DNA from: Fimbriimonadaceae bacterium
GTDB lineage: Bacteria > Armatimonadota > Fimbriimonadia > Fimbriimonadales > Fimbriimonadaceae
Length of the DNA: 64,000 nucleotides
Reading direction: 5' to 3'
NCBI GenBank assembly: GCA_019454125.1
Contig: CP075365.1
Span: 488,218-552,217, forward strand
Made by a program: the position numbers and the translations under genes. Positions 1 through 64,000 of this stretch are shown one piece after another. Numbering within the stretch: the first letter of the stretch is position 1; the number at the start of each line of letters is the position of its first letter. The notes beneath the pieces are model-generated. The model was given only the letters and a program-made list of their open reading frames with translations. It was not told where the DNA came from and ran no database searches.

Positions 1-2835
1 TGCTTCAGGGTTTATGGTGCGTAGCCACGAAAGGTCAAGGCCCACGATATCGACGTTCCCGGTCAACTCATCGTCACCAGAAAGCGACCCATTAGCAGTC
101 AGAAGACCAGCGCCAGTGTTCCATTCTAGAGAGCTCAAATCAAAGTCTGTGCTTGCTTTCGAGCCGGATAGGGTAAGCGCTCCAGCTTGGCGTCCGCTAA
201 CGACCAAGTCACTCAGCGTGACTGATAGATAAGGGATTTCTGCGGAGCCGCCCGAAGATCTCGCCATGACCGTGCCAGAGCCGTTACCGGCTAGCGATTC
301 TAGAGTGTTGCGAAGGGTCGCATCCTCAAGACTCCAACTAGCCTTCGACGCTGCGATCAGGGGGCCGAGGTCGACGTTATAGGCCAACGCTTCAGCCGTC
401 CAGCTCCGGTCTTCTGTGTCAAGGTTCAACGCTGAAAGCTCAATATATCTTTCAACCGTGCCGAGGGTGCCATTAGCGCTAAGGTTGCGGCCGACAAGGT
501 TCGCTTCCAAAGTTCCGCTGCCCAATAGGGCGCCCGAGGCCGTCAAGTCTGTCAAGCGACCTTCGAGCCGGCCACTGCTTGACACGCCAGCGCCGCCAGC
601 GCCGAAGAACGTTGCAGATAACGCGCCGGTCAACGGGACATCTGCCGTCAGATCTCTTGGTACCTGCCTTAAATTTAAAGCGGTAACGGTGCCCTGCCCC
701 GACCACGCTTTGCTGCGAATATCATAAGTGCCGCTTGCTTCTGCTGTTCCCCCAAGCACCGAAACCTGTAGCTCTTCAACTGTCACCGTGCTTCCTTTGA
801 GAAGGAAGCGACTCGGCTTCATGCTGGCCTCCGATCTGAGCAGATAAAGATTGTTCGATTCTAGGGTAGCTTCAACAATCGGATCCTCAAGTGAGCCACT
901 GATGACCCCGTTTCGAACCGAGACAGTTCCAAAAACGTCAGGAGTATCAAGGTCAGGAATACGGAAGTTCCTCCCCGAAAAAGTACCGCGAAGGTTCCCT
1001 GAATTAACATTCAGGGAGGCCCTTCCGAAAACAGAGCCGTTGAGTGCCGTAGCGATAATACGATCAGCGACAATCTCCTGATTCTTGTACGTGCCGCTTA
1101 CGACGGCATCATTAAACACGCTGGATGTCTCGCCCCTACTCTTTGCTGCTAGCTCGTACGTAATCAGCGGGGCATCGTATGTCCCCGTTATCGATGAACG
1201 ACCGTTGACAAGGACTCTCGCGCCTTCCGCTTCGGTGCGCACTTCGACATTCTCAGCGGCGACCTGGAACGCGAGCTTCCGGTTTGCGAGGTTCGCCTCA
1301 CCACGGGCCAAGAGGTTGCCCTCCTGAGAAGTGCCGGCAAACTGCCGTAAAAGCAAAGTATCGCCCTTTATGGACGCCCTTGCTGTGTAGTTAAACCGCT
1401 TATCACCAAGCTGCGGTAAGTCTCGGACGAGCCACGAACCGCGCGAAAAAACCTCAACGTTCGGCCGCGCCAGCGGGCCTTCCACAAGGATCTCGGCGTC
1501 GCCAGTCCCGGCCAGATAAGGAACGTCGTAGCGCTGGCCGATTTTGGCCAAGTCGAGTCGCCGCGCGTCAATCCGAGCATGTACCGAGTTGCGTGCTAGA
1601 TCGAGAATTCCCGAAGCCTGAAACCGCTGGTTTTCGTAGGAGCCCGAGGTGCTAGAGAGGGCCAGCAGTTTGTCGTTTAGGACAAACCTTGTGGTTATAT
1701 TGCTTAACAGCTGGCCTTCGGCCACAATCCTGCTAGCACGAAAGAGGCCCTGTGCATAGACTTTTTCACCCTCCGTCGCCACCTTTCCCTTAGCATCGAG
1801 TTGCGAATACTGCAAGTCTCGAGGAAGTAGCTTGGTAATCTCGGAGGGAAGACCCCTTCTAGATGCAGAGGTCAAGCGGGCATCAGCGACCAATTTGGGG
1901 CTAGGTTCCCACTGTAGAGCGCCTTTCGCGGATAAAGTGTCTTGTGCTTGTGAGACATTGGCTACGACATTGGTCGTTATAGAGTCGCCAGACGCAATGA
2001 TCCGTACGCGAGCATCGTTAAGGTATCCCGGTAAGTTGACAGAATCCCCTTCGATCGAGACCGTGCCGTAGGCGAGGGGTTTGGAATCTGCCGTTCTCAG
2101 AAACTCGATGGTCCCGTCGACGCTAAATCGTTCGGCCGTCCAACTTGGTATCGACTCGGAGGAACTTTCAACAAGTCGCGTGATAAAGGGAAGGGCGCTT
2201 CGATAATCCGAGTTCCTTGATTGCAGCCGGACCCAGAGTAGATCATGCGACCCGGTTTGGACCGTTAACTCCGAACGCCTGATCCCGGGTGCAGAGACTG
2301 TGCCGTGCGAAAGGGACAAATCACCGCTTGATGCAACGTTGAGCCCTTCCACGAGTAGTTTAGTGGAGAGTTGCGGCGATTTAGAAGAGTCGATATAGGT
2401 TATGCTTACGGAATCAATCGCGAGCGTAAAAGGTGTCTCTTCCCCCTTTGGGGGGCCACCAGGAACCAAATCGATGATATCGTAGCTACCGCCACCCAGG
2501 TGTTCGACGGTCATGTCTCCTTGGGTAGCAACAACCGCAATGGTTCCTCCGACCATGCGGATATCAGCCCGAGAAACTCGTGCGATAGTGCGTTTAGCTC
2601 CCTCAATGCTCAGGCCGGTTAGATGAGCCTGTCGCATTTCGAGATCAACGCTATAGTTCTCTACGCGTATCCTGAACGTCTTCCCGCCATTGTTATAAGG
2701 GAGCGAAGCAGGCGTTCCCGGGGATAACAGAACTTGAAAGCAGGCAATTGCATAGAGTCCGCCCATAAAAAGGATGAGCGACGGCACAACCCATTGAAAC
2801 AAGGGGAGCAAGAGCCGTTGCAAAATCCCGTACAT
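1..2835 (-). CDS. AsmA/TamB-like large envelope-assembly protein (N-terminal ~945 codons; 3' end lies beyond the window start)
   Basis: Absent from the ORF track because there is no stop in the window. Hand translation from ATG at 2835 gives MYGILQRLLLPLFQWVVPSLILFMGGLYAIACFQVLLSPG..., an N-terminal TM anchor. The same frame is still open at nt 3 (...NGSLSGDDELTGNVDIVGLDLSWLRTINPEA). No competing ORF above about 105 aa occurs on either strand across 2.8 kb. The repetitive G/S/T/N/L beta-rich composition is typical of AsmA/TamB. I did not translate every codon. Confidence 0.5.
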   Translation of the reverse strand, partial: MYGILQRLLLPLFQWVVPSLILFMGGLYAIACFQVLLSPGTPASLPYNNGGKTFRIRVENYSVDLEMRQAHLTGLSIEGAKRTIARVSRADIRMVGGTIAVVATQGDMTVEHLGGGSYDIIDLVPGGPPKGEETPFTLAIDSVSITYIDSSKSPQLSTKLLVEGLNVASSGDLSLSHGTVSAPGIRRSELTVQTGSHDLLWVRLQSRNSDYRSALPFITRLVESSSESIPSWTAERFSVDGTIEFLRTADSKPLAYGTVSIEGDSVNLPGYLNDARVRIIASGDSITTNVVANVSQAQDTLSAKGALQWEPSPKLVADARLTSASRRGLPSEITKLLPRDLQYSQLDAKGKVATEGEKVYAQGLFRASRIVAEGQLLSNITTRFVLNDKLLALSSTSGSYENQRFQASGILDLARNSVHARIDARRLDLAKIGQRYDVPYLAGTGDAEILVEGPLARPNVEVFSRGSWLVRDLPQLGDKRFNYTARASIKGDTLLLRQFAGTSQEGNLLARGEANLANRKLAFQVAAENVEVRTEAEGARVLVNGRSSITGTYDAPLITYELAAKSRGETSSVFNDAVVSGTYKNQEIVADRIIATALNGSVFGRASLNVNSGNLRGTFSGRNFRIPDLDTPDVFGTVSVRNGVISGSLEDPIVEATLESNNLYLLRSEASMKPSRFLLKGSTVTVEELQVSVLGGTAEASGTYDIRSKAWSGQGTVTALNLRQVPRDLTADVPLTGALSATFFGAGGAGVSSSGRLEGRLTDLTASGALLGSGTLEANLVGRNLSANGTLGTVERYIELSALNLDTEDRSWTAEALAYNVDLGPLIAASKASWSLEDATLRNTLESLAGNGSGTVMARSSGGSAEIPYLSVTLSDLVVSGRQAGALTLSGSKASTDFDLSSLEWNTGAGLLTANGSLSGDDELTGNVDIVGLDLSWLRTINPEA

Positions 2836-2847
2836 GGGCTAACACGC

Positions 2848-3744
2848 TTAGCGTATCGGAATGGGTTGCAGATCTTCCAGTCGCGAGGACAGCACTTTCT
2901 CGCTAAACGCAATCGCGTTATAGGAACTGCGGATAAAGGGGCCGCTAGCCACGAACGAGAACCCAAGTTCGGCACCGATCGTCTCATATTCTTTAAAGAT
3001 CGACGGATGCACGTACTCGACAACGGGCAAGTGGCGCATGGTGGGGCGCAGATACTGCCCGATTGTAACGGCGTCAACGTTAGCTTGGCGGAGATCGCGC
3101 AGTGTCGCTACGACTTCGTCTTGGCTCTCGCCGAGACCAAGCATGATTCCCGACTTCGTAAAGATGTACGGATATTCGAGCTTGACGTTACGCAAGACCG
3201 AGAGGGTTCGATCGTACTTGGCTTGCGGGCGCACAATAGTGTGAAGTCTTGCAACCGTCTCGATGTTATGGTTGTAGATGTCGGGTTTGGCTTCGCAAAC
3301 AGTGCGGATGCACTCCAAATCTCCGCGAAAGTCTGGCGTGAGAACTTCGACGATAACGCCGGGAACCACTTCCTGCAAGGCTTTAATCGTTTCGGCAAAT
3401 TGTGCCGAGCCTTGATCCTTAAGGTCGTCTCTGGCGACGCTGGTGACGACGACGTGGCGCATCCCCATATCCCGAGCCGTCAGTGCCACATTCTTGGGTT
3501 CGTCAGGATCCACGGACAGCCCGCGTCCGACCTTGATTGCACAGAACCCACAGCTGCGAGTGCATGTGTCCCCGAGGATCATAAACGTCGCGGTTTTCTT
3601 GCTCCAACACTCGGGCAAGTTTGGACATCGAGCACTCTCGCAGACGGTATGAAGGTTCTTAGACCGAACCATTTGCTGGACGTCGCGAATGGTATCAGGG
3701 CGGGGAAGCCGGATCGTCAACCACTCAGGCAACCTTTGCGCCAT
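2848..3744 (-). CDS. lipA: lipoyl synthase
   Basis: 298-aa ORF with the radical-SAM motif CTRSCGFC and the N-terminal auxiliary-cluster motif CESARCPNLPEC; full-length match to the LipA architecture. Confidence 0.95.
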   Translation of the reverse strand: MAQRLPEWLTIRLPRPDTIRDVQQMVRSKNLHTVCESARCPNLPECWSKKTATFMILGDTCTRSCGFCAIKVGRGLSVDPDEPKNVALTARDMGMRHVVVTSVARDDLKDQGSAQFAETIKALQEVVPGVIVEVLTPDFRGDLECIRTVCEAKPDIYNHNIETVARLHTIVRPQAKYDRTLSVLRNVKLEYPYIFTKSGIMLGLGESQDEVVATLRDLRQANVDAVTIGQYLRPTMRHLPVVEYVHPSIFKEYETIGAELGFSFVASGPFIRSSYNAIAFSEKVLSSRLEDLQPIPIR

Positions 3745-3811
3745 GCCTCATTATGGCCCGTCGGGCGGCGGGCTCCCGGCGCGATTGGGCGCGCTTGGTT
3801 ACAATGGTGGC

Positions 3812-4495
3812 GTGCCCCGACTGCTTCTCCTCCTAACCCTTTTCGGACTGGTGTTGGCGGGCCTCTCGGGTTGGTTGTTGAACGAGGCTTTCAACCGGTC
3901 TCCGGGCACAATTGTCTCAGAGGCGCCGAACTTGTTAGATCAAGTCCGGCACCCGGTGACCGAGCCGATGCTCGCTCGCACGGAAGCCATCAAGGGTCTA
4001 GAGTGCCCGGAGATCATTCTCCAAGATAGCTTCGGAAAGCCGCTGAATCTGGCAGATCAGTATAAGAATGGGCCGCTGGTCTTGGTGTTTACCAAAGTCG
4101 GATGCCCCTGCAGTATGGAGGCTCAGCCGTTCTTCAACGAGCTGGCAAAGAAGTTTGGCGAGGGCGCCCGGTTCGTAGGCGTGATCGACGGCGCCCCCCA
4201 CGACGCAGCGCGTTATAGGGAAGACCTCAACGTGACATACCCCATGGCATTGGCGGGCGGGGGAGCGATGTTCAAGCTCTTCGATGTCAAGCGCTCTGTC
4301 TACGTCTCGCTTGTCGGGCGGGATGGAAAGGTCGTCAAGCAGTGGCCGGGTTACAACAAGGAGATGTTGCAGGACTTGAACAAATCGGTCGCTAAGCAAG
4401 CGGGTCGCGACGCGATCGTCCAAAACGTTTCAGAGGCGCCTGACGAACTCAGCTCGGGCTGCGCATTTGATGCGGCCACGCCAAACGGCGAGTAA
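3812..4495 (+). CDS. membrane-anchored thioredoxin-fold (TlpA/ResA/redoxin-like) protein with a CPC motif
   Basis: The track ORF is 3689..4495, but its 5' part overlaps the lipA start. The in-frame GTG at 3812 gives VPRLLLLLTLFGLVLAGLSGW (signal/anchor). The body PLVLVFTKVGCPCSMEAQPFFNEL...VSLVGRDGKVV resembles periplasmic thiol-disulfide oxidoreductases. Confidence 0.6.
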   Translation: MPRLLLLLTLFGLVLAGLSGWLLNEAFNRSPGTIVSEAPNLLDQVRHPVTEPMLARTEAIKGLECPEIILQDSFGKPLNLADQYKNGPLVLVFTKVGCPCSMEAQPFFNELAKKFGEGARFVGVIDGAPHDAARYREDLNVTYPMALAGGGAMFKLFDVKRSVYVSLVGRDGKVVKQWPGYNKEMLQDLNKSVAKQAGRDAIVQNVSEAPDELSSGCAFDAATPNGE

Positions 4496-4497
4496 GG

Positions 4498-6927
4498 TCA
4501 CGCGAGGGTGTTCGGGTCGACGTCGATCGTGATCGCGAGAGTCCCTTTAGAATGGCGTGCCAGGGCGGCCAGGGGTGTTGGATCAAGGCCGAGCGGTAGC
4601 TTCACCAACACATGACGCCGCCAATTCTGCTGGATTTTTTCGATGGGACAGCTCGCCGGGCCGATCGGTTGCGCGCGAGGCAGGAGGCGCGTAATCTCGG
4701 CGCGGATCTCGTGAGAGGCTTTGGTGACCAGCGTGCGGTCCGGCCCTGATACGATCACGTTGACGAGCCGGCAAAGCGGCGGGTAGTGCGCGCCTTGCCG
4801 TTCGCTCATCTGCTCCAGAAAGAAGCTCTCATAGTCGTGTTCGCTTGCGAGCACGATCGAGGGATGTCGCGGGTTCAGAGTTTGGATGACGACCCGACCC
4901 GGGGAAACGCCCCGGCCCGCGCGGCCGGCGACCTGCGAGAGAAGTTGGAAAGTTCGCTCGGACGAGCGGAAGTCGGGCACGGCCAGCGAAACATCGGCCG
5001 CGATCACCCCGACGAGGGTGACCTTCGGGAAGTCCAGCCCCTTCGCTACCATCTGAGTTCCGACGAGAATGTCCAGGTCTTGAAGTCGGAACCTAGTGAG
5101 AATCTCGTCCAGGGCTCCTTTTCGCGCCGCCACATCTCGATCAAGCCGGGCGACCCGGGCATGGGGGAAGGTGCTTGCGACCGCCTCCTCGACCCGCTCC
5201 GCGCCGATCCCGAAAGGCAGCAGGTGCTCGCCCTGGCACTCTGGGCACAGCGAGGATGCGGGGACCGTGTGCCCGCATTGGTGGCAGAGCAGCTGGTTCG
5301 CCCGACGGTGGAAGGCCAGCGAGACACTGCAATTTGGGCACGTCGCGCGGTGGCCGCAATCCCGGCAGATGAGGAACGGTGCGTATGCGCGCCGGTTCAA
5401 GAAGAGGATCGCTTGCTCTTGGCGCTCGAGGGTGGCCTCGATCAGCTCCTCGAGCCGCGGGCTCAGGATCGCCGGCTTCTTTGTCCGGTAGAGCTCGCCC
5501 AAGTCCACAATCTCGACTTCCGGCAACCGGGCGTTGGCGGTGCGGTTCGGCAGGCGCGCGAGTTTGCGCTTGCCCGCCGTCGCCTCGTAATAGGCCTCGA
5601 GGCTTGGTGTCGCCGAGCCCGAGACGATGACGGATGAGTGCCGCTGGGCGAGCCATTTGGCGAGCACGCGCGCGTCGTACCGGGGGGCCTTGTCCTGCTT
5701 GTAACTGCCCTCGTGCTCCTCGTCGACGACGATGAGCCCCAAGGACTCGAAAGGCGCAAAGAGGGCGGAGCGGGCGCCGAGTACGATCGGCGCCTTGCCC
5801 GCGCGGATCCGCAGCCATGTCTCGAGCCTCTGCCCCGGGGTGAGGTTGGAATGGACGACGGCGACTTGCGGCCCAAAGCGCTCGCGGAGTTGGGAGATCA
5901 CCTGTGCGGTCAGGGCGATCTCTGGCACAAGGTATAAGATTTGGCGCCCAGACTTTAACGCGGCCTCGGCTACGCGGAGATAAACCTCGGTCTTGCCCGA
6001 CCCCGTGACGCCGTACAGAAGGAAGGGCTCGAACCGTCTAGCCTGAATCGCCGATTCGATCTCATGGATGGCCGCCTCTTGGTCTCGGTTTGGAACGGGC
6101 GGCTGCTGTCGGGGGCCCTCGGGCTCGCTCCCGACTTCCTCCAGGAGTCCGGCCCGGATCAGCGCGTCGACGACTTCGCTGCTGACCCCTGCGAGCGCTT
6201 TGATCTCTTGGATCGTGAACGCGCCCGAAGAGGCCCCGCGCAGCTGGAGCAGCGTGGCCGATTGGGCCGGCTTGCGCCGTCCGGCCCCTCGAAGAAACCC
6301 CTCGATCTTCGCCTCGTCTCCGATCAGGCGAACCTGTTGGCCCGAGCGGCCCACCTGCCGAGGCTGGCCGAGGACGATCCTTCGGGTCACCACGCGGCGC
6401 GCTTCGAGCCCTGCCAGGGTACGCCGCGCGCCGGGCGCCACGGGTTTGGTCCGGCGGTCGGTCAACTCGCCCTTCTCCTGCAAGACCTTGACAACTTCGG
6501 CTTCCGCCACGCTCAAGACGCCTTCCGGTTGCTCCTCCGCGAGCCGCCACTCGGTGAAAAGCCGCTCGCGGATGCCAGGTGGGACGGCCAAGGCGATGCA
6601 GTTGGGAACCGTCGAGAGCGTCGTGCGGGCCGTTTCCACCAAGAGGTCGATGACGGCGGCGGGCAAGTCCAGGCCTTCGATGCGGTGCCCTAGGGGCTTC
6701 AGGCGCCGGGCGTCGAAACCAAGGTCGGCAGGTGCGACGCGCCGCAGGGCCGTGACAAAGCCGATTTCGTGGCGGGCTCCCAAAGGAACCAGGTGTGCCC
6801 GACCAATTGTGACAGTTTCATCGGCTAAATATGTATAGATCGCTTCGGCGCCGCCTGCACGCGCGTCTAGGGACACTTCCGCAACGAGAAGTTCACCGCA
6901 CGCTACCGTCGTCTCCGATCCGTTCAA
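4498..6927 (-). CDS. priA: primosomal protein N' (replication-restart helicase)
   Basis: 809 aa. Walker A GVTGSGKTEVY, DEEH box and the PriA-specific Cys-rich zinc insertion CRDCGHRATCPNCSVSLAFHRRANQLLCHQCGH...CPECQG. Confidence 0.93.
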   Translation of the reverse strand: MNGSETTVACGELLVAEVSLDARAGGAEAIYTYLADETVTIGRAHLVPLGARHEIGFVTALRRVAPADLGFDARRLKPLGHRIEGLDLPAAVIDLLVETARTTLSTVPNCIALAVPPGIRERLFTEWRLAEEQPEGVLSVAEAEVVKVLQEKGELTDRRTKPVAPGARRTLAGLEARRVVTRRIVLGQPRQVGRSGQQVRLIGDEAKIEGFLRGAGRRKPAQSATLLQLRGASSGAFTIQEIKALAGVSSEVVDALIRAGLLEEVGSEPEGPRQQPPVPNRDQEAAIHEIESAIQARRFEPFLLYGVTGSGKTEVYLRVAEAALKSGRQILYLVPEIALTAQVISQLRERFGPQVAVVHSNLTPGQRLETWLRIRAGKAPIVLGARSALFAPFESLGLIVVDEEHEGSYKQDKAPRYDARVLAKWLAQRHSSVIVSGSATPSLEAYYEATAGKRKLARLPNRTANARLPEVEIVDLGELYRTKKPAILSPRLEELIEATLERQEQAILFLNRRAYAPFLICRDCGHRATCPNCSVSLAFHRRANQLLCHQCGHTVPASSLCPECQGEHLLPFGIGAERVEEAVASTFPHARVARLDRDVAARKGALDEILTRFRLQDLDILVGTQMVAKGLDFPKVTLVGVIAADVSLAVPDFRSSERTFQLLSQVAGRAGRGVSPGRVVIQTLNPRHPSIVLASEHDYESFFLEQMSERQGAHYPPLCRLVNVIVSGPDRTLVTKASHEIRAEITRLLPRAQPIGPASCPIEKIQQNWRRHVLVKLPLGLDPTPLAALARHSKGTLAITIDVDPNTLA

Positions 6928-7531
6928 ACCCAGCAGGATAATAGCGGAACGAGACGGTCGCGCCCTCGGCCGCGTCCAAACGCCGCTGTCGGATGTAAGC
7001 GCCTTTGGCCCCGATTTCCCAGCCTCGACGCGGGATCGTCTCCACGACCTGGAAGACGACGCCCGGCTTATAGGAAATGCTGAACTGGAAGTCAGTCAGG
7101 GGGCGGCTTTGGGCAGGGATGCGGAAAGCGACACAGCGCTCGACGCCGTCCGGCCCCGACCGCTGCACCCGGAACGATGCGGCGCACCGGACGGGCACCC
7201 AGGACTTCGCCTTCATCTCGATCGGCGCGGAGTATGCCGCCGTCCCCTCGTTGTGCTGGAGCGTCACCTCGTGGTCGCCGACCCGCATCTTCGGGGTCGT
7301 TCCGGGCCAGCAACTGCGGCGATCCGCTTGGAACTGCAACGTTCCTTTGACCGGCTTTTCCCCAGGGTTGTGGAAAAGCGTCGTCGTCTCGTAGGCCGCG
7401 CGGCTTAGGTCAAGTTGCACTCGGCTCGTGACCCAAAGGCACTCGACGTCCCGTGGGCCGAGGAAGGCTGGTGCGCTGAACGTCGCGCCCGGAGAGTCCA
7501 AGCTCAGGAAGAGAAAGAGGATGGGCGCCAT
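6893..7531 (-). CDS. hypothetical secreted protein
   Basis: 212-aa ORF with a hydrophobic N-terminus (MAPILFLFLSL...), sitting between ribH and priA on the same strand. No recognisable family. Confidence 0.45.
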   Translation of the reverse strand: MAPILFLFLSLDSPGATFSAPAFLGPRDVECLWVTSRVQLDLSRAAYETTTLFHNPGEKPVKGTLQFQADRRSCWPGTTPKMRVGDHEVTLQHNEGTAAYSAPIEMKAKSWVPVRCAASFRVQRSGPDGVERCVAFRIPAQSRPLTDFQFSISYKPGVVFQVVETIPRRGWEIGAKGAYIRQRRLDAAEGATVSFRYYPAGFERIGDDGSVR

Positions 7532-7532
7532 G

Positions 7533-8018
7533 CTATTCGAACGTCCCGGCGTCCTCCAGGTCTCGGACTTTCTTGAGAACGTCTAGGGTCTCCAGGCAGG
7601 CGAGCGCCGCTTCGCGACCCTTGTTGCCGGCCTTCAGCCCAGCTCGGTCGAAGGCTTGGTCTTGGTCTTCCGGCAGGAGGACCCCCCAGCCGATCGGGGT
7701 GCCTAACGCCGTCTGCAGATTCATGAGTGCAGATCCAACTTGCGAAGCCAGGAGGCCCGCATGGGACGTTTGGCCCTGCATAATGCACCCTAGGGCCACG
7801 ATCCCGTCGAAGCGGCCGGTCTCCACCAGTGCGCCGGCCACGATCGGGATCTCCCAGGCGCCAGGGACATAGACCACGGTCGGCTCCATCGCTTCCGCAC
7901 GGCGCAGTTCTGCAACTGCCCCGTCGACGAGGGAGCTCACCACCATCTCGTTCCACCTGGCGGCGACGATAGCGATAGGGCGCCCAGCCCCTTGCGGCCT
8001 GCCTTCCACAATCTCCAT
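7533..8018 (-). CDS. ribH: 6,7-dimethyl-8-ribityllumazine synthase
   Basis: 161 aa. IAIVAARWNEMVVSSLVDGA...VPGAWEIPIVA...ALGCIMQGQTSH are typical RibH motifs. Confidence 0.93.
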   Translation of the reverse strand: MEIVEGRPQGAGRPIAIVAARWNEMVVSSLVDGAVAELRRAEAMEPTVVYVPGAWEIPIVAGALVETGRFDGIVALGCIMQGQTSHAGLLASQVGSALMNLQTALGTPIGWGVLLPEDQDQAFDRAGLKAGNKGREAALACLETLDVLKKVRDLEDAGTFE

Positions 8019-8132
8019 GTCGCGAAGTATGGCTCCCGTCCGTTTCGGCTGGTGCGGTTAGGCCGCTTGGAACAGGCGTCCATCCCGGTGCGTAGCCAGT
8101 GGGGGCAAGCACTGCCCAAAAGTAAAGCCGCT

Positions 8133-8942
8133 ATGGAGACGCCTGAAACGACCCACGTAACTGACGGGACCTTGCTTCCGGACATCCAGAAGACCAAGGA
8201 CACTCGCAACATTCCGATCGACAAAGTCGGGGTGCGGGGCGTGAAATATCCGATAACGGTCTTGGACCGGGATAACGGCGAACAACAAACCATCGGCGAC
8301 TTTACGCTGACTGTCGATCTTCCGAGCGAATTCAAAGGCACGCACATGAGCCGCTTCTTGGAAGTGCTCAACCAGACCGGTCGCCAAGTGAGCGTCCACA
8401 GCCTTCCGGAAATGCTCCACCAGATGACTTCCCGTCTCCACGCCCGCCAGGCGCACGTGGCGATCCGCTTCCCGTTTTTCATGGTGAAGCGTGCGCCCGT
8501 CACGGGCGCCGAGGGCATGATGCAGTTCGAATGTGGCTTCGATGCGGAAGGAAACGGGGAGTTCGAATCGAAGCTTTTCGTGCGCGTTCCCGTCACAACC
8601 CTGTGTCCTTGTTCTAAAGAGATATCGAGCGCGGGGGCCCACAACCAGCGAGGTTGGGTAACGGCTAAGGTCGTCCCGAACGGTCACATCTGGCTAGAAG
8701 AACTTATCGAGATGATCGAGGCTTCCGCCTCCTGTGCGCTGTTCCCGGTCCTAAAGCGTCCTGACGAAAAGTGGGTCACCGAAACGGCTTATCAAAACCC
8801 TAGGTTTGTCGAGGACATGGTGCGAGAGGTGGCCCTGAGGTTCGATAGCGACGATCGGATTTTGCGGTACGAGGTCGAAGTGGAAAATGAGGAGTCGATC
8901 CACGCCCACAACGCCTACGCGTACCTGGCCCGTTCCAAGTGA
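8133..8942 (+). CDS. folE2: GTP cyclohydrolase I type 2 (FolE2/MptA family)
   Basis: The track ORF starts at 7992 and overlaps ribH. The internal ATG at 8133 (METPETTHV...) leaves a divergent promoter gap. Motifs: IPIDKVGVRGVKYPI, GTHMSRF, CPCSKEIS..GAHNQR. Confidence 0.88.
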   Translation: METPETTHVTDGTLLPDIQKTKDTRNIPIDKVGVRGVKYPITVLDRDNGEQQTIGDFTLTVDLPSEFKGTHMSRFLEVLNQTGRQVSVHSLPEMLHQMTSRLHARQAHVAIRFPFFMVKRAPVTGAEGMMQFECGFDAEGNGEFESKLFVRVPVTTLCPCSKEISSAGAHNQRGWVTAKVVPNGHIWLEELIEMIEASASCALFPVLKRPDEKWVTETAYQNPRFVEDMVREVALRFDSDDRILRYEVEVENEESIHAHNAYAYLARSK

Positions 8943-8963
8943 CCTGACAGAAATGGGATCCAT

Positions 8964-9566
8964 GTGCCAAAATCCCCCCGGAGCAACCCCGGCGTGGCAA
9001 TCGACACCAGCGACTTCAAAAATGGCATCGCTCTCTATATGGATGGAGAGCCGTATCAGATCATAGAGTTTCAACACGTTAAGCCGGGCAAAGGCGGAGC
9101 CTTTGTTCGCACAAAGCTTAAGCGACTAAAGACCGGCAATACGCTGGAGCGGACCTTCCGCTCCGGCGAGAAGTTCGATCCCTGCTTCCTCGAACGCAAA
9201 GACTTCCAGTTCCTCTTCAAGACGGGCACGGAGATCACGCTCATGGATATGGACTCTTATGAGCAGATCGGTGTCGAGGAATCCCGCATCGGCGACGGAG
9301 CCCGTTTCCTGAAGGAGGAAGCGGGAGTGACCGCCCTCGTCGCGGACGGTGAGACGCTCGGCTACGAGCTTCCAAACTTTGTCGAGCTCCAAGTGACCGA
9401 GGCCGAGCCGGGCGTCCGGGGGGACACGGCGAGCGGCGGCGTCACCAAAGGCGCCACGGTCGAGACCGGCGCGGACGTCCAAGTGCCCATGCATATCGCC
9501 GTCGGCGACGTGATCAAGATCGATACGCGAACCGGTGAGTACCTGGAACGCGTCAGCAGAAAGTGA
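8964..9566 (+). CDS. efp: elongation factor P
   Basis: 200 aa. FKNGIALYMDGEPYQIIEFQHVKPGKGGAFVRTKLK with the conserved KPGKG loop; full-length EF-P. Confidence 0.95.
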   Translation: MPKSPRSNPGVAIDTSDFKNGIALYMDGEPYQIIEFQHVKPGKGGAFVRTKLKRLKTGNTLERTFRSGEKFDPCFLERKDFQFLFKTGTEITLMDMDSYEQIGVEESRIGDGARFLKEEAGVTALVADGETLGYELPNFVELQVTEAEPGVRGDTASGGVTKGATVETGADVQVPMHIAVGDVIKIDTRTGEYLERVSRK

Positions 9567-9590
9567 GGGGCTTACGCGGCCCCAAGTCCG

Positions 9591-10673
9591 TTGCCGAGCT
9601 CGTGGGCTATGAATGTATCTGACGCTATTTCCACGTTCCTGGACCGCGCCTGCCGGCTCCTAGCGCTTCTTGGGACTCTGACCGCGTTAATCGCGGTCGG
9701 ACTGCTTGTGTTCCAATACACGGCAACTGTCGAAGCTTCCGGTGTCGCGCTCGTCCAAGCGTCACACAATATCGCGGTTTTCAGCAAAGCGGCTTTGTGC
9801 GGTGCCTTTGCCGCTGCCATTGCGTTTTCGTGGCTGGCCTGGGGCGAGGAAGTCCTTGGTCCGCTATTGATTATCGTAGCGGCCGCGCTCTACTTTTCCC
9901 CGGCCTACCTGCCCATGATGTTGGGCCAGAACACGAGGCAGGAGGGCGCCCAAGCCCTAGAGGCGATTGCGAACGTCGGATTGCCGGTCGGAATCGTCGG
10001 CCTGCTCGTGCTGACCCTTGATGTCGCAACTCGCATAAAAACCCGCTCGCGCGAGGGTGCAAAGGCCGATCAAATCAAGTATGGCAAGGGCCTAAAGGAA
10101 GAGAAAGAGATCAACAACATCTTCCTTGGTAAGTGCTGGCAACTCCCCTATTGCCGAAAATTTGTGAGGGAGCGGTGTCCCATTTACCATGCTCGCCGGA
10201 CCTGTTGGAAGGAAAGGGTCGGATGCATGTGCGAAGAGTCCGTCATTCGCAACGCGATGGAAGGGAGAGTCATACCTAGCGACATGGTGGCAGCGGCGAA
10301 ATACATCCCCGTCAACAACAAGCTCCTGCCCGAACAGAAAGCTGAAAGGTGCCGCCAGTGCGTAATCTATAATGAGCATCAGAAGCATAAGTACAAACTG
10401 CTGCTCCCCGTAACAATTCTGTTGTTTGTGGCAGCCTACATCGTGTTCCACGATCCCATGGCGGAAGGTGTAAAGTCTTTGATCGCCGGAGTGGACGTCG
10501 TTTTGCGGAAGGCTACACTTGACCAATCCTCGGTCGCTGGTAACACGGAGCAGACAGGACTCGGCGCGGCGGGCACCTCGTTCCACGAGGTTATCCTCAT
10601 TGCCATCCTCTGGCTAATGGGTACTTATGCCATTCGGTTCATCGAGTACGTCATCTTCAAACTGAAGCTCTAA
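9591..10673 (+). CDS. polytopic membrane protein with a cytoplasmic Cys-rich module (unknown family)
   Basis: 360 aa with several hydrophobic helices at both ends. The central segment is CWQLPYCRKFVRERCPIYHARRTCWKERVGCMCEE ... CRQC (8 Cys). Its stop is 1 nt before the next gene's start. Confidence 0.6.
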   Translation: MPSSWAMNVSDAISTFLDRACRLLALLGTLTALIAVGLLVFQYTATVEASGVALVQASHNIAVFSKAALCGAFAAAIAFSWLAWGEEVLGPLLIIVAAALYFSPAYLPMMLGQNTRQEGAQALEAIANVGLPVGIVGLLVLTLDVATRIKTRSREGAKADQIKYGKGLKEEKEINNIFLGKCWQLPYCRKFVRERCPIYHARRTCWKERVGCMCEESVIRNAMEGRVIPSDMVAAAKYIPVNNKLLPEQKAERCRQCVIYNEHQKHKYKLLLPVTILLFVAAYIVFHDPMAEGVKSLIAGVDVVLRKATLDQSSVAGNTEQTGLGAAGTSFHEVILIAILWLMGTYAIRFIEYVIFKLKL

Positions 10674-10674
10674 C

Positions 10675-11724
10675 GTGGATATCTTAGCGGTTAACGGTGC
10701 CCATGGGGAGGGTGGAGGAGCCCTTCTGAGGACAGCGGTAGCCATGTCCACACTGACGCAACGACCTGTGCGAATTTATGGCGTGCGCGGTGCGATGCGT
10801 AAGCAGGGAATGGCCGCCGAAGACCTCGCCTTCGTCAAGCTCATGGCAGACTCTTGCCGTGCCTACGTCGAAGGGGACGAGATGGGGGCTTCTGAACTCA
10901 TTTTTCAACCCGCTTCCCAACCCAAGCCCATTCGATCGAAGGTCAGTATCAGCTCCTTTGAACAGGGGCTGGTGCCGGGCAACGCGTTGATTGTTATAGA
11001 ATCGGCCCTCCCCGTTTTGGCGCGAACGGGAGGGCTCAGCAGCGTTACCGTCCAGGGGGAGACTTATAACAGTAATACGCTGACTTACGACTCATTCGAA
11101 ACGACAACCTTAGCAGCCCACCGTGCTCAGGGGCTCTACGTGACGTCGCGGCAATCACAAACCGGCTTTGGGTACGGCTCCAAGGGTGAAGTCACCGTCG
11201 ACGTCGAGCCGAGCGTACTACAAGGGATTGATTGGTCGAAACGTGGCCAACTTCAATCAGTTCGTGGAGTTATAACGTATTCTGACCTTTCGCCCGATAT
11301 TGCTGAGCGAGGCGCGGCAGAACTGAGCTCGCTGTTTGCTGTTCGTGGCTGGAAAGGGGACATTGAATCGGTTAACGCTCCCGGAAAGACTCCGGGAATT
11401 TTTGTCACAGTCTCGGCGCATTTCGATTCTGGCATGGGCTCTGGCTGCGCCATGGGCCAACGTGGCATGCAGATGGAAAGCGTCTGTCGGTCTGCCTGCA
11501 AGGCGCTGGATGAATGGATCGATTCCGGCACAAGTGTCGACACTTACTTAGCCGACCAACTGTTGCTTCCTGCCGTTCTCGCAGAAGGGAAGACGACATA
11601 TGAAACGCCCAAGGTGACCAGAAGACTGACCACTATGGCATGGCTCATGCGCCAGTTTCTGCCGATTCGTCTGACCCTTCATGGCCAAGAGGGCTATCCG
11701 GGGCTCGTTACGATAGAGCGCTAG
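10675..11724 (+). CDS. RNA 3'-terminal phosphate cyclase family protein (divergent, RtcA/Rcl1-like)
   Basis: 349 aa with a GTG start. It has the N-terminal family motif NGAHGEGGGALLRTAVAMS and ...YLADQLLLPAVLAEG..., and the length fits RtcA. The C-terminal region lacks the expected His (see findings). Confidence 0.75.
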   Translation: MDILAVNGAHGEGGGALLRTAVAMSTLTQRPVRIYGVRGAMRKQGMAAEDLAFVKLMADSCRAYVEGDEMGASELIFQPASQPKPIRSKVSISSFEQGLVPGNALIVIESALPVLARTGGLSSVTVQGETYNSNTLTYDSFETTTLAAHRAQGLYVTSRQSQTGFGYGSKGEVTVDVEPSVLQGIDWSKRGQLQSVRGVITYSDLSPDIAERGAAELSSLFAVRGWKGDIESVNAPGKTPGIFVTVSAHFDSGMGSGCAMGQRGMQMESVCRSACKALDEWIDSGTSVDTYLADQLLLPAVLAEGKTTYETPKVTRRLTTMAWLMRQFLPIRLTLHGQEGYPGLVTIER

Positions 11725-13100
11725 GCACTCCGGCGGTGGCGGCTCGAGAGCAGCTTTGTCTTGTCACGATACTTGTTCACTGTACGACGCGCGACTTTTA
11801 CCCCTTTCTCGTGTAGGATCTGGGCGATGGACTCGTCGCTAAATGGACAGCTGGGGTTCTCCGTCGAGAGGATTTCTTCAATCATCTTCTGGATGCGTAG
11901 GGCGGGCTTGAAGAAGACATCGAAGGAAAGAATTTCTCCTGTCGCGATCTGCACAAACTTGCCGTTTGTCGCCCGACTTACTGAACTTTCGTGAAGACCA
12001 AGATGCGCCGCAAGTTGCACCCTGGTCAGGGGATTTAGAAACTTATAGTCTCCGGTGCTGACGAAACCGCTTTGCTGTTCCACGAAGAAGCGGCCGATCT
12101 GGAGCATCGTTTTATGCCGTTGCGAAATCGCGTCAATGAAGCGGTTCGCTCGGTCGACAAACTCCTGGATGTGCCCCCGCTCCTCCTTCGGGACTCTGCC
12201 CTTAGCGATGAGGCGGTAACGGCTCGCATAAGCGTCGTCGATTCGCAGACTGCAGGCAGTGGGGCCGGGAACCTCAATGCGCCACCCAGTTTCGTCCCGT
12301 GCGAGGACCAGGTCCGCTTGGGCGCCCACTGACCGGTCCGCACCGATGCAGACATGAGCCTTAAAGCCTTCACCTGGAAAGGGGTTCAGGCCGGTGACAA
12401 TCTCGAAGACTTTTCGAATGGCTTCGTCGCTGGTCTTGTACTTTCGCCTCAAGGCCCTGACGTCACGCTGTACGAGGAGATCCCAGTCTTGCCGAAGAAT
12501 CGTCCGCGCAAGTCTGTGGTCGGCTTCACTGTGTCCCCGGAGCTGAAGAAGAAGGCACTCTCTAAGATCGTTAGCACCAACCCCCGCAGGTTCACACTGC
12601 TTCAGGAGTTCGATCGCCTTCGCAGATGACTCTAGTGTGACATTACAGTCTAAAGCAACCTCTTCTAAAGAGACGGTTAGGTAACCGCGATCATTGACGC
12701 TAGCAATTAAGTAATTGCCAAGGTCTTTCTCATGATCAGGCAGTTGCGGCAGAAGTTGCGCTCGCAGGTGGTCCCACAAAGTGTCGCTGTCGGGCGTGAA
12801 GTCCAACCAGTCGAACTCTTGCTCCCCATCGCGAGGAAGAGACCGTTGCAGTTCACGGTTGTCGCTGGAAGGTTTCAACTCCGCAGGTGCAACCGTCTTA
12901 AGGATCTCGTCCAAAGTTACCGGGGTTTCTGAATCCTCAATTCTCTCGAGTGCTGGGTTTTCGGCAAGCTCTGTCTCAACCGCTTGCAGTAGTTCTGCGT
13001 GGTTGAGCTGCAGGACTTGGCTTGCTAGAATGACCCGGGGATCGATCCGTACCGAGGTACTGACCCTTGCCCCAACGTGTTGACCCATGCCGTCCGCCAT
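11721..13100 (-). CDS. rpoN: RNA polymerase sigma-54 factor
   Basis: 459 aa with the C-terminal HTH and RpoN box (...GVKVARRTVNKYRDKTKL) and the central core-binding region. Its stop overlaps the rtcA-like stop in a shared CTAG. Confidence 0.93.
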   Translation of the reverse strand: MADGMGQHVGARVSTSVRIDPRVILASQVLQLNHAELLQAVETELAENPALERIEDSETPVTLDEILKTVAPAELKPSSDNRELQRSLPRDGEQEFDWLDFTPDSDTLWDHLRAQLLPQLPDHEKDLGNYLIASVNDRGYLTVSLEEVALDCNVTLESSAKAIELLKQCEPAGVGANDLRECLLLQLRGHSEADHRLARTILRQDWDLLVQRDVRALRRKYKTSDEAIRKVFEIVTGLNPFPGEGFKAHVCIGADRSVGAQADLVLARDETGWRIEVPGPTACSLRIDDAYASRYRLIAKGRVPKEERGHIQEFVDRANRFIDAISQRHKTMLQIGRFFVEQQSGFVSTGDYKFLNPLTRVQLAAHLGLHESSVSRATNGKFVQIATGEILSFDVFFKPALRIQKMIEEILSTENPSCPFSDESIAQILHEKGVKVARRTVNKYRDKTKLLSSRHRRSA

Positions 13101-13189
13101 CTTGTGAACCCGCGCTGAGTCAATGATCGGCTGGAATGACCCCCCGGCAGTCGTACGAATTACTGGTTCGGTAAAATACAGACTCGGTA

Positions 13190-13786
13190 ATGTTTACTGG
13201 TCTCGTCCAAGCGGTGGGGAAAGTCCTCAAGGTATCGCCTGGAAACTTGCTAGTGGAGAAATGCCTGCCTGTTTCCAACGATCCTTATCTTATCGGAGAA
13301 AGTATTGCCGTTAACGGTTGTTGCTTAACCCTTGTGGATTTCGATCAAGGTCTCGAATTTAACCTGAGTGAAGAAACATGGACTCGAACCGCCTTGCGCA
13401 CATTGAGAATTGGGAGCCGAGTTAACCTTGAGCGTTCTGTTCGCGCGGCTGACCGCCTGGGCGGCCACATTGTGCAAGGCCATGTGGATAGCGTGGCCAC
13501 CGTCGAGGCAGTAGAAACGCTGGAAGGATCAGTTAAGCTCGTCCTGCAAAACTTAGAACCACGCTATCTGATCCAGAAGGGCTCCCTCACCGTAGACGGC
13601 GTGAGCTTGACCGTCAACAACCCCTCGAACGGGCAAGCGGAATTCTATATCATCCCGCATACGGCAGAAGCGACAACGCTTTGTGAAAAGAGAGTGGGGG
13701 ACGTAGTCAATATCGAGTACGACGTCTTGGCAAAGTACGTCGAGCAGTTAATGCCTTTCGTCAACCTTCGATCACAATCTTCGTAA
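13190..13786 (+). CDS. ribE: riboflavin synthase alpha chain
   Basis: 198 aa. MFTGLVQAVGKV..., duplicated lumazine-binding repeats (GESIAVNGCCLTLV / GSLTVDGVSLTV). Confidence 0.93.
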   Translation: MFTGLVQAVGKVLKVSPGNLLVEKCLPVSNDPYLIGESIAVNGCCLTLVDFDQGLEFNLSEETWTRTALRTLRIGSRVNLERSVRAADRLGGHIVQGHVDSVATVEAVETLEGSVKLVLQNLEPRYLIQKGSLTVDGVSLTVNNPSNGQAEFYIIPHTAEATTLCEKRVGDVVNIEYDVLAKYVEQLMPFVNLRSQSS

Positions 13787-15827
13787 AGTCCCCTGCTTGT
13801 AGGAGGAGGCCGTTCACTTCGGCCAAAAGTCTAAGGCGTGCGTTCCTTACGAGCTCGTCGTCTGCCATAACCATGGTGGAGTCAAAAAACGAGTCGATGG
13901 GCTTTGCTAAAGTCCTTAAGCCCGTCACCAATTCGGCGACGTCCGCGCGTTCTGCCGCCGATCGGACCTGTTGGCGCGCCGTTTCGACGGCCCTGAGAAG
14001 CGCGCTGGCCTCCGAACTTTGCAAAGCCTCATCCTTCGGCAATCCGGGCTCAATGACCAGGCCCTTCTTTTCCGCGGCAGCGGTAATGTTCAGGGGGCGG
14101 GTCGCCGTCTGAATGAACGCTGTCTCAGGGGAAATGGTTTCCATCACTTGAATCCGGAATTGCACCGCCCGCGGATTCAGAAGCGGCATTCCGCCGCTCA
14201 AGGCCGCCTGCACGAGGTCATACCGGTGCGACGCCAAGAGGCCTTCATACCGGCTGACAAAGATCTCATGAAGGTGCTGGGTCGCCTTGTCCGCATCAAG
14301 CGAGACCTGTCCATCGGCGTAGTTTTTAAACGCACTATCGAGCAAGGGCGTCAGGTCTTGGGCTTCCGGCCATGCCCAACAGGCTTCGATAATTGTGGTG
14401 GCGGCGCGCCGCAACCCGTAAGGGTCGCTACTTCCGGTGGGGACGGCACCAATGCCCAAATACCCGGCCAACTTATCGATCTGATCCGCCAAAACCAAGC
14501 AGAATGCCGTGCGGTCAGCAACTGCGTCTTCGGTAGCCGAGAAAGATGCGTACTGACGCGAAATGGCTGAGGTCACGGGAGGAGGAAAGTCTTCGCGGGA
14601 CCCGTAAATACCGCCGATAACGCCTTGCAACTCATCGAGTTCGGAGACGAGGCCAGTGCTCAAATCTGCCTTTGCGTAAAGACCGGCTCTTCGGGCATAA
14701 TCCTGATCGCTAAGGCTGCCGCCGCTCCACGCGGCGATATCGGCAGCCAACTTAGCGAGCCGGTCGGCGCGATCGCGCACAGAGCCCAGCTTTTCCTGAA
14801 AGGTCATGGAACGGGTGCGCTCCAGGAATTCGGAAAGCGTATGCTTCTTATCTTCTAAAAAGAAGTGGCGCGCATCATTAAGCCGCGCGTTCACGACCCA
14901 TTCGTTCCCCTCCCGGACGGTGTTCTCGTCGCCACCATTGCACACTGAGACGAATCCTGTAGTGAGCGAACCTTGTTGGTTTCGCACAGGGAAGAACCGC
15001 TCATGTTTCGCCATAACGGTGATCAGCACGGGATCTGGCAATTCTAAGAACTCTTGGGCGAAGTTTCCGAGGAGGCAACGCGGTTGCTCGGTCAGATAAG
15101 CGTTTTCCTCGATAAGGGCTGCGGAGGTGGCGCTGGTGTCGGCGGAGTGGGCTTCCGCACCCGCCCTGATGGCCGCCTTCCGTTTTTCGGCATCGGGTTC
15201 AACGTGGCGATGGCGGAGCTCTGCCAGCAAGCCGGCGAGGCCGTTCGCCGCCGAAAATGAGCCCGGAGAGCGGAAGCGGTGGCCATAGCTTAAATCCCCG
15301 GACAGAATGCCCTCGAGCTCAAAAGGGACAACTTCAGAGCCGAAAGTTGCCAAGATCCAGCGAATTGGGCGGGCGAACCGAAACCGCCCGGAGCCCCACC
15401 GCATGGTTTTGTCGAAGGTCAGGGACCGGATCGCTTCGGGCAGGATTTCGGCGAGAAGCTCGCGCGTCGGCTTGCCCGGGACCACGCGGTGCGCCCAGAC
15501 GTAGTCGCCTTCGACCTGGACTTGGTCGGGGGTTATGCCCTGGCCCCGGCAGAAGCCTTCCAGCGCCTTGCTTGGTTTGCCTTCGGCGTCGAATGCCGCT
15601 TTCACGGCAGGCCCCCGCGAGGCGGTCGGAACATCAGGTTGCCGATCGAGAACGTCCTGGATTGAGACGATGAGCCGCCGGGGTGTGCCGAGCGTTTCAT
15701 GGGCGCCGTGTGAGACCGAGGCGGCCGTTAGCCGCGTAAGGATCTCGAAAGCGAGTTGGTCGTGCGCACGCCGGATTGAACCGGCCGGTAACTCTTCACA
15801 GCCGACCTCGAGCAATAATTCCGGCAT
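13761..15827 (-). CDS. glyS: glycine--tRNA ligase beta subunit
   Basis: The track ORF is 13761..15899. The canonical GlyS N-terminus MPELLLEVGCEELPA begins at the internal ATG 15827. Full-length beta-subunit architecture. No glyQ is adjacent. Confidence 0.92.
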   Translation of the reverse strand: MPELLLEVGCEELPAGSIRRAHDQLAFEILTRLTAASVSHGAHETLGTPRRLIVSIQDVLDRQPDVPTASRGPAVKAAFDAEGKPSKALEGFCRGQGITPDQVQVEGDYVWAHRVVPGKPTRELLAEILPEAIRSLTFDKTMRWGSGRFRFARPIRWILATFGSEVVPFELEGILSGDLSYGHRFRSPGSFSAANGLAGLLAELRHRHVEPDAEKRKAAIRAGAEAHSADTSATSAALIEENAYLTEQPRCLLGNFAQEFLELPDPVLITVMAKHERFFPVRNQQGSLTTGFVSVCNGGDENTVREGNEWVVNARLNDARHFFLEDKKHTLSEFLERTRSMTFQEKLGSVRDRADRLAKLAADIAAWSGGSLSDQDYARRAGLYAKADLSTGLVSELDELQGVIGGIYGSREDFPPPVTSAISRQYASFSATEDAVADRTAFCLVLADQIDKLAGYLGIGAVPTGSSDPYGLRRAATTIIEACWAWPEAQDLTPLLDSAFKNYADGQVSLDADKATQHLHEIFVSRYEGLLASHRYDLVQAALSGGMPLLNPRAVQFRIQVMETISPETAFIQTATRPLNITAAAEKKGLVIEPGLPKDEALQSSEASALLRAVETARQQVRSAAERADVAELVTGLRTLAKPIDSFFDSTMVMADDELVRNARLRLLAEVNGLLLQAGDFTKIVIEG

Positions 15828-15933
15828 TCCGGGAACGAGTTTACCGTCGGCCACCGGTGCCTTTCCGAGGTTCGGCAAGGTAGGATAGGCTGAACTCAAC
15901 TGGATTGAGTCGCCTCGTCTTTACGGAGGATCC

Positions 15934-16443
15934 ATGAGAAAACACCTGATTCTCGCCGCGCTCGGCCTGGCCGCCCTTGCACCTGCCCAAACGGTGCAAA
16001 CCCCGACAAACCTTGCGTTTAGGATCGGCTACGTCTATCCGATCGATGCCAAGACCCGCGACAGTGTCCGCAACTTCTTCGGCATCGGAGCGGAGTACTT
16101 CTTCAACCACAGCCTCGTTCGGAACGGCGAGCTGACGCTTTCCGCCGACTGGCTTGGCAAGACCGGCAGCGGTGACAAGGGGAACATCTTTCCGATCTTC
16201 CTGAACCAGCGGTTCTATGGCGGGTCGCGCACCGGCGACGAGTACAACCGGAGCTACTTTTACGTTGGTGCAGGAATCGCGATCGTAGACGTCACCCGCA
16301 CGGACACCGTCTTGGCCGCCCGTGTCGGCTGGGGCATGGAGTTCGGTGAGCACCTCTTCGGCGAGACCACGCTCATCCACAGCGACGACGCTTCGGGCGC
16401 CCGCGCCACGAGCCTCGGCTTCTACCTCGGCTACCGCTTCTAA
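15934..16443 (+). CDS. small outer-membrane beta-barrel protein
   Basis: 169 aa. Signal peptide MRKHLILAALGLAALAPAQT, alternating amphipathic strands, and an aromatic C-terminus ...GFYLGYRF typical of OMP barrels. Confidence 0.6.
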   Translation: MRKHLILAALGLAALAPAQTVQTPTNLAFRIGYVYPIDAKTRDSVRNFFGIGAEYFFNHSLVRNGELTLSADWLGKTGSGDKGNIFPIFLNQRFYGGSRTGDEYNRSYFYVGAGIAIVDVTRTDTVLAARVGWGMEFGEHLFGETTLIHSDDASGARATSLGFYLGYRF

Positions 16444-16462
16444 GGAACGGCGGCCTCTAAAG

Positions 16463-16496
16463 ACAGGCTCCCGGCTTTGACAAGCCGGGGGCCTGT
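16463..16496. terminator. bidirectional stem-loop terminator between convergent genes
   Basis: acaggctcccggctt-tgac-aagccgggggcctgt forms a 15-bp stem (one G-U pair) with a 4-nt loop. It lies between the OMP gene (+) and the proteasome-beta gene (-). Confidence 0.7.
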
Positions 16497-17231
16497 TCAG
16501 TCTAGGTCGGCCATGGCGGCCAAAGTCTCTTCGTCCGACAGGCTGCGCGACCCGTTCCGGTCCAGCACGTAGACCGCAGGCGGGACTTTGCGGAGGCCCC
16601 CGGTAGCCGAGTCCAAATCGGCGGCGATTTCCAGCATCCTGAGCGCGTCTTGCAGCACCTGGTGTTGGTTGCGGGCCGCCCAGGGCCCTTTCGTCCGGAT
16701 CAGATATTCAAAGACCCCCCGGATCCGCTCCGAGCCGGAACCCGCGCACGCATAGTCCGCATTTTGGAACCGGGCGCCCGCCGCATCGAAAAAGTAAACG
16801 CCGAAGCGGTCGGCCCGAGGATCATAGGCGGCTGCGATCGGAAGGAACATACCGATGCCGGAGGCGGCGGCCGGAATGTTGCCTTGGAGCGCCCGCGAGA
16901 TCTCCATCAGTTTCCCCTCGGTCGAGATCTCAACCAAGTTCAGCCTCTCGTAGTACTTGAAGGCGTGGCGAAGGTAGCGCGAGACCTCCAAGGATCGGCC
17001 ATAAGCGCCGCTCACCGCGACCACAGTGAACCGGTCCAGCGGCACGATCTTGTCCGCATGGTCGAACATGATCAAGTTGCCCGCGGTCGCGCGGCGGTCT
17101 GCCACGACGAGGCAACCGGCATCATAGTGCAAGGCGATGACGGTGGTGCCGTGCACCTCGCCAATGGGGCCGGCGGCCACGGGCTCGAAGCCGACCAGCT
17201 CCCGAAACGACGCGGCGTTCGGCGCTGTCAC
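16497..17231 (-). CDS. prcB: proteasome beta-type subunit (PrcB-like)
   Basis: 244 aa. A propeptide is followed by HG/TTVIALHYDAGCLVVADRRATAGNLIMFDHADKI. Counting from the first Thr gives T1, D17 and K33. The protein aligns along its whole length with actinobacterial PrcB as I remember it. Confidence 0.85.
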   Translation of the reverse strand: MTAPNAASFRELVGFEPVAAGPIGEVHGTTVIALHYDAGCLVVADRRATAGNLIMFDHADKIVPLDRFTVVAVSGAYGRSLEVSRYLRHAFKYYERLNLVEISTEGKLMEISRALQGNIPAAASGIGMFLPIAAAYDPRADRFGVYFFDAAGARFQNADYACAGSGSERIRGVFEYLIRTKGPWAARNQHQVLQDALRMLEIAADLDSATGGLRKVPPAVYVLDRNGSRSLSDEETLAAMADLD

Positions 17232-17413
17232 TGGCCTGATCGCTGGCGGTACTTTTTCGCCTGCTCCGGGTCGACGCGCTTCATGCGCTTTAGCAGCTCG
17301 TTCGGAGCGTCCGGACGACCGATATCGGGCTTAGTGGGCCCCTCGTCGTCCCCCGTCTTGCGTGACGGCTCTTCGAATTCCCGGCGGAGAGTGCGGTCGA
17401 ATGAAATCGTCAT
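17228..17413 (-). CDS. UBact/Pup-like small protein modifier
   Basis: 61 aa, low-complexity and likely disordered. The C-terminal half ...PNELLKRMKRVDPEQAKKYRQRSGQ matches the UBact consensus as I recall it (LLKRM+.VDP.QA++YRQR[ST]G[EQ]). It has 4-nt ATGA-type overlaps with both neighbours. Confidence 0.75.
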   Translation of the reverse strand: MTISFDRTLRREFEEPSRKTGDDEGPTKPDIGRPDAPNELLKRMKRVDPEQAKKYRQRSGQ

Positions 17414-18894
17414 GTGTCTCCTTTTACTACGGTCTCCAGCTCGCTGATCGCGCGGGCGTTTTCGATCCCCGGGCCATAGTCCTTGCCGGGGTCGAGCGCC
17501 AACCGCACCTCGCGGCCCTCATCACTGAGGCTAAGGCTGCCCCAGGATACTCCGGCGAGGCTCGGGAGAAACTCCTTGACCGCCTGGGAGCGGACCCGGG
17601 CGCGGTTGCTCTCGAAGACGCTCGTCATTCGTGCCCGGACTATTGCGTCCTCTGGAAATGGGTCGATTCGGGCCATTTGGGCGAGGGCGGGCACGAGTCC
17701 CTCGTCGGGGTCCAGGTCGTGGTAGGCCAGGTCCAGTGAGCGGAGGGTCGGGTCGTTCCAAGCCAGCCCTTCCGACTCGCGAAACTCATCGAGCAGGCGT
17801 TTCTTGGCGAGCCAGTCGATGCGCCGGGCCGCTCTGTCCCCCTCCCCAGCCAGGTCGGCGAGCAGCGATTCAGCCTCGTCGCAGACGGCGAGGAGCTCTG
17901 ACGCCTCAGGATCGGCGACGAACGTGCGGCGAAAGGCATCTGTGTAAGACTCAATGATCTGGCGGGCGGTGGTCCAATTCGCGCCCTCCAGGTCGATCCG
18001 GCCCTCTCCCCGATGCGACCGGCTCACGCTCTGGGCCGCTTTCGGCGGGCTGGGGATGCGCCAAACCGGGGCCTCTTCGGCCATCGCTAAGAGCAAGGCG
18101 ACCTTGACGAGTCCGGCCTTCCGGTGGGTGGCGGCGGGAAGCATGTTGGCGTCGCCGCTGATGACGTGCAGGCGGATCCACTGACCGGGGTCGCCGTGGG
18201 GCTCGTCCCGAGTGTTGAAGACAGGGCGGCGGTAGAGGGTCTCCGCGTTTGCCGCCTCGACAAAGAAATCTGCCCTTTGCGAAAGCTGGTAGTCACAAGG
18301 TCCTAGCGCCTCGCTCCCGACCTTGCCCGCGCCGCACAGAGCGATCCTCGCCACGAGCATCGGCATGACGGCGCGGTAGAGCGCCTCGAAGCCGAGCGGC
18401 CTCGGGACAAGGTAGCTCTCGTGGGTGCCATAGGAGGCACCGTGCCCGTCCGAATTGTTCTTGAAGACCTTTGTCCGGAGCCCCGTCAGGGCTTCGTAGG
18501 CTTCGGCCGTCCGCCGAAGCCACTCCTCGCCCGCCATGTCGTGGAGCGTGAGCTCTTCCAGGCTCCAGCATTCCGGCGTGGCGTATTCGGGATGGCCGTG
18601 GTCGTTGTAAAACCGCGCGCCGTTGGGCAACACCCGGTCTGATCGGACGGCCTGGTCGGACTGATGGACCCTGCCTGTATCGAACTTGGCGTCTTCCGGA
18701 TCGAATGCGAGCCGATCTAGCTTGAACCCGCGAAGGTCTGCCCTGGGGCTCTCAAAACGGTAGTCCCAACCTACGAACGCCCGCGCCGGAAAGGCGCGGA
18801 CGAATTCGGCACTGTCCTCGACCTGGTCTTCCGCCCCGCGGCCCTGGATCGAGAGCCCGTACTCGGTCTCGATCCCGGCCAGGACGCGGAACAT
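17410..18894 (-). CDS. dop: Pup-ligase-family enzyme, Dop-like (deamidase/depupylase type)
   Basis: 494 aa. GIETEYG, NGARFYNDHGHPEYATPEC, FKNNSDGHGASYGTHESY and NTRDEPH are motifs of the PafA/Dop family. The insertion WDYRFESPRADLRGFKL...(about 35 aa) before NGARFY resembles the Dop-specific loop rather than PafA. Confidence 0.85.
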   Translation of the reverse strand: MFRVLAGIETEYGLSIQGRGAEDQVEDSAEFVRAFPARAFVGWDYRFESPRADLRGFKLDRLAFDPEDAKFDTGRVHQSDQAVRSDRVLPNGARFYNDHGHPEYATPECWSLEELTLHDMAGEEWLRRTAEAYEALTGLRTKVFKNNSDGHGASYGTHESYLVPRPLGFEALYRAVMPMLVARIALCGAGKVGSEALGPCDYQLSQRADFFVEAANAETLYRRPVFNTRDEPHGDPGQWIRLHVISGDANMLPAATHRKAGLVKVALLLAMAEEAPVWRIPSPPKAAQSVSRSHRGEGRIDLEGANWTTARQIIESYTDAFRRTFVADPEASELLAVCDEAESLLADLAGEGDRAARRIDWLAKKRLLDEFRESEGLAWNDPTLRSLDLAYHDLDPDEGLVPALAQMARIDPFPEDAIVRARMTSVFESNRARVRSQAVKEFLPSLAGVSWGSLSLSDEGREVRLALDPGKDYGPGIENARAISELETVVKGDT

Positions 18895-20178
18895 TTATCT
18901 GAGGACCACGAAGCTTCCCGTCGTCGGGAAGGGGAAGCCGGCTGGCGGCGTGTCCACCACGAAATCGCCGGTCCGGAGAATCCCGTTCGGCTTTGTAAAG
19001 GTGATCCGGGCATTGGCCACCTTGTCCGCACTGCCGTCTCGAATCTGTTCGAGGCTGAAGAGCTTCACCGTGCCCCCTGTCGCCGAGGTCAGCGAGGCGA
19101 CGCCTTGCCAAAGGGCGGTGACCTTGCCGGTCGCGTTGCGCTGGAAGGCCACGACCTGCATGGCATTCTGGTCGCGCGTCCCGGGCAGGAACACCATGGC
19201 GAAGTCAGGGATGTTCGAAAGGACTTCGGTATAGGGGCGGAAGAAGCCTTGGAGGGCGACGATCTTCGCCTCGTCGACCAGCGGGTCTCGCGGGTCGGGC
19301 TCGCGGACCGTATAGGTCCCCGGTGCCGGGCGTCCGCCGAGCACTGTGGCCTTCTTCAAGATGCCGGTCTCAATCACGACCGGGTCGAGCAACTCGAAGG
19401 AGTCGGTCTCGTCGTACCCCGCGGAGATGCCAATGCTGTCCCCGGAGAAGTGGACCATCTCGGCGGGCTTGCCGTTGCCCAGTTTCGGCCGCTGGGCCTC
19501 GGGCATCGTCGTGACGTCGAAGGCGACCATGTCGCTCAGGAACCCATTGATCTTCTTGTTGTACTCCGCGTAGTTCTCGTCGATGAACTGCTGGCGGTTG
19601 AAGATGATGCCGTTGACGTTGTCGAACCGCAGCATCGCGTCGTTCAGGTTGACCTGGATGGTCGTCTGACGGCCTGGGAAAAGTTTCGCGTCGAGGTCGA
19701 AATACGGCCGGAATTCGATGGGAGGACCGCCATAGACGGTGCTGAAACCGCTCGCACCCTGCTCGTCCATCTGGGCGATCTCCAGGGGGAACTGGGTGTA
19801 GGTCTTAAATGGGATCCCAGCGGCCACCGGAACGCTGAACACAGCTTGGTTAATGGTGTAACCATCGAGCTGGATGCGGACCGGGGAGGCAGAACCCTGC
19901 TGCTCCTTAGGTTCAAAGTCGGTCGGCGAATTGTAGATTCGCGCGTTGCGGATGACCGCGATCTGCGAGCCGACGGCGCGCCGGCCTTGACCGGACAGGT
20001 ACAGGATTTGAACCTGGGCGTTATTGCCAAGGTTCACGGTCGGGATGCCGCGGCCACCGCCGCCGCCACCACCGTTTCCTCCACCACCACCGTTGTTGCC
20101 GTTACTATTCTCGGCGCTAACGCCGCCACAGCCGATGACAAGCGCACCAGCGACGAATACAAGACACCACTTCTTCAA
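18895..20178 (-). CDS. lipoprotein with Gly/Asn-rich linker (unknown family)
   Basis: The track ORF runs to 20247 (GTG). The in-frame TTG at 20178 is preceded by GAGGTG at a 6-nt spacing and gives MKKWCLVFVAGALVIGC|GG (lipobox), followed by ENSNGNNGGGGGNGGGGGGG. Its stop codon abuts the ATG of the Dop-like gene with zero spacer. Confidence 0.55.
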   Translation of the reverse strand: MKKWCLVFVAGALVIGCGGVSAENSNGNNGGGGGNGGGGGGGRGIPTVNLGNNAQVQILYLSGQGRRAVGSQIAVIRNARIYNSPTDFEPKEQQGSASPVRIQLDGYTINQAVFSVPVAAGIPFKTYTQFPLEIAQMDEQGASGFSTVYGGPPIEFRPYFDLDAKLFPGRQTTIQVNLNDAMLRFDNVNGIIFNRQQFIDENYAEYNKKINGFLSDMVAFDVTTMPEAQRPKLGNGKPAEMVHFSGDSIGISAGYDETDSFELLDPVVIETGILKKATVLGGRPAPGTYTVREPDPRDPLVDEAKIVALQGFFRPYTEVLSNIPDFAMVFLPGTRDQNAMQVVAFQRNATGKVTALWQGVASLTSATGGTVKLFSLEQIRDGSADKVANARITFTKPNGILRTGDFVVDTPPAGFPFPTTGSFVVLR

Positions 20179-20343
20179 GCCGTCCACCTCAGTGACCCAG
20201 GGCACGCGCAACGATACCTGACAAGAAGCCCCGTCAGGGCGGCGCACTGTTACTACTGGGACGAGCCAGGCTCCCGAAATCGTTCATCAAGCCGAAGAAA
20301 GTCGGCCCGAGGAGCGGGTCCCGTGTAAAATGTGGGGTGTCTC

Positions 20344-20877
20344 ATGAAACGCACGGGGCTCCTCGACCTTAACGAGGCGGTCCAACACCCGGGCAAAAAA
20401 CTGGTATTCGAGGTGCGATCCGAGCTTGGCCAGGAAGAGGACATCGACCTACTAGAACCCGTCACAGGCCAGTTGCAGGCCGTGAGCACCGGAAACTTGC
20501 TCCTTGTGAAGGCCCAACTGCGTACCAAAACTGTTGTGGAGTGCGCACGGTGCACGGCACCGTTGGAAGTCGACGTCAAATTTTCGATGGACGAGCAGTT
20601 CGCCGTGGAGGGCGTGCCTTCCGCTTACGCGTCGGACAGCTATGCCTATGTCGTCACCGACGAACCGGAACCGCTCTTCGACCATAACGCCCTCATCCTC
20701 GACGCGTTCCTTCGTCAGGGCCTGCTCTTGAGCCTCCCGATGCAGTCCCTCTGCTCCGGTGATTGGGAAGTCCCCTGTCCCGGCGGGGAGGGCGGCGCGG
20801 CGGCGAAAGTCGAGGACGGCCATCCTGCATTCCGGGTGCTCGGCGAACTGCGCCACGACGGGGAGACCGGCTCGTGA
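20344..20877 (+). CDS. yceD: YceD/DUF177 family protein (23S rRNA accumulation protein-like)
   Basis: About 177 aa. ECARCTAPLEVDV...LLSLPMQSLC is the Cys pattern of DUF177, and the gene holds the canonical position upstream of plsX. A GTG at 20332 is an alternative start. Confidence 0.8.
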   Translation: MKRTGLLDLNEAVQHPGKKLVFEVRSELGQEEDIDLLEPVTGQLQAVSTGNLLLVKAQLRTKTVVECARCTAPLEVDVKFSMDEQFAVEGVPSAYASDSYAYVVTDEPEPLFDHNALILDAFLRQGLLLSLPMQSLCSGDWEVPCPGGEGGAAAKVEDGHPAFRVLGELRHDGETGS

Positions 20878-21869
20878 CCATCGCCCTCGACGCGATGGGA
20901 GGCGATTTTGCGCCCGAAGCCATCGTCGAAGGGGCCGTCTGGGCGGCCCAGCTGATGCAGGAGGAGATCCTCTTGGTCGGCGTCCCCGACCGCATCCGCT
21001 CGTGCTTCCGGGGCACGCCGCCGCCGAACATCCGCATCCACCCCGCATCGGAGGTCGTCGAGATGCACGAAAAGCCCACCGAGGCTTTGCGCAAGAAACG
21101 AGATTCGTCGATTTCTGTGGCGGCAAACTTGGTCAAAACGGGTGAAGCCGTCGCCATGGTCTCGGCTGGCAACACGGGCGCGGCCACTGCGGCCGCCTTG
21201 CTCAGTTGGCGACAGATTAGTGGTGTCCATCGGCCCGCTATTGCGTCGGTTTTTCCCAGGAGAAATGGACAATTCCTCTTGCTCGATGCGGGGGCCTCGC
21301 CCGATGTCGACCCGGAACACTTGGTGGAGTTCGCCCTTATGGGGCTTGCCTATGCTGAGCGGGTCATGGGGAAGAAGGACCCGAAGGCGCACCTCCTGAA
21401 CATCGGGGAGGAGCCCGGCAAAGGCAACGCATTCGCCAAGCAGGCCTATGACATGATGGCGCGCTACCCTTGGTTCGCGGGCAACCTAGAGCCGAAAGCG
21501 ATGTTCCATGCGGAATGTGACGTCCTGGTCTGCGACGCCTTCGTCGGCAACATGGTGCTCAAGACTTCGGAGGGGGTCGCGGAGTACATCGTCGACGAGA
21601 TAAGGGGTTCCGTCCCCACCGGGCCGGGCCGCTTCCTGTTCCTTCCCATGAAGGCGGCGATGGCGCCCCTTCGCCGCAAGCTCGACTACGCCGAATACGG
21701 CGGCTCGCCTCTGCTTGGGCTGAACGGGATTTGCGTCATCGGGCACGGCAGGAGCAACCCGAAAGCCATCAAGAACGCCCTGATGATCGCCGCGAGGGCG
21801 GCTGAGCACGACCTCGTTGGGAAAATCCGGGAGTCTCTCAGCCAACTCGCGGAAGGGGCCGCCGTATGA
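20874..21869 (+). CDS. plsX: phosphate acyltransferase
   Basis: The track ORF begins at 20763 inside yceD. The in-frame GTG at 20874 (GTGA overlap with the yceD stop) gives VTIALDAMGGDFAPEAIVEGA..., the canonical PlsX N-terminus. Confidence 0.92.
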   Translation: MTIALDAMGGDFAPEAIVEGAVWAAQLMQEEILLVGVPDRIRSCFRGTPPPNIRIHPASEVVEMHEKPTEALRKKRDSSISVAANLVKTGEAVAMVSAGNTGAATAAALLSWRQISGVHRPAIASVFPRRNGQFLLLDAGASPDVDPEHLVEFALMGLAYAERVMGKKDPKAHLLNIGEEPGKGNAFAKQAYDMMARYPWFAGNLEPKAMFHAECDVLVCDAFVGNMVLKTSEGVAEYIVDEIRGSVPTGPGRFLFLPMKAAMAPLRRKLDYAEYGGSPLLGLNGICVIGHGRSNPKAIKNALMIAARAAEHDLVGKIRESLSQLAEGAAV

Positions 21870-22849
21870 CGCGAGCCGTCATCACCGGGATCGGACATGG
21901 CGTTCCCTCACGCGTTTTAGATAACTTCGAACTGGAAAAGATAGTCGAAACGAACGACGAGTGGATCGTCCAGCGAACTGGGATCAAGGAACGACGGGTC
22001 TGCGACGAGAACGAGACCGCCTCGACCTTGAGCATAGAGGCCTCTCGGGAAGCGCTCGAGGACGCGCGCTTGTCCCCGGAAGCGGTGGACACCGTCATCT
22101 GCGGCACAGTCACTGGCGACATGCCGTTCCCCGCGACCGCCTGCCTGGTCCAAGCCGGAATCGGGGCTCTGAACGCATCCGCGTTCGACGTGGGCGCGGC
22201 CTGCGCCGGGTTCATCACTTCTTTGGCGGTGGCGACCGCCCTCATCGAGTCCGGTGCCGCGAGAAACGTCGTGGTGATCGGGGTCGACGTCCTCACGAAG
22301 TACCTTGATTGGACTGACCGCTCCACCTGCGTCCTCTTCGGCGACGCGGCCGGAGCCGTCGTGGTGCAGGCGCAAGAAGGCACCGACCGGGGAGTGATGA
22401 AGACGGTCATGGCCGCCGATGGGAGAGGGGCGGCGCACATCGACTTTGAGGTCGGGGGATCGCGCTACCCCATCAACGCGCCCGAGTCCGAAGGCAAGCG
22501 GCGCAAGGTGCATATGAACGGCCAAGAGGTCTATCGGTTCGCGGTGAAGGCCATGAACGACGCCTGCTGCCGAACGCTCGACGAGGCGGGCTTAACGCCG
22601 GCCGACGTCGACCTTTTCGTCCCTCACCAGGCGAACCTCAGGATTATCCGCGCCGCCCAAGAGCGGCTCGGCCTGCCGGACGACCGGGTCTTCGTCAACG
22701 TCGACCGCTATGGGAACACGAGCGGAGGCTCCATTCCGTTGGCCCTCTATGAAGCCAAAAAGACCGGTCGCCTTAAGGTAGGCGACACGGTCATGACGGT
22801 CGGTTTCGGCGCCGGCCTCGTCTGGGGAGCGAACCTGATCCGCTGGTAG
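21866..22849 (+). CDS. fabH: 3-oxoacyl-ACP synthase III
   Basis: 327 aa. Active-site context AFDVGAACAGF (Cys), HQANLRI (His) and GNTSGGSIPLAL (Asn). Confidence 0.95.
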   Translation: MTRAVITGIGHGVPSRVLDNFELEKIVETNDEWIVQRTGIKERRVCDENETASTLSIEASREALEDARLSPEAVDTVICGTVTGDMPFPATACLVQAGIGALNASAFDVGAACAGFITSLAVATALIESGAARNVVVIGVDVLTKYLDWTDRSTCVLFGDAAGAVVVQAQEGTDRGVMKTVMAADGRGAAHIDFEVGGSRYPINAPESEGKRRKVHMNGQEVYRFAVKAMNDACCRTLDEAGLTPADVDLFVPHQANLRIIRAAQERLGLPDDRVFVNVDRYGNTSGGSIPLALYEAKKTGRLKVGDTVMTVGFGAGLVWGANLIRW

Positions 22850-22855
22850 GCGGGG

Positions 22856-23239
22856 TCAACTCCCGCTCGTGACGGGGTCGGTCGGGAGGCCGTAAAGGTC
22901 GGACCGGATCGCGTGGCCCAAGTCTTCGTCGGGCATGCTCGCGTGCTTCTGCCTCGTGTTGATCACGTGCTGCTGTTCGCGGACGCGCCGGCGGACCAGG
23001 AGCGCTTCCTTCGCCACCTGGAGGTGGTGGAGCGCGACCTCGTTCTCCTTGCACGCCATGTCACGGCCCTGGTGGTCGAGCAAGCGCTCGATGAGCACGT
23101 CGATCACGTCTTCCAGGCGGCACCCGTTGATCCCGTGTTCGACCACCGAGCCGCGCTGAAAGACGATGTGGATGAAGGGTTGGCAGACGAAACCGTCCGA
23201 ACCGTCCATACCACGCCATTTGTCCATGTCTACTGCCAT
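22856..23239 (-). CDS. small hypothetical protein with a phage-associated helical-hairpin-like motif
   Basis: 127 aa. IHIVFQRGSVVEHGINGCRLEDVIDVLIERLLDHQGRDMACKENEVALHHLQVAKEALLVRRRVREQQ. It overlaps the upstream ORF by 10 nt. Family assignment is from memory only (see findings). Confidence 0.5.
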   Translation of the reverse strand: MAVDMDKWRGMDGSDGFVCQPFIHIVFQRGSVVEHGINGCRLEDVIDVLIERLLDHQGRDMACKENEVALHHLQVAKEALLVRRRVREQQHVINTRQKHASMPDEDLGHAIRSDLYGLPTDPVTSGS

Positions 23240-23559
23240 TGCTGTTTGTCTGCCCCCTGCTTCATTTCGGCCAAGTCTAACTGGAAACGGTCATCCCGGG
23301 ACGGGTTGGCCTCAATTTCGAGCTTGATCGATTCGACCTCGTCGAGCAGCAGGAGGGCTCGGGAGGCGGCACCGGCGAAAAGACGGGCACGGTGCGTGTC
23401 GCCGACTTGACCGGCGGCAAAGCAGAGCCCCGTGAGCGTATTGGTACACGTCCGCACACGGTCGCGCAGGCGACGAAGGTCGCGCACGGACCGTGAGTCT
23501 GTTCGAAGTGTCTGTCGAATTCTTGTGAGTTCCGCGCGGCAGGCGGTCTCGAACGTCAT
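23230..23559 (-). CDS. small Arg-rich helical hypothetical protein
   Basis: 109 aa, ATG start, first gene of a two-gene operon. Preceded by a purine-rich GAGGAG tract and a roughly 290-nt non-coding leader. Confidence 0.45.
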   Translation of the reverse strand: MTFETACRAELTRIRQTLRTDSRSVRDLRRLRDRVRTCTNTLTGLCFAAGQVGDTHRARLFAGAASRALLLLDEVESIKLEIEANPSRDDRFQLDLAEMKQGADKQQWQ

Positions 23560-23733
23560 TTTCTGTCTCTATCTCTCCTCTTTTTTCAGAGGATCGTCCG
23601 CACGGCGGAGAGACCCTCTCTCGATGCGCCTACGGGGTGAGCTGACGGGCTAGGGCCAAGAGATACCCTCGACGTTTGGCGTCGTACGCCCCAAAAATTG
23701 GTTCCCCCGCTTCGGTCAGGACCGAACTCGGCT

Positions 23734-23747
23734 TCAATAATTATTGA
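23734..23747. promoter_or_regulatory. AT-rich perfect palindrome TCAATAATTATTGA (candidate operator)
   Basis: A 14-nt perfect inverted repeat that stands out in GC-rich DNA. It lies in the long leader upstream of the 23559 operon. Confidence 0.2.
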
Positions 23748-23812
23748 CGGTAGGCGCCCCCCTCTTTATTCGTTGTCCTAGGCCGATTCCGGCAGAAAAT
23801 CCTGTCCGGCTG

Positions 23813-23837
23813 CAGGGCCCCGGTTGCCGGGGCCCTG
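23813..23837 (-). terminator. stem-loop downstream of the flotillin operon
   Basis: cagggccccgg-ttg-ccggggccctg forms an 11-bp GC stem starting 10 nt after the stop at 23847. A short U-containing tract (GGAUUUUCUG) follows after an intervening gap on the minus-strand RNA. Confidence 0.55.
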
Positions 23838-23846
23838 GCGGGGCCG

Positions 23847-25211
23847 CTACTTGTCGCGGCGGCGTGGCGGTGGCGTAGGGTTGTTCGGCTCCACGATCGG
23901 CGTCGGTGTGGGCGAAACGTCGATCCGGTGCACGGGTTCGGGAACGTACGGCGCTGGTCTCTCGGGCTCCTTCGAGGCCATCTCCGCCAACTTCGCGGCG
24001 ACGTCGATGCCGAAGACTTCCTTCACTTGGGCGTTCATGGCGAGGAGCTTTCCTGCGTCCATGCCGCCGTTGGCCGCCCTTGTGTCGATCACCGTCAGTT
24101 TCTCGATCTTGGTCTTGCCGATGGTCTCGGTCAGCTGGCGGATGATCGGCTCGATCTTCTGCAAGATGAAGATCTCTCGCGCCTGGTCGCCGGCGTCAGT
24201 CCAACTCTCGGCGAGCCTGGTGAGGGCGTCCGCGCGGGCGCGGCCGTCCTCGACGATCGGCGCCACTGCGGCTGCCGCCTGCTGCTCCAAGGCTTCGCAC
24301 TCGGCCTTGGCCGGGGCGACGACGTCGGCTTCCAACTGGCGGCGGACCTGCTCGATCCTCGCCGCCTGCACCTTGATCTCCGCCTCCGCCTTGGCCAGCA
24401 TTGCCGCGACGTCCGCGTTCTGCTCCGCAACCACCGCGTCCCGGCGGGTGACCGCGTCGGTCAGCCCCTTGTCTGCGTCCGCCTTGGCGACCGAGATCTG
24501 GGCTCGGATTTGGGCCTCGACCTCTTTAAGTTCGTTCTCGGCGCTCCGGATGGCGGAGTCGGCTCGGGCGGTGGCCTCCGCGACACGGGCCGAAGAGAGG
24601 AGTTCCGCGCTGCGGATACGGCCGATGGAGTCCAAGTACTTCACGTCGTCGGTGATGTTCTGGACCTTCAGCGTGTCCACGACCAGCCCGAGCGCGGTCA
24701 TATCCTGCTCGACTTCTTGCACCAGCCTCTCTGCAAAGAGGTTGCGGTCCTCGTTCACCTGTTCGGGGGTCAGCGTCGCTAGCACGCCGCGCAAAGAGCC
24801 TTCCAGGGTCGCCTTGGCAATGCCCATGATTTCCTGCCGCCCTTTGCCGAGGAAGCGCTCGATGGCGTTGTTGAGCACTGGTTCGTGGCCCGCGACCTTC
24901 ACGTTCGCCACGCCTTGGACGTTGAGCGGCACGCCGCCCTTGCCGTAGGCGCCGATCGCGTTGAGCTCGATGATCATGTTCGTCAGGTCGAGCCCGTCCA
25001 CCTTCTCAAGGAACGGGTTGCGCAAGGTGCTGCCCCCCTTGACCACTCGGTAGCCGATCTTACGGTCGCCCGAGCGCCGGTTCCGGCCGCTGAAGATCAA
25101 CACCTGGTTCGGGCCGCAGACGAAGAAGATCGAGCCCATGCTGACGAACAGCAGGAGGCCGAAGGCCGCGAAGGCCCCGAGAATGATGCCGACGATGATC
25201 GGGATGTTCAC
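23847..25211 (-). CDS. flotillin-like SPFH/Band-7 protein
   Basis: 454 aa with an N-terminal hairpin anchor, an SPFH domain (ATLTPEQVNEDRNLFAERL) and a long Ala/Glu-rich coiled coil, i.e. the FloT/YuaG-type architecture. Confidence 0.88.
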   Translation of the reverse strand: MNIPIIVGIILGAFAAFGLLLFVSMGSIFFVCGPNQVLIFSGRNRRSGDRKIGYRVVKGGSTLRNPFLEKVDGLDLTNMIIELNAIGAYGKGGVPLNVQGVANVKVAGHEPVLNNAIERFLGKGRQEIMGIAKATLEGSLRGVLATLTPEQVNEDRNLFAERLVQEVEQDMTALGLVVDTLKVQNITDDVKYLDSIGRIRSAELLSSARVAEATARADSAIRSAENELKEVEAQIRAQISVAKADADKGLTDAVTRRDAVVAEQNADVAAMLAKAEAEIKVQAARIEQVRRQLEADVVAPAKAECEALEQQAAAAVAPIVEDGRARADALTRLAESWTDAGDQAREIFILQKIEPIIRQLTETIGKTKIEKLTVIDTRAANGGMDAGKLLAMNAQVKEVFGIDVAAKLAEMASKEPERPAPYVPEPVHRIDVSPTPTPIVEPNNPTPPPRRRDK

Positions 25212-26503
25212 TTTCCACCTTCCTTCCCGCGGACCGTCGCGGGGATGTCGATTCCGGTCGTCTTTTCGATCGCCTCAAAGACCGATCCCAGCATCTCCGG
25301 GTATGCCGCGATGTAATTCGGCAGGGTGCGCCCGTCGCCGGAGTCGATCACGTTGAGGCTCTGGACCTCGATCCGCTTGACCCCGTCGACCGCCGCCTGG
25401 ATCAGTTTCTCAAGGTCTTCAATCACGGCGATCTGCTTCGCGCTCGGGCCCGCCTTCGACCACGCCTCATGGAGAAGGTCGAGCGCTTCGCTCACCGCCC
25501 GGCCGCGCTCGCGAATGAGCGCCGCGCGCCCGCGCGCCTTGAACTCTTCGGCTTGGCGCGCCGCTTCCGACGGCAAGACCTGGTCAGCCTGCAGGCGCAA
25601 AGTTTCGAGCTGGGAACGGACTTCCTGGAGCTTTTGCTCCGCCTTGGCACGCGCTTCGCGCGCAGCCGCCGTCGTGCGCTCCTCTTCGGAATCCACCCGG
25701 GATTTGAGGTCGGCCTGGATCGTCCGCAGCTCGTTCTTCAAACGCGCCGCTTTCGCCTGGCATTCTGCCGCGACAACCTTGGCCCGGCCGATGGCCTCAG
25801 CCTCCGCTTGTTCGGCGTTCCGCTTGGAGTCCGACTCGGCGATGGTCGCCTCTCGCACGACGTTCGCGATAGCCTTGCGGCCCGTCGCGTCGAGGTAGGC
25901 GACTTCGTCGCCGACGTGCAAGATCTTCAGGGTGTCAAGGTGGAGTCCGAGCTTCGCGAGGTCCTCCTCCGTCTCCCGCGCCAGGGCTTCCGCGAAGACC
26001 AGGCGGTCTTCGTTCACCTGCTCCGGGGTCAAGGTCGCGACGACGCCGCGCAAATGCCCCTCCAATGTCTCTTTCGCGACCCGACGGATCTCGCCCGGGT
26101 CGCGTCCGACGAACCTCTCCACCGCGTTCGAGAAGACCCGCTCGTCGCTGCTGATCTTTACGTTCGCGATCGCATCGATGTTCATCGGGATGCCGCCGCG
26201 CGAGTAGGCGTTGCGGACCGAGATGGGAACCTCCATCAAGGTCAGGCTCAGCCGGTCGATCTTGGTGAGGGCGGGGATCGCCCAGCAATAGCCGCCGATG
26301 ATGGGGCGGTAACCGCGCCGGCGGCCGTCCATGCGGCTGCCGCTCATGAAGCCCGAAACGATGAGGGCTTCGTTGGGGCCGCAGATGCGCCGGAATGTCC
26401 GCGTGACGATGAGCACGGCCAGGGCCAAGCCCAGGACGACGAGGCCCGAGACGACCGCCCAGCCCACTGGGGCGGCGGTCCTTATCAGTTCCGGAAGGTC
26501 CAT
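25208..26503 (-). CDS. flotillin-like SPFH/Band-7 protein (paralog)
   Basis: 431 aa with the same architecture (ATLTPEQVNEDRLVFAEAL...). It has a 4-nt overlap with the downstream paralog. Confidence 0.88.
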   Translation of the reverse strand: MDLPELIRTAAPVGWAVVSGLVVLGLALAVLIVTRTFRRICGPNEALIVSGFMSGSRMDGRRRGYRPIIGGYCWAIPALTKIDRLSLTLMEVPISVRNAYSRGGIPMNIDAIANVKISSDERVFSNAVERFVGRDPGEIRRVAKETLEGHLRGVVATLTPEQVNEDRLVFAEALARETEEDLAKLGLHLDTLKILHVGDEVAYLDATGRKAIANVVREATIAESDSKRNAEQAEAEAIGRAKVVAAECQAKAARLKNELRTIQADLKSRVDSEEERTTAAAREARAKAEQKLQEVRSQLETLRLQADQVLPSEAARQAEEFKARGRAALIRERGRAVSEALDLLHEAWSKAGPSAKQIAVIEDLEKLIQAAVDGVKRIEVQSLNVIDSGDGRTLPNYIAAYPEMLGSVFEAIEKTTGIDIPATVRGKEGGK

Positions 26504-26507
26504 CTCT

Positions 26508-27134
26508 TTATTCTCCCAGGTATTCCGACTTGCGGGCGACCCGGGCTTGACCCCGTTCGATACCGACGATCAAGACTTCCTCGCCTTGTTCGACGTCCGA
26601 CCCCGAGTCGCTGACGGCAATCATATCGATCAAGTCACCACGAATACTTGTCCTGACCTTGCCCGGTTGCGCGCCTCGGACGGCGACTGTCACGCGCCCG
26701 ACCGAACCTAGAAAGTCGCCTTCGGCGATGCTGCTGTTGTTGTCAGGAGCGCCGAGCAGCCGGATCAGGTACGCCGCCGCCCAACCGATGCAGAGCCCGG
26801 TCACGCCCGCGATGGCCATGGTGGCCGGCTCCGTGCTCGCCTTGAGCAAGTTCAGAGCCACTCCGAGCACACCGAAGGACCCGATAAAATAGGTCCAAAA
26901 CCGGAGCGAAAAGAAGGGTAGCCAGAAACTGCCCGCGCTGACCGCGTCGTGCGAGGCTCCGTGGCCGTGGAGAGGCGCGTCTGTTTCGGCCGTGTGGTCG
27001 AAGGCGCCTTCGACGTCGTGGCCCCCCGCGTCCGCTCCTGAGTCGAGGTGGCCATGGCCCAGGGCGCCGCCCAGGGCCGAGACCAGCACGAAGCCGCCCC
27101 CCAAGATCGCGCAGAAGATGTAAAGCGCCAACAT
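26508..27134 (-). CDS. NfeD/YqiJ-like membrane protein
   Basis: 208 aa with TM helices, a His/Asp/Gly-rich loop and a C-terminal OB-like segment (GSVGRVTVAVRGAQPGKVRTSIRGDLIDMIAVS). It holds the classic position upstream of the flotillin genes. Confidence 0.7.
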   Translation of the reverse strand: MLALYIFCAILGGGFVLVSALGGALGHGHLDSGADAGGHDVEGAFDHTAETDAPLHGHGASHDAVSAGSFWLPFFSLRFWTYFIGSFGVLGVALNLLKASTEPATMAIAGVTGLCIGWAAAYLIRLLGAPDNNSSIAEGDFLGSVGRVTVAVRGAQPGKVRTSIRGDLIDMIAVSDSGSDVEQGEEVLIVGIERGQARVARKSEYLGE

Positions 27135-27223
27135 GATCTTGCCAGTCTAGCAAGTACGGAGTTCGGCGGGGCTACGTTGGCGGCGGGTTCGCCACCGCCA
27201 AAGTCACAAGGTCGAGGTCGGGC

Positions 27224-27412
27224 TTAGACCATCGAGACCGACATCTCTTGCTCGATCCTTCCGTCGCGGATCTCGCTCAGGTAGGTTCGGTCGACGTCGG
27301 GTTGGTCAAGCATTCGGCGGAGGTAATCGACCAATTCTTCGGCCTCCGCGCGGGTTAACTCCAAATCGACGTCCCGCAAGCGGCGGCGCGTCTCAAAACA
27401 GGTGATCTTCAT
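27224..27412 (-). CDS. small hypothetical protein
   Basis: 62-aa ORF with an ATG start and a purine-rich GAAGGA tract (partial SD) upstream. Charged, helical composition and no family recognised. Confidence 0.35.
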   Translation of the reverse strand: MKITCFETRRRLRDVDLELTRAEAEELVDYLRRMLDQPDVDRTYLSEIRDGRIEQEMSVSMV

Positions 27413-27499
27413 TCCTTCTCCGTGCGCTGGCTCTAGAGGTACGTCGGCGAACCGCGCAAGGGTTTCTAGGCCCGGGCGGGGCCTAGTCCACTAGGGGGG

Positions 27500-28531
27500 C
27501 TAAAGATCGGGACGAAGAGCCTGTCCCTTCGGGAAGGCTGTTATCGCCAAGGGCCGCTGAGAGGCATAGGCCGGGGGAAAGGCGTCCAGGTCGACCCCCG
27601 CCTCGGCTTGTTCGCGCCAAAGGTGGCGAGCGAGCCTCCCGCTGCCCATCAGGATTCCACCCCAGCGCTTGAGCGCCACCCACCGATTCGGGAACTGAAG
27701 CATCGTGCCGAGAAGGCTCCGTGCTGCTGCCGTCTCCCCGAACAAGGCGTACAGGGCAAAGAGGTTGATCGCGTTCTTGCCCTCTCCCGCTTCCCAGGGC
27801 AAGATCGCGCGCTCCCCGCGCCAGTTTTCCGAATCCTGCAGGATCGCCTCGCGGACGCGAACCTCTTCGAGCGCCTGGCGAGGGCTCATTCGATAGGTGT
27901 TCCTCGAGTGCTGTCGCCAGGAGGTGGCCCGTTCGGCCACGCAACAAAAGGGGCCGCGCATCGCCGCTTCCAGCAAGGCGACCCAGTCGCCGCTGTAGCG
28001 CAGGTCCGTGTGGAACCGCAACCCCTCGCGCCGGAACACGACGCTGCTGGCCAGGATCCGGTTTTCCGCGAGCAGGCAGGGAAGGGCGTCCTGCACGGCC
28101 TTCTGCGGCCAATCGGCGTGCACGTCCTCCTCCTGGATCGCGCCGTGCTCGTCCACCATCCAACCGAGCGTGTAGCACGCAGAGGCACCAGGGTTTGCGT
28201 CCAGGGCCGCCACCTGGAGGGCAAGTTTATCGGGGAGCCAGAGGTCGTCCGAGTTCAGGATCGCGACGAGGTCGCCACGGGCCAAGCCCAGGGCGCGCTG
28301 CTCGGTGCCGTAGGTTCCGAGATTTGACTCGTTGGAGGTGGCGCGGATGCGCCGGTCGCTAAAGGCGTACTCGCATGCGATAAGGTCGCTGCCGTCGGTG
28401 CTGCCGTCGTCGACGATGACAACCTCCCAGTCCGTGAAGGTCTGGGCGCGGACGCTGTCCAGGCACGCGCGAAAGTATTCGGCGTGGTTGTAGCTGGGGA
28501 TGAGGATGGAGACGCGCGGCCCGTCAGTCAT
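27500..28531 (-). CDS. family 2 glycosyltransferase
   Basis: 343 aa. VSILIPSYNHAEYFRACLDSVRAQTFTDWEVVIVDDGSTDGS and NSDD (DxD-type) are GT-A fold signatures. Confidence 0.85.
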   Translation of the reverse strand: MTDGPRVSILIPSYNHAEYFRACLDSVRAQTFTDWEVVIVDDGSTDGSDLIACEYAFSDRRIRATSNESNLGTYGTEQRALGLARGDLVAILNSDDLWLPDKLALQVAALDANPGASACYTLGWMVDEHGAIQEEDVHADWPQKAVQDALPCLLAENRILASSVVFRREGLRFHTDLRYSGDWVALLEAAMRGPFCCVAERATSWRQHSRNTYRMSPRQALEEVRVREAILQDSENWRGERAILPWEAGEGKNAINLFALYALFGETAAARSLLGTMLQFPNRWVALKRWGGILMGSGRLARHLWREQAEAGVDLDAFPPAYASQRPLAITAFPKGQALRPDL

Positions 28532-28554
28532 CTGTCGAGCCGCGCCTCACCTTC

Positions 28555-29493
28555 TTAGGCCGGGACTGCGCCCTGCACTTGGGCCCACATCTCGTTCAGG
28601 GCCTTGGCGCTGTTGAGCAACGCTTCGCGCTCGCCGTCGCTCACCTTCGGTTCGTAGATCGAGACCGCGCCGAGCCGCCCGACCACCGTCGGCATGGAGT
28701 AGCAGACGTCCTTCACGCCGAGGGCCCCCTTCTGCATCGCGGAGATCGGGAGCACCCGCCCGCTGTCCAGCGCGATCGCTTCGACCACTTCCTTGATGGA
28801 GACGCCGACGGCGCGACCAGCGCCGCCCTTTTGGCGGATGACTTCGGCGCCGCTCGTCTTCGTCGCCGCAAAGATGTCGAACCCGCGTTGGTCGGTCCAG
28901 CCGGGGATCGAACCCATCGGCACGCCGCCGATCGTCGCGCTCGACCAGATCGGGACCATCGTGTCGCCGTGCTCGCCGAGGACGAGCGCCTTGACGTCAA
29001 GGGCGTTCACGCCGAGGTTGTCCGCCAGCAGCGACCGGAACCGGGCTGTGTCGAGCACGGTGCCAAGCCCGATCACCTGGTGCTCGGGCAGGATGCCCGC
29101 GCCGACCGCAGTCTGGGTAAGGATGTCGACCGGGTTGCTCACGACCAAGATCGTCGCATGGCTCGGGAGCTTTGCGCCTTTGAGGCTATCGAGGATCTGG
29201 CTGAAGAGCCCGAGGTTGCGGTTAATGAGGTCGAGCCGGCTCTCGTCTGGCTGACGCCGCAGACCGGCCGTGATGACCACGCAGTCGCTGCCCGCGACCA
29301 TGTCGTAGTCCCCGGAGCGGAAGAACTGGCCGCCCACCAGGGACGCGCCGTGTCGCAGGTCGAGGGCCTCGCCCGCCGCCATGTCCGCGTTCGCGTCGAC
29401 CAGAACGATCTCCCTAACGACCCCGCCAAGTTGCAAGGCGAACGCCGCGTCCGAACCGACCCGGCCTCCGCCACCGATGATGCTGACCTTCAT
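28555..29493 (-). CDS. mdh: L-lactate/malate dehydrogenase family enzyme (Arg at the specificity position suggests malate dehydrogenase)
   Basis: 312 aa with the Rossmann motif MKVSIIGGGGRVG and catalytic context LGEHGDT. The substrate loop ITAGLRRQPDESRLDL places Arg where LDHs have Gln (my by-eye alignment). Confidence 0.85.
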   Translation of the reverse strand: MKVSIIGGGGRVGSDAAFALQLGGVVREIVLVDANADMAAGEALDLRHGASLVGGQFFRSGDYDMVAGSDCVVITAGLRRQPDESRLDLINRNLGLFSQILDSLKGAKLPSHATILVVSNPVDILTQTAVGAGILPEHQVIGLGTVLDTARFRSLLADNLGVNALDVKALVLGEHGDTMVPIWSSATIGGVPMGSIPGWTDQRGFDIFAATKTSGAEVIRQKGGAGRAVGVSIKEVVEAIALDSGRVLPISAMQKGALGVKDVCYSMPTVVGRLGAVSIYEPKVSDGEREALLNSAKALNEMWAQVQGAVPA

Positions 29494-29610
29494 TTGCCTG
29501 TGTCAACCGTACCCGGGGTGAGGCGGGCCATGCCGCCCGTCCTACTTGGGAAAGGGCGGTTCAATTAGCGACGCTGATGCGGCAAACGGGGCGACTCGAC
29601 CGGTAAGCGG

Positions 29611-30480
29611 TCAGTTGAAGTCCCAGATGTACCGGTCGGGGTCGTAAACGATGCCTTCCCAGCCGTTCCGGACGTCGCACCCCTCGAAGGTCCGTGCGAT
29701 CGGGAGGACGCGAACACTGCCATCGACCATTCCGATCGTCAGCTTGCCGTCGTGCCAGGGGTAGAGGTTGCCGTACCGGGTGAGGCGCTTGCTCGGCCTG
29801 TCCCAGGCGAAGTTGGGCACGTAAATCTGGTCCGGGCGATACCCGTCTAGCCCGAACGAGTCCCGGTTGTTCTTGTCGTAGCGGCAGGGCGGGACGACAA
29901 GGAAGTTTCCGCCGCCTTCCGGCACGCCCGTGCGATTGATCGAGAAGGCGCTGTCCCCTAGGAGGATCGTCATCGAGGGGTCGGAGAGCTCGGTGGACTG
30001 CCGCGGCTTTGCCGCCCAGACACCCGATTGCTCCTTCACCAAAGGAGAGAGGTAGATGAAATTGAAGCCTGTGTTGACCCTTTGCGAGGCCAGGTAATAG
30101 CGCTCGCCCACGTCGGAGAGGACGACGTCCGGGTCGTACTCCGTCCGCGCCAGGGCTTGCCGCGTGTAATCCGCCGGACAGATGAAGGTGTTGAAATCAT
30201 GGACGTAGGGCAGGACGACCTGGACCCAGGTGCGATCCGTCACCCCTTCGGTCGGCAACGCGCCGGTGTACCGCGTCGTGGAAAAGCGGTCGTCATAGTC
30301 GACCATGTAGAGCGTCATCGCCGCGCTGGTCTGCTTGAACGAACTGATGCAGTCCGTCCTTTTGGCGTGGGCGAGCGCCGAGCTGAAGACAGGGAACAAC
30401 AGGGCCGCCAGCGCAGTAATGATCGCCAGGACCAGGAGGAGTTCGGTTAAAGTGAACGCTTCGCTGCGTCGGTGCTTCAC
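29611..30480 (-). CDS. prepilin-type N-terminal cleavage/methylation domain protein (DUF1559-like)
   Basis: 289 aa. The N-terminus AFTLTELLLVLAIITALAALLFPVF is the type IV pilin-like methylation motif, and the body resembles the H-X9-DG/DUF1559 proteins common in PVC/Armatimonadetes. Confidence 0.8.
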   Translation of the reverse strand: MKHRRSEAFTLTELLLVLAIITALAALLFPVFSSALAHAKRTDCISSFKQTSAAMTLYMVDYDDRFSTTRYTGALPTEGVTDRTWVQVVLPYVHDFNTFICPADYTRQALARTEYDPDVVLSDVGERYYLASQRVNTGFNFIYLSPLVKEQSGVWAAKPRQSTELSDPSMTILLGDSAFSINRTGVPEGGGNFLVVPPCRYDKNNRDSFGLDGYRPDQIYVPNFAWDRPSKRLTRYGNLYPWHDGKLTIGMVDGSVRVLPIARTFEGCDVRNGWEGIVYDPDRYIWDFN

Positions 30481-30517
30481 GGGACCCTCTCCCTATCAAT
30501 ACGATTATAGCATGGAC

Positions 30518-31288
30518 TTACGACCCACGCCATGCTAATGCCGATAATTCTCCATGTTCGACAAATCCCTGTCGTAAATACCAGGGGCTGAGAGACGGTT
30601 CGCACTGCAAAAAGAGGGGGAGGTCGGCTTCGGCGGCGAGCCCCTTCATCGCCGTGACCAAGCTCTTGCCGAGCCCGCGCCGCCGCAGAGACTCTTCCAC
30701 GCACAAGTTGTAGACCCCCAGGCACCCCGGCGTTCGGACAACCATCGCGCAGGCCTCAACCTGGCCGTTCTCGTCCAGCGAGTAAAGCTCGTGGGGCGAG
30801 TTCACGGTCGCGAGGGCCATGGCAGATCGGCGGCGTCCGCTTGAGTTCGAAAAGAACTGCCGCGTCGCGAACTCTGCAAGGACCTGGCGACGCTCGGGCG
30901 ACCAAGCGGGCCGGACTTTGGGCACGGGGCCCGGGGCTTCTCCCTGCCAAACCAACTGGCGAAGCTCTTGCCGCAACTCGAAGCCGGATTTCAGCAATCT
31001 TTGAGCCATGTCCTTCGGGCGGTCGCCATCCGAGCAAAAAACCCAGAAGGCGTCCTGGCCCCGTGCGACCCTCGCCAGCCAATCGACCTCCTGGAGGAAG
31101 GGCGGCTTAAGGTCGAACCCGGCGGCAAAATCGCCGAACGCGAAGCCGGTTCCGCCGACCACGCAGTAGAACCCGTCCTCGCGCACCAGCCGCGTGCCCG
31201 GCAAGCCCATCGCAAGGCCCACGTAAGACTTGGCGGTGTTGTCGCGCATCGCTGCGCTCAGCTCGTCGCCTAGAATACGACGCTCCAC
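30518..31288 (-). CDS. GNAT-family N-acetyltransferase
   Basis: 256 aa. The acetyl-CoA motif is VEESLRRRGLGKSLVTAM in the C-terminal GNAT fold. Confidence 0.7.
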   Translation of the reverse strand: MERRILGDELSAAMRDNTAKSYVGLAMGLPGTRLVREDGFYCVVGGTGFAFGDFAAGFDLKPPFLQEVDWLARVARGQDAFWVFCSDGDRPKDMAQRLLKSGFELRQELRQLVWQGEAPGPVPKVRPAWSPERRQVLAEFATRQFFSNSSGRRRSAMALATVNSPHELYSLDENGQVEACAMVVRTPGCLGVYNLCVEESLRRRGLGKSLVTAMKGLAAEADLPLFLQCEPSLSPWYLRQGFVEHGELSALAWRGS

Positions 31289-32472
31289 ATTGCCCCCGCT
31301 GTCACCCGTTTCGGCAAGATCGAAACCCCCAGCGCAAGGTTCTGGCCCAGCCGGTAGCCCACAAACCCTTGCACGCCCTGCGTCGTGAGGACGGCCGCGC
31401 CGAAGGCGTCGCCCCGGGCGTTCGACCGCCAGACGTCCAACCCCGCGCCGAGCTGCAAGCCGTGCTCGGTGTCGTACGTCACGCCTAGCCGCAGGGTCGG
31501 CGCGTAGAACCTCCCCGGCGCAGTGAAGTCCCTGCCTTGGAGCGTGCTCGCAAAGAAGTTCCGGACCAGCCTCACCAATTTTCCGCGCACGAGGGCGCCG
31601 CCATAGTGGCCGGTCTGAAGTTCCACTACCTGCGGCTTGCCGAGGGCACGGGCCAGCTTCTCGCCGTCCGAAGCGGGCACGACGCTGTCATACCGGGCTA
31701 GGACGACCAGGGCAGGGCGGGGATCGTCTTGGCGCAGGTATTCGAGCGGCTCGATGGCGCGGATTGCCTGGCGCAGCCTCTCCTCCGTGAAACCTTTTCG
31801 CCTGAACTCTTCCCGTTGCCGCACGACCACGGAACTCGACCACAGGATCGCGGCGAGGTCGGCCCCGCCCAGCATAAAGCTCGCGCTCTTGATCCTTGGT
31901 TCGACCGCGTAGCCAAGGCTCGCAACGATCGCCCCGAGGCTCGTTCCGGAGAGGCCGATCCGGTCGGCGTCGAACTCCGGCCTGGATCCGAGGAAGTCGA
32001 CCGTGCGGCGCAGGTCCAGCACGCTCTGGGTCATGGTCTGCACCAGCGCGTCCGCGTCGGGACGGATCGCGAGCTCCCCACTGCGCGTGCCCGCAGGGGC
32101 GCGCTTCAGGTGGTAGGGAAGGGTCATGATGGCGGCCCCGATGCCCGTCAAGCAAAGCTCGCGGGCCTGGCTCGCTTCGAGCGTGAGGTCAGTTGCTCCC
32201 CAATAGTGCAGGATCACGACGACCGGCACCTTCCCCGTGCGGTCGGTCGGGAGGAAGAGCCGGAGGTGCACGGTGTCGTTGACGGGGACGCCCGTGGACA
32301 GCGCGCTCGGGAAGACCGCGTCGTATTCCCGAACAAACTCGTCTCCGCCCCGGTCGATCCAGGGCTCGAACTGAACCGGGCCCGGGGGCGTGAGGACGGC
32401 CTCGCGCTGGGCCTCGAATTGAGACTGCGCCAGAATCGAGACGGCCGCCAGTGCGGCGGCAACCGTCGCCAT
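31270..32472 (-). CDS. secreted alpha/beta hydrolase (dienelactone hydrolase/S9-like) with a C-terminal beta-rich extension
   Basis: The track ORF extends to 32595. The internal ATG at 32472 gives the signal peptide MATVAAALAAVSILAQS. Nucleophile elbow GLSGTSLGA; the C-terminus ends ...GAMWSVVF. Confidence 0.65.
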   Translation of the reverse strand: MATVAAALAAVSILAQSQFEAQREAVLTPPGPVQFEPWIDRGGDEFVREYDAVFPSALSTGVPVNDTVHLRLFLPTDRTGKVPVVVILHYWGATDLTLEASQARELCLTGIGAAIMTLPYHLKRAPAGTRSGELAIRPDADALVQTMTQSVLDLRRTVDFLGSRPEFDADRIGLSGTSLGAIVASLGYAVEPRIKSASFMLGGADLAAILWSSSVVVRQREEFRRKGFTEERLRQAIRAIEPLEYLRQDDPRPALVVLARYDSVVPASDGEKLARALGKPQVVELQTGHYGGALVRGKLVRLVRNFFASTLQGRDFTAPGRFYAPTLRLGVTYDTEHGLQLGAGLDVWRSNARGDAFGAAVLTTQGVQGFVGYRLGQNLALGVSILPKRVTAGAMWSVVF

Positions 32473-34453
32473 GCTCCTCGCCGCCCAACTCACAACCGTT
32501 CTCTTACTCCAAACCGACACCCTTCGTGCCGATTTCGAGAGTGCCCTGGGTGTGGTCGGCCTCACCTGCGAGACCGCGCGGTTCAACAACGACATCGCCG
32601 CATTCTATCGCCAGGGCGAGTTTGAAACCCCACTCTATACGGCCGCGCACAACGATCCTTGGGGACTTCCGTTCCTGGCGGACCGCACGAAGCGCCAATT
32701 CAACGTGGCCGCGGCGCGGCCGCTGCTGATGATCGAGAACGCCAGTCGGGTCATCGGCCAAGGTTCGCGCCGTTCGCTTTTGAACGACCCCGTCGCGACC
32801 GAGGCAGACGCCTCGAAAGAGGCCGACGCCCTGGAGCAGTCGCTCGCGAAGCTCCAGCAAATGGGCGTCGTGAAGGGCCCTGTCCCCAGCACGGCGGGAG
32901 TGCCCGGCCAGGTGCGGCAGGCGGCAGCCCTCGTGCTCTCGGTCGCCGCGCGCTGCCATGCGAATAGGCAGCCTATGCTGGGGGGGCTCGACTCGGCGAC
33001 CCTGTTCAAGGCGGCGATGGCCGGGCTCAGCGAACCCACCGGCGTTGCAGAGGAGACGGCCGCGCTCAGGGCCGCGCGGTCGGTCGACATGCGCTATCTG
33101 TACGCCGCCGCCCAAGACCTCGCCAGCGCGGTCGAAGTGGCCGCGACCGGCGTGAATGCGGTCAACCCGACGACCAAGTACGATTTTCGCCTTGAGACGA
33201 CCTGGGGACGCATCGTGCTCACGGGCGGATCGGACAGTTCGCACCAGGGCGGGGCGAACCTTTTGACGATCGATACGGGCGGGAACGACACCTATCTGAA
33301 CTGCCCCGCCAACGCCAGCCCGGAGAACTGGCTGAGCGTCGTGATCGACAACGCGGGGGACGACAAGTATCTGTCGGACCCGGCCTTGGCGGAAACGCCG
33401 TTGGCCCAATGGCCGGCCCGCAAGCAACGGCGCGACGCGCCCGGGCCCGGTTGCGCGGCGGCCGGAATCGTGTTCCTTTTCGACGCGCGCGGGAACGACC
33501 GCTACGTCACCCACCGGCCGGGAATCGGCGCGGCCTCCTTCGGGGTCGCCTTCGTCCGCGACCAGGAAGGGGAAGACGTCTACTCGGCTTATAAGGACGG
33601 CATCGGCTTCGCCCGGTTCGGCATCGGCGTCGTCGACGACCTGGCCGGGAACGACCGATACGAAGGGTTCACCGAGGTGCAGGGAGTCGGCTTGACGCAG
33701 GGCTTCGGCGGGCTCTTCGACCGGGCCGGGAACGACGAGTACATCGCGAACGACACCGTGCTCGATTTCCCCTCGCCCCAGTCCGCGGAGCACAACGTCA
33801 GCATGGCCCAAGGAGCCGGTTATGGCTATCGGGGCGACTACGTCACCGGCCACAGCCTGAGCGGCGGAGTCGGGTGGCTGCAGGACCAGGCGGGCGACGA
33901 CAGGTACTCGTGCGGCGTCTTCGGCCAGGGCGTGGGCTACTGGGAAGGGGTCGGCTTGCTCTTCGACGACGGCGGCAACGACGAATACAAGGGGCAGTGG
34001 TACGTGCAGGGCGCCTCCGCCCACTTCGGAATCGGCTACTTGGAGGATGCCGCCGGCAACGACCGCTATGTCGCACCGCTCAACATGGCGCAGGGGGCGG
34101 GCCACGACTTCGGCATCGGCTTCCTCTTTGACCACGAAGGCGACGACGTCCACGAGGCCCCGAACCTGAGCCTGGGCGCGGGCAACGCGAACGGGATCGG
34201 CATCTTCCTCGATATGGCCGGCGTCGATGTGTACAACTCTCGGGGCGTGACGCTAGGCGCATCGAGCGACTCGATCAAAGCCTCGCTCAGGGAGCGCGCG
34301 ATCAGCATCGGCCTCTTCATCGACGCGGGCGGACAACGGGACACCTATCCCGAGGCGGTGCCGTGGGCGCGGGACTCGTCGCGTTCCGGCAACTGGAACG
34401 CCAAGGGCGGGCTCCCCCGGGAAAGCCAACTCGGGGTCTTCGTCGACAAATGA
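32471..34453 (+). CDS. repeat protein with about a dozen G-[ND]-D-x-Y solenoid-like repeats (unknown family)
   Basis: 660 aa. Recurrent units are D.(A/G)GND.Y (GGNDTY, AGDDKY, RGNDRY, EGEDVY, AGNDRY, AGNDEY, AGDDRY, GGNDEY, AGNDRY, EGDDVH, AGVDVY) separated by Gly-rich beta segments. The start is uncertain (see rejected notes). Confidence 0.6.
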   Translation: MLLAAQLTTVLLLQTDTLRADFESALGVVGLTCETARFNNDIAAFYRQGEFETPLYTAAHNDPWGLPFLADRTKRQFNVAAARPLLMIENASRVIGQGSRRSLLNDPVATEADASKEADALEQSLAKLQQMGVVKGPVPSTAGVPGQVRQAAALVLSVAARCHANRQPMLGGLDSATLFKAAMAGLSEPTGVAEETAALRAARSVDMRYLYAAAQDLASAVEVAATGVNAVNPTTKYDFRLETTWGRIVLTGGSDSSHQGGANLLTIDTGGNDTYLNCPANASPENWLSVVIDNAGDDKYLSDPALAETPLAQWPARKQRRDAPGPGCAAAGIVFLFDARGNDRYVTHRPGIGAASFGVAFVRDQEGEDVYSAYKDGIGFARFGIGVVDDLAGNDRYEGFTEVQGVGLTQGFGGLFDRAGNDEYIANDTVLDFPSPQSAEHNVSMAQGAGYGYRGDYVTGHSLSGGVGWLQDQAGDDRYSCGVFGQGVGYWEGVGLLFDDGGNDEYKGQWYVQGASAHFGIGYLEDAAGNDRYVAPLNMAQGAGHDFGIGFLFDHEGDDVHEAPNLSLGAGNANGIGIFLDMAGVDVYNSRGVTLGASSDSIKASLRERAISIGLFIDAGGQRDTYPEAVPWARDSSRSGNWNAKGGLPRESQLGVFVDK

Positions 34454-34456
34454 CGG

Positions 34457-37015
34457 TCAGCGGCCAAAGTTGAACGAAAGCTCCAAGTCGAGCCCCCGGG
34501 AGGAATAGGCGCCGCTTTGCACGAGCGGGTCCCGGTTCTTCACGTCGATGTACCGGAACCCCACGTTCAGCGCAAGGCTCCGCCAAATCTGGTACTGGTA
34601 GACCAGGTTGGCGTCGAAGACCTGCTGGGACTGGAAGCCGGTCGAGATGCCGTTCCGGAAGTTGAAGACGAGGTTCTGGCGCGGGGCGAGCCGGTACACC
34701 GCGTCAAAGTCATACGACCAGCTGTCCTGGCGGAACTTGCTGTTCCCGCCCGTCAAAAGGGCCGTCGCCCCGCCCCTCAAGCTGAGGCGGCCATAGGGCG
34801 TGTAGCCAGCGTAGACGGTAAGGGTGGTGGCGGAGGCGGTCAGGGGGGATTCGATGAACCGAGTGTCGGTGAGGTCGACCCGGGCGTTCAGGTCCAGGCG
34901 TTCCGGCACCCGGAAAGTCGCGTCGAAGAACGCCCCCCGCGTCTCGCTGTTGGAGCTCACCGCGCCTTGGCTCCGATAGAGGTAAAGGCCCGCAGAGGTG
35001 TTGAATCGGTCGGTCGGCATATAGGTGCCGCGAAGGCTCAGGGCGCGCGCGTTGGTCGCTCCGATCAAGGCCGTGCTGCCGACTCCAGAACTGAACCCGT
35101 TGCCGTCATAGCCGGCGCCCTGGCCCGAGTCGAAGCCCAGCGTCGCGAGCGGACCGGCATCGCTGTCCGTCGCCTCCATGCGCAGCGAGAACTTCTCGCC
35201 CCGCCGGTAGCTCGCCCCTAATTGGACCTCGCGGCCGAGCCCGGACTGGTCCTCGGTCGAGACGCGACTGAGCCCCAGGCTCCCGTCCAACTGCCAGTCC
35301 GCACTGGAGCGGTAGCTCGTCCGGGCATTGATCGTTTGCAGGTCCACCGCCCTGCGTTTGACCTCGCCGTTGACGGTGGTCGAGCCTTTACCGAACTGGT
35401 TCTGAAGGTCGAAGCGGGTGGACCAACGCTTCGAGCTGAGCGTGGTGCCGAAGGAGGTGACGTCTAGCGAGGACTCCGGTCGAGAGCCGCCGCTCGCCGA
35501 CCGCCGGTGCTCTAAAGTCCAGGGCGCCCCGCCCTGGCTCGGGGTGAACGTGACCGAGCCGGCTAGGCTGGTCGCCCGCACGGACTTCGGCGCGTTCTGC
35601 GAGAGCAGGAGGTCGCCGACGCTCGCATTGCGGTGGGCCAGGTCGTACCGCCACTTCGAAGAGGGTGTGTACGTCAGGCTGGTGTCCCAGGCGCGCTCGT
35701 TCCGGTTGAAGCCTGCGGACTCCACGCCCACGTAACCGCGCGGCACGTCCCGCACCGAGCTGACGACCTGCACCTTGCCGAAGTTGTAGTTGACGTCCAC
35801 GCCCCGGGCGAGGCCGCTCAGGGGTGAGCCACCCGAGGTCGAGCGTCCGAGCGCCTGGGTGTAAGTCACCGCCCCATCGCCGCCGAGCGGCACCCGATAG
35901 TCGACGCCGACGACCTCCCGGTCGCCCACGACCGTGTCCACCCGCTTGGGCGTATAGAGCACGTCGATGTTGTCGGTGGACGGGATAAACCGGTTGAAGA
36001 AGAATATCGACGGGTTCCCCGCGTCGAACCGGTAATCCACGCCGATCCTCTGCAAGATCCCGTTCACGCGGATGACGACGCGGTTCACGTCGTCCGGCTG
36101 GAACTGCAGGACGTATGGGGTCGAGGGCGGGCCAAAGCCCTGGAACTTCTCCAGGCGCGTGGAGTCGCGGTTCGAGCCTCCCGTGACCTGCCGCATCGTG
36201 GTGAGCCCGACCCGCCCCATCTTTCCGAAGTCCTGCGAGACCGCGACCCCTTCGATGCGCCCCCGGCTTCCCGTGATGCCGAACGCCTCGTAAGTCGCGA
36301 CGATCGTGCTGGTGGGGGGAATGATGCGGCCCTCGAGGGTCGTGCGGTTCACAAACGTCACCGCGCCCAGGTCGTAGTCGATCGTGTAGTCCTGGCCGAA
36401 GACCTGCTTAACACCATCGACCTCCACCTGCTCCGACCCCCGCACGATCTGGCTGCTCTGAAGGTAATAGGGGCCGGCCGAGTTCGCGCCCTGGAGGCTG
36501 ATGGTCCGCGCCTGGCCGCGGGCTTCCGTGCGAAGCGCGCGGATCTCGGTGCCTTTTGTCCGGTACCCGACCTGCACGCCCGAGAGGGCGCGCTCGAAGC
36601 GGGCGAAGCGGTTGGTCGAGCCGAGCCGCCCGCGGATGTCGCCCGCGTTCAAGACCCAGGGCCCGCGTTGCACGTCCACGCTGAAGCGGTCCGCCTGTGG
36701 GTCTTGGAACCGGCTGTCCTGGAAATTCACCTCGAAGGAAGCGATGTCGCCGACCTTGTTGCCTTGGACGTGCACCTGGCCCAGGTCGGTGAACTTGCTC
36801 AGGCCCTGCCCGCCATATTCGGCCAGGTCGAACGCGCGCAGATCGCCCGTGAGGGTGCGCGTGTGATAGCCCAAGCGTCGCCAACCGGTGAGTTCGATTC
36901 GGCCCAGCACGTACTGGTCGAACCACTTTCCGAGGCCCGAGTCGATCTTCTTCTCGTCCTGGCACGCGGCGACCCCGGCGAGCAGAAGGAGGCTAAGGAC
37001 GCAGAACGGCTTCAA
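34457..37015 (-). CDS. large predicted outer-membrane protein (lipobox N-terminus, beta-rich)
   Basis: The track ORF runs to 37183 and overlaps csaB by 190 nt. The in-frame TTG at 37015 gives MKPFCVLSLLLLAGVAAC. There are about 850 aa of alternating-polarity beta-strand-like sequence rich in G/S/T/Y/R. Family not recognised. Confidence 0.55.
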   Translation of the reverse strand: MKPFCVLSLLLLAGVAACQDEKKIDSGLGKWFDQYVLGRIELTGWRRLGYHTRTLTGDLRAFDLAEYGGQGLSKFTDLGQVHVQGNKVGDIASFEVNFQDSRFQDPQADRFSVDVQRGPWVLNAGDIRGRLGSTNRFARFERALSGVQVGYRTKGTEIRALRTEARGQARTISLQGANSAGPYYLQSSQIVRGSEQVEVDGVKQVFGQDYTIDYDLGAVTFVNRTTLEGRIIPPTSTIVATYEAFGITGSRGRIEGVAVSQDFGKMGRVGLTTMRQVTGGSNRDSTRLEKFQGFGPPSTPYVLQFQPDDVNRVVIRVNGILQRIGVDYRFDAGNPSIFFFNRFIPSTDNIDVLYTPKRVDTVVGDREVVGVDYRVPLGGDGAVTYTQALGRSTSGGSPLSGLARGVDVNYNFGKVQVVSSVRDVPRGYVGVESAGFNRNERAWDTSLTYTPSSKWRYDLAHRNASVGDLLLSQNAPKSVRATSLAGSVTFTPSQGGAPWTLEHRRSASGGSRPESSLDVTSFGTTLSSKRWSTRFDLQNQFGKGSTTVNGEVKRRAVDLQTINARTSYRSSADWQLDGSLGLSRVSTEDQSGLGREVQLGASYRRGEKFSLRMEATDSDAGPLATLGFDSGQGAGYDGNGFSSGVGSTALIGATNARALSLRGTYMPTDRFNTSAGLYLYRSQGAVSSNSETRGAFFDATFRVPERLDLNARVDLTDTRFIESPLTASATTLTVYAGYTPYGRLSLRGGATALLTGGNSKFRQDSWSYDFDAVYRLAPRQNLVFNFRNGISTGFQSQQVFDANLVYQYQIWRSLALNVGFRYIDVKNRDPLVQSGAYSSRGLDLELSFNFGR

Positions 37016-38063
37016 GGGCCTCAATGTTCTTCTGGGCTTCTTTGGCCAAGTCTTCTCGACGACGCTTAAGACCCTCGGCAACGCGGTCGCGGTCTTGGAT
37101 GAACGATTGGAACCCATCAAATAGGCGCTGGGCGGTGAGGCCCTGTAACTGAGGAGGGGCCGGCATGCCGATCGCGTTCGCAAAGGCGGAGACCTTTGGG
37201 TCGTAACTCAGGAGAAATACGGGGACGCCGACCGTGGTCGCAAGGATGCCGGCGTGGAGCCTCATGGCGACCACCGCGTGCATGCGCTGCAGCCGTTCCT
37301 GCACCGCTCGGGGGCTGCCTAGGTTCCGCATGTCCGGCACCTTTCCGCCCAAGGTCTTGGCGATCTCCAGGATCAGAGGCCCGTCCAAGGCCGAGTCCAT
37401 CTCGATAAAGGTCGGGATATAGCCGTTACGGCTCAGAATCTGGGCGAATTCCCCAAAGAGTTTGATGACGGCCTTGTTCCGGTCCTTTCCCCACGGCCGC
37501 GCAGAGATGCCGACGCTCTTGGTACCGGCCACGCCGAACCCCGCGCTCGACCCTTCGCTCAGGCTCGGTTCCGGCAGAAGGAAAGCCATGTCCGCCGCGA
37601 TCCGGACCTTCTCCACTCCCATCGAGCGCAAGGCGGCGCCGCTTGCCGGGTCTCGGACGACGACGAGGTCGGCCGCCTTGAACGCGGAAGTCGCCATCCT
37701 CTTGCCGAAGAAGCCGGTGAGGGGGCCGACTCCTTGCCCCAGCATAACCACCTTCTTGCCCGCTTTCTTCGCGTCGAGGGCGAGCTTGGAATAGTAAGCC
37801 ACGCTTCGCGTGCTCGTGGCGTCCTGAAAGATGCTGCCGCCTGGGAAGACCAGCGCGTCGCACTCACGGATGGCCTGGCCGACGCTGTTGAGGTCCTTCC
37901 GGTACACCCCCTGCATCCCGTACTGGCGCATCAGCCCCTCGGCGTTGCCGCAGAGCGTCTTCGTCTCGTAGCCCTTGCCTTCGATGCCGCAATGGAACCC
38001 GAGGAGGATCGCGTCGTCCCCCAGGTTCCCACACCCGAAATAGCCGGCCAAAAGTAGCTTCAA
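36993..38063 (-). CDS. csaB: polysaccharide pyruvyl transferase CsaB
   Basis: 356 aa. The N-terminus MKLLLAGYFGCGNLGDDAILLG and the overall pyruvyl-transferase pattern (GGSIFQD..., MLGQGVGP) fit CsaB. Confidence 0.8.
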   Translation of the reverse strand: MKLLLAGYFGCGNLGDDAILLGFHCGIEGKGYETKTLCGNAEGLMRQYGMQGVYRKDLNSVGQAIRECDALVFPGGSIFQDATSTRSVAYYSKLALDAKKAGKKVVMLGQGVGPLTGFFGKRMATSAFKAADLVVVRDPASGAALRSMGVEKVRIAADMAFLLPEPSLSEGSSAGFGVAGTKSVGISARPWGKDRNKAVIKLFGEFAQILSRNGYIPTFIEMDSALDGPLILEIAKTLGGKVPDMRNLGSPRAVQERLQRMHAVVAMRLHAGILATTVGVPVFLLSYDPKVSAFANAIGMPAPPQLQGLTAQRLFDGFQSFIQDRDRVAEGLKRRREDLAKEAQKNIEALEAVLRP

Positions 38064-39925
38064 GACAGTCCCACTGGCCCGCTCTCCTGACGCTTCACCG
38101 CTTGCCGGAGGACGGCCGAGAGGAGCAGTCCGAGAATACCGCCGATGACCCAGCCGGTCGCTATGCGAACGACCGCCAAGTCGAGCGGCGAATGGAAGTG
38201 GCAGAGCGTGTTGAGCACGCTCGTCTGCCCCACCATGCCGACGACGAGGAGCGCCCCCGCCCAGGGCTCCAACTTCGGCCGCGTCCTCGCCAGGCTCGCA
38301 AACGTCAGGCCGAGCAAGAACGCCGGATGGCCGATCAGGAACTCCTTGGTGCGGGGCCTGGCGGGCAGGAAGCGGTCGAGCAGCGCGCGGAACTGGAGCT
38401 CGGCTCCGCTAACTCCCGCCGGGTTTTCGTTGCCCGTGCGCGCCAGCATGAACGCCATCGCGGCCAGGCCGACAACTCCAAGCACGGCCGTTCCCCAGAG
38501 GATCGGGCGTTGCGCCCAATCGCGCGGGGAAGCCTGGTCCAGCGCGATCCGGACAGCCACCACCACGACCGGCAGGAAGACCGCGACCTTGATGCCGGTG
38601 AACTGCTCGACCTGCAGCATCGTGAGAAGGCCGACGTTGCAGCCGGCGACCGCGAGGCCTCCGACCAGGCTCGCATAGGTGGCGATGGCGAAGCCCGCCA
38701 ACGGGGGCGCCCTTAGGGCGCGGACCAGCGCGTAACCGGCGAGCGGGAAGCCGACCGCGAGCGCCAGCGAAGCCACTTCGCGCAGGCTCGGGGAGACGGA
38801 TCCCAGTGCCAGCGCAAGCACGACCCCGGCACTGAATAGGCCGAGGTTCTTGAGCGGCCACAAGATTTGTGCCGTCCACGCGAGCAGCGGGGCGGCGAGG
38901 GCGACGATCCCGACCGCGTACCAGGGGTTCCAGACGGGCTCTTCAAAGGGGCGCGGCACCCGCACTGCGCCACCTTCGTGCACGACCGCGTTCTTCAGCG
39001 AGTTCAGGAACCGGTCCGCATCCTTCAACGGCTCCTGGCTGCCGCCGACAGGCGGGCGGACGAGGAGCCAACGGATGTTGCGTTCGCGGAACGCCTTGGC
39101 GTACCGTTCGACCACCGCGCCCGGGGAAGAGCGGTCGGCCTCGGCCTGTTGCATCGAGTGGAGCCGCACGACGCTCCCGGGAATCTCCGCCTGGATCCGG
39201 GAGTCCCCGACGGTTTTTACAAACTCTGCAGCCAGATACTGTAACTTATCGTCCTGGACGACGACCCCGGTGTCCTCCAGCGAAGAGCGAAATCCGAGCA
39301 CGACGTCCCCAGCCGGGAGGAACGCGATCGCGCCTGCTTGGGCCGAATCGTCAAGGATCGCGCGGATGTACGAGGGCCCTGCACCGAGAGTGTTCACGTG
39401 CCGCGCTACGACCGCGAGCCCGGCCTCCTTCGCCTTTCGCGCCAGGCTCGGGTCGATCCCGACCGAGGTGGTCGCCAGACTGGCCTTGTCGCCCGTGAAG
39501 TAGACCCCTCCCAGCGCAGACTTTCCGCTCGGCATGTCCGATCCCAGCCCTCCCTGCCACGCGATCCCCTTGACCACCCGGGCCAGCGCCAGGTCCGAAC
39601 CCTGGATCAAAACGTCGCCGGAGGGCAGGGGGGAGAGGGTGAGCTCTCCTGCCGCGACGAGCCCGGCCACCGTGTCCTCGGTGATCGCGATGCCGGTGAG
39701 CCCGTGCGCGGCCAAGTCTCGCAGGGCGTCGTTCAAGGGCGTGTTCGAGACGGCCGCGAACTGTCGCACGGTCTCAGCGTCCATGAGCACGCCGACGGCG
39801 CGGTTCCCCGCCTCCACCCGGTAGCGCGGGATGAGCGCGGCGACGGCCAAGAGGGCGGTCGCGACAAGCGAGGCCACGGCCCACCAAGGGACCTTAATCG
39901 TCGTCAAAGTGCGGGTCCTCCTCAA
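38060..39925 (-). CDS. large polytopic membrane protein encoded with csaB (possibly DUF5693-type; function unknown)
   Basis: 621 aa. An N-terminal anchor and a soluble domain of about 330 aa are followed by roughly 8-9 TM helices. It has a 4-nt overlap with csaB. The alternative TTG start at 39907 has AGGAGG 9 nt upstream. Confidence 0.6.
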   Translation of the reverse strand: MRRTRTLTTIKVPWWAVASLVATALLAVAALIPRYRVEAGNRAVGVLMDAETVRQFAAVSNTPLNDALRDLAAHGLTGIAITEDTVAGLVAAGELTLSPLPSGDVLIQGSDLALARVVKGIAWQGGLGSDMPSGKSALGGVYFTGDKASLATTSVGIDPSLARKAKEAGLAVVARHVNTLGAGPSYIRAILDDSAQAGAIAFLPAGDVVLGFRSSLEDTGVVVQDDKLQYLAAEFVKTVGDSRIQAEIPGSVVRLHSMQQAEADRSSPGAVVERYAKAFRERNIRWLLVRPPVGGSQEPLKDADRFLNSLKNAVVHEGGAVRVPRPFEEPVWNPWYAVGIVALAAPLLAWTAQILWPLKNLGLFSAGVVLALALGSVSPSLREVASLALAVGFPLAGYALVRALRAPPLAGFAIATYASLVGGLAVAGCNVGLLTMLQVEQFTGIKVAVFLPVVVVAVRIALDQASPRDWAQRPILWGTAVLGVVGLAAMAFMLARTGNENPAGVSGAELQFRALLDRFLPARPRTKEFLIGHPAFLLGLTFASLARTRPKLEPWAGALLVVGMVGQTSVLNTLCHFHSPLDLAVVRIATGWVIGGILGLLLSAVLRQAVKRQESGPVGLS

Positions 39926-40583
39926 ACGTGCGCCCGCCGAGGATCTTTCGACTGCCGCCGAGCACGAGCACGGTGAGCATCCCGGCCATAAAGCCGCCCG
40001 CGTGCGCCCAGGTCGCCACGCCGTCCTGTGGGAACAGCACTTGGATCAAGAACCACCCGCCCAAGAGGAACCAGACCGCGACCGGGAACGCCCACCAGAA
40101 GAACGGCGGGATCACGACCTTCATGCGGCTGCCTGGGAAGAGGAGGAAGTAGGCGCCCAAGACGCCGCCGATTGCCCCTGAGGCGCCGAGCACCGGTATC
40201 GACGAGCTGGGGTCGACCAGGATTTGGGAAAGGAACGCGACCACGCCCCAGAAGAGGTAGTAAAGCGCGTAGCGGTGACCGCCCAAGGCCGCTTCCACGT
40301 TCGGCCCGAACGCGCTCAGGAAGATCACGTTCCCCAAAAGGTGCGCGAGGCTCCCATGGAGGAACATCGCGGTGAAAATCTTGCCGACCTCGACCGGGTC
40401 GCCTCCCCCGCTGATGGCGAGCCACACGTTCTCGGGGACCATCGCAAGGTCCGCGAAAGCCATGCTCGGCCCCATCAGCCGCCCCCCACGGTCCCAAAGA
40501 TAGATGAGGGCGTTGAGCGCGACGATCGTCCACGTGACCACCGGGGTCTCTCGCGAATAAACACTGTCGCGGATCGGGATCAT
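39894..40583 (-). CDS. rhomboid-family intramembrane serine protease
   Basis: 229 aa. The catalytic motifs GASGAIGGVLGAY (Ser) and HGSLAHLLGN / AHAGGF (His) sit in a 6-TM scaffold. Confidence 0.88.
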   Translation of the reverse strand: MIPIRDSVYSRETPVVTWTIVALNALIYLWDRGGRLMGPSMAFADLAMVPENVWLAISGGGDPVEVGKIFTAMFLHGSLAHLLGNVIFLSAFGPNVEAALGGHRYALYYLFWGVVAFLSQILVDPSSSIPVLGASGAIGGVLGAYFLLFPGSRMKVVIPPFFWWAFPVAVWFLLGGWFLIQVLFPQDGVATWAHAGGFMAGMLTVLVLGGSRKILGGRTFEEDPHFDDD

Positions 40584-40721
40584 CGCCGAGCGGGGGAGTC
40601 TACCGGCATCCCGCCTTCGGCCAGGGCCAAGCCGCCAAAACGGTCCATCCGGGGCCTGGCGGCAGGCCGATAGGTTCTAAGAGTTACTGCAGGGTTTCTG
40701 GCACGTATTACACTCCTAGAC

Positions 40722-42020
40722 ATGGCGCGAACAACTTGGGCCTTGCTGGCGGCGCTCCTCGTCCTGGTCGGTTGCGGCGGGAGTTCGGTCGTGACGACTT
40801 CGACCATCGAGGGGACCGTCCTCGATATTGACAACCAGCCAGTGCGCGATGCCACCGTGACCTCTCGCTTCGGATCCACCCGGACCAGCGCGACCGGGGC
40901 GTACAGCCTGCCCCTGCAGGGCGAAGGCGAGGTCGAGATCGTGGCGGAAGCGACCCAGGACGGCGTGCGCTACCGGGGCCGGACCAAGGTGTTCAACACG
41001 GCCGATACCGCGACCCCCAGCGCCAACATCGTGGTCGGCAGGGTCAGCGAGCTCGCCACCCTTCGGGGGAACGTCCGCGACCGGAACGGGAACCGGGTCG
41101 AGAACGCCTCTGTCTACGCCTACAGTGGGGCCGGGTCGAGCCAACGGACCTTTACCGACCGCGACGGGCGTTACGAGCTCCGCGACCTTGTCGCCGGGCT
41201 CGACTACGAGGTTTCCGGCGGCGGCAAGGGTTTTCGTTCGGACCGCACCACCGTGCGCCTCCGGGCCGGCCAGGCTCGAGAGCTCGACCTCGTCGTCGAT
41301 GAGCCTGGGCTCCCCTTCCTGGAGCCCCCGACCAACCTTTCCGTGACGACATGGGTCTCGCCCGTGGACGCCTCGCGTGCGCCCGGCGACAGCCCGTATG
41401 AAGCCATCAAGCGGGCTTTCGACCCCAAGCGACAGGCCCAGCGCGGCCAGGCGAAGGCCAAGTCCCGCGCTCCCGTCAACGGCTCGCACATCGAAGCGGA
41501 CCTGCTGTGGGACGAGCGTCGGCTCGCAGACCTCACGGGGTACGGCATCTACCGGGGCGATTCGCAGAACGGCCCGGTGCGCGGGATCGACTTCCTGCCC
41601 GACCCCCTCGCGGCTTATTACGTGGACCTCGACCTGCGGCCGAACTCTGTCTACTCTTACGCGGTCACCGCGATCAGCGCCCTCTTCCCGGACTTTCCGA
41701 ACAGCACCGAGAGCCGCCTAAGCGAGCGCGTGGTGGCGAGGACGCTCGGGCCGCTTGTCGCGAACGCCGCCCAGACCAATCCGGTCCAATTCACGTGGAG
41801 GGGCGGTTCCGGCGCGGAGGAGTACGTCGTCTTCCTCTTCGACCGCTTCCCCTCGGTCGGGGTCGACGCCTTCTGGACCAGCGCCCGCACGACGAACCTG
41901 CGGGCCAGTTACAATGGCCCGGCTCTTACACGGGGGAGGCAGTACTATTTCGTGGTCATCGGCCTGGCGGACGGCGATTCCAGCCGAACTTTAAGCCGCC
42001 TCGAGCCCCTCATACCATAA
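40722..42020 (+). CDS. lipoprotein with carboxypeptidase-regulatory-like and FN3-like beta-sandwich domains
   Basis: 432 aa. Lipobox LLVLVGC|GG, repeated IEGTVLD..N.PV.DA.V.. / LRGNVRDRNGNRVENASVYA units, and an FN3-like ...YGIYRGDSQNGP...YSYAVTAIS. Confidence 0.6.
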   Translation: MARTTWALLAALLVLVGCGGSSVVTTSTIEGTVLDIDNQPVRDATVTSRFGSTRTSATGAYSLPLQGEGEVEIVAEATQDGVRYRGRTKVFNTADTATPSANIVVGRVSELATLRGNVRDRNGNRVENASVYAYSGAGSSQRTFTDRDGRYELRDLVAGLDYEVSGGGKGFRSDRTTVRLRAGQARELDLVVDEPGLPFLEPPTNLSVTTWVSPVDASRAPGDSPYEAIKRAFDPKRQAQRGQAKAKSRAPVNGSHIEADLLWDERRLADLTGYGIYRGDSQNGPVRGIDFLPDPLAAYYVDLDLRPNSVYSYAVTAISALFPDFPNSTESRLSERVVARTLGPLVANAAQTNPVQFTWRGGSGAEEYVVFLFDRFPSVGVDAFWTSARTTNLRASYNGPALTRGRQYYFVVIGLADGDSSRTLSRLEPLIP

Positions 42021-42029
42021 GGAAAGCGG

Positions 42030-44759
42030 GTGTCTAATCCATTGCTACCGATCAGAAATCATCGAGGGTCGCTCTTCGCGGCCCTTTTCTTCTTAGGGCC
42101 CTGCTTTGCCACGGCTTTCGAGCTCCGGGTCGAGGTCGGTTCTCGCAAGGCGCCCGGACAGTGGGAACAGGTCGCCGATGCAGCCGTGCGCGACTTTGCG
42201 CGCCAGACCGCGGCCCTCAGCGCGGGGAACCGCGCCGCACTGCGCCGGGCGGGCCAGATGCGCACGCCCTTCTTCCTGCCGACCCGGGTCGTGCTCACCG
42301 AGCAGGGGCGCGCCCTGCCGCCTTCGGGCGGCCGGTCCCGCGAGCCGGGCGACATCGTGCCGACCTTCGACACCAGCGGCCCGCGCGCGTTCCCGACCGA
42401 TTACCGCCAATACCTGCAGGACGTCTTCACGGCCGCGCGCCCGGCGATGAACGCCACGTTCGGCAAGCCCCTGAAGGGCGGCGTCGTGAAGATCAAGAAC
42501 TACGACGCGGACATCCAGGACCGCTATGCGGTGGCAGGCGGGTACTACGTGCCGAACGCGCCGGGCGGCCCCGAGGTCCGGCTCCCGGTCTATAACAACG
42601 CGGTCGCCGCGGCCGTGAACTACATCCACAGCCTGCTGCTAGCTTATTGGGCGGACAAGCAGATCCCCTACGACGCCTATAACGAAGGGCTAGTGCGTGG
42701 GGCGACCATCCAAGTCGCACGGACTCCCGGCAGCCTACCGGACAACCCCACCGTCGACCAGATCGACAGCGTCCTCCACTCGCTCTACGACGTCGGCCAG
42801 TTCTACGACCTCTATAACCAGAACGGCCTGGGGGCGCGGCGGTTCATCGCGCCGAACCTCTTGCCGACGCGGCTCCCGCCTGGCGGGAACACGGGCGGCG
42901 TCTTCCTGCTCCGCTACCAGATGGCGGGCACGGCTTGGGCCAAGGTCCTCGCCGAGTATCCAGGGTTCATCGCCGAGTTCACTCGGCGCTATTTCGCCGA
43001 TCCGGACGCCTTTAACGACCCCGCCCGTCTCGAGGCGCTCGGCCAGGCGGTGCTGAACTTCCTCACGGGTACGACCAACGGCACGATCGAAGGCGCGCGG
43101 TTCGAGCGCTGGGCCCTGCGCCAATTCATCTTGGACGTCGAAGACCGAGCCGGCCTGAAACTGGTCACCCAGCCCGTGCCGCTGGTCGCCGATCCCGGCA
43201 CCGACGACTTCGGCGTGTTCGACATCGTCCTCAACGCTTTCCGCGTCTCCACGAACGGGGACGAGACGCTGCTTTCGGGCCGGTCTTATCCGATTTACTG
43301 GCGGCCGGACTTCTCGCGCTTCTTCGTGACCGCGCAGGACGACGTCATGGAGGTGAGCGGCGCCTACGGTTCGGTCGTTCCGAACTTCCCACGGTCGAGC
43401 TTCTCGGGCCAGCCTTACCGCACGACCGTCGACCTGCCTTTCCTCGGCATGGTCGCCCGGTGCCAGCTGCCCGCCGGCGCCTATTCCACCGCCACCCGGA
43501 ACGAGCCGAACACGTTCTATGGGACCCTGACCGGGCTCCCCAACCCGGGCAGCGGCAGCGAGTACGTCCTGGCCGTGCAATGGACCGGCGGGCAGCGCAC
43601 CAGCATCGTCGCCCAAAACTTCGCCTTCGGTGTGAACATCGCCGACGCGGGCTACTTGCGCGCGGGCAAAGTCACGGTGCGCGTGCTCAAGAGGACGGGC
43701 GGGAACGCCGTCGAGGTCTTCTCGCGCCAAGTCAACAAGACGGTGGGCGAGCTCTGCCTGGAGCTCTCCCCACCCGAGTCCGAGGTCGCCTACGTCTTCA
43801 CCCGTCAGGGGCGGCTCGCCATGGTGGGCTGGCCGTTGGAGCCCTACCGCCCCGGCCCCAGCGAGCTCTTGCGCTCGGCGCCGGGCCAGACCCTCGCCGC
43901 TCGCTGGAACCCCGAAGTCGCGCGCTACAGCCTCTATCCCGACCTCGGCGAGTTCCGCCAAGGGCTCGGCTACTGGACGCGGGCGGCGTCGAACCAGAAC
44001 TGGACGGTGCTGGGCCGATCCGTGCCCGGCATGCCCGTCTCCGTCATGCTCCAGCCCGGCTGGAACCAGGTGAGCGCGCCCTTCGACGAAACAGTCACGA
44101 AGGCGAACGTCATCGTCACGACCGCGACCGACGCGCTCTCCACGTTCGCCGAGGCCGTGAACACGGGCATTATCGGCCCCAACCTCTTCGTCTGGGAGCC
44201 GGACACGGCCAACCCGGACGACGGCGCGATGGTCGAGACCCAGAGCTTTGCCCCCGGTCGGGCTGTGTTCGTGCGGTCGGACTTGCCCCAGGGCGCGGTG
44301 TTGGTGTTCTTCCCCAAGAGCGGCTCGGCCATGCCGCGGGGACGCGAGACCACTCGGAGCCGCAAGCCTAACTGGGAAGCCGAAGTCCGGCTCGAGCAGG
44401 GGTCGCGCACGTTCGGCTCGGTGCGGATCGGGCAGGAGTTCACGGCCACGGACCGCCCCGACGTCTCCCTGGACTCCGAGCTTCCCCCGTCCCGGATGCG
44501 GGCCCGGATCGGTATCGTGAACATGGGGCTGCAGTACCGCGATATCCGTCGCAATGGGGCGCGCACTTCGTACACCCTGCGCCTGGAAGACCTGCGGCCC
44601 GGTGTGGACTACCGGCTGCGGCTCCGTCCCATCGCGGGGGGCAGGCGGCTGCTCGTCGCAGACGGTAACGTGCGGCGGTTGCTCATGCCGGACCAGGTTT
44701 ACACGTTCCGGGCGACCGAATCCCGCCGCCACATCAATTTGGTGGTAGAGGGCTCGTGA
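42030..44759 (+). CDS. large secreted protein of unknown family
   Basis: 909 aa with a GTG start and a hydrophobic N-terminus SLFAALFFLGPCFATAF. I recognise no catalytic motif. Its 3' end overlaps the next gene by 4 nt. Confidence 0.55.
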   Translation: MSNPLLPIRNHRGSLFAALFFLGPCFATAFELRVEVGSRKAPGQWEQVADAAVRDFARQTAALSAGNRAALRRAGQMRTPFFLPTRVVLTEQGRALPPSGGRSREPGDIVPTFDTSGPRAFPTDYRQYLQDVFTAARPAMNATFGKPLKGGVVKIKNYDADIQDRYAVAGGYYVPNAPGGPEVRLPVYNNAVAAAVNYIHSLLLAYWADKQIPYDAYNEGLVRGATIQVARTPGSLPDNPTVDQIDSVLHSLYDVGQFYDLYNQNGLGARRFIAPNLLPTRLPPGGNTGGVFLLRYQMAGTAWAKVLAEYPGFIAEFTRRYFADPDAFNDPARLEALGQAVLNFLTGTTNGTIEGARFERWALRQFILDVEDRAGLKLVTQPVPLVADPGTDDFGVFDIVLNAFRVSTNGDETLLSGRSYPIYWRPDFSRFFVTAQDDVMEVSGAYGSVVPNFPRSSFSGQPYRTTVDLPFLGMVARCQLPAGAYSTATRNEPNTFYGTLTGLPNPGSGSEYVLAVQWTGGQRTSIVAQNFAFGVNIADAGYLRAGKVTVRVLKRTGGNAVEVFSRQVNKTVGELCLELSPPESEVAYVFTRQGRLAMVGWPLEPYRPGPSELLRSAPGQTLAARWNPEVARYSLYPDLGEFRQGLGYWTRAASNQNWTVLGRSVPGMPVSVMLQPGWNQVSAPFDETVTKANVIVTTATDALSTFAEAVNTGIIGPNLFVWEPDTANPDDGAMVETQSFAPGRAVFVRSDLPQGAVLVFFPKSGSAMPRGRETTRSRKPNWEAEVRLEQGSRTFGSVRIGQEFTATDRPDVSLDSELPPSRMRARIGIVNMGLQYRDIRRNGARTSYTLRLEDLRPGVDYRLRLRPIAGGRRLLVADGNVRRLLMPDQVYTFRATESRRHINLVVEGS

Positions 44760-45640
44760 GAACCTACTTCCTTCTCGGAATGCTGTTGCTGGCCCTGGCC
44801 CTGGTCGGGTGCGGCGGCGGAGGCGGGAACGGCGGAGGCGGTGGGGGCCAGACCGTCACCCTTTTCGGGCGCGTGGTCTGGATCGAGACCGGGGCTCCGC
44901 CCAATCCGACCGCGACGGTCCGGGCGGGCACGGCCTCGACCGCGACCGACCCGATCGACGGCTACTTCGAAGTCAGCGCCCCGAGGGGCGTCTCCAGCGT
45001 CAGCGTGACGTATACGCCGCCAGGCGGCAGCGCAATCGTCCGGACGTTCAACTTCCCGCCCGCGACGGCGACCACGGACCTCGGCGACCTGTACGTCGGC
45101 CCGACGACCGTCACCGTCCGCGGAGTCGTCGTGAACGCCTCGACCAACGCGGCCGTCGCGGGGGCCACCGTCACGATCGGTGGCCAGCGAGGCACGAGCG
45201 ATTCCAGCGGAGCGTTCTCGGTGCCCGGCGTCGCCTATTCGGCGAACGGCCTTGCCGTCTTCCTCGGCCTCGAGGGTCGGGTGACGGCCAACGGCTTCTT
45301 TGCGCGCTCCTTCAGCCCGCCCAGCGGCCCGAGCGGCAACATCGTGCAAGTCGGCTCCGTCGCCCTCACGCCGCAAGGATCGGGCACGCCCCCACCCCCG
45401 CCCCACAATGTCCAGGGCCGCGTGTTGCCGGCCAACGAAGGCGGGCAGGCGGTGGTGCGCGCTCTCGTGGGCAGTTCGGTCGTTCGCACCGCCCGCGCCG
45501 ACGCGAACGGCAACTTCTCGCTGTGGCTCCCTGTCGGCAGTTACACGATTCGCGCCACAAAAGGGACGAAGACGGGTGAGACCACGCTACAGGTTGCTTC
45601 GACGAACGTCGTAAAGACTGTCGATGTCACGCTCCAGTAG
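44756..45640 (+). CDS. lipoprotein with poly-Gly linker and three carboxypeptidase-regulatory-like domains
   Basis: 294 aa. Lipobox LALALVGC|GGGGGNGGGGGGQ, then repeated V.G.V....T...V.GA.V beta-sandwich units. Confidence 0.6.
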   Translation: MRTYFLLGMLLLALALVGCGGGGGNGGGGGGQTVTLFGRVVWIETGAPPNPTATVRAGTASTATDPIDGYFEVSAPRGVSSVSVTYTPPGGSAIVRTFNFPPATATTDLGDLYVGPTTVTVRGVVVNASTNAAVAGATVTIGGQRGTSDSSGAFSVPGVAYSANGLAVFLGLEGRVTANGFFARSFSPPSGPSGNIVQVGSVALTPQGSGTPPPPPHNVQGRVLPANEGGQAVVRALVGSSVVRTARADANGNFSLWLPVGSYTIRATKGTKTGETTLQVASTNVVKTVDVTLQ

Positions 45641-47054
45641 GTCGCTCGCCTTGAACGGGATCGCCGTCGTGGCCGGGGTCGGCTTTGCGGTCGGCGGTTG
45701 GTGGGCCGTGCAGCGCATCATCGCGGTCGACCCGCTCGCCGAGTACAAACGCGAGCTCGACCTGGAGAGCCTGCCCGGTGTCGAGATGCGCGACTTCGTT
45801 TGGAAGGTCTATGACGACAAGGGCAGGATCCTCGCCCGGGCGCACGTGGACCGCGCCGAGGTCGGGCGCGACCGGAGCAAAGTGGAGCTCTTCGCGGTGA
45901 CCGACGGCCGCTACTGGGCGACCGCGGACGAGCAGTTCGCCTTTGAGGCGACGACCGCCACCTATTTTAACGACGCCGGGAAGCTGACCGGCGAGCAAAA
46001 ATCTAAGGTTCGCAATGCAAGCCTAGACTTATCGGCCAAGACCTTCACGTTCGAGCCCGAGAAGGGCACCCTGACCGTGCCGGGCGAAATCGTAGGAAAG
46101 CTCCACGGCGGGGAAGTCAAGGCCCGTGACCTGGAGTACCTCACCAAGGACCGATCCATGACGGTCTACGCGCTCACATGGTCCGGCATGCTCGCCCAAG
46201 ACGGAGACCGCCGCCGCTGGACCTTCACCCCTCTCGACTCGAAGAAATCGAAGACCACGATCCGTGGGGCTGTCTCAGTCTTCGAAGGGCGCTACCGCGC
46301 GACCGACGGGGAAGTCATCGTCCTGGCGGACCGGACCGAGTACGACCGCGACAAGGACGTCCTTACCGCAAAGGGCAACATCGAGTACTTCGGGACGGAC
46401 GCGAACATGCGTTGCAACGACGTCGTGGTCTTTCGAAAGGAGCGAAGGGCCGTGATGACAGGGGCCGTCGACATGCTCATCAAACCGAAGTCCACGCCCA
46501 AGCCGGTCGAAGAGACCATCCCGCCGCTCGAGCCCATCGTTCCCGCGGCGATAGCCCAGCAGAACCCCCCCGCGCCCCCCACAAGCGACGAGCGCAGGGA
46601 GATCGAAAAGCAGATCCGCACCGGCAAGAATGTGCGCGAGTACCCCATTGCCGTGACCGCCGACCGGGTCGAGTACTGGTACGAAAAGGGCAAGCGCCGC
46701 GCCGTCGTCACGGGTTCGCCCCAGGCTCGGCAGGAACTCGGCGCCAACGCCTGGCGCTTCGCTTGGGCGACCGTCGTGCGCTACGATGCCGAATCCGAGC
46801 GGCTCCGGCTGGAAGGCGGCAAGGGCCGCTCCGAAGTCCGCATGCTGAATTCGCTGGGCGACGACGTCTATGCCGAGTGGATCGAAGTCTCGACCAAGGA
46901 AGGCGTGGACGAGATGGACGCTTCCGGACTCCACGGCGAGATCGCCGTAGATGAAAGCGAACTGCCCGAGGGTCGCCAAACCTCGCCGCCTGCGGGAGGT
47001 GGGACAGGCGGGTCTGGCGGTGGTGGCGGCATCCGCGGCCCGATCGGACGCTAA
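45624..47054 (+). CDS. membrane-anchored LptC/LptA (OstA)-like beta-jellyroll protein
   Basis: 476 aa with an N-terminal TM anchor and repeated motifs of the 'A+R.EY......L.G.V' type (ADRTEYDRDKDVLTAKGNIEY; ADRVEYWYEKGKRRAVVTG) typical of OstA-like folds. It has a Pro-rich linker and a Gly-rich tail. Assignment is by pattern only. Confidence 0.45.
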   Translation: MSRSSRSLALNGIAVVAGVGFAVGGWWAVQRIIAVDPLAEYKRELDLESLPGVEMRDFVWKVYDDKGRILARAHVDRAEVGRDRSKVELFAVTDGRYWATADEQFAFEATTATYFNDAGKLTGEQKSKVRNASLDLSAKTFTFEPEKGTLTVPGEIVGKLHGGEVKARDLEYLTKDRSMTVYALTWSGMLAQDGDRRRWTFTPLDSKKSKTTIRGAVSVFEGRYRATDGEVIVLADRTEYDRDKDVLTAKGNIEYFGTDANMRCNDVVVFRKERRAVMTGAVDMLIKPKSTPKPVEETIPPLEPIVPAAIAQQNPPAPPTSDERREIEKQIRTGKNVREYPIAVTADRVEYWYEKGKRRAVVTGSPQARQELGANAWRFAWATVVRYDAESERLRLEGGKGRSEVRMLNSLGDDVYAEWIEVSTKEGVDEMDASGLHGEIAVDESELPEGRQTSPPAGGGTGGSGGGGGIRGPIGR

Positions 47055-47096
47055 ATTCTGCGGGAGGCGGGACAGCTTGCCGCGGGCGGTGGGACG

Positions 47097-47135
47097 CCCC
47101 CTCCCCAAGCTTGGGGAGGGGGTAGGGGGAGGGGG
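47097..47135. repeat. perfect 26-nt palindrome (CCCCCTCCCC-AAGCTT-GGGGAGGGGG) merging into a four-run G-tract
   Basis: 47097-47122 is perfectly self-complementary. 47113-47135 reads GGGGAGGGGGTAGGGGGAGGGGG (runs of 4, 5, 5 and 5 G with 1-2 nt loops). It starts 43 nt downstream of the stop at 47054. Confidence 0.8.
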
Positions 47136-47364
47136 CGCGACCGCCCAGCCGCCGCATCACGGCATGCCCTTCCCGGGGGCCCGGCTCGGCACAACCATCC
47201 TGTGGGCCGGGCTTTGATTCCAAAAAACGATCTGCAGGCCCCTCACACTGAGGGTGGCCGCCTTGCCCCGGGAATTGTAGGGCCGCAGCTAATGTGCAAA
47301 GATTGCGCGCGGACAGAGCCCCAATTTTCGGCGACCCTAGCTAGTCGTCCGTCTACATGAAATA

Positions 47365-49569
47365 ATGACCGTAATGACCGCCCCCTTCGACCCCGCCACG
47401 CTGAACCCGGAGCAGCGGGAGGCGGTGATGTGGCCCGGCGGGCCGCTCATGGTCTTCGCGGGGGCGGGCTCGGGGAAGACGCGCGTCATCACGTGCCGCA
47501 TCGCCCGGCTGATCGCCGAAGGCGTCGCCCCTTGGCGGATCCTCTCCGTGACCTTCACGAACAAAGCCGCTCGGGAGATGAAGGAGCGCATCGTCGAGAT
47601 GGCGGGCGAGGAGTCCAGCGGCATTTGGATGGGCACGTTCCACTCCATCTGCGCCCGGATGCTCCGCATGGACGGGGAGGCGGTGGGGCTCAACCGGAAC
47701 TTCGTGGTCTATGACGACAGCGACCAGATGAGCCTCGTCCGCGAAATCCTCAAAGTGCGCGGGATCGAGGACAAGTCGATCCAGCCAAGGGCCGTCCTGG
47801 CCGAGATCAGCAAGGCGAAGGAACGGCTTAACGGGCCGGAGGAGTACTCACGCCACGCCACCGGCTTCTTCGACCGGATCGTGGCGGACGTCTATTCGGA
47901 TTATCAGAAAGCGCTCGCCCGGGCGAACGCGGTGGACTTCGACGACATCCTCGTGAAGTCCGTGAGGCTGCTGGAGCAGGCGCAGTCTGTGCGCGAGAAG
48001 TACCAAGAGCGCTTTCTCCACGTCCTCGTGGACGAGTATCAGGACGTCAACTTCGCCCAATACCGCTTTGCCGACCTCATTGCGGAGAAGCACCGCAACA
48101 TCACCATCGTCGGGGACGACGACCAGTCGATCTATGCCTGGCGCGGGGCGGACGTCTCGCTGATGATGCGCTTCAGCGCAGACCACCCGGACGCCAAGGT
48201 CGTGATGCTGAGCCAGAACTACCGGTCGACGAAGAGGATCCTGGACGCGGCCCACGACGTCATCCGCCACAATCGCGGTCGCGCGGAGAAGAGGCTCTGG
48301 ACCGAGAACGAGTCGGGCGCCCCCATCACGCTGAGCGAGACCGGCACCGAGCAGGACGAGGCCGTGCAAATCGCCGACCACATCATCCGCGAGGTGCGGA
48401 TGGGCAAGCGAAGCTATGGCGACTTCGCCGTGCTCTACCGCACCAACGCCCAGTCGCGAGTCCTAGAAGAGGCCTTCCTGACGATGCGCGTCCCCCACGT
48501 GCTCGTCGGCGGCCAGCGGTTCTATGAACGCAAGGAGATCAAGGACCTGACCGCCTATCTCCGGGTGGTGCTGAACCCGCTCGACGACGTTTCGATCCGC
48601 CGGATCCTCAACGTCCCCGCGCGCGCGATCGGTGGCACCACACTTGCCCGGCTCGACCAATGGGTCGCCGAGACGGGCCGCCCGCTCTGGGACGCGCTGC
48701 GGGACATTTCGCTGCAACAGGAACTGAGCAAGAAGGCGCTCTCTGGGGTGCGGCTCTTCGTCGGCCTCATCGAGGACGGGGCGGAGCTCGCCCAGAGGGG
48801 CACGGTGACCCCGGTGCTCAAGCACCTTATGGACAAGTCCGGCTACCTGGACGACTTGCGCCGCGACGGTTCTGACGAGGGCGTGAGTCGCCTGGAGAAC
48901 CTGCAAGAACTCGTGAACGTGACGAGCGAATATGACGCGACGACCGAGGAGCCCTCGCTCGGCGGCTTCCTCGAGCAGGTGGCCCTGGTGGCCGACGTCG
49001 ACGCGCTGAACGAAGGCGGGGAGGCGGTGACCCTCATGACCCTCCACTCCTCCAAGGGGCTGGAGTTCCCCGTCGTCTTTTTGATCGGGCTCGAGGAGGG
49101 AGTCTTCCCGCATTCCCGATCGCTCGGCAACGAGACCGAGCTCCAAGAGGAGCGCCGCCTGGCCTACGTCGGGATGACCCGGGCGCGCCAGGAGCTGCAC
49201 CTGACCCACGCCACCCGGCGCGCGCTCTTCGGCCAGCCGTCCTTCAACCGCCGGTCGCGCTTCCTCGACGACCTTCCGCCCGAGTCGCTGGAGACGCTTT
49301 TCGGTTCGCGGCCGGTGATGGCGCCTGCGCGGGTCGTGCGCCCGGACCGCACCGGGCAATACGCGGTGGTCGAATCGAAACCGCGGGAGACACCGGTCTG
49401 GCAGCCGCCGTTTACAGTGGGGCAACGGGTCCAGCACCGCAAGTTCGGAATCGGCGTGGTGGTCGCCTGCGGGCCGCTGAAGAACGACGCCGAAGTGACG
49501 GTGGCGTTCCCCGGCGCGGTCGGCGTGAAGAAGATGGTCCAGAGCCTTGCGAAGCTGGAGGCGGTTTGA
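47365..49569 (+). CDS. pcrA: ATP-dependent DNA helicase PcrA/UvrD
   Basis: 734 aa. LNPEQREAV, Walker A AGAGSGKTRVIT, DEYQD and other SF1A UvrD/PcrA motifs, plus a C-terminal Tudor-like tail. Confidence 0.93.
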   Translation: MTVMTAPFDPATLNPEQREAVMWPGGPLMVFAGAGSGKTRVITCRIARLIAEGVAPWRILSVTFTNKAAREMKERIVEMAGEESSGIWMGTFHSICARMLRMDGEAVGLNRNFVVYDDSDQMSLVREILKVRGIEDKSIQPRAVLAEISKAKERLNGPEEYSRHATGFFDRIVADVYSDYQKALARANAVDFDDILVKSVRLLEQAQSVREKYQERFLHVLVDEYQDVNFAQYRFADLIAEKHRNITIVGDDDQSIYAWRGADVSLMMRFSADHPDAKVVMLSQNYRSTKRILDAAHDVIRHNRGRAEKRLWTENESGAPITLSETGTEQDEAVQIADHIIREVRMGKRSYGDFAVLYRTNAQSRVLEEAFLTMRVPHVLVGGQRFYERKEIKDLTAYLRVVLNPLDDVSIRRILNVPARAIGGTTLARLDQWVAETGRPLWDALRDISLQQELSKKALSGVRLFVGLIEDGAELAQRGTVTPVLKHLMDKSGYLDDLRRDGSDEGVSRLENLQELVNVTSEYDATTEEPSLGGFLEQVALVADVDALNEGGEAVTLMTLHSSKGLEFPVVFLIGLEEGVFPHSRSLGNETELQEERRLAYVGMTRARQELHLTHATRRALFGQPSFNRRSRFLDDLPPESLETLFGSRPVMAPARVVRPDRTGQYAVVESKPRETPVWQPPFTVGQRVQHRKFGIGVVVACGPLKNDAEVTVAFPGAVGVKKMVQSLAKLEAV

Positions 49570-50123
49570 GGCGGCTGTCGCTTGCCTTGCCTCTCCTTGC
49601 CTTGGCCGCTGGTTGTGCTCCGGGTGACGAACGGTTCTTTCCGCTGGAGTCGGGAAACCGGTGGAGCTACACCGTCTTCCGTGATTTCGACACGATCGTG
49701 ACGGACGTTCGGGTGCAACGGCCCGTTCGGGTCGGAACGGCCCAGGGGTGGCTCCTATCGGGGGAAACGGGCGAGTCCCGCCTGGCCTGGAAGGGCTCCA
49801 GGCTCGTCGCCGGTGAGCTTGGCGGCACGGTCTTCGTGCCCCCGGTCCCGATCTTCGCCGAGTCTGAAAGGACGACTTGGGATGGGCAGGTCGAGGTCAC
49901 CGGCGTCACGAAACCTGGGACGGCCGAGCTCATCATGGGCAAGGGCGACGTGCGGTTCTCCGGCCGCTCCGTGCCTGCGCGCACGGGGACTCTCCGGCTG
50001 AAGTCGGACGGGCACGAGATGGAGCTGACCAGTTGGTTTGTCGAAGGCATCGGGATCGCCCGCCAAGAACAGCGTCGTGACGGGCGGCTCGTGCGTCGGC
50101 TCGAGTACCTGGGCGGGCCCTAG
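49566..50123 (+). CDS. lipoprotein, unknown function
   Basis: 185 aa with a TTG start overlapping the pcrA stop. Lipobox LLALAAGC. Confidence 0.55.
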   Translation: MRRLSLALPLLALAAGCAPGDERFFPLESGNRWSYTVFRDFDTIVTDVRVQRPVRVGTAQGWLLSGETGESRLAWKGSRLVAGELGGTVFVPPVPIFAESERTTWDGQVEVTGVTKPGTAELIMGKGDVRFSGRSVPARTGTLRLKSDGHEMELTSWFVEGIGIARQEQRRDGRLVRRLEYLGGP

Positions 50124-50749
50124 AAAGCCATGCCTTCGTAGTCGCGCATGAGGCCCACGATCCGGCCTATGATGCGCGCGTCCTCGCGTTGGACCTCGAT
50201 CGGGTCATAAGCGGGGTTGCTGGGCATGAGCCGCACCCCTTTGCCGTTCACGTGCAGCCGCTTGACCGTCGCCTCCTCACCCAGGAGGACCGCGACGAGG
50301 TCGCCGTGGTTCGCGGTCTGCTGGGGCCGGACAACGACCAGGTCCCGGGGGTTGATGCCTTCTCCGCTCATCGAGTCGCCCTTGACGCGCAGTAGGAAGG
50401 CGCCCTGGATGTTCCGCACCATTTCGCTCGGCACCGGGATCAAGCCCTCGACGTGCTCCTGCGCCAGGATCGGCGCGCCGGCGGCGATGCTTCCGAGCAG
50501 GGGCAGCATCGAAACCTTCGCACCGGTCTGGTACTGCGGGTGCGTGATCTTGATGGAGCGCGGCGTGTTCGACCGCTCGATGAAGCCCTTGCGCTCAAGC
50601 GCGTCGAGGTGCACGGTGACCCCGCGCAACGAACCGATGCCGAACTTCTGGCCGATTTCGCGGATCGATGGCGGATAGCCCTCGTCCTGGACATAGTCGA
50701 GGACGAATTGCAGGATCGCCTCCTGTCGCTTCGTCAGTCCTTTGGCCAA
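50120..50749 (-). CDS. lexA: LexA repressor
   Basis: 209 aa with a TTG start and GGAGG 7 nt upstream. Winged HTH (PSIREIGQKFGIGSLRGVTVHLDALERKGFI), cleavage site AAG, catalytic GDSM (Ser) and VKR (Lys). Confidence 0.93.
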   Translation of the reverse strand: MAKGLTKRQEAILQFVLDYVQDEGYPPSIREIGQKFGIGSLRGVTVHLDALERKGFIERSNTPRSIKITHPQYQTGAKVSMLPLLGSIAAGAPILAQEHVEGLIPVPSEMVRNIQGAFLLRVKGDSMSGEGINPRDLVVVRPQQTANHGDLVAVLLGEEATVKRLHVNGKGVRLMPSNPAYDPIEVQREDARIIGRIVGLMRDYEGMAF

Positions 50750-50778
50750 AGCGTCCTCCCAACACGTGTCCGTCTACC

Positions 50779-50808
50779 CATGAGTGCCCTAAGTTTAGCC
50801 TACTCATG
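50779..50808. promoter_or_regulatory. 30-nt imperfect palindrome in the lexA/ppiD-like divergent promoter (candidate LexA operator)
   Basis: CATGAGTgccCTAAgtTTAGcctACTCATG: 11 of 15 positions pair, with perfect outer 7-nt arms. It lies 30-59 nt upstream of the lexA start. No SOS-box consensus is known to me for this lineage. Confidence 0.2.
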
Positions 50809-50895
50809 TCTACTTGTCAAGCCCTTCGGGTCCTCAGATTCAAAAAGCCCGACGTGCCACACTAGTCGTTCTGCCCAGTTCAGGAGCCTAGCCGA

Positions 50896-52575
50896 GTGTC
50901 CATATCCAAGATCCGCTCCGCATTCGAGAAAAAAGGTTGCCAAGTCATCCTTGCCATTGTCGGAATCGCCTTGGCCGGCGCTTTGATCGTGCCTTCCAGT
51001 TGCCAGGGCTTCCTTGGCCAGGGCAACGGGCCCGGACATCCGGCGGACTCTCCGACCGTCGCCGAGGTCTCCGGCGAGAAAGTGACCGCGGCTGAAGTCT
51101 CGGCCACTTATGCGGTGCTCCAGCAAAGGGGGTCCACAAACCCGACGGCCGATTTCTACACGATGGCGGGCGCCCTAGATTTCTCGGTGAACCGCGCCAT
51201 CGACCGGATCCTGGCGAAGCGCGTCAACGTCCAGCTCGATGCGACCACGCAAGACGCCGCTTTTGAGGAGGTCTGGAACCGGCAGCTGGAACAGCAGAAG
51301 TTCGCGCTCATCCAGGCGGGCAAGCTCAAGTTCGAAGACACGGACGAGAAGTTCAAGGAAGTCATCAAGAAGGAGTCGGGTCGCGACATTTCCGAACTGA
51401 AGAAGACTTGGTTGGACGCGCAAAAGAAGGAGCTGGACGATCCCGAGCGAGGGCCGCTTATCAAGGGCGACCTCTTGGGGATCGTAGTGGGCCAAGCCTA
51501 CGAAAGGACAGCGACCGCGACCGAGGCGGAACTCAAGAAGTCCTTCGACCAGTTCGAACTGACGCGGATCGTCTTTTCGGGGCCGGGAGTCAAGCAAGAG
51601 GACGCGCTTGCCCAAGCGGACAAGGCTCTGGACGAGCTGAAGAAAGGCGCCAACTTTGGCGAGGTCAAGAAGAAGTACAACAAGGCGACCACTGCTCCCG
51701 CGACGCTGACTTACCCGCGGACATATGTCGAGTCCGTGGACGAGCTTAAGCCGATCACAGAGCTTAAGCCGGGGCAGTACACGGAAGTCATTGAGGAATC
51801 GCAGACCGTATCGATCTATGCGCTTGTCCAAGTCAAGGCGAACCTTCCTGCCGACTTTGAAAAGAACAAGATCCAACTACTCGACAGCTTTAAGCGGCGA
51901 CATGCGATCGAAAAGCGCACCGCCGACGTCGAGGCCCTTGAGAAAGATATTGTGTGGAAGTCCGACGGTTATCGCCTCGTCTACGACCTCTACAAGGGCT
52001 TCCGAACCCCGCAGGGCCCGAGCGACGAAAAACTCAAAGAGTTTGTGAAGCAGACCGAAGGGCTGACCTCAGAAGACCCGTTCGGCCAGAAGCTCGTGAC
52101 GCTCGCACGTTACGTGGCTTTGAGTTCCTATTATCCGAAGCTCAGCCCCAAGGAGCAAGAAGAGGCGCGTCCCGATAAGATCGCCACATTGACCTCGTTG
52201 CTGGAAGACACGGAGAGTCCCCAGATCCGGCTGGAGCTAAGTGAGCTCTACATCACCGAAGAGGACTACGACTCTGCCGCTGAGCAGCTTGTCCTGGCAG
52301 CCCAGGTCAACACCTCGACGGACCCCGAGGGCCAAGCCCTGCACGAGAGCCTGAAGAAGCAGCTCGCCGCCGCGCGCGGGATCGAGAAGTACCCTAAGGA
52401 CATGCTCGACAAGGTCCAGGCTGAGATCACTCGGTGGGAAAAGGACAAGGCGGAAGAGCAGAACGCCGCTAAAGAGGCGGCTGCAGAGCAGAAGAAGCTC
52501 GACGAAGAGCTTAAGAAGCTTGAAGAGGGCGACGACAAGACGCCCCAGGAACCGACCCCGAAACCGGGAGGCTAA
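50896..52575 (+). CDS. PpiD/SurA-like periplasmic chaperone (degenerate parvulin domain)
   Basis: 559 aa with a GTG start and an N-terminal anchor. It has a SurA_N-like helical region, a central parvulin-like segment (RIVFSGPGVKQEDALAQADKALDELKKGANFGEVKKKY) and a Lys/Glu-rich tail. Confidence 0.55.
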   Translation: MSISKIRSAFEKKGCQVILAIVGIALAGALIVPSSCQGFLGQGNGPGHPADSPTVAEVSGEKVTAAEVSATYAVLQQRGSTNPTADFYTMAGALDFSVNRAIDRILAKRVNVQLDATTQDAAFEEVWNRQLEQQKFALIQAGKLKFEDTDEKFKEVIKKESGRDISELKKTWLDAQKKELDDPERGPLIKGDLLGIVVGQAYERTATATEAELKKSFDQFELTRIVFSGPGVKQEDALAQADKALDELKKGANFGEVKKKYNKATTAPATLTYPRTYVESVDELKPITELKPGQYTEVIEESQTVSIYALVQVKANLPADFEKNKIQLLDSFKRRHAIEKRTADVEALEKDIVWKSDGYRLVYDLYKGFRTPQGPSDEKLKEFVKQTEGLTSEDPFGQKLVTLARYVALSSYYPKLSPKEQEEARPDKIATLTSLLEDTESPQIRLELSELYITEEDYDSAAEQLVLAAQVNTSTDPEGQALHESLKKQLAAARGIEKYPKDMLDKVQAEITRWEKDKAEEQNAAKEAAAEQKKLDEELKKLEEGDDKTPQEPTPKPGG

Positions 52576-52578
52576 ACC

Positions 52579-53259
52579 GTGGCCGGGCGGCTGGTCTTGG
52601 TCGCGAGCCCGATCGGGAACCTGGGTGACGTGTCAGCCCGCGCGCGAGAGGAGCTCGCCGGCGCCGAGGTCTGGCTTGTCGAGGACACCCGGGTGGCTGG
52701 CCGTCTCCAGTCGGCGCTTGGGATCTCCTGTCCGATGCGGCTTCTGAACGACCACACCTCTGAGAGGCGGCTGGAGGAGTACGCCGGACTCTTGGAAGGC
52801 GGCGCTCGCGCAGCCGTCGTGACGGACGCAGGTTGCCCCGTGATCAGCGACCCTGGTGCGGAGCTCGTCGACATGTGCCACGCCCGCGGGGTCGAAGTGG
52901 ACGCCATCCCCGGTCCGAGCGCGGTGACGACCGCCTTGGCCCTCTCCGGCTTCTTCGCCCAACGGTTCGCGTTCCTCGGCTTCTTGCCGCGGAAGCCGGG
53001 CCCGCTCAAGGAGTCGCTGGCGCCCTTTGCAGAGTCCACCCTGACCCTTGTGCTCTTCGAATCCCCAAACCGGATCGACAAAGTGCTCTCGGTAATGCCG
53101 GAAGTCCTGGGACTTCGGCGCTACGCGCTTTGCCGCGAATTGACGAAACTTCACCAACAGATTTGGCGCGGCAAACTACCAGAATTGCCTCAAGAGGGCG
53201 AGGTTCTTCGGAAGGGGGAGTTCACCGTCGTTGTCGAGGGCCGAAGAAGGGGGCTCTAG
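52579..53259 (+). CDS. rsmI: 16S rRNA (cytidine1402-2'-O)-methyltransferase
   Basis: 226 aa with a GTG start. LVLVASPIGNLGDVSARAREEL...VEDTR...VVTDAGCPVISDPG is the tetrapyrrole-methylase-fold RsmI signature. Confidence 0.9.
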   Translation: MAGRLVLVASPIGNLGDVSARAREELAGAEVWLVEDTRVAGRLQSALGISCPMRLLNDHTSERRLEEYAGLLEGGARAAVVTDAGCPVISDPGAELVDMCHARGVEVDAIPGPSAVTTALALSGFFAQRFAFLGFLPRKPGPLKESLAPFAESTLTLVLFESPNRIDKVLSVMPEVLGLRRYALCRELTKLHQQIWRGKLPELPQEGEVLRKGEFTVVVEGRRRGL

Positions 53260-53323
53260 AAATGCCCTTTTTTGCCTAGGTGTATACTGAGAAAAGGAGG
53301 AGTCTTCCTCGCATGGATGCGTT

Positions 53324-54253
53324 ATGAGAAAAGTCGTTGTTTTGGTCACGACCCTGCTGTTCGTGCTCTTGTCCGTCGCGACGCAGGCCCAGACCCAATC
53401 TGGCACCTACCGCTTGCGGATCGAGGACGTCCTGCGCATCCAGGTCTTCGACGAGAACCAGATCCTCGCCGAAGTCTCGGTGACGCCGGACGGCAACATC
53501 ACGGCCCCGTTCGTGGGCCCGCTGCGGGCTGAAGGGAAGACCACGGTCGAGCTCGAGCAAGACCTTCACGACCTTTACGAAGCCAAGTTGAGGTTGCGCA
53601 ACCCGATCGTCTCGGTCGTGCTGTTGCGGGTCCGACCCGTCTTGGTCGCGATCAGCGGTGCCGTCGAGCGGCCGAACATGTACCAGGTTCGACCGGGCGA
53701 CCGCGTCCTGCAAGTCTTGACCCAGGCCGGGGCGATCCCCAACACGGCCGACCTTCGACGCGCGCGGTATCGCAAAAAGAACTGGACCGAGTGGGTGCCG
53801 CTCGACCTCCGCTCGCTCCTCTTCGAGGGCAGTTCCGCCCAGAACTATGTGGTCGACGACGGTGACGAGATCTACGTCCCCCTCCAGGAGAACTCCTTCA
53901 TCGGGATGTTCGGCGAGGTGCGGACCCCCGGGCCCGTCGCCTACATCGAGGGGATGACCGTGATGCGCGCCATCATCCTGGCCAATGGCGAGATCCCGAA
54001 CCGCAGCAAGCTCAGCGGCACCATGATCCTGCGCCGCAAGCCGGGTACCACGAACGAGTTCATCCGCATCAACTGCAACCTCGTCGCCTTCGTCCGAAAG
54101 GGCGACGTGAACCAGGACGTCGTTCTCCAGCCGGGAGACATCGTCTATGTCCCGAACAACGGCAACCCGAACTTCGAGCTCCTAAGCGCTCTTTCGAACG
54201 CCGTCTTCATCCTCGAGCGCTTCGGCCTCGACCTCTTCGGAACGCGCCCGTAA
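53324..54253 (+). CDS. polysaccharide export protein (Wza-like; Poly_export + SLBB domains)
   Basis: 309 aa. Signal peptide, YRLRIEDVLRIQVF...VSVTPDGNITAPFVGPLRAEGKT (Poly_export motif), then two SLBB-like repeats (VRPGDRV.. / LQPGDIVYVP). Confidence 0.8.
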   Translation: MRKVVVLVTTLLFVLLSVATQAQTQSGTYRLRIEDVLRIQVFDENQILAEVSVTPDGNITAPFVGPLRAEGKTTVELEQDLHDLYEAKLRLRNPIVSVVLLRVRPVLVAISGAVERPNMYQVRPGDRVLQVLTQAGAIPNTADLRRARYRKKNWTEWVPLDLRSLLFEGSSAQNYVVDDGDEIYVPLQENSFIGMFGEVRTPGPVAYIEGMTVMRAIILANGEIPNRSKLSGTMILRRKPGTTNEFIRINCNLVAFVRKGDVNQDVVLQPGDIVYVPNNGNPNFELLSALSNAVFILERFGLDLFGTRP

Positions 54254-54260
54254 GGCGCCC

Positions 54261-54698
54261 TTAGGCGGGAAGTGGCTTACCGGCCACTTCCCACTCCGAG
54301 TGGATCTCTGTCGCCCTGCGCAGGGTGGCCGCGACCGAGCAGTACTTCTCCTCGCTGAGTTCGATGGCACGCTGGACGGCGCCGGGATCGATGTCCTCGC
54401 CTTCGATGATGTGGCGGACGGTCATCTTTGTGAAGGGGCGGGGGTACTCGCCTTCTGCGGTCCTTTCGCCGTGGATCTCCAAGCGGTAGCCGGTGACGGA
54501 CTGGCGCTTCTTCATTAGGATCGAGATCACGTCCATACCCGTGCAGGCCGCGACCGAGGCCAGGACGGTCTCCATCGGGGTCGGGCCGTGGCTGGCTACG
54601 CCCTCATCGGGATAGGTGTCGAAAAGAATGTGGTTGCCCGTAGGAACGTGGGCCTCGAACCGAAGATCGCCCTTCCAATCCAGCTTGATGTCCATCAC
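54261..54698 (-). CDS. OsmC-family peroxiredoxin-like protein
   Basis: 145 aa. GPTPMETVLASVAACTGMDV and SEEKYCSVAATL are the two conserved Cys contexts of OsmC/Ohr. Confidence 0.88.
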   Translation of the reverse strand: MMDIKLDWKGDLRFEAHVPTGNHILFDTYPDEGVASHGPTPMETVLASVAACTGMDVISILMKKRQSVTGYRLEIHGERTAEGEYPRPFTKMTVRHIIEGEDIDPGAVQRAIELSEEKYCSVAATLRRATEIHSEWEVAGKPLPA

Positions 54699-54811
54699 CT
54701 TTCTAAAGGTGGTCTTTCTTTAAAAAGATTCACACGTCCTGGGAACTCCGTAGAAATCCCTATGGCTGGCTAATCGATTAGTGGCACGAGGCTTCTGGAC
54801 TGGAGGCCCAC

Positions 54812-55444
54812 ATGCGTGCGCACACTCATACTTTCGCCTTGGCGTCATTGGCCTGCTTGGCCGGGACGGCCTATGCCGGACCGACCGGCCTGGTGACGAT
54901 CCCGATCGCCGACATCCTGCGCCACCGCGAATTGGCGCTCGCTTATCAGGTCTCCGGGAACGAGAAGAACGTCGACCCGAAGACCTCCCATTCGAACGGC
55001 GCGGAGCTCGGCCTCTTCGACCGGCTCGAAATCGGCTACGACAACGACTTCGAGGGCACGTCGGTTGCGAACGCGAAGGTCTTGCTCTACGAGACCCCCA
55101 AGACGGGCGACTTGGCCGTGAGTTATGGTTGGATGAACTGGAGCGGCGAGAGCTACGACCAGTACCTGGCCGTCCGCAAAGATTTCGCCCAGTTTCGGCT
55201 TCACGCGGGGTGGTTCCAAGACGACCGGAACCGACTGATGCTCGGCATCGATACCCCGCTCAACAGCAACGTGACGCTGATGGCGGACTTCACAAGGGGC
55301 CCGGGCAGTGGCACCTGGGTGGGGGTCGCCGGAGGTGTCCCCGGCGTCGACGGCCTCAACTGGATGGTCGGCTTCGGCTTGCCGATCGAGAAGAGCGACG
55401 GTCTTCGGCACACAGCCATGGTCGGCTACAACGTCCGCTTCTAG
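54812..55444 (+). CDS. outer-membrane beta-barrel protein
   Basis: 210 aa. Signal peptide ...LAGTAYA|GP, amphipathic beta strands and a terminal ...MVGYNVRF. Confidence 0.55.
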   Translation: MRAHTHTFALASLACLAGTAYAGPTGLVTIPIADILRHRELALAYQVSGNEKNVDPKTSHSNGAELGLFDRLEIGYDNDFEGTSVANAKVLLYETPKTGDLAVSYGWMNWSGESYDQYLAVRKDFAQFRLHAGWFQDDRNRLMLGIDTPLNSNVTLMADFTRGPGSGTWVGVAGGVPGVDGLNWMVGFGLPIEKSDGLRHTAMVGYNVRF

Positions 55445-55731
55445 TCGCGGACGTCGTCCAAGCCCACGTAGAGGACGCCGTTCTTGGGCATGCCCTTCAG
55501 CTGGATGCGGTCGCCGGGCTTGGGCAGCTTCGGCGCCTTCGCAAAGCGGGTGTGGTAGGCGCCCCGCACGACGATCTTGACGGGGCCGTTCGGCCCTTCG
55601 CCCCGCATCTCCGTCGTCACTCTAAAGCCGAGCCGGGCGGCGTTGACCCTGTGCTCAGTCACCTGCTCGATCCGGTATTCAGTCTGGGCGCAGGCGGGGT
55701 GCATCGCGATCAACAAGGAGATTGGCAGCAC
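55441..55731 (-). CDS. small secreted hypothetical protein
   Basis: 96 aa with the signal-like N-terminus MLPISLLIAMHPACAQ. It converges on the OMP gene with a 4-nt overlap. Confidence 0.4.
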   Translation of the reverse strand: MLPISLLIAMHPACAQTEYRIEQVTEHRVNAARLGFRVTTEMRGEGPNGPVKIVVRGAYHTRFAKAPKLPKPGDRIQLKGMPKNGVLYVGLDDVRD

Positions 55732-55828
55732 ATCCCGGAATTACGGCAAGAGCCGTGCCATTGTGTCCGACTCCTTAAAGTGCCGATAAAAAAAACGGGC
55801 CCGCATCCAGGGAACCGTAAGGCTGAAC

Positions 55829-57748
55829 ATGTCACTCCGAAAGCGCATTCTTTTCTTGGCCGGTCTGGCCGTCTTTGCCACTCTGGCGGTCGCCGGCTTC
55901 GGTGCCAAGGGCCTTGCCGATATGCTCCAAGCGATCCGCGGGCTTGAAACCCAGTCCAAAGCTCTACGGGCGAACCTGGAAGGCGACATGATGCACGACG
56001 CCCTCAACACGGACGTCATGCAAGCGCTCTACCACGCCAGCCAAGGCGGGCTCGGGGAGAAGGCGGCGAGCGTTAAGAGCGTGACGGAGCACGCGGACTG
56101 GTTCTTGAAGAGCATCGAGGACGCCGACAAGCTCGATTTGCCCGCCGCGTCCGAGGCGGCCCTCGCCGAGGCGCAACCTGCGCTGCAAGCCTATATCAAA
56201 GAGGCAAAGCTGCTGGTTCCGCTCGCCTACGACGACTATAAGGCGGCCCAGGCCAGGCTGCCCGGCTTCCAGGCCAAGTTCGACGCCCTGGAGGAGAAGC
56301 TCGAATCCGTCAGCGATAAGATCAGTGCGGACTATGAGGAAGCAGCCGCGGCCGGGCCCCGAGTCGCCAGCTCGGCCCAAGCCGTGATGGCCATCGTCTG
56401 GATCGTCTGCTCCATCTTCAGTTTTGCCGTCACAATCGCGCTGGGTCGCAAACTCTCCAGCGATGTGGAGCGGATCTTGGCCGCCGCCCAAGATCTGCAG
56501 GCCTATGGCATCCGCAGCATCCGCGAGGCCATCCAGGGCCTCGCCCAAGGACGGCTCACCGTTCCCGTGCAGACCAGCCCTACCCGAGCCGCGATCGTCT
56601 CCCAGGGCGAGATGGGCATGCTCGGCCAGACCTTTGACCGTACTGCGGACGAGGTTGAGGAGACGGCTCGGGCGCTCCGGGCCAGCCAGGAGTCGCTCCG
56701 CAGCATCATCGAGCAGATCGCGACGGTCTCCGGCCGGCTCCAAGCCAGCAGCCAGACCCTCGCCGCCGCCGCGTCCGAGACCAGTGCGAGCGTCGAGAGC
56801 ACTGCGAACGACTGCAACCGCCTGGCCCAGCAAACCGACGGCGCCCGCGTCGACATGGGCGCATTCCGGGGCGATATCGAAGCTGTCGGCGAGCTCGCCC
56901 GCAGCCAGACCGAGGCTCTCGCCTCGGTCACGAGCTCGATCTCCAAGACCTTGGCCGCCCTGGGCGAGATTGAGTCGTCCGCCTCGGAGACGGCCACGGC
57001 AGCCAATACCGGGGCCCGCGCAGTGGACGAGACGATCGACGCGATGGGCCGCATCTCGGGCCAGAACCAGAGGGCGGTGGAACTCGTCCGGATGCTGGAT
57101 TCCATGGGCCAAGAGATCGGCGAGATCGTCAGCACGATCGGAGGTTTGGCCGAGCAGACAAACCTGCTCGCTCTGAACGCGGCCATCGAGGCGGCCCGTG
57201 CCGGGGAGCACGGGCGGGGCTTTGCCGTCGTCGCGGACGAAGTCCGCAAGCTTGCCGAACAGTCGGCAATCGCCACCAAGGACATCGGCGAGCTCATCGG
57301 GAAAGTCCGCGGCACCGTCGGACAGGCCGTCGCCGCGATCGACGCCACGAGTGAAGAGGTGAAGCAAGGAGCGGAGCGCTCCCGGTCCACGGGCAGTGCC
57401 CTCGGCTCGATCTTGGGAGCGTCACAGTCTGTGCTCGAGCAGGCCAAAGTCGCCACGACGAGCGCTGCCGCGAACCAGTCCGAGGCTGACTCCGTTCGGA
57501 CCCTCGCCGAACGTGGCGCGAAATCCGCCCAGGCCATGGCGAACAAGGCGGACGGCATCGACGAGACGATCGGCAATGTCGCCCGGGTCATGGAGCAGAC
57601 GGCCGCCTCGACCGAGCAGATCACCGCTTCCACCCAAGAGGTCGCCGCATCCTCCCAAGACCTCAACGACCTTGCTGAGAACCTGAGAAGCACGGTCGAG
57701 CAGTTCGACCTGGGAAGCGGGCCGGCCAACCTGCGTATCGCGGCCTAG
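55829..57748 (+). CDS. methyl-accepting chemotaxis protein
   Basis: 639 aa with two TM segments, HAMP and the highly conserved signalling hairpin [41 protein letters not shown]. Confidence 0.92.
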
Positions 57749-57781
57749 AGCGGGGACCGGGTACACCAGTGAGCCCGGCGG

Positions 57782-57875
57782 GGGAGCGCATGGGTGCCGG
57801 TGTGCCCCGCGGTCTTCAAAACCGTTGTGGCGTCTTTGGGCGCCGGGTGGGTTCGACTCCCACACGCTCCCGCCA
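57782..57875 (+). tRNA. selC: tRNA-Sec (anticodon UCA), CCA encoded
   Basis: Folded by hand. Acceptor arm GGGAGCGC/ACGCUCCC: 8 positions, 7 pairs plus a terminal C:A mismatch. 6-bp D stem GGGUGC/GUGCCC with the 4-nt loop CGGU. Anticodon stem GCGGU/ACCGU with loop CUUCAAA, giving anticodon UCA. 21-nt variable arm with a 6-bp stem. T arm GUGGG-UUCGACU-CCCAC, discriminator G, CCA. The layout parallels E. coli selC as I recall it. Confidence 0.85.
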
Positions 57876-57907
57876 TCCCTGTCGTTCACTCTCTTTAGGA
57901 GTGGACC

Positions 57908-58135
57908 ATGCCCTACGACAGCATCAAAGACCTTCCTGACGGCGTCCAAGACAACCTGCCACGCCATGCGCAGGAGATTTACAAAGAAGCGTTCAACAGC
58001 GCTTGGGACGAATATGCCGACCCTGACAAACGCCGCGGGGACGATTCTCACGAGGCAGTGGCGCACAAGGTCGCCTGGTCGGCCGTGGAAAAGAAGTACG
58101 AGAAGCGCGACGGCAAATGGGTCGCGAAGGAGTAA
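57908..58135 (+). CDS. chaB: ChaB-family protein
   Basis: 75 aa. MPYDSIKDLPDGVQDNLPRHAQEIYKEAFNSAWDEY is the typical ChaB N-terminal signature. Confidence 0.8.
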   Translation: MPYDSIKDLPDGVQDNLPRHAQEIYKEAFNSAWDEYADPDKRRGDDSHEAVAHKVAWSAVEKKYEKRDGKWVAKE

Positions 58136-58138
58136 GCG

Positions 58139-58531
58139 CTATTCCAGGTTGTAGGCCAAGGGGTGGCGCGGCTCGTAAAGCTGGATGTCGTCTGCGCCTG
58201 GAACCGCCATCATCGCGACAAGGCCGTACCCGTGGTCTTCCACTGGTCCCCTGAACTCCGCGCCCTTGGCGCTGAGTTCGTCGACCGTCATGCTGATGTC
58301 GTCGCACATCAGGACGATCGAGTGGTGCCTCGGGGAGGTGTAGACCTCTCCCTTCCACTCGCTCCTGGTCGGGTGCACCCCCATTTCGCTTGGGCCGCTC
58401 TTGAAGATGAGCCAGCCAGGCTCGGACCCCTTGTCCTCGACGTAGGGCCAGCCGAGCACGTCGCGCAGGAAGGCGCGCGTCGCGACGGGGTCGTCCGAGT
58501 AAATCATTGTGTGCAGACCGGTCACCACCAA
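58139..58531 (-). CDS. VOC-family (glyoxalase/bleomycin-resistance/dioxygenase fold) protein
   Basis: 130 aa with the pattern of paired beta-alpha-beta-beta-beta modules (MIYSDDPVATRAFLRDVLGW..., ...GYGLVAMMAVPGADDIQLYEP). Confidence 0.8.
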   Translation of the reverse strand: MVVTGLHTMIYSDDPVATRAFLRDVLGWPYVEDKGSEPGWLIFKSGPSEMGVHPTRSEWKGEVYTSPRHHSIVLMCDDISMTVDELSAKGAEFRGPVEDHGYGLVAMMAVPGADDIQLYEPRHPLAYNLE

Positions 58532-58596
58532 CGGCGACTATACCGACCCCTTGCTGCCGCAAGGCCCCCTTGTTGCGAGTATCGTAATTCCTTACT

Positions 58597-60960
58597 GTGG
58601 CCGACCACACCGACCAGGAGCGAGAGCCCGGCGACCCGCTAACCGAATACCGTCAAAAACGCAGCTTCGACGTGACGTCGGAGCCCGCGGGCACGGTGGC
58701 CCAGGGCCAGGGCAACCTCTACGTCGTGCAAGAGCACCATGCCCGGCGGCTGCACTGGGATTTGCGGCTTGAGTACAAGGGGGTGCTGCTGAGTTGGGCG
58801 GTGCCGAAAGGGCCGCCGGAGCGCCACGGCCTCCGCCGTCTCGCGGTGAAGGTGGAGGACCACCCGCTGGAGTACGCGACCTTCGTCGGAGAAATCCCGA
58901 AGGGCAACTATGGCGCGGGCCACGTCCACCGCTGGGACATGGGCACTTGGCGGCCGATCGGCGAGGACGAAGTCGAGACCCAGCTCCGCGCCGGCAAGCT
59001 CGAGTTCGTCATCGAAGGCGAACGGATGAAGGGCGACTTCGTCCTGGTGCTCACCGACAAGGAAAAGGACGAGTGGCTTTGGATGAAGATGAAAACGAAG
59101 TCTCATAAGGAGACGCCGAAGCCCAAGCCCGTCGAGCCCCCACCGCCGAGCCCCGTCCTGACCGGCCCGAAGCAGCGCATACCGGACGAGCTCGAACCGA
59201 TGCTTTGCACCCGCGTCGACCAGGTGCCTAGCGCCGAGGGCTGGGTCCACGAGATCAAGTGGGACGGCTACCGCGTGCTCGCCTTTGTGAAGGAATGGGG
59301 CGTCGAATTCAAGACGCGCAACGGCCTCCCCATCTATTTTTCCAAGCTCGCGAACTTGATGGCCCGGGTGCTCCCGCCGGATTCGATCATCGACGGCGAG
59401 GTCGTGGTCTTCGACGAGAAGGGCGTGAGCCGCTTTCCCTTGCTCCAGCGGGCCCTCGCAGAAAAGAAGACGGACCCGGCCTGCTTCATCGCCTTCGACC
59501 TGCCGTTCGCCCAGGGCGTGGACATCCGCCAAAAGCCGCTTGTCGAACGCAAGGCCTTGCTCCAAGAGTGGCTTGCCGTCAACCAAGACCCGAAGCTTCG
59601 CTATTCCGCCCACCACGCCGGAGATGGGAGGCCCCTCTTCAGCCGGGCCTGCGAGATCGGCCTTGAAGGCATTATCAGCAAAAAGGGCGAGAGCGCCTAT
59701 CGCTCGGTGCGGAGCCCCGAATGGGTGAAGGTCCGTTGCGAGAAGAAGATCGAGGTTTGGGTCGGCGGCTTCATGCTGATGGCGAACTCGACCGATATGG
59801 TGGGCAGCATCCTGGTCGGGACGCGTGGCGCCGACGGCCGCTTGCAGTACCTGGGGAAGGTGGGCTCCGGCTTCTCAGAGGCGCTGCGGCGCAAGCTGTT
59901 CAAGGAATTCCGGCGGCGCGAGCGGCCCCCTTTCGACCCCGAGCCCGGGTCGATGGAGTCCAAGGACGCGGTTTGGGTCGAGACCACCCACCTCGCCCAG
60001 GTCCAGTTTTTGGACTGGTCCGGCGAGGGGCTCCTGCGCCAGGCGAAGTTGGTCGGGATCGAACGATCCCAGACCCACCGGCTACAGCTGCCGTCAAACC
60101 CAATAGTGAAGATCTCAAACCCCGATCGGATTATTGATCCCTCCAGCGGCCACACGAAGGGCGAGGTCGCGGCCTATTACCAGGCGGTCGCAAAGCAGAT
60201 GCTTCGCTTCGTGGGGAACCGCCCGATCTCGATGGTCCGCGCGCCGGAAGGGATCACCGAGGCCACGTTCTTCCAGAAGCACCGGATGGCCGGCCTACCG
60301 GACTCGGTCCATAGCGTGACCGTCAAGGAGTCCGATGAGAAGGAGGAGCCCTATGTCTATGTGGACTCCGCAGAAGGGCTCTTAGCGCTGGTGCAGATGG
60401 GCGTCTTGGAGTTCCACTCGTGGGGTTCGCAGGCCGACGACCTGGAGCGTCCGGACGTGCTCGTCTTCGACCTCGACCCGGGTGACGACGTCGAGTGGCG
60501 GCGCGTGGTCGAGGCCGCCCACCACGTTCGCGGTGCGTTGCAAGCCCTCGGGTTTGAACCGCTCACGAAAGTCACAGGCGGAAAGGGCATCCACCTTGTC
60601 GTCCCTGTCGATCCGAGCCTGGAGTGGCCCGAGGCGAAAGCGTTCTGCGAAAACTTCGCCAAGAACCTTTCCGCTCGCGATCCAAAGCGGTACCTGGCAA
60701 AACTTTCGAAAGCGGCCAGGCAGGGCCGGATCCTCATCGACTATCTGCGGAACGGCCGGGGTGCGACGGCGGTGGCCCCTTACAGCCTTCGCGCCCGGCC
60801 GAACCTGCCCGTGGCCCTCCCGGTGGATTGGGACGAGTTGGGCGTGCTTGGGCCTGGCGCGATCACGCCTAGCGAGGCGGTGCGAAGGGTGGAAGAGGCC
60901 GACGACCCATGGGCCGACTACGAAAAGTGCCGCCGGCCCTGGCCAGCAAACCTGCCTTAG
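58597..60960 (+). CDS. ligD: multidomain DNA ligase D (3'-phosphoesterase + ATP-dependent ligase + polymerase/primase)
   Basis: 787 aa with a GTG start. PE domain (YVVQEHHARRLHWDLRLE), ligase adenylation motif EIKWDGYR and Pol/primase domain (LVFDLDPG..., KVTGGKGIHLVVP). Confidence 0.93.
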   Translation: MADHTDQEREPGDPLTEYRQKRSFDVTSEPAGTVAQGQGNLYVVQEHHARRLHWDLRLEYKGVLLSWAVPKGPPERHGLRRLAVKVEDHPLEYATFVGEIPKGNYGAGHVHRWDMGTWRPIGEDEVETQLRAGKLEFVIEGERMKGDFVLVLTDKEKDEWLWMKMKTKSHKETPKPKPVEPPPPSPVLTGPKQRIPDELEPMLCTRVDQVPSAEGWVHEIKWDGYRVLAFVKEWGVEFKTRNGLPIYFSKLANLMARVLPPDSIIDGEVVVFDEKGVSRFPLLQRALAEKKTDPACFIAFDLPFAQGVDIRQKPLVERKALLQEWLAVNQDPKLRYSAHHAGDGRPLFSRACEIGLEGIISKKGESAYRSVRSPEWVKVRCEKKIEVWVGGFMLMANSTDMVGSILVGTRGADGRLQYLGKVGSGFSEALRRKLFKEFRRRERPPFDPEPGSMESKDAVWVETTHLAQVQFLDWSGEGLLRQAKLVGIERSQTHRLQLPSNPIVKISNPDRIIDPSSGHTKGEVAAYYQAVAKQMLRFVGNRPISMVRAPEGITEATFFQKHRMAGLPDSVHSVTVKESDEKEEPYVYVDSAEGLLALVQMGVLEFHSWGSQADDLERPDVLVFDLDPGDDVEWRRVVEAAHHVRGALQALGFEPLTKVTGGKGIHLVVPVDPSLEWPEAKAFCENFAKNLSARDPKRYLAKLSKAARQGRILIDYLRNGRGATAVAPYSLRARPNLPVALPVDWDELGVLGPGAITPSEAVRRVEEADDPWADYEKCRRPWPANLP

Positions 60961-61823
60961 TCACCGGACGCTTCCTTGCTCTTGACGCTTTCCGTGAGGA
61001 GCGAGGCGAGATCGATGACGTTTGCCGCTTCGGGCAGCGCGGTGGCTTCGTCCGCCGAGACTTTCGGGGTCAAGCCTCCGGACTTAACTTTTTCATCGAC
61101 CCAGTTCATTAAGGCCTCGCGATATTGATCCTTATACTGGCCCGGGCTCCAGTCAACGACCATCGCCTCGACCAGTTGTTCCGCAAGCAGCATTTCGCGT
61201 TCGGAAATGTTGTAAGCCTCAGGTTCTTGGTCGGGGAGGTTGTAGTTCTTAAGGCTGCGCATTTCTGACGCGTAGCGCATAAGCATGACGACCAGGCCAG
61301 GGCCGCGCGGAAGGAGCGCGGCGAGGTATTCCCGAGTTCGGATGGCCACCTTTGCGATGCCGATCCGCCCCGTCCTTTCCATGACCTCGCGCAAGAGGAC
61401 GTAACCTTTCTCCGTCTTCTTCTTTGGGACCAGGATATACGGCTTTTCGTAGAACATCTCATCCACTTGGTCACGGTTCACGAAGGCCTGGACTTCAATC
61501 TGCTTAAGCGACTCGACCTGCAAACCTTTTAGTTCCTCGTTGCTGATAACGATCAAGTTTTCGTCGCTATACTCATAGGCGCGGACGATTTGGTCCCAGG
61601 GCACTTCTTCCCCCGTGACTTGGTTGACGCGCTGGTACTTGACGCCTGCATTGTTGCGGCTGTCCAAGAGCTTAAAGTGGATCTCGTCTCGCTGCTCTAA
61701 GCTGTAAAGCGAGACCGGGACATTGACCAGGCCGAACGAGATGCTGCCCGTCCAAATCGGACGGCCCGTCGACTCTGAACCGTAGCCTTCTTCGTTCTCG
61801 TCGTTGGAAGTTTTCCTGGCCAT
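60957..61823 (-). CDS. ku: Ku protein (NHEJ DNA-end binding)
   Basis: 288 aa. RPIWTGSISFGLVNVPVSLYS is the hallmark bacterial Ku N-terminus. It converges on ligD with a 4-nt overlap (TTAG). Confidence 0.93.
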   Translation of the reverse strand: MARKTSNDENEEGYGSESTGRPIWTGSISFGLVNVPVSLYSLEQRDEIHFKLLDSRNNAGVKYQRVNQVTGEEVPWDQIVRAYEYSDENLIVISNEELKGLQVESLKQIEVQAFVNRDQVDEMFYEKPYILVPKKKTEKGYVLLREVMERTGRIGIAKVAIRTREYLAALLPRGPGLVVMLMRYASEMRSLKNYNLPDQEPEAYNISEREMLLAEQLVEAMVVDWSPGQYKDQYREALMNWVDEKVKSGGLTPKVSADEATALPEAANVIDLASLLTESVKSKEASGD

Positions 61824-61880
61824 AAGCTCCTAGCTTGAAAGATTCTCAGTTCACCCTGCGGTCCTCCGACCCACGTCCCT

Positions 61881-62990
61881 TCACTTGGATGCGGCGGCAC
61901 CGGGCTGGGTTTCGGGATCCAGGGCTTCGATAAGTCGAGGTGCGTCCAGGGTCCGGGTCGGGTAGGGGATCACGATACCGTTCTCTCTGAAGGCCTGGTG
62001 GATGGACTTAAGAAGGTCCGATTTCGCCCGGTACTGCCGCTCTGCCGAAGGGACGGAGATGAAGACTTTGACATTTATACAACTGTCGTCAAACTCCTGC
62101 CACAGGGCGAACGGATCGTTCAGCTTTTCGCCCTGTGCGTGGCGCTCCTGGACCTCGCGAGCGATGCCGACGCAGAGGTCCTCCACCTCCTGCAGGCTTG
62201 ATCCATAGCCCACTCCGACGACAAGATTCACGACGATCGGAGGTAAAGGTCGGTTAAGGTTCAAGAGCTTTTCCTTTGACATTTGCGCGTTGGGGACGAC
62301 GAGGAGGGAGTTGTCCAGCCGACGGATGAGGGTCGAGCGCCAGCCGATGCTCCTCACGTAACCTTCTGTGCCGTCCGTGAAGCGGACGAGGTCGCCTACC
62401 CTGACGGCACCGTCCAGCGAGAAGAGGATCCCGGCAAAGACGTTCGCCAAGCTCTCCTGAAGCGCGAGGCCGATGATGACGCCTCCGATCGCGCCGCCTG
62501 CGAGGAGAGGCGCCGTATCGATCCCCAAAATACGCAGACCAAAGAGGGCGCCGAAGACGGCCACTCCGCCGACCCCTAGCTTTTTCAAGAGGTTTCGGCG
62601 GTGCAGATGGCTGGTGTCGCCAGTGCCTGCCTCGCTGCGCAACATGGCTTCGATGAAGCGGATAGCGGCGACCACCGCCACGACAAGCCAGGTGACGGAG
62701 AGGAGGCGGGTGATCCAGACGACGTAGACCGGGTTTTCTTGTAAGAAGGAGAGGCGGCTTGCGCCCAGCGAGAGCGCCTTGATGACGACCGCCCAGAAGA
62801 GCAAGGAGGCGAGCGGCTTGCGGGAGGCCCGCGCCCAATTTCGCTCCTTCACGCCCGGCCGCGTCAGGAGCCATGACACAAGCCTCCAAAGGATTAGGCC
62901 GAGCACGAGGCCCGCTCCTAGCACAACCCCAGCCTCGATATACTCGTACGCGCCAGGCTTTTCAGGCGCAGTAAGCTCGATTTCTTCCAT
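61881..62990 (-). CDS. mechanosensitive ion channel, MscS family
   Basis: 369 aa with N-terminal TM helices and the MscS pore/beta-domain signature GGVIIGLALQESLANVFAGILFSLDGAVRVGDLVRF...VPN. Confidence 0.85.
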   Translation of the reverse strand: MEEIELTAPEKPGAYEYIEAGVVLGAGLVLGLILWRLVSWLLTRPGVKERNWARASRKPLASLLFWAVVIKALSLGASRLSFLQENPVYVVWITRLLSVTWLVVAVVAAIRFIEAMLRSEAGTGDTSHLHRRNLLKKLGVGGVAVFGALFGLRILGIDTAPLLAGGAIGGVIIGLALQESLANVFAGILFSLDGAVRVGDLVRFTDGTEGYVRSIGWRSTLIRRLDNSLLVVPNAQMSKEKLLNLNRPLPPIVVNLVVGVGYGSSLQEVEDLCVGIAREVQERHAQGEKLNDPFALWQEFDDSCINVKVFISVPSAERQYRAKSDLLKSIHQAFRENGIVIPYPTRTLDAPRLIEALDPETQPGAAASK

Positions 62991-63069
62991 GAGGGCCGGC
63001 CCAACTTAGGTAAACGACCTTCCGGGAGCACGACTGGTCCGGACGACTCTGCGGGCTAGAATCTGGGCG

Positions 63070-63657
63070 ATGCGCGCTCGAGTCGCGGTGTTGGTCGGGG
63101 GCAAGGGCCGGGGCAGCAATATGGCGAATCTGGTGCGGGCCGGGCGCGAAGGCCTGATGCCTGCAGAAGTCGTCCTCGTGCTCTCTCCTGCCGAGGGGAC
63201 GCCGGCGGTCGACGCGGCGTTCGAACTCGGGGTTCCCGTCCGGATCCTTCCTAAAGAAGATGTCTCCACTTTTATTCTAGAAAACCTGTACAAATTCGAG
63301 GTCGAGTGGCTTTGTTTAGCCGGATACCTCCAGTTATTGCCGCCCGAGGTCGTGCACGCGCTTTCTGGGCGCCTTCTCAACATTCACCCTGCTCTTCTGC
63401 CTAAGTTTGGAGGCAAAGGCATGTACGGAGTGCACGTCCACAAGGCCGTGTTAGCGGCTGGTGAGACTGAGTCCGGTTGCACAGTCCATCTCGTGACGGA
63501 AGTCTACGACGAGGGCGAAGTGGTGCTGCAAAAGCGCTGCCCCGTCTTGGCGGCCGACACGCCTGAGACGCTGGCGGCACGGGTACTTGCGCTAGAGCAC
63601 GAGGCTTATCCCGAGGCGCTCGCCCTTTTGGTCGAGCGGGCCGCGCGTGTGCCATGA
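63070..63657 (+). CDS. purN: phosphoribosylglycinamide formyltransferase
   Basis: 195 aa. VLVGGKGRGSNM, LAGYLQLL, NIHPALLPKFGGKGMYG and ESGCTVHLVTEVYDEG are PurN motifs. Confidence 0.92.
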   Translation: MRARVAVLVGGKGRGSNMANLVRAGREGLMPAEVVLVLSPAEGTPAVDAAFELGVPVRILPKEDVSTFILENLYKFEVEWLCLAGYLQLLPPEVVHALSGRLLNIHPALLPKFGGKGMYGVHVHKAVLAAGETESGCTVHLVTEVYDEGEVVLQKRCPVLAADTPETLAARVLALEHEAYPEALALLVERAARVP

Positions 63658-64000
63658 GCGTGGGGACCGACCAACTGCGCCATCCCTGGACGGCGCGGCT
63701 CGCCCGCCCGTTCCTGCAGGTCGTGGCCTTTCTCCTGTTCCTCTGCTTTGGGGCTCCGATCTGGGTGCGCGGTTGGTGGCGCGTGCCCCGGCGGGGCGGG
63801 CTCCTGGTCGTCACCAACCACCTTTCGAACACCGACCCCGTGATCGTGCAGTACGCCTGCCCGCGGCTGCTGAACTTCATGGCCCGGCGGCAGCTTTTTG
63901 ACATGGGGATCGGCGGTTTTATGCGATGGTGGCGCGCCTTTCCCGTGACCCAGGGCTCGGCCGACAAGGGCGCGATCAAGACGGCTCTGGAGCTTCTACG
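63654..64000 (+). CDS. 1-acyl-sn-glycerol-3-phosphate acyltransferase-like protein (5' part; continues beyond the window)
   Basis: Hand-translated from ATG 63654 (ATGA overlap with the purN stop): MSVGTDQLRHPWTARLARPFLQVVAFLLF...LLVVTNHLSNTDPVIV...FPVTQGSADKGAIK. It has the NHxxxxD acyltransferase motif. Not in the ORF track because there is no stop in the window. Confidence 0.7.
   Translation, partial: MSVGTDQLRHPWTARLARPFLQVVAFLLFLCFGAPIWVRGWWRVPRRGGLLVVTNHLSNTDPVIVQYACPRLLNFMARRQLFDMGIGGFMRWWRAFPVTQGSADKGAIKTALELL

Follow-up and report, generated by a model that had tools for sequence, protein, structure and literature searches.

Does a Dop-type enzyme encoded beside a small Pup-like tag and a proteasome beta subunit, with ligase, ATPase and alpha subunit all missing nearby, make up a reduced tagging system, or is it part of a complete system whose genes are dispersed? 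The question is raised by a minus-strand locus in a Fimbriimonadaceae genome, within a stretch of 64 kb that was analysed as a whole (the window). The UBact–proteasome system is the Gram-negative counterpart of the actinobacterial Pup–proteasome system, and its gene cluster in Gram-negative bacteria was reportedly described by Lehmann et al. in 2017. We know of no UBact system that has been characterized experimentally, nor, to our knowledge, has covalent attachment to substrate lysines been demonstrated for any UBact. Armatimonadetes are listed as having a UBact system together with alpha and beta subunits of the Gram-negative type (PMC5666114), and UBact loci in Armatimonadetes are a kind already described. 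The analysis below shows that the locus is a real, ordinary piece of this known tagging–proteasome system, with a rearranged gene order.

Layout and coupling of the locus

Three minus-strand open reading frames had been proposed as an operon in the initial annotation, and all three are present (Table 1). Their coupling is real, but the unit does not stop at three genes, as the TAA stop codon of a fourth gene, X, directly abuts the ATG of Dop with zero gap. An ATGA-type overlap had been assigned to each junction; read off the sequence, the Dop/UBact junction is indeed an ATGA overlap, while the UBact/PrcB junction reads GTGA and PrcB starts with GTG. The coupled unit thus consists of four co-oriented, translationally coupled genes, X-Dop-UBact-PrcB. 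The element following PrcB had been described as a strong terminator. A stable hairpin is present (14 pairs, predicted folding energy of -29.8 kcal/mol over a 66-nt stretch, z = -3.8), and equal stability was reached in 0 of 200 shuffles, but its U tract, UCUUU, is weak and a generic terminator scan left it uncalled. It is likely a terminator and possibly a bidirectional one.

Table 1. Positions of the four genes and the hairpin in the window.
Feature	Position	Strand	Basis
Gene X, predicted lipoprotein, 436 aa	18895..20205	-	signal peptide, VIGC lipobox, Gly-rich linker
Predicted Dop-type deamidase/de-conjugase, 494 aa, Pup_ligase family	17410..18894	-	PF03136, TIGR03688
UBact, Pup-like tag, 61 aa, C-terminus ...DPEQAKKYRQRSGQ	17228..17413	-	PF20513, NF033388
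PrcB-type 20S proteasome beta subunit, 244 aa	16497..17231	-	PF00227, TIGR03690
GC-rich hairpin 3' of PrcB stop codon, convergent genes either side	16463..16496	-	RNA fold

Gene X gave no match to Pfam, NCBIfam or PDB sequences. It lies directly upstream of Dop in 35 of 35 loci of the window's type (solo-type loci, described below), and sits where canonical loci have Mpa. In four genomes with gene calls its spacing from Dop runs from a 1-nt overlap to a 2-nt gap. The flanking YceD-PlsX-FabH genes are also conserved. The position of X in Mpa's place, and an adjacency to Dop kept across the family even as X diverged to 38% identity, could mean that the four-gene unit is tied to the cell envelope and that X, more than a neighbour by synteny, works together with the tagging and protease genes or is their substrate. 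We consider such a tie improbable: a protein with a signal peptide and lipobox should be exported, whereas the products of the other three genes are cytoplasmic; no domain is recognizable in X; and with the YceD-PlsX-FabH flanks conserved, plain synteny suffices to explain why X adjoins Dop.

A Dop ortholog

The large enzyme matches PF03136 with 413 bits (Pfam gathering cut-off 25) over residues 5-454. The initial annotation had called it a member of the PafA/Dop family, allowing that it might fall outside the Dop/PafA clade; in a neighbour-joining tree it falls inside the Dop clade, in a clade found in 50 of 50 bootstrap replicates beside canonical Armatimonadota Dops. It scores higher against the Dop model TIGR03688 (322.9 bits) than against the PafA model TIGR03686 (244.2 bits). 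Its Dop score does not reach the TIGR03688 equivalog cut-off of 492.3, but neither do those of canonical Armatimonadota Dops (for example 461 bits at locus L064); the NCBIfam equivalog cut-offs were trained on Actinobacteria, and the window's Dop and PrcB score below them. Among PDB entries, Dop structures match best, at 274 bits compared with 182 for PafA.

Individual motifs agree with this assignment. The enzyme carries the GhExE nucleotide motif, as GIETEYG, and a predicted catalytic Asp within YNDHGHPEY. Both have aligned counterparts in Dop of Acidothermus (structure 4B0R/5LRT), and so do THESYL, its form of the HExY motif, NTRDEPH and RLHVISGDANM. The Dop-loop, an insertion that PafA lacks, is present: residues ~41-84 are matched to the loop of AcDop in the alignment, and alignments to PafA begin only at residue 85. 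At the positions that discriminate Dop from PafA (Hecht et al. 2020, Table 1; PMC7947786), the enzyme has V88 (Phe in PafA), H99 without the Val insertion, P107, F210 (His in PafA) and S450 (Asp in PafA), all of Dop type. Its deviations, N97, G100, E213 and L220, also occur in those Armatimonadota Dops that are partnered by a PafA.

A drift of this lone enzyme towards ligase function was suspected from the PafA-like alpha-loop Glu (E213) and the other oddities. It was rejected, since a comparison of the two groups found E213 and these oddities also in Dops with PafA partners. Judged by its residues, the window enzyme is a clear Dop ortholog that carries no ligase-like changes.

The tag and the beta subunit

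The 61-aa protein, which had been annotated from its UBact-type C-terminus, scores above the cut-offs of both tag models (PF20513, 78.8 bits against 27.8; NF033388, 77.6 bits against 35). None of the Pup sequences in the PDB matches it, even with E values up to 10 allowed. The UBact gene sits between Dop and PrcB. The possibility that it might lack conserved homologs is put aside by the 80 Armatimonadota loci that were obtained by a scan seeded with UBact, in which each species was represented by one genome. Across these loci the ...YRQRSG[Q/E] end is invariant and the C-terminal 25 residues are nearly so, with Q and E endings both found in both layouts, canonical and solo. The window's tag ends in KKYRQRSGQ. 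A tag remnant of ...RSGE had been expected, but the encoded end is RSGQ; this terminal Gln would first have to be deamidated to Glu for the tag to be ligated. The middle part of Pup binds Mpa; UBact from solo-type loci is conserved over its whole length, middle part included, as strongly as in complete loci.

The beta subunit matches PF00227 with 71 bits (Pfam cut-off 22.4) and TIGR03690 (20S_bact_beta) with 123.9 bits, below an equivalog cut-off of 191.9 that PrcB of the canonical locus L064 also misses (146.5 bits). Its closest solved structures are PrcB chains from Rhodococcus and M. tuberculosis. A 28-aa propeptide precedes Thr1, which follows HG at residue 29, and the rest of the predicted catalytic set (Asp17, Lys33) is intact, as are Gly47, GSGS and DSATGG, bearing out the T1/D17/K33 assignment made earlier. 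None of Thr1, Asp17, Lys33 and the GSGS and D.DSATGG motifs varies among the PrcB sequences compared, 36 of solo type and 41 canonical. PrcB, too, is no less conserved than in complete loci. With the UBact C-terminus, the PrcB catalytic residues and the Dop-type residues all kept, functional constraint on the three proteins is undiminished.

Two layouts in Armatimonadota

The absence of PafA, PrcA and an Mpa/ARC-type ATPase from the window, as noted in the initial annotation, was borne out by searches of its six-frame translation and with Pfam. Queried with the window's Dop and PrcB, phmmer --max found no paralog in the window better than E = 1. Armatimonadota PafA, PrcA and Mpa queries found no match there, nor did a profile of 120 Fimbriimonadaceae-type PrcA sequences or the Mpa from locus L087. 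Pfam searches of ten large window ORFs returned only PriA, UvrD, LigD, MCP and similar families, and the 9 kb to the right of the window contain cytochrome oxidase genes only and no partner gene.

Comparison of 80 or more Armatimonadota loci revealed two layouts. Most Armatimonadota lineages have the canonical cluster order Mpa-Dop-UBact-PrcB-PrcA-PafA: in 36 loci Dop-UBact-PrcB is followed by PrcA and by the second family member PafA, and in most of these Mpa lies just upstream of Dop (not in L064 or the Abditibacterium loci). Gene calls at the Chthonomonas-type loci L084 and L085 gave the full six-gene order. A further 35 loci, the window's included, are of the Fimbriimonadaceae type and contain X-Dop-UBact-PrcB only; they represent about 35 species, and in 35 related species a span of ±10 kb around the locus contained no partner gene. 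The unit is also present in the closed genomes CP075366.1 and CP021423.1. Intermediate layouts exist as well, with local Mpa missing (L064), with the order PrcA-Dop-UBact-PrcB (L026) or with UBact-PrcB alone (L024).

These comparisons bear on the idea that the three genes are a decaying duplicate, a redundant remnant of a complete canonical locus elsewhere in the genome. Parts of pupylation loci are duplicated in some bacteria (PMC3511204), and one lineage has near-identical PafA genes both in the cluster and alone (L100-L103). Decay is, however, at odds with catalytic and binding motifs that all remain whole and do not vary among the roughly 35 species with this layout, and with the conserved tight coupling of the genes. 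Moreover, each partner found in the family occurs as a solitary gene that no further copy of Dop, UBact or PrcB adjoins, and no solo-type genome yielded two UBact loci in the UBact-seeded scan. A duplicate origin is thus largely refuted, and we regard it as highly improbable.

Stand-alone partner genes in relatives

Partner genes were found away from the core unit in relatives of the window genome. The Fimbriimonadaceae MAG GCA_019694835.1 carries X-Dop-UBact-PrcB on contig 22 and stand-alone PrcA and Mpa on contig 223, where PrcA lies 3.6 kb from an Mpa-type ATPase with both Prot_ATP_ID_OB domains and AAA. The Dop (MBX7132036) and PrcA (MBX7135728) belong to the same MAG, so that their linkage, like that of Mpa, presumes correct binning. 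A search seeded with PrcA from L026 returned more than 100 short PrcA homologs of ~225 aa, among them proteins from Fimbriimonadaceae MAGs and from the complete genome of Fimbriimonas ginsengisoli (CP007139), in which PrcA is a stand-alone gene. Fimbriimonadaceae-type PrcA genes stood alone in the loci inspected.

For PafA the connection is less direct. Stand-alone PafA genes of Armatimonadota form a clade (P0363/L092 and L093-L099), and at locus L134 a Fimbriimonadaceae-type PrcA is followed by an isocitrate/isopropylmalate dehydrogenase family gene, a GidA-family gene and PafA, with 2.5 kb between PrcA and PafA. Among the genomes compared, none with a solo-type locus was found to carry PafA as well, and the link consists of L134 and the position in the tree. 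The best 120 matches to the PafA of L064, which reach down to 56% identity, include no Fimbriimonadaceae names, and the neighbours of PafA on contig L092 gave no shared genes useful for taxonomic placement.

It is also possible, although we think it unlikely, that the system is truly reduced: the lineage, or at least this 2.65-Mb genome, would have lost PafA, PrcA and Mpa, Dop would both attach and remove UBact (or UBact would act unconjugated), and PrcB would form a beta-only particle like HslV, Anbu and BPH. Such a loss would account for the lack of any partner in the 64-kb window, or in the 10 kb on either side of the locus in 35 relatives, and for the lack of matches on contigs of closed or near-closed solo-layout genomes among the best 120 PafA and 120 PrcA matches listed, but absence among the best 120 matches is weak evidence. 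Solo-type Dops do form a long branch and score lower against TIGR03688 (323 bits compared with 461 for canonical Dops), and Planctomycetes are reported to have single-copy Dop/PafA homologs (PMC7947786). On the other hand, a MAG with the identical four-gene unit has stand-alone PrcA and Mpa, F. ginsengisoli has PrcA, no residues have shifted towards PafA relative to Dops with a PafA partner, and the whole of UBact, including the part matching the Mpa-binding middle of Pup, is conserved as in complete loci.

A more specific form of reduction would have PafA, and perhaps PrcA and Mpa, gone from a small-genome Fimbriimonadaceae lineage, leaving the Dop-type enzyme as the sole UBact enzyme; acting in both directions through the shared gamma-glutamyl-phosphate chemistry, it would feed a PrcB particle without a canonical alpha ring. 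Pup-like tagging with a single enzyme would then exist in nature; we hold this to be a long shot.

A probably dispersed UBact–proteasome system

We favour, with reasonable confidence, the interpretation that the window holds the conserved core of a UBact–proteasome system whose ancestral six-gene cluster was broken up, its partners lying elsewhere and not lost. With the cluster broken up in Fimbriimonadaceae, the 'missing' partners of the window genome are most likely encoded elsewhere in it. The initial annotation had offered a split system and a reduced version as alternatives; MAG GCA_019694835.1, the PrcA of F. ginsengisoli and the clade of stand-alone PafA genes favour the split. Given stand-alone PrcA, Mpa and PafA in relatives, the term 'minimal' fits the local gene order but probably not the system.

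By analogy with the Pup pathway, Dop would deamidate the C-terminal Gln of UBact to Glu and would also strip UBact from modified lysines. PafA, encoded elsewhere, would phosphorylate this Glu and link it to substrate lysines; an Mpa/ARC-type AAA ATPase, likewise encoded elsewhere, would recognize UBact and unfold the substrate; and PrcB, together with the separately encoded alpha subunit PrcA, would form the 20S particle that degrades it. The retention of Dop-UBact-PrcB as a coupled unit, with PrcA, PafA and Mpa as stand-alone genes, would then be a family-level rearrangement and not a functional reduction.

As found, the locus matters little in itself, and would become important only if the ligase proved absent from the genome. 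It does provide a documented case, over about 35 species, of a UBact–proteasome cluster taken apart, and points to the pairings that selection holds together, deamidase with Gln-ended tag and tag with catalytic subunit. Pipelines for annotation and genome mining that recognize the system from neighbouring genes would err in scoring Fimbriimonadaceae as incomplete. Because F. ginsengisoli is cultivable, the family could serve as a source of a test organism.

Comparison with known systems

The closest known relative is the Gram-negative UBact cluster, with which the window shares a UBact that has the ...YRQRSG[QE] end and is encoded between a Dop homolog and PrcB. It differs in that only Dop-UBact-PrcB are clustered, a lipoprotein gene takes the usual place of Mpa, and the Fimbriimonadaceae have PrcA, PafA and Mpa as stand-alone genes at other sites.

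The actinobacterial Pup system (mpa-dop-pup-prcB-prcA...pafA, as in Mycobacterium tuberculosis) has the same dop-tag-prcB order, the same enzyme family, the same Gln/Glu alternation at the end of the tag and a Thr1 beta subunit. Its own cluster can be interrupted: mpa is separable from the core by unrelated genes in M. tuberculosis. The same holds for pafA in Actinobacteria (PMC3511204). Unlike the actinobacterial system, the window encodes UBact and not Pup, and prcA is uncoupled from prcB. We know of no description of such uncoupling for Actinobacteria.

In having one Pup_ligase-family gene locally, the window resembles the Planctomycetes with their single-copy Dop/PafA-related enzyme (Hecht et al. 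2020, PMC7947786); the window Dop, however, is not an outgroup to both clades, has the Dop-loop and Dop residues, and nests beside Dops partnered by PafA. The beta-only proteases HslV, Anbu and BPH share with the window a lone Ntn-hydrolase beta-type gene without an adjoining alpha gene. In contrast to these, the window PrcB belongs by sequence with the 20S beta subunits of bacteria (124 bits for TIGR03690 compared with 17 bits for HslV), and matching alpha subunits exist in Fimbriimonadaceae.

Organization of the coupled unit

The initial annotation described three overlapping minus-strand open reading frames encoding a PafA/Dop-family enzyme, a 61-aa protein with a UBact-type C-terminus and a PrcB-like proteasome beta subunit. 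All three were present, and Pfam and NCBIfam profile searches upheld their identities. The stop codon of the upstream gene X, however, directly abuts the Dop start codon, and the coupled unit therefore consists of four genes rather than three. The X protein has a signal peptide, a VIGC lipobox and a glycine-rich linker, with no family match in Pfam or NCBIfam and no PDB match. Of the two 4-nt overlaps described as ATGA-type, the Dop/UBact junction reads ATGA and the UBact/PrcB junction GTGA. The UBact C-terminus, ...KKYRQRSGQ, ends in Gln and not in the Glu (RSGE) that had been assumed. In PrcB, whose best PDB matches are Rhodococcus and M. tuberculosis PrcB, a propeptide of 28 residues with a final Gly precedes Thr1, and Asp17 and Lys33 are in place as first noted. 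The proposed strong terminator is a stable hairpin (-29.8 kcal/mol, z = -3.8), but its 3' tract is merely UCUUU.

Coordinates of the four-gene unit and of other features in the window
Feature	Position	Strand	Evidence
Hairpin	16463-16496		
PrcB, 244 aa	16497-17231	minus	PF00227, 71 bits; bacterial 20S beta model, 124 bits
UBact, 61 aa	17228-17413	minus	PF20513, 78.8 bits; NF033388, 77.6 bits; both far over cut-off
Dop-type enzyme, 494 aa	17410-18894	minus	Pfam Pup_ligase, 413 bits; NCBIfam Dop 323 vs PafA 244 bits
X, 436 aa as called	18895-20205	minus	Predicted lipoprotein; TAA stop abuts Dop ATG
127-aa protein (= locus L001, 5656-6039)	22856-23239	minus	Precomputed match PF24729 (Acb2_Tad1_hairpin)
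LigD, full-length	58597-60960	plus	Phosphoesterase, ligase, primase-polymerase domains
Ku	60957-61823	minus	Adjoins LigD

Elsewhere in the window, the gene for the protein with PF24729, a domain of phage anti-CBASS/Thoeris nucleotide sponges, lies on a bacterial chromosome adjoining two Band_7 genes. LigD and Ku form a non-homologous end-joining pair.

UBact loci across Armatimonadota

Scanning one genome per species with three UBact seeds yielded 80 loci, all of Armatimonadota type, and their gene content sorts into two classes. The canonical class, Dop-UBact-PrcB-PrcA-PafA, was found in Capsulimonadaceae, Armatimonadales, Abditibacterium, HR16-type and Chthonomonas-type genomes. Mpa lies directly upstream of Dop in most canonical loci, though not in those of Abditibacterium, and gene calls showed the complete six-gene order in two Chthonomonas-type loci (L084 and L085, reached via PafA match P0349). 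The solo class, lipoprotein-Dop-UBact-PrcB, comprises 35 loci including the window, all of Fimbriimonadaceae/Fimbriimonadales type. X sits exactly at the canonical Mpa position and is present in 35/35 solo loci; PrcA, PafA and Mpa were absent within 10 kb of every one. Locus L064 is intermediate, with five genes and no Mpa nearby (family scans upheld its Dop, PrcB, PrcA and PafA), as is the short contig L026 (3-2850), where the alpha gene precedes Dop in the order PrcA-Dop-UBact-PrcB. Still more fragmented is L024 (9992-10926) of an Armatimonadota MAG, where UBact-PrcB lies alone amid unrelated glycosyl-hydrolase and transferase genes and Dop is missing within 10 kb. Evidently, repeated rearrangements of the cluster have occurred in Armatimonadota.

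A PafA scoring about 960 bits against that of L064 stands alone in four loci (L100-L102, L164) and lies in a five-gene cluster in L103, which suggests a duplicated ligase or a very recent rearrangement in this lineage. Two typical Armatimonadota UBact loci, L008 and L053, lie on contigs titled Methyloversatilis discipulorum and Janthinobacterium lividum, probably through mis-binning or mislabelling of MAG contigs. Armatimonadota Mpa-type ATPases (L084, 4758-6566; L087, 14334-15986) end in ...RNII or ...RNVI, without the penultimate-Tyr motif (GQYL) that actinobacterial Mpa uses to dock on the alpha ring; UBact systems may have another mode of docking.

Conservation of the unit

The UBact C-terminus, ...DPDQAK[KR]YRQRSG[QE], does not vary in either layout; Gln- and Glu-ended tags number 25:10 among solo and 20:16 among canonical loci. 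Thr1, Asp17, Arg19, Lys33, Gly47, GSGS and DSATGG of PrcB are likewise invariant (36 solo-type and 41 canonical sequences). This invariance rules out a decaying remnant, and we give very little credence to a decaying duplicate of a complete locus. Sequence conservation also argues that the solo tag still meets the partners that it has in complete loci.

Type of the large enzyme

The window enzyme is recorded as QYK56366.1, on a 2.65-Mb contig, and in MAG GCA_026129715.1 (contig JAHCHM010000002.1). Its top solved-structure matches were Dop proteins, at 274 bits with an alignment beginning at residue 3, against 182 bits for PafA structures, whose alignment starts only at residue 85 because the window enzyme has the Dop-loop insertion. 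We aligned 39 solo enzymes, 32 Dops with a PafA partner and the 32 PafAs of those loci to reference Dop/PafA, and read the discriminating positions given by Hecht et al. 2020 (PMC7947786). The window enzyme has the Dop state at V88, H99 (without the PafA insertion), P107, F210 and S450. N97, G100, E213 and L220 at first suggested drift toward a ligase, an idea rejected since these deviations are common to PafA-partnered Dops. Neighbour joining placed the solo enzymes in one clade (50/50 bootstraps) beside canonical Armatimonadota Dops, and all PafAs elsewhere. Judged by sequence, the window enzyme is orthologous to Dop and shows no sign of having turned into a ligase.

Search for the missing partners

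Homolog, profile and large-ORF searches bore out the reported absence of PafA, Mpa/ARC and PrcA from the 64-kb window. Its six-frame translation, compared with the window's own Dop and PrcB, held no second Pup_ligase or proteasome homolog; other Armatimonadota proteins as queries found no PafA, PrcA or Mpa in the window, which also lacked matches to a Fimbriimonadaceae-type PrcA profile or a Fimbriimonadaceae Mpa and, among its large ORFs, any Mpa-like AAA ATPase. Cytochrome oxidase genes occupy the 9 kb past its right end.

The partial PrcA of L026, nearest relative of the solo type, retrieved more than 100 short alpha-subunit homologs (~225 aa), including Fimbriimonas ginsengisoli (complete genome) and several labelled Fimbriimonadaceae. 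The F. ginsengisoli gene stands alone amid housekeeping genes, and PrcA is also stand-alone on two further long contigs. In MAG GCA_019694835.1, PrcA and an Mpa-type ATPase, which has the AAA domain as well as both proteasomal-ATPase OB domains, are stand-alone genes 3.6 kb apart; contig 22 carries the same unit as the window (439-aa X, Dop (P0034), 61-aa UBact and PrcB). PrcA and Mpa are thus dispersed in a genome with an identical operon.

The evidence on PafA is more indirect. Of the best 120 matches to a canonical PafA query, six had no near relative among the PafAs of canonical loci. P0363, which belongs to these six, stands alone, and a metagenome scan seeded with its group returned seven closest relatives, 7/7 stand-alone. 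The scan also returned locus L134, which has the order Fimbriimonadaceae-type PrcA, isocitrate/isopropylmalate dehydrogenase family gene, GidA-family gene, PafA; its PafA and the stand-alone PafAs fall inside the Armatimonadota PafA clade (neighbour-joining tree). Among the matches listed, none linked PafA to a genome with a solo-type operon, and absence from lists of the best 120 matches carries little weight.

The initial annotation left open a split or a reduced system. Dispersed PrcA and Mpa, placed in the same genome by a single binned MAG and by the pattern across the family, favour the former, and the partners are probably encoded elsewhere in the window's own genome; their real loss there is unlikely.

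Predicted pathway and relation to known systems

By analogy with the Pup pathway (PMC3511204, PMC7947786), Dop would deamidate the last residue of UBact from Gln to Glu, and would also strip UBact off lysines. Separately encoded PafA would join UBact-Glu to substrate lysines, Mpa would recognise the tag and unfold the substrate, and PrcB with separately encoded PrcA would form the 20S core.

Among Gram-negative phyla, Armatimonadetes included, UBact accompanied by Dop and proteasome genes is an already described kind of system, with curated Pfam and NCBIfam families for UBact; the original paper is reportedly Lehmann et al. 2017. Armatimonadetes carry Gram-negative-type alpha and beta subunits (PMC5666114), and their drafts "one or both" of Dop/PafA (PMC7947786). 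The window unit varies the layout of this known system and does not represent a new kind. Two of its features look undescribed: the separation of prcA from prcB throughout the family, and a lipoprotein gene at the Mpa position. In Mycobacterium tuberculosis, mpa can be parted from the core by unrelated genes. pafA, too, is separable in Actinobacteria, where unrelated genes can part it from the core (PMC3511204).

What the first reader, a model, noticed from the sequence alone, without database searches (positions are those of the whole stretch)
17228..17413. 61-aa modifier ends in Gln (…KKYRQRSGQ), yet the only family enzyme nearby looks like Dop, not the ligase
The sequence is MTISFDRTLRREFEEPSRKTGDDEGPTKPDIGRPDAPNELLKRMKRVDPEQAKKYRQRSGQ. 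In Pup biology a C-terminal Gln must be deamidated to Glu by Dop before PafA can ligate it. The adjacent enzyme carries a WDYRFESPRADLRGF segment plus a roughly 35-residue insertion before NGARFYNDHGHPEY. As I remember the M. tuberculosis sequences, that is the Dop-specific loop region, which PafA lacks. The locus therefore encodes a pro-modifier and its activator/remover but no obvious conjugating enzyme. Either a single enzyme does both jobs, or the ligase is unlinked.
Basis: partly seen in the sequence, partly recalled or inferred. Interest (0 to 1): 0.65.

Follow-up and report, generated by a model that had tools for sequence, protein, structure and literature searches.

The report
UBact tag with Dop-type enzyme only
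The small gene encodes UBact, a known bacterial ubiquitin-like tag, in an operon that keeps only the tag, its Dop-type activating and removing enzyme and one proteasome subunit, so where the attaching enzyme is encoded remains open.

Summary
A 61-aa ORF on the minus strand (17228-17413) is a clear UBact (Pfam PF20513, 78.8 bits) ending in RSGQ.

The adjacent 494-aa enzyme is a Dop orthologue, not a PafA. It has the Dop loop with the conserved Trp. The catalytic Asp, Arg, His and Thr are invariant. Its best sequence and fold matches are Dop structures. It sits inside the Dop clade of Armatimonadota that also carry PafA (bootstrap 93-94%).

Enzyme, UBact and a catalytically intact proteasome beta subunit overlap start-to-stop, and RNA-seq contigs from sludge samples cover them. 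The same three-gene operon, with no Mpa, PrcA or PafA within about 10 kb, recurs in 18 further Fimbriimonadaceae-type loci, including two complete chromosomes. Related lineages show 4-, 5- and 6-gene versions, so this operon is a reduced form of the canonical locus.

The terminal residue is Q in 11 and E in 8 reduced loci, against 8 and 9 in two-enzyme loci. It does not track enzyme number.

I found no PafA-like shift in the enzyme and no relaxed conservation in UBact. An unlinked ligase is therefore the most likely answer, but I could not scan whole genomes. A truly single-enzyme system remains possible (about 0.15-0.2).

The parts
17228..17413 (-). UBact, a 61-aa prokaryotic ubiquitin-like modifier ending ...YRQRSGQ. 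Its ATG overlaps the stop of the upstream enzyme gene (ATGA at 17410-17413). Its stop overlaps the GTG of the downstream beta-subunit gene (GTGA at 17228-17231).
   Evidence: Translation. PF20513 78.8 bits and NF033388 77.6 bits. Orthologues in L002-L018 and L022. Overlaps read from the sequence. RNA contigs span 17117-17400.
17410..18894 (-). 494-aa Dop-type enzyme of the Pup-ligase/deamidase family, an orthologue of the UBact-system depupylase/deamidase.
   Evidence: PF03136 413 bits. TIGR03688 Dop 322.9 bits against TIGR03686 PafA 244.2 bits. PDB Dop 4b0r/5lrt 274 bits over the full length against PafA 4b0t 182 bits from residue 85. Foldseek TM 0.82-0.88 to Dop and 0.73-0.77 to PafA. Trees.
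18625..18783 (-). Dop loop (residues 38-90) with the conserved WDYxxExPRxDxRGF motif. W43 corresponds to Acidothermus Dop W47.
   Evidence: Alignment to Acidothermus Dop. W43, E48, D53, R55 and G56 are invariant in relatives. The loop is absent from PafA-like proteins. The loop's role is described in PMC8599861.
18571..18621 (-). Active-site strand NGARFYNDHGHPEYATPE (residues 92-108) with catalytic Asp98, equivalent to Acidothermus Dop D94. It lacks the one-residue PafA insertion (D-x-V-G-S-H).
   Evidence: D98, H99, H101, P102 and E103 are invariant.
18229..18267 (-). Alpha-loop region (residues 210-222, FFVEAANAETLYR). T219 is equivalent to Dop T217, which hydrogen-bonds the terminal residue of Pup.
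   Evidence: T219 is invariant. AlphaFold predicts no helix of 4 or more residues here, at low confidence, while a PafA-like control gives a helix at 214-222, also at low confidence. The role of T217 is from PMC8599861.
16497..17231 (-). 244-aa bacterial 20S proteasome beta subunit (PrcB-like). It has a 28-residue propeptide and catalytic Thr at residue 29 (HG|TTV), plus Asp17, Lys33, GSGS and DSATGG. No alpha-subunit gene follows it.
   Evidence: PF00227 71 bits and TIGR03690 123.9 bits. Best PDB matches are Rhodococcus and M. tuberculosis PrcB, with query residue 29 aligned to mature residue 1. Alignment with canonical PrcBs. No PrcA by tblastn.
18895..20247 (-). Lipoprotein-like gene of about 436-450 aa with no known domain. 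It abuts the enzyme gene with 0 nt between them. It is conserved at this position only in the reduced loci and occupies the place of Mpa in canonical loci. It is probably co-transcribed. Membership of the system is unproven.
   Evidence: no family hit. Conserved upstream neighbour at 25-48% identity in L003-L014, L016-L018 and L022. RNA contigs cover 19407-19883.

Best explanation
What it is. The window comes from an Armatimonadota bacterium of the Fimbriimonadaceae type (NCBI GCA_026129715.1, found in wastewater and sludge). The locus is the core of a UBact-proteasome system: a Dop-type enzyme, UBact and a proteasome beta subunit. The three genes overlap start-to-stop and are transcribed in situ.

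How it arose. It is a reduced derivative of the canonical six-gene locus (Mpa, Dop, UBact, PrcB, PrcA, PafA) that other Armatimonadota still carry.

How it most likely works:
- UBact is made with a C-terminal Gln.
- The Dop-type enzyme deamidates that Gln to Glu. By analogy with Dop, it uses bound ADP and phosphate, with Asp98 as base and Arg229 and His243 holding the phosphate.
- The same enzyme later removes UBact from modified lysines.
- A PafA-type ligase attaches UBact-Glu to lysines. That ligase is not in this locus and is most likely encoded elsewhere in the genome, as are the alpha subunit and an unfoldase.

What is shown: gene identities, operon structure, conservation of the operon, Dop orthology, intact catalytic residues, and the derived origin of the locus.

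What is inferred: deamidase and depupylase activity, by homology only, and the existence of unlinked partner genes.
For: Identity of the three genes.

Operon structure: ATGA and GTGA overlaps. RNA-seq contigs at 99% identity or more cross the UBact/PrcB junction and cover the enzyme gene.

Conservation: the same three-gene arrangement occurs in 14 genome loci and 4 metagenome loci, with about 286 kb of flanks free of Mpa, PrcA or PafA.

Derived state:
- Six-gene loci: L021, L026, L096, L097.
- Five-gene Fimbriimonadia locus: L099.
- Four-gene Fimbriimonadales loci: L019, L020, L098.
- The reduced-locus enzymes form one clade (bootstrap 100%) nested in the Armatimonadota Dop clade (93-94%) and in the UBact-type Dop clade (98%).

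No shift towards a ligase:
- All positions conserved in both Dop groups are kept.
- Only four clade-specific substitutions exist, none at known catalytic sites.
- Motifs equal those of Dops that have a PafA partner.
- Against Table 1 of PMC7947786, my by-eye mapping gives about 11 Dop-state, 3 PafA-state and 8 neither-state positions.

UBact is not relaxed: mean pairwise identity is 0.83 in the C-terminal 26 aa and 0.51 in the middle region. In lineages with more complete loci the values are 0.77 and 0.47, and the P.RK.GD..GP..PD motif is shared.

The beta subunit has no indels relative to PrcBs that have an adjacent alpha subunit.

Components do disperse in this class: Mpa is already missing from the locus in L099, L098 and L020.

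Wild-type Dop has no detectable ligase activity (PMC7947786).
Against: No whole genome of the reduced-locus lineage could be scanned, so the unlinked ligase is only inferred.

Gene order is otherwise rigid across phyla (PMC3511204; 17 canonical loci). Relocating three genes from both flanks therefore needs several events.

A search with the closest available alpha subunit, listing hits down to 49% identity, gave no hit named Fimbriimonadaceae. None lay on the large contigs that carry the reduced loci.

The reduced-locus enzyme and beta subunit sit on longer branches: about 25% and about 12-15% more distance to outgroups. That could reflect changed constraints after loss of partners.

The enzyme falls below NCBIfam's Dop equivalog cut-off (322.9 against 492.3). 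So do the Dops of canonical UBact loci (408.8 and 469.7).
Confidence: 0.55

Rival explanations
1. A truly single-enzyme system. The Fimbriimonadaceae lineage has lost PafA, PrcA and Mpa. The Dop-type enzyme forms the same gamma-glutamyl-phosphate intermediate as PafA and passes it either to water or to a lysine. It would thus act as deamidase, ligase or transamidase, and remover in one protein.
For: No second family member in the 64-kb window or in about 286 kb of flanks of 18 orthologous loci, two of them on complete chromosomes.

The enzyme is retained and conserved in the 8 of 19 loci whose UBact already ends in Glu and needs no deamidation.

Stepwise shrinkage of the locus from 6 to 5 to 4 to 3 genes within the phylum.

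A longer branch for the reduced-locus enzymes.

Engineered Dop variants can do both reactions, and the ancestor is proposed to have been promiscuous (PMC7947786).

No Fimbriimonadaceae alpha subunit appeared.
Against: No sequence change towards PafA. The Dop loop, the strand without the insertion and a Dop-like alpha-loop are all kept, and there are only four clade-specific substitutions away from known catalytic sites.

Wild-type Dop shows no ligase activity, and conversion required replacing the alpha-loop plus further mutations (PMC7947786).

Retention of Dop alongside Glu-ended tags is also normal in two-enzyme systems, where Dop acts as the remover.

Absence from the whole genome was not tested.
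Confidence: 0.18
2. No conjugation at all. In this lineage UBact acts non-covalently, for example as a regulator or adaptor of the Dop-type enzyme or of an alpha-less beta-subunit protease. Alternatively the module is a decaying remnant.
For: No ligase, ATPase or alpha-subunit gene lies in the locus. The beta subunit has no adjacent alpha partner.
Against: A remnant is excluded. More than 120 clusters (at 90% identity) of orthologous enzymes share 52-62% identity with intact catalytic residues. The genes overlap and are transcribed.

The terminal G-[EQ] is kept in all 19 loci, and Q and E keep interchanging exactly as in conjugating systems. That is hard to explain without chemistry at that side chain.
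Confidence: 0.1
3. Ligation is carried out by an unrelated enzyme. Candidates are another carboxylate-amine ligase or the beta-subunit homologue acting as a transpeptidase. (From my own recollection, the archaeal proteasome-beta relative Connectase is a protein ligase.)
For: Only circumstantial: the beta subunit is the one other enzyme always coupled to UBact in the reduced operon.
Against: The beta subunit is an ordinary PrcB with no distinctive change relative to canonical relatives. No other candidate gene is conserved in the flanks except a lipoprotein-like gene and an outer-membrane protein gene.
Confidence: 0.04

Closest known systems
UBact (Lehmann et al. 2017, BBRC 483:946; Pfam PF20513; NCBIfam NF033388), the Pup homologue of Gram-negative phyla
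   Same: Length of about 60 aa, a conserved C-terminal half ...LLKRMKRVDPxQAKxYRQR[ST]G[EQ], and a position directly after a Dop-type gene and before prcB. HMM scores are well above both curated cut-offs.
   Different: By my recollection of that paper, which I could not read here, and in the 17 canonical loci I fetched, the UBact locus also contains Mpa, PrcA and PafA. Here and in 18 related loci those three are missing.
Dop, the deamidase/depupylase of actinobacterial Pup (PDB 4B0R, 5LRT, 7OXV; TIGR03688)
   Same: Full-length alignment. Dop loop with the conserved Trp. Catalytic Asp, phosphate-binding Arg and His, and the Thr that contacts Pup's last residue. Fold TM 0.82-0.88. Placement in the Dop clade.
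   Different: About 33% identity to Acidothermus Dop. The strand reads YNDHGHPEY instead of YVDHAHPEY, and the alpha-loop sequence differs. These differences are shared by all UBact-type Dops. The score is below the equivalog cut-off. No PafA partner lies in the locus.
PafA, the Pup ligase (PDB 4B0T, 4BJR; TIGR03686), and the PafA-like genes of canonical UBact loci
   Same: Same superfamily and fold, the same Pup-binding groove, and the shared GxExE and RxxH motifs.
   Different: PafA lacks the Dop loop, has the D-(x)-V-G-S-H insertion and forms a helix in the alpha region. The window protein has none of these features. It scores 244 bits against 323 bits for Dop.
Single-copy Dop/PafA homologues of Planctomycetes, used as outgroup in Hecht et al. 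2020 (PMC7947786)
   Same: One family member per locus or genome, with partial alignment to the Dop loop.
   Different: The planctomycete proteins are 29-31% identical to both Dop and PafA and branch outside both clades. The window enzyme is nested inside the Dop clade next to lineages that have PafA, so its single state is secondary.
Actinobacterial Pup-proteasome locus (mpa-dop-pup-prcB-prcA ... pafA)
   Same: Same gene order for dop, tag and prcB. The tag's terminal Gln or Glu varies between species. The ligase can lie kilobases away, for example in L088.
   Different: The tag type differs (YRQRSG[QE] against YVQKGG[EQ]). There is no alpha subunit or Mpa in the locus. The phylum is different.

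Membership tests
UBact (PF20513 / NF033388) | Family HMM score above the curated cut-off | tested here: met
   78.8 bits against 27.8 (Pfam) and 77.6 bits against 35 (NCBIfam equivalog).
UBact (PF20513 / NF033388) | C-terminal R-[ST]-G-[EQ] available for side-chain conjugation | tested here: met
   The protein ends ...YRQRSGQ. All 18 orthologues end RSG[QE].
UBact (PF20513 / NF033388) | Encoded next to a Dop/PafA family gene and proteasome genes | tested here: met
   The gene lies between the Dop-type gene and prcB, with overlapping codons.
UBact (PF20513 / NF033388) | Covalent attachment to lysines of target proteins | not testable with these tools
   This needs proteomics or in-vitro assays. 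To my knowledge it has not been shown for any UBact.
Dop (depupylase/deamidase) | Dop loop of about 40-65 residues before strand beta2, with the conserved Trp | tested here: met
   The loop region (residues 38-90) is 53 aa with WDYRFESPRADLRGF. W43 aligns with Acidothermus W47 (PMC8599861).
Dop (depupylase/deamidase) | Catalytic Asp, phosphate-holding Arg and His, and the alpha-loop Thr contacting Pup's last residue (Acidothermus D94, R227, H241, T217) | tested here: met
   D98, R229, H243 and T219 are invariant in 30 close and 33 wider relatives.
Dop (depupylase/deamidase) | NCBIfam TIGR03688 equivalog cut-off (492.3 bits) | tested here: not met
   322.9 bits. Dops of canonical UBact loci also fall short at 408.8 and 469.7 bits. 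The cut-off therefore excludes every UBact-type Dop I scored, not only this enzyme.
Dop (depupylase/deamidase) | Phylogenetic placement in the Dop clade rather than the PafA clade | tested here: met
   Neighbour-joining trees with 300 bootstraps place it in the UBact-type Dop clade (98%) and the Armatimonadota Dop clade (93-94%). These are distance trees only. No maximum-likelihood tree was made.
Dop (depupylase/deamidase) | The alpha region is a loop, not a helix | tested here: inconclusive
   AlphaFold gives no helix of 4 or more residues at 205-230, but pLDDT is below 50. The PafA-like control gives a helix at 214-222, also with pLDDT below 50.
Dop (depupylase/deamidase) | Deamidation of tag-Gln and cleavage of tag-lysine isopeptides, with no ligase activity | not testable with these tools
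   Biochemical assay needed.
PafA (Pup ligase) | No Dop loop, one-residue insertion in the catalytic strand (D-x-V-G-S-H-P-E-Y), and TIGR03686 cut-off of 551.3 bits | tested here: not met
   The loop is present, there is no insertion (YNDHGHPEY), and the score is 244.2 bits aligned only from residue 85.
Bacterial 20S proteasome beta subunit (PrcB, TIGR03690) | Ntn-hydrolase active site: Gly-1/Thr1, Asp17, Lys33, and the Ser/Asp/Ser cluster | tested here: met
   HG|TTV with Thr at residue 29, ADRR, HADK, GSGS and DLDSATGG.
Bacterial 20S proteasome beta subunit (PrcB, TIGR03690) | Equivalog cut-off (191.9 bits) and an adjacent alpha subunit (PrcA) | tested here: not met
   123.9 bits; the PrcB of canonical locus L021 scores 146.4 bits. 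No PrcA in the window or in the flanks of 18 related loci. Whether one is encoded elsewhere was not testable.
Complete UBact/Pup-proteasome system | Tag, Dop, PafA, Mpa, PrcB and PrcA all present in the genome | not tested
   Only the window and 20-kb loci could be read.

The most novel reading that the evidence does not exclude
Fimbriimonadaceae run a minimal tagging module with no PafA, Mpa or alpha subunit. A natural Dop-type enzyme would be the only family member and so would both activate and attach UBact. It might do this by phosphate-mediated transamidation of the terminal Gln onto lysines. The module would feed a proteasome beta subunit that works without an alpha ring. That would be a living example of the promiscuous hydrolase/ligase state that Hecht et al. 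obtained only by engineering.
Probability: 0.15. Interest if true: 0.8.

Novelty: new variant of a known kind. Interest (0 to 1): 0.5.

Why it matters
UBact systems have been described only by genomics. Pup biology holds that Dop and PafA are strictly specialised opposites.

This is a whole bacterial family in which the operon keeps only the Dop-type enzyme, the tag and a beta subunit, alongside sister lineages with 4-, 5- and 6-gene versions. That gives a natural series for three questions:
- Can a wild-type Dop scaffold ligate?
- Can a PrcB-type beta subunit work without its alpha ring?
- How does a modification pathway get dismantled or dispersed?

If the partner genes simply sit elsewhere in the genome, the finding is an ordinary but previously unremarked rearrangement of a known system.

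Tried and rejected
1. PafA identity for the 494-aa enzyme: rejected.

2. Basal, pre-duplication position like the planctomycete homologues: rejected. The enzyme is nested in the Armatimonadota Dop clade.

3. Correlation of terminal Q or E with the number of enzymes: tested and absent.

4. Signature of neofunctionalisation. No column conserved in both Dop groups is changed in the reduced clade. Only four clade-specific substitutions were found. The first Arg of the YRRLH motif is replaced (WIRLH), but it is neither universal in the clade nor conserved in PafA-like proteins. I did not use it.

5. Search for an unlinked ligase with the PafA-like protein of the closest canonical locus. The 120 listed hits stop at 60% identity. 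The one Fimbriimonadia PafA I later found (L099) is 58% identical, so the absence of Fimbriimonad names in that list is uninformative.

6. Search for an unlinked alpha subunit. Only the four-gene Fimbriimonadales lineage and other Armatimonadota were found. This is suggestive, not conclusive.

7. The top 150 representatives contain no UBact-type PafA. Naming them would not have helped.

8. The original UBact paper is not held. No paper on UBact or Pup in Armatimonadota, or on natural bifunctional Dop/PafA, was found.

9. Promoter and terminator scans of the operon gave nothing above the shuffled background.

10. PADLOC gave no defence-system hit for the operon proteins.

11. The first bootstrap run with 118 taxa timed out. 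It was repeated with 44 and 53 taxa.
Full report
**1. The observation**

The quoted 61-aa protein is encoded on the minus strand at 17228-17413. The plus-strand frame is full of stops. It scores 78.8 bits against Pfam PF20513 (UBact, cut-off 27.8) and 77.6 bits against NCBIfam NF033388 (cut-off 35). It is therefore a member of an already named family, the Pup homologue of Gram-negative phyla (Lehmann et al. 2017, cited in PMC12751074; the paper itself is not held).

The gene upstream (17410-18894, minus, 494 aa) is a PF03136 Pup-ligase family protein at 413 bits. The gene downstream (16497-17231, minus, 244 aa) is a proteasome subunit. The enzyme's stop overlaps the UBact start (ATGA). The UBact stop overlaps the GTG start of the beta-subunit gene (GTGA). 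A further gene of about 450 aa with no known domain ends directly before the enzyme's ATG.

tblastn with the enzyme and the beta subunit finds no paralogue anywhere in the 64 kb. tblastn with Mpa, PrcA and PafA-like proteins from a canonical relative also finds nothing.

**2. Is the enzyme Dop or PafA?**

- HMM scores: Dop model 322.9 bits over residues 5-462; PafA model 244.2 bits from residue 85 only.
- Solved structures by sequence: Acidothermus Dop scores 274 bits over the full length. Corynebacterium PafA scores 182 bits from residue 85 to chain residue 51, which means about 34 extra N-terminal residues in the window protein.
- Those extra residues are the Dop loop. WDYRFESPRADLRGF aligns with WDFEEENPLRDARGF of Acidothermus Dop, and W43 matches W47, the conserved loop Trp described in PMC8599861.
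- The loop region is 53 aa here against 11-14 aa in canonical PafA representatives.
- The active-site strand reads YNDHGHPEY without the PafA insertion. Armatimonadota PafA-like proteins read YIDAVGSHEEY.
- D98, R229, H243 and T219 correspond to Acidothermus D94, R227, H241 and T217. All four are invariant in 30 close and 33 wider relatives.
- Against the 20-odd discriminating positions in Table 1 of PMC7947786, my reading of the alignment gives about 11 Dop states, 3 PafA states (two of them variable within the clade) and 8 that are neither. The "neither" states are shared with UBact-type Dops that do have a PafA partner.
- The AlphaFold model (pLDDT 84.7) superposes better on Dop (TM 0.82-0.88) than on PafA (0.73-0.77).
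- The alpha region has no helix in the model, while a PafA-like control from Chthonomonas has one at 214-222. Both regions are low-confidence, so this is weak evidence.

**3. Source and relatives**

The exact protein lies on NCBI GCA_026129715.1, contig JAHCHM010000002.1 (586 kb), and on a 2.65-Mb contig. The top 120 homologues share 52-62% identity. The named ones are almost all Fimbriimonadaceae or Fimbriimonadales MAGs, which NCBI annotates as "PafA2 family protein".

They include two complete chromosomes (OZ248539.1 and CP075366.1) and a 2.83-Mb contig. Every one has enzyme, UBact and beta subunit, and nothing else from the system within about 10 kb.

A metagenome scan with a profile of Dop-like relatives returned 80 more loci. 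Sorting all of them, and adding four loci (L096-L099) fetched later by protein look-up, gives these types:

| Type | Gene content | Loci |
|---|---|---|
| (a) Reduced | Dop, UBact, PrcB | L001 (the window's own locus), L002-L018, L022 |
| (b) Four-gene | Dop, UBact, PrcB, PrcA | L019, L020, L098 (thermophilic Fimbriimonadales MAGs) |
| (c) Five-gene | Dop, UBact, PrcB, PrcA, PafA, no adjacent Mpa | L099 (a Fimbriimonadia MAG) |
| (d) Canonical six-gene | Mpa, Dop, UBact, PrcB, PrcA, PafA | L021, L026, L096, L097 and other Armatimonadota loci, plus other phyla |
| (e) Mpa plus Dop-like only | No tag, no proteasome genes | 19 loci |
| (f) Actinobacterial Pup loci | Tag ends YVQKGG[EQ] | several loci |

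**4. Phylogeny**

In neighbour-joining trees with 300 bootstraps:
- The reduced-locus enzymes are monophyletic (100%).
- They lie inside the Armatimonadota Dop clade together with Dops of four-, five- and six-gene loci (93-94%).
- They lie inside the UBact-type Dop clade, which excludes actinobacterial Dop (98%).

Their exact sister group is unresolved. Their branch is about 25% longer than that of canonical relatives. The beta subunit's branch is about 12-15% longer. The one-enzyme state is therefore secondary, unlike the basal planctomycete homologues used as outgroup in PMC7947786. These are distance trees only.

**5.

Terminal residue:
- Reduced loci: Q in 11, E in 8.
- Two-enzyme loci: Q in 8, E in 9.
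- L008 and L009 (E) and L011 (Q) are otherwise identical.
- The Gln is an evolutionarily labile state found in both architectures, not a mark of the one-enzyme loci.

Neofunctionalisation:
- No column conserved in both Dop groups is altered in the reduced clade.
- Only four clade-specific substitutions exist (D27, T157, A266, V359), none at known catalytic sites.

Relaxation:
- UBact is as conserved in the reduced clade as in lineages with fuller loci. This holds for the enzyme-binding C-terminal 26 aa (0.83 against 0.77) and for the middle P.RK.GD..GP..PD segment (0.51 against 0.47).
- By analogy with Pup, that middle segment would contact the ATPase.

Beta subunit:
- It keeps Thr1, Asp17, Lys33, GSGS and DSATGG.
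- It has no indels relative to PrcBs that have an alpha neighbour.

These results argue that the usual partners still exist. They give no support for a change of catalytic function, but they are indirect.

**6. Expression**

Sludge metatranscriptome contigs at 99% identity or more cover the beta-subunit gene, the UBact/beta junction (17117-17400), the enzyme gene and the upstream lipoprotein-like gene. DNA carry-over in these libraries cannot be excluded.

**7. What could not be done**

Whether a PafA-like gene, an alpha subunit or an Mpa lies elsewhere in these genomes is the decisive question.

- A protein search with the nearest canonical PafA-like protein listed only hits at 60% identity or more. 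The one Fimbriimonadia PafA (L099) is 58% identical, so that list is uninformative.
- A search with the nearest alpha subunit reached 49% identity. It showed no Fimbriimonadaceae-named protein and none on the large contigs that carry the reduced loci. This is a weak hint of absence.

**8. Verdict**

The identity of the genes is secure: a UBact, a Dop orthologue and a PrcB-type beta subunit in one transcribed operon.

The operon is a reduced variant of a known system and is conserved across a bacterial family. I found no description of it in the searchable literature.

The most likely mechanism is the standard one: the Dop-type enzyme deamidates UBact-Gln and removes UBact from proteins, and a PafA-type ligase encoded elsewhere attaches it (confidence about 0.55). 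A system truly without PafA, in which the Dop-type enzyme also ligates, is not excluded (about 0.15-0.2). It would be of high interest, because wild-type Dop is reported to have no ligase activity and only engineered variants show both activities (PMC7947786).

Noticed in passing
L029, L030, L032, L033, L036, L038-L040, L042, L044-L047, L051, L055, L059, L060, L064, L070: Nineteen metagenome loci have an Mpa-type ATPase directly followed by a Dop-like gene (Dop loop, NDHAHPEY). They have no small ORF ending G[EQ] and no PrcB, PrcA or PafA on the contig. L042 has 10 kb on each side. They form their own subclade of UBact-type Dops. The phylum is unknown.
   Followed up: partly
window 18895-20247 (-): A lipoprotein-like protein of about 436-450 aa (LVIGC lipobox, Gly/Asn-rich linker) with no Pfam, NCBIfam or PADLOC hit. 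It abuts the Dop-type gene and is conserved at that position only in the reduced loci (25-48% identity), where Mpa sits in canonical loci. RNA contigs cover it.
   Followed up: partly
window 15934-16443 (+): An outer-membrane beta-barrel gene (PF13505, 28.5 bits, just under the cut-off) lies convergent with the beta-subunit gene. It is syntenic in many reduced loci.
   Followed up: partly
window 22856-23239 (-): The precomputed annotation lists PF24729 Acb2_Tad1_hairpin (a phage anti-defence sponge domain) for this 127-aa product. hmmscan against the held Pfam copy and PADLOC gave no hit. The gene lies beside two SPFH/Band_7 genes (23847-25211 and 25208-26503) and a weak NfeD-like gene (26508-27134).
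   Followed up: partly
L009 (CAMAPH010000005.1): The record is titled Chthonomonas calidirosea MAG. Its locus is the reduced Fimbriimonadaceae type, and its UBact sequence is identical to that of L008 (Fimbriimonadaceae MsE-15). True C. calidirosea carries a PafA-like gene (P0376). The MAG is probably mislabelled.
   Followed up: no
window 18169-18183 (-), residues 238-242 of the enzyme: Most reduced-locus enzymes read W-[IVLMT]-R-L-H where nearly all other Dop and PafA proteins read Y-R-R-L-H. L010 and L013 keep W-R-R. Armatimonadota PafA-like proteins have His at that position. The significance is unknown.
   Followed up: partly
L099 (GCA_026129765.1), 1167-3253: A CRISPR-Cas adaptation and processing cluster (Cas2, Cas1, Cas6) lies a few kb upstream of the five-gene UBact locus of this Fimbriimonadia MAG.
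   Followed up: no
one search hit names: JGI names orthologues of the same Dop-type protein inconsistently, as 'Pup amidohydrolase', 'proteasome accessory factor A' or 'hypothetical protein'. NCBI gives both the Dop-type and the PafA-type proteins of UBact systems the same name, 'PafA2 family protein'. Database names therefore cannot be used to count ligases.
   Followed up: yes
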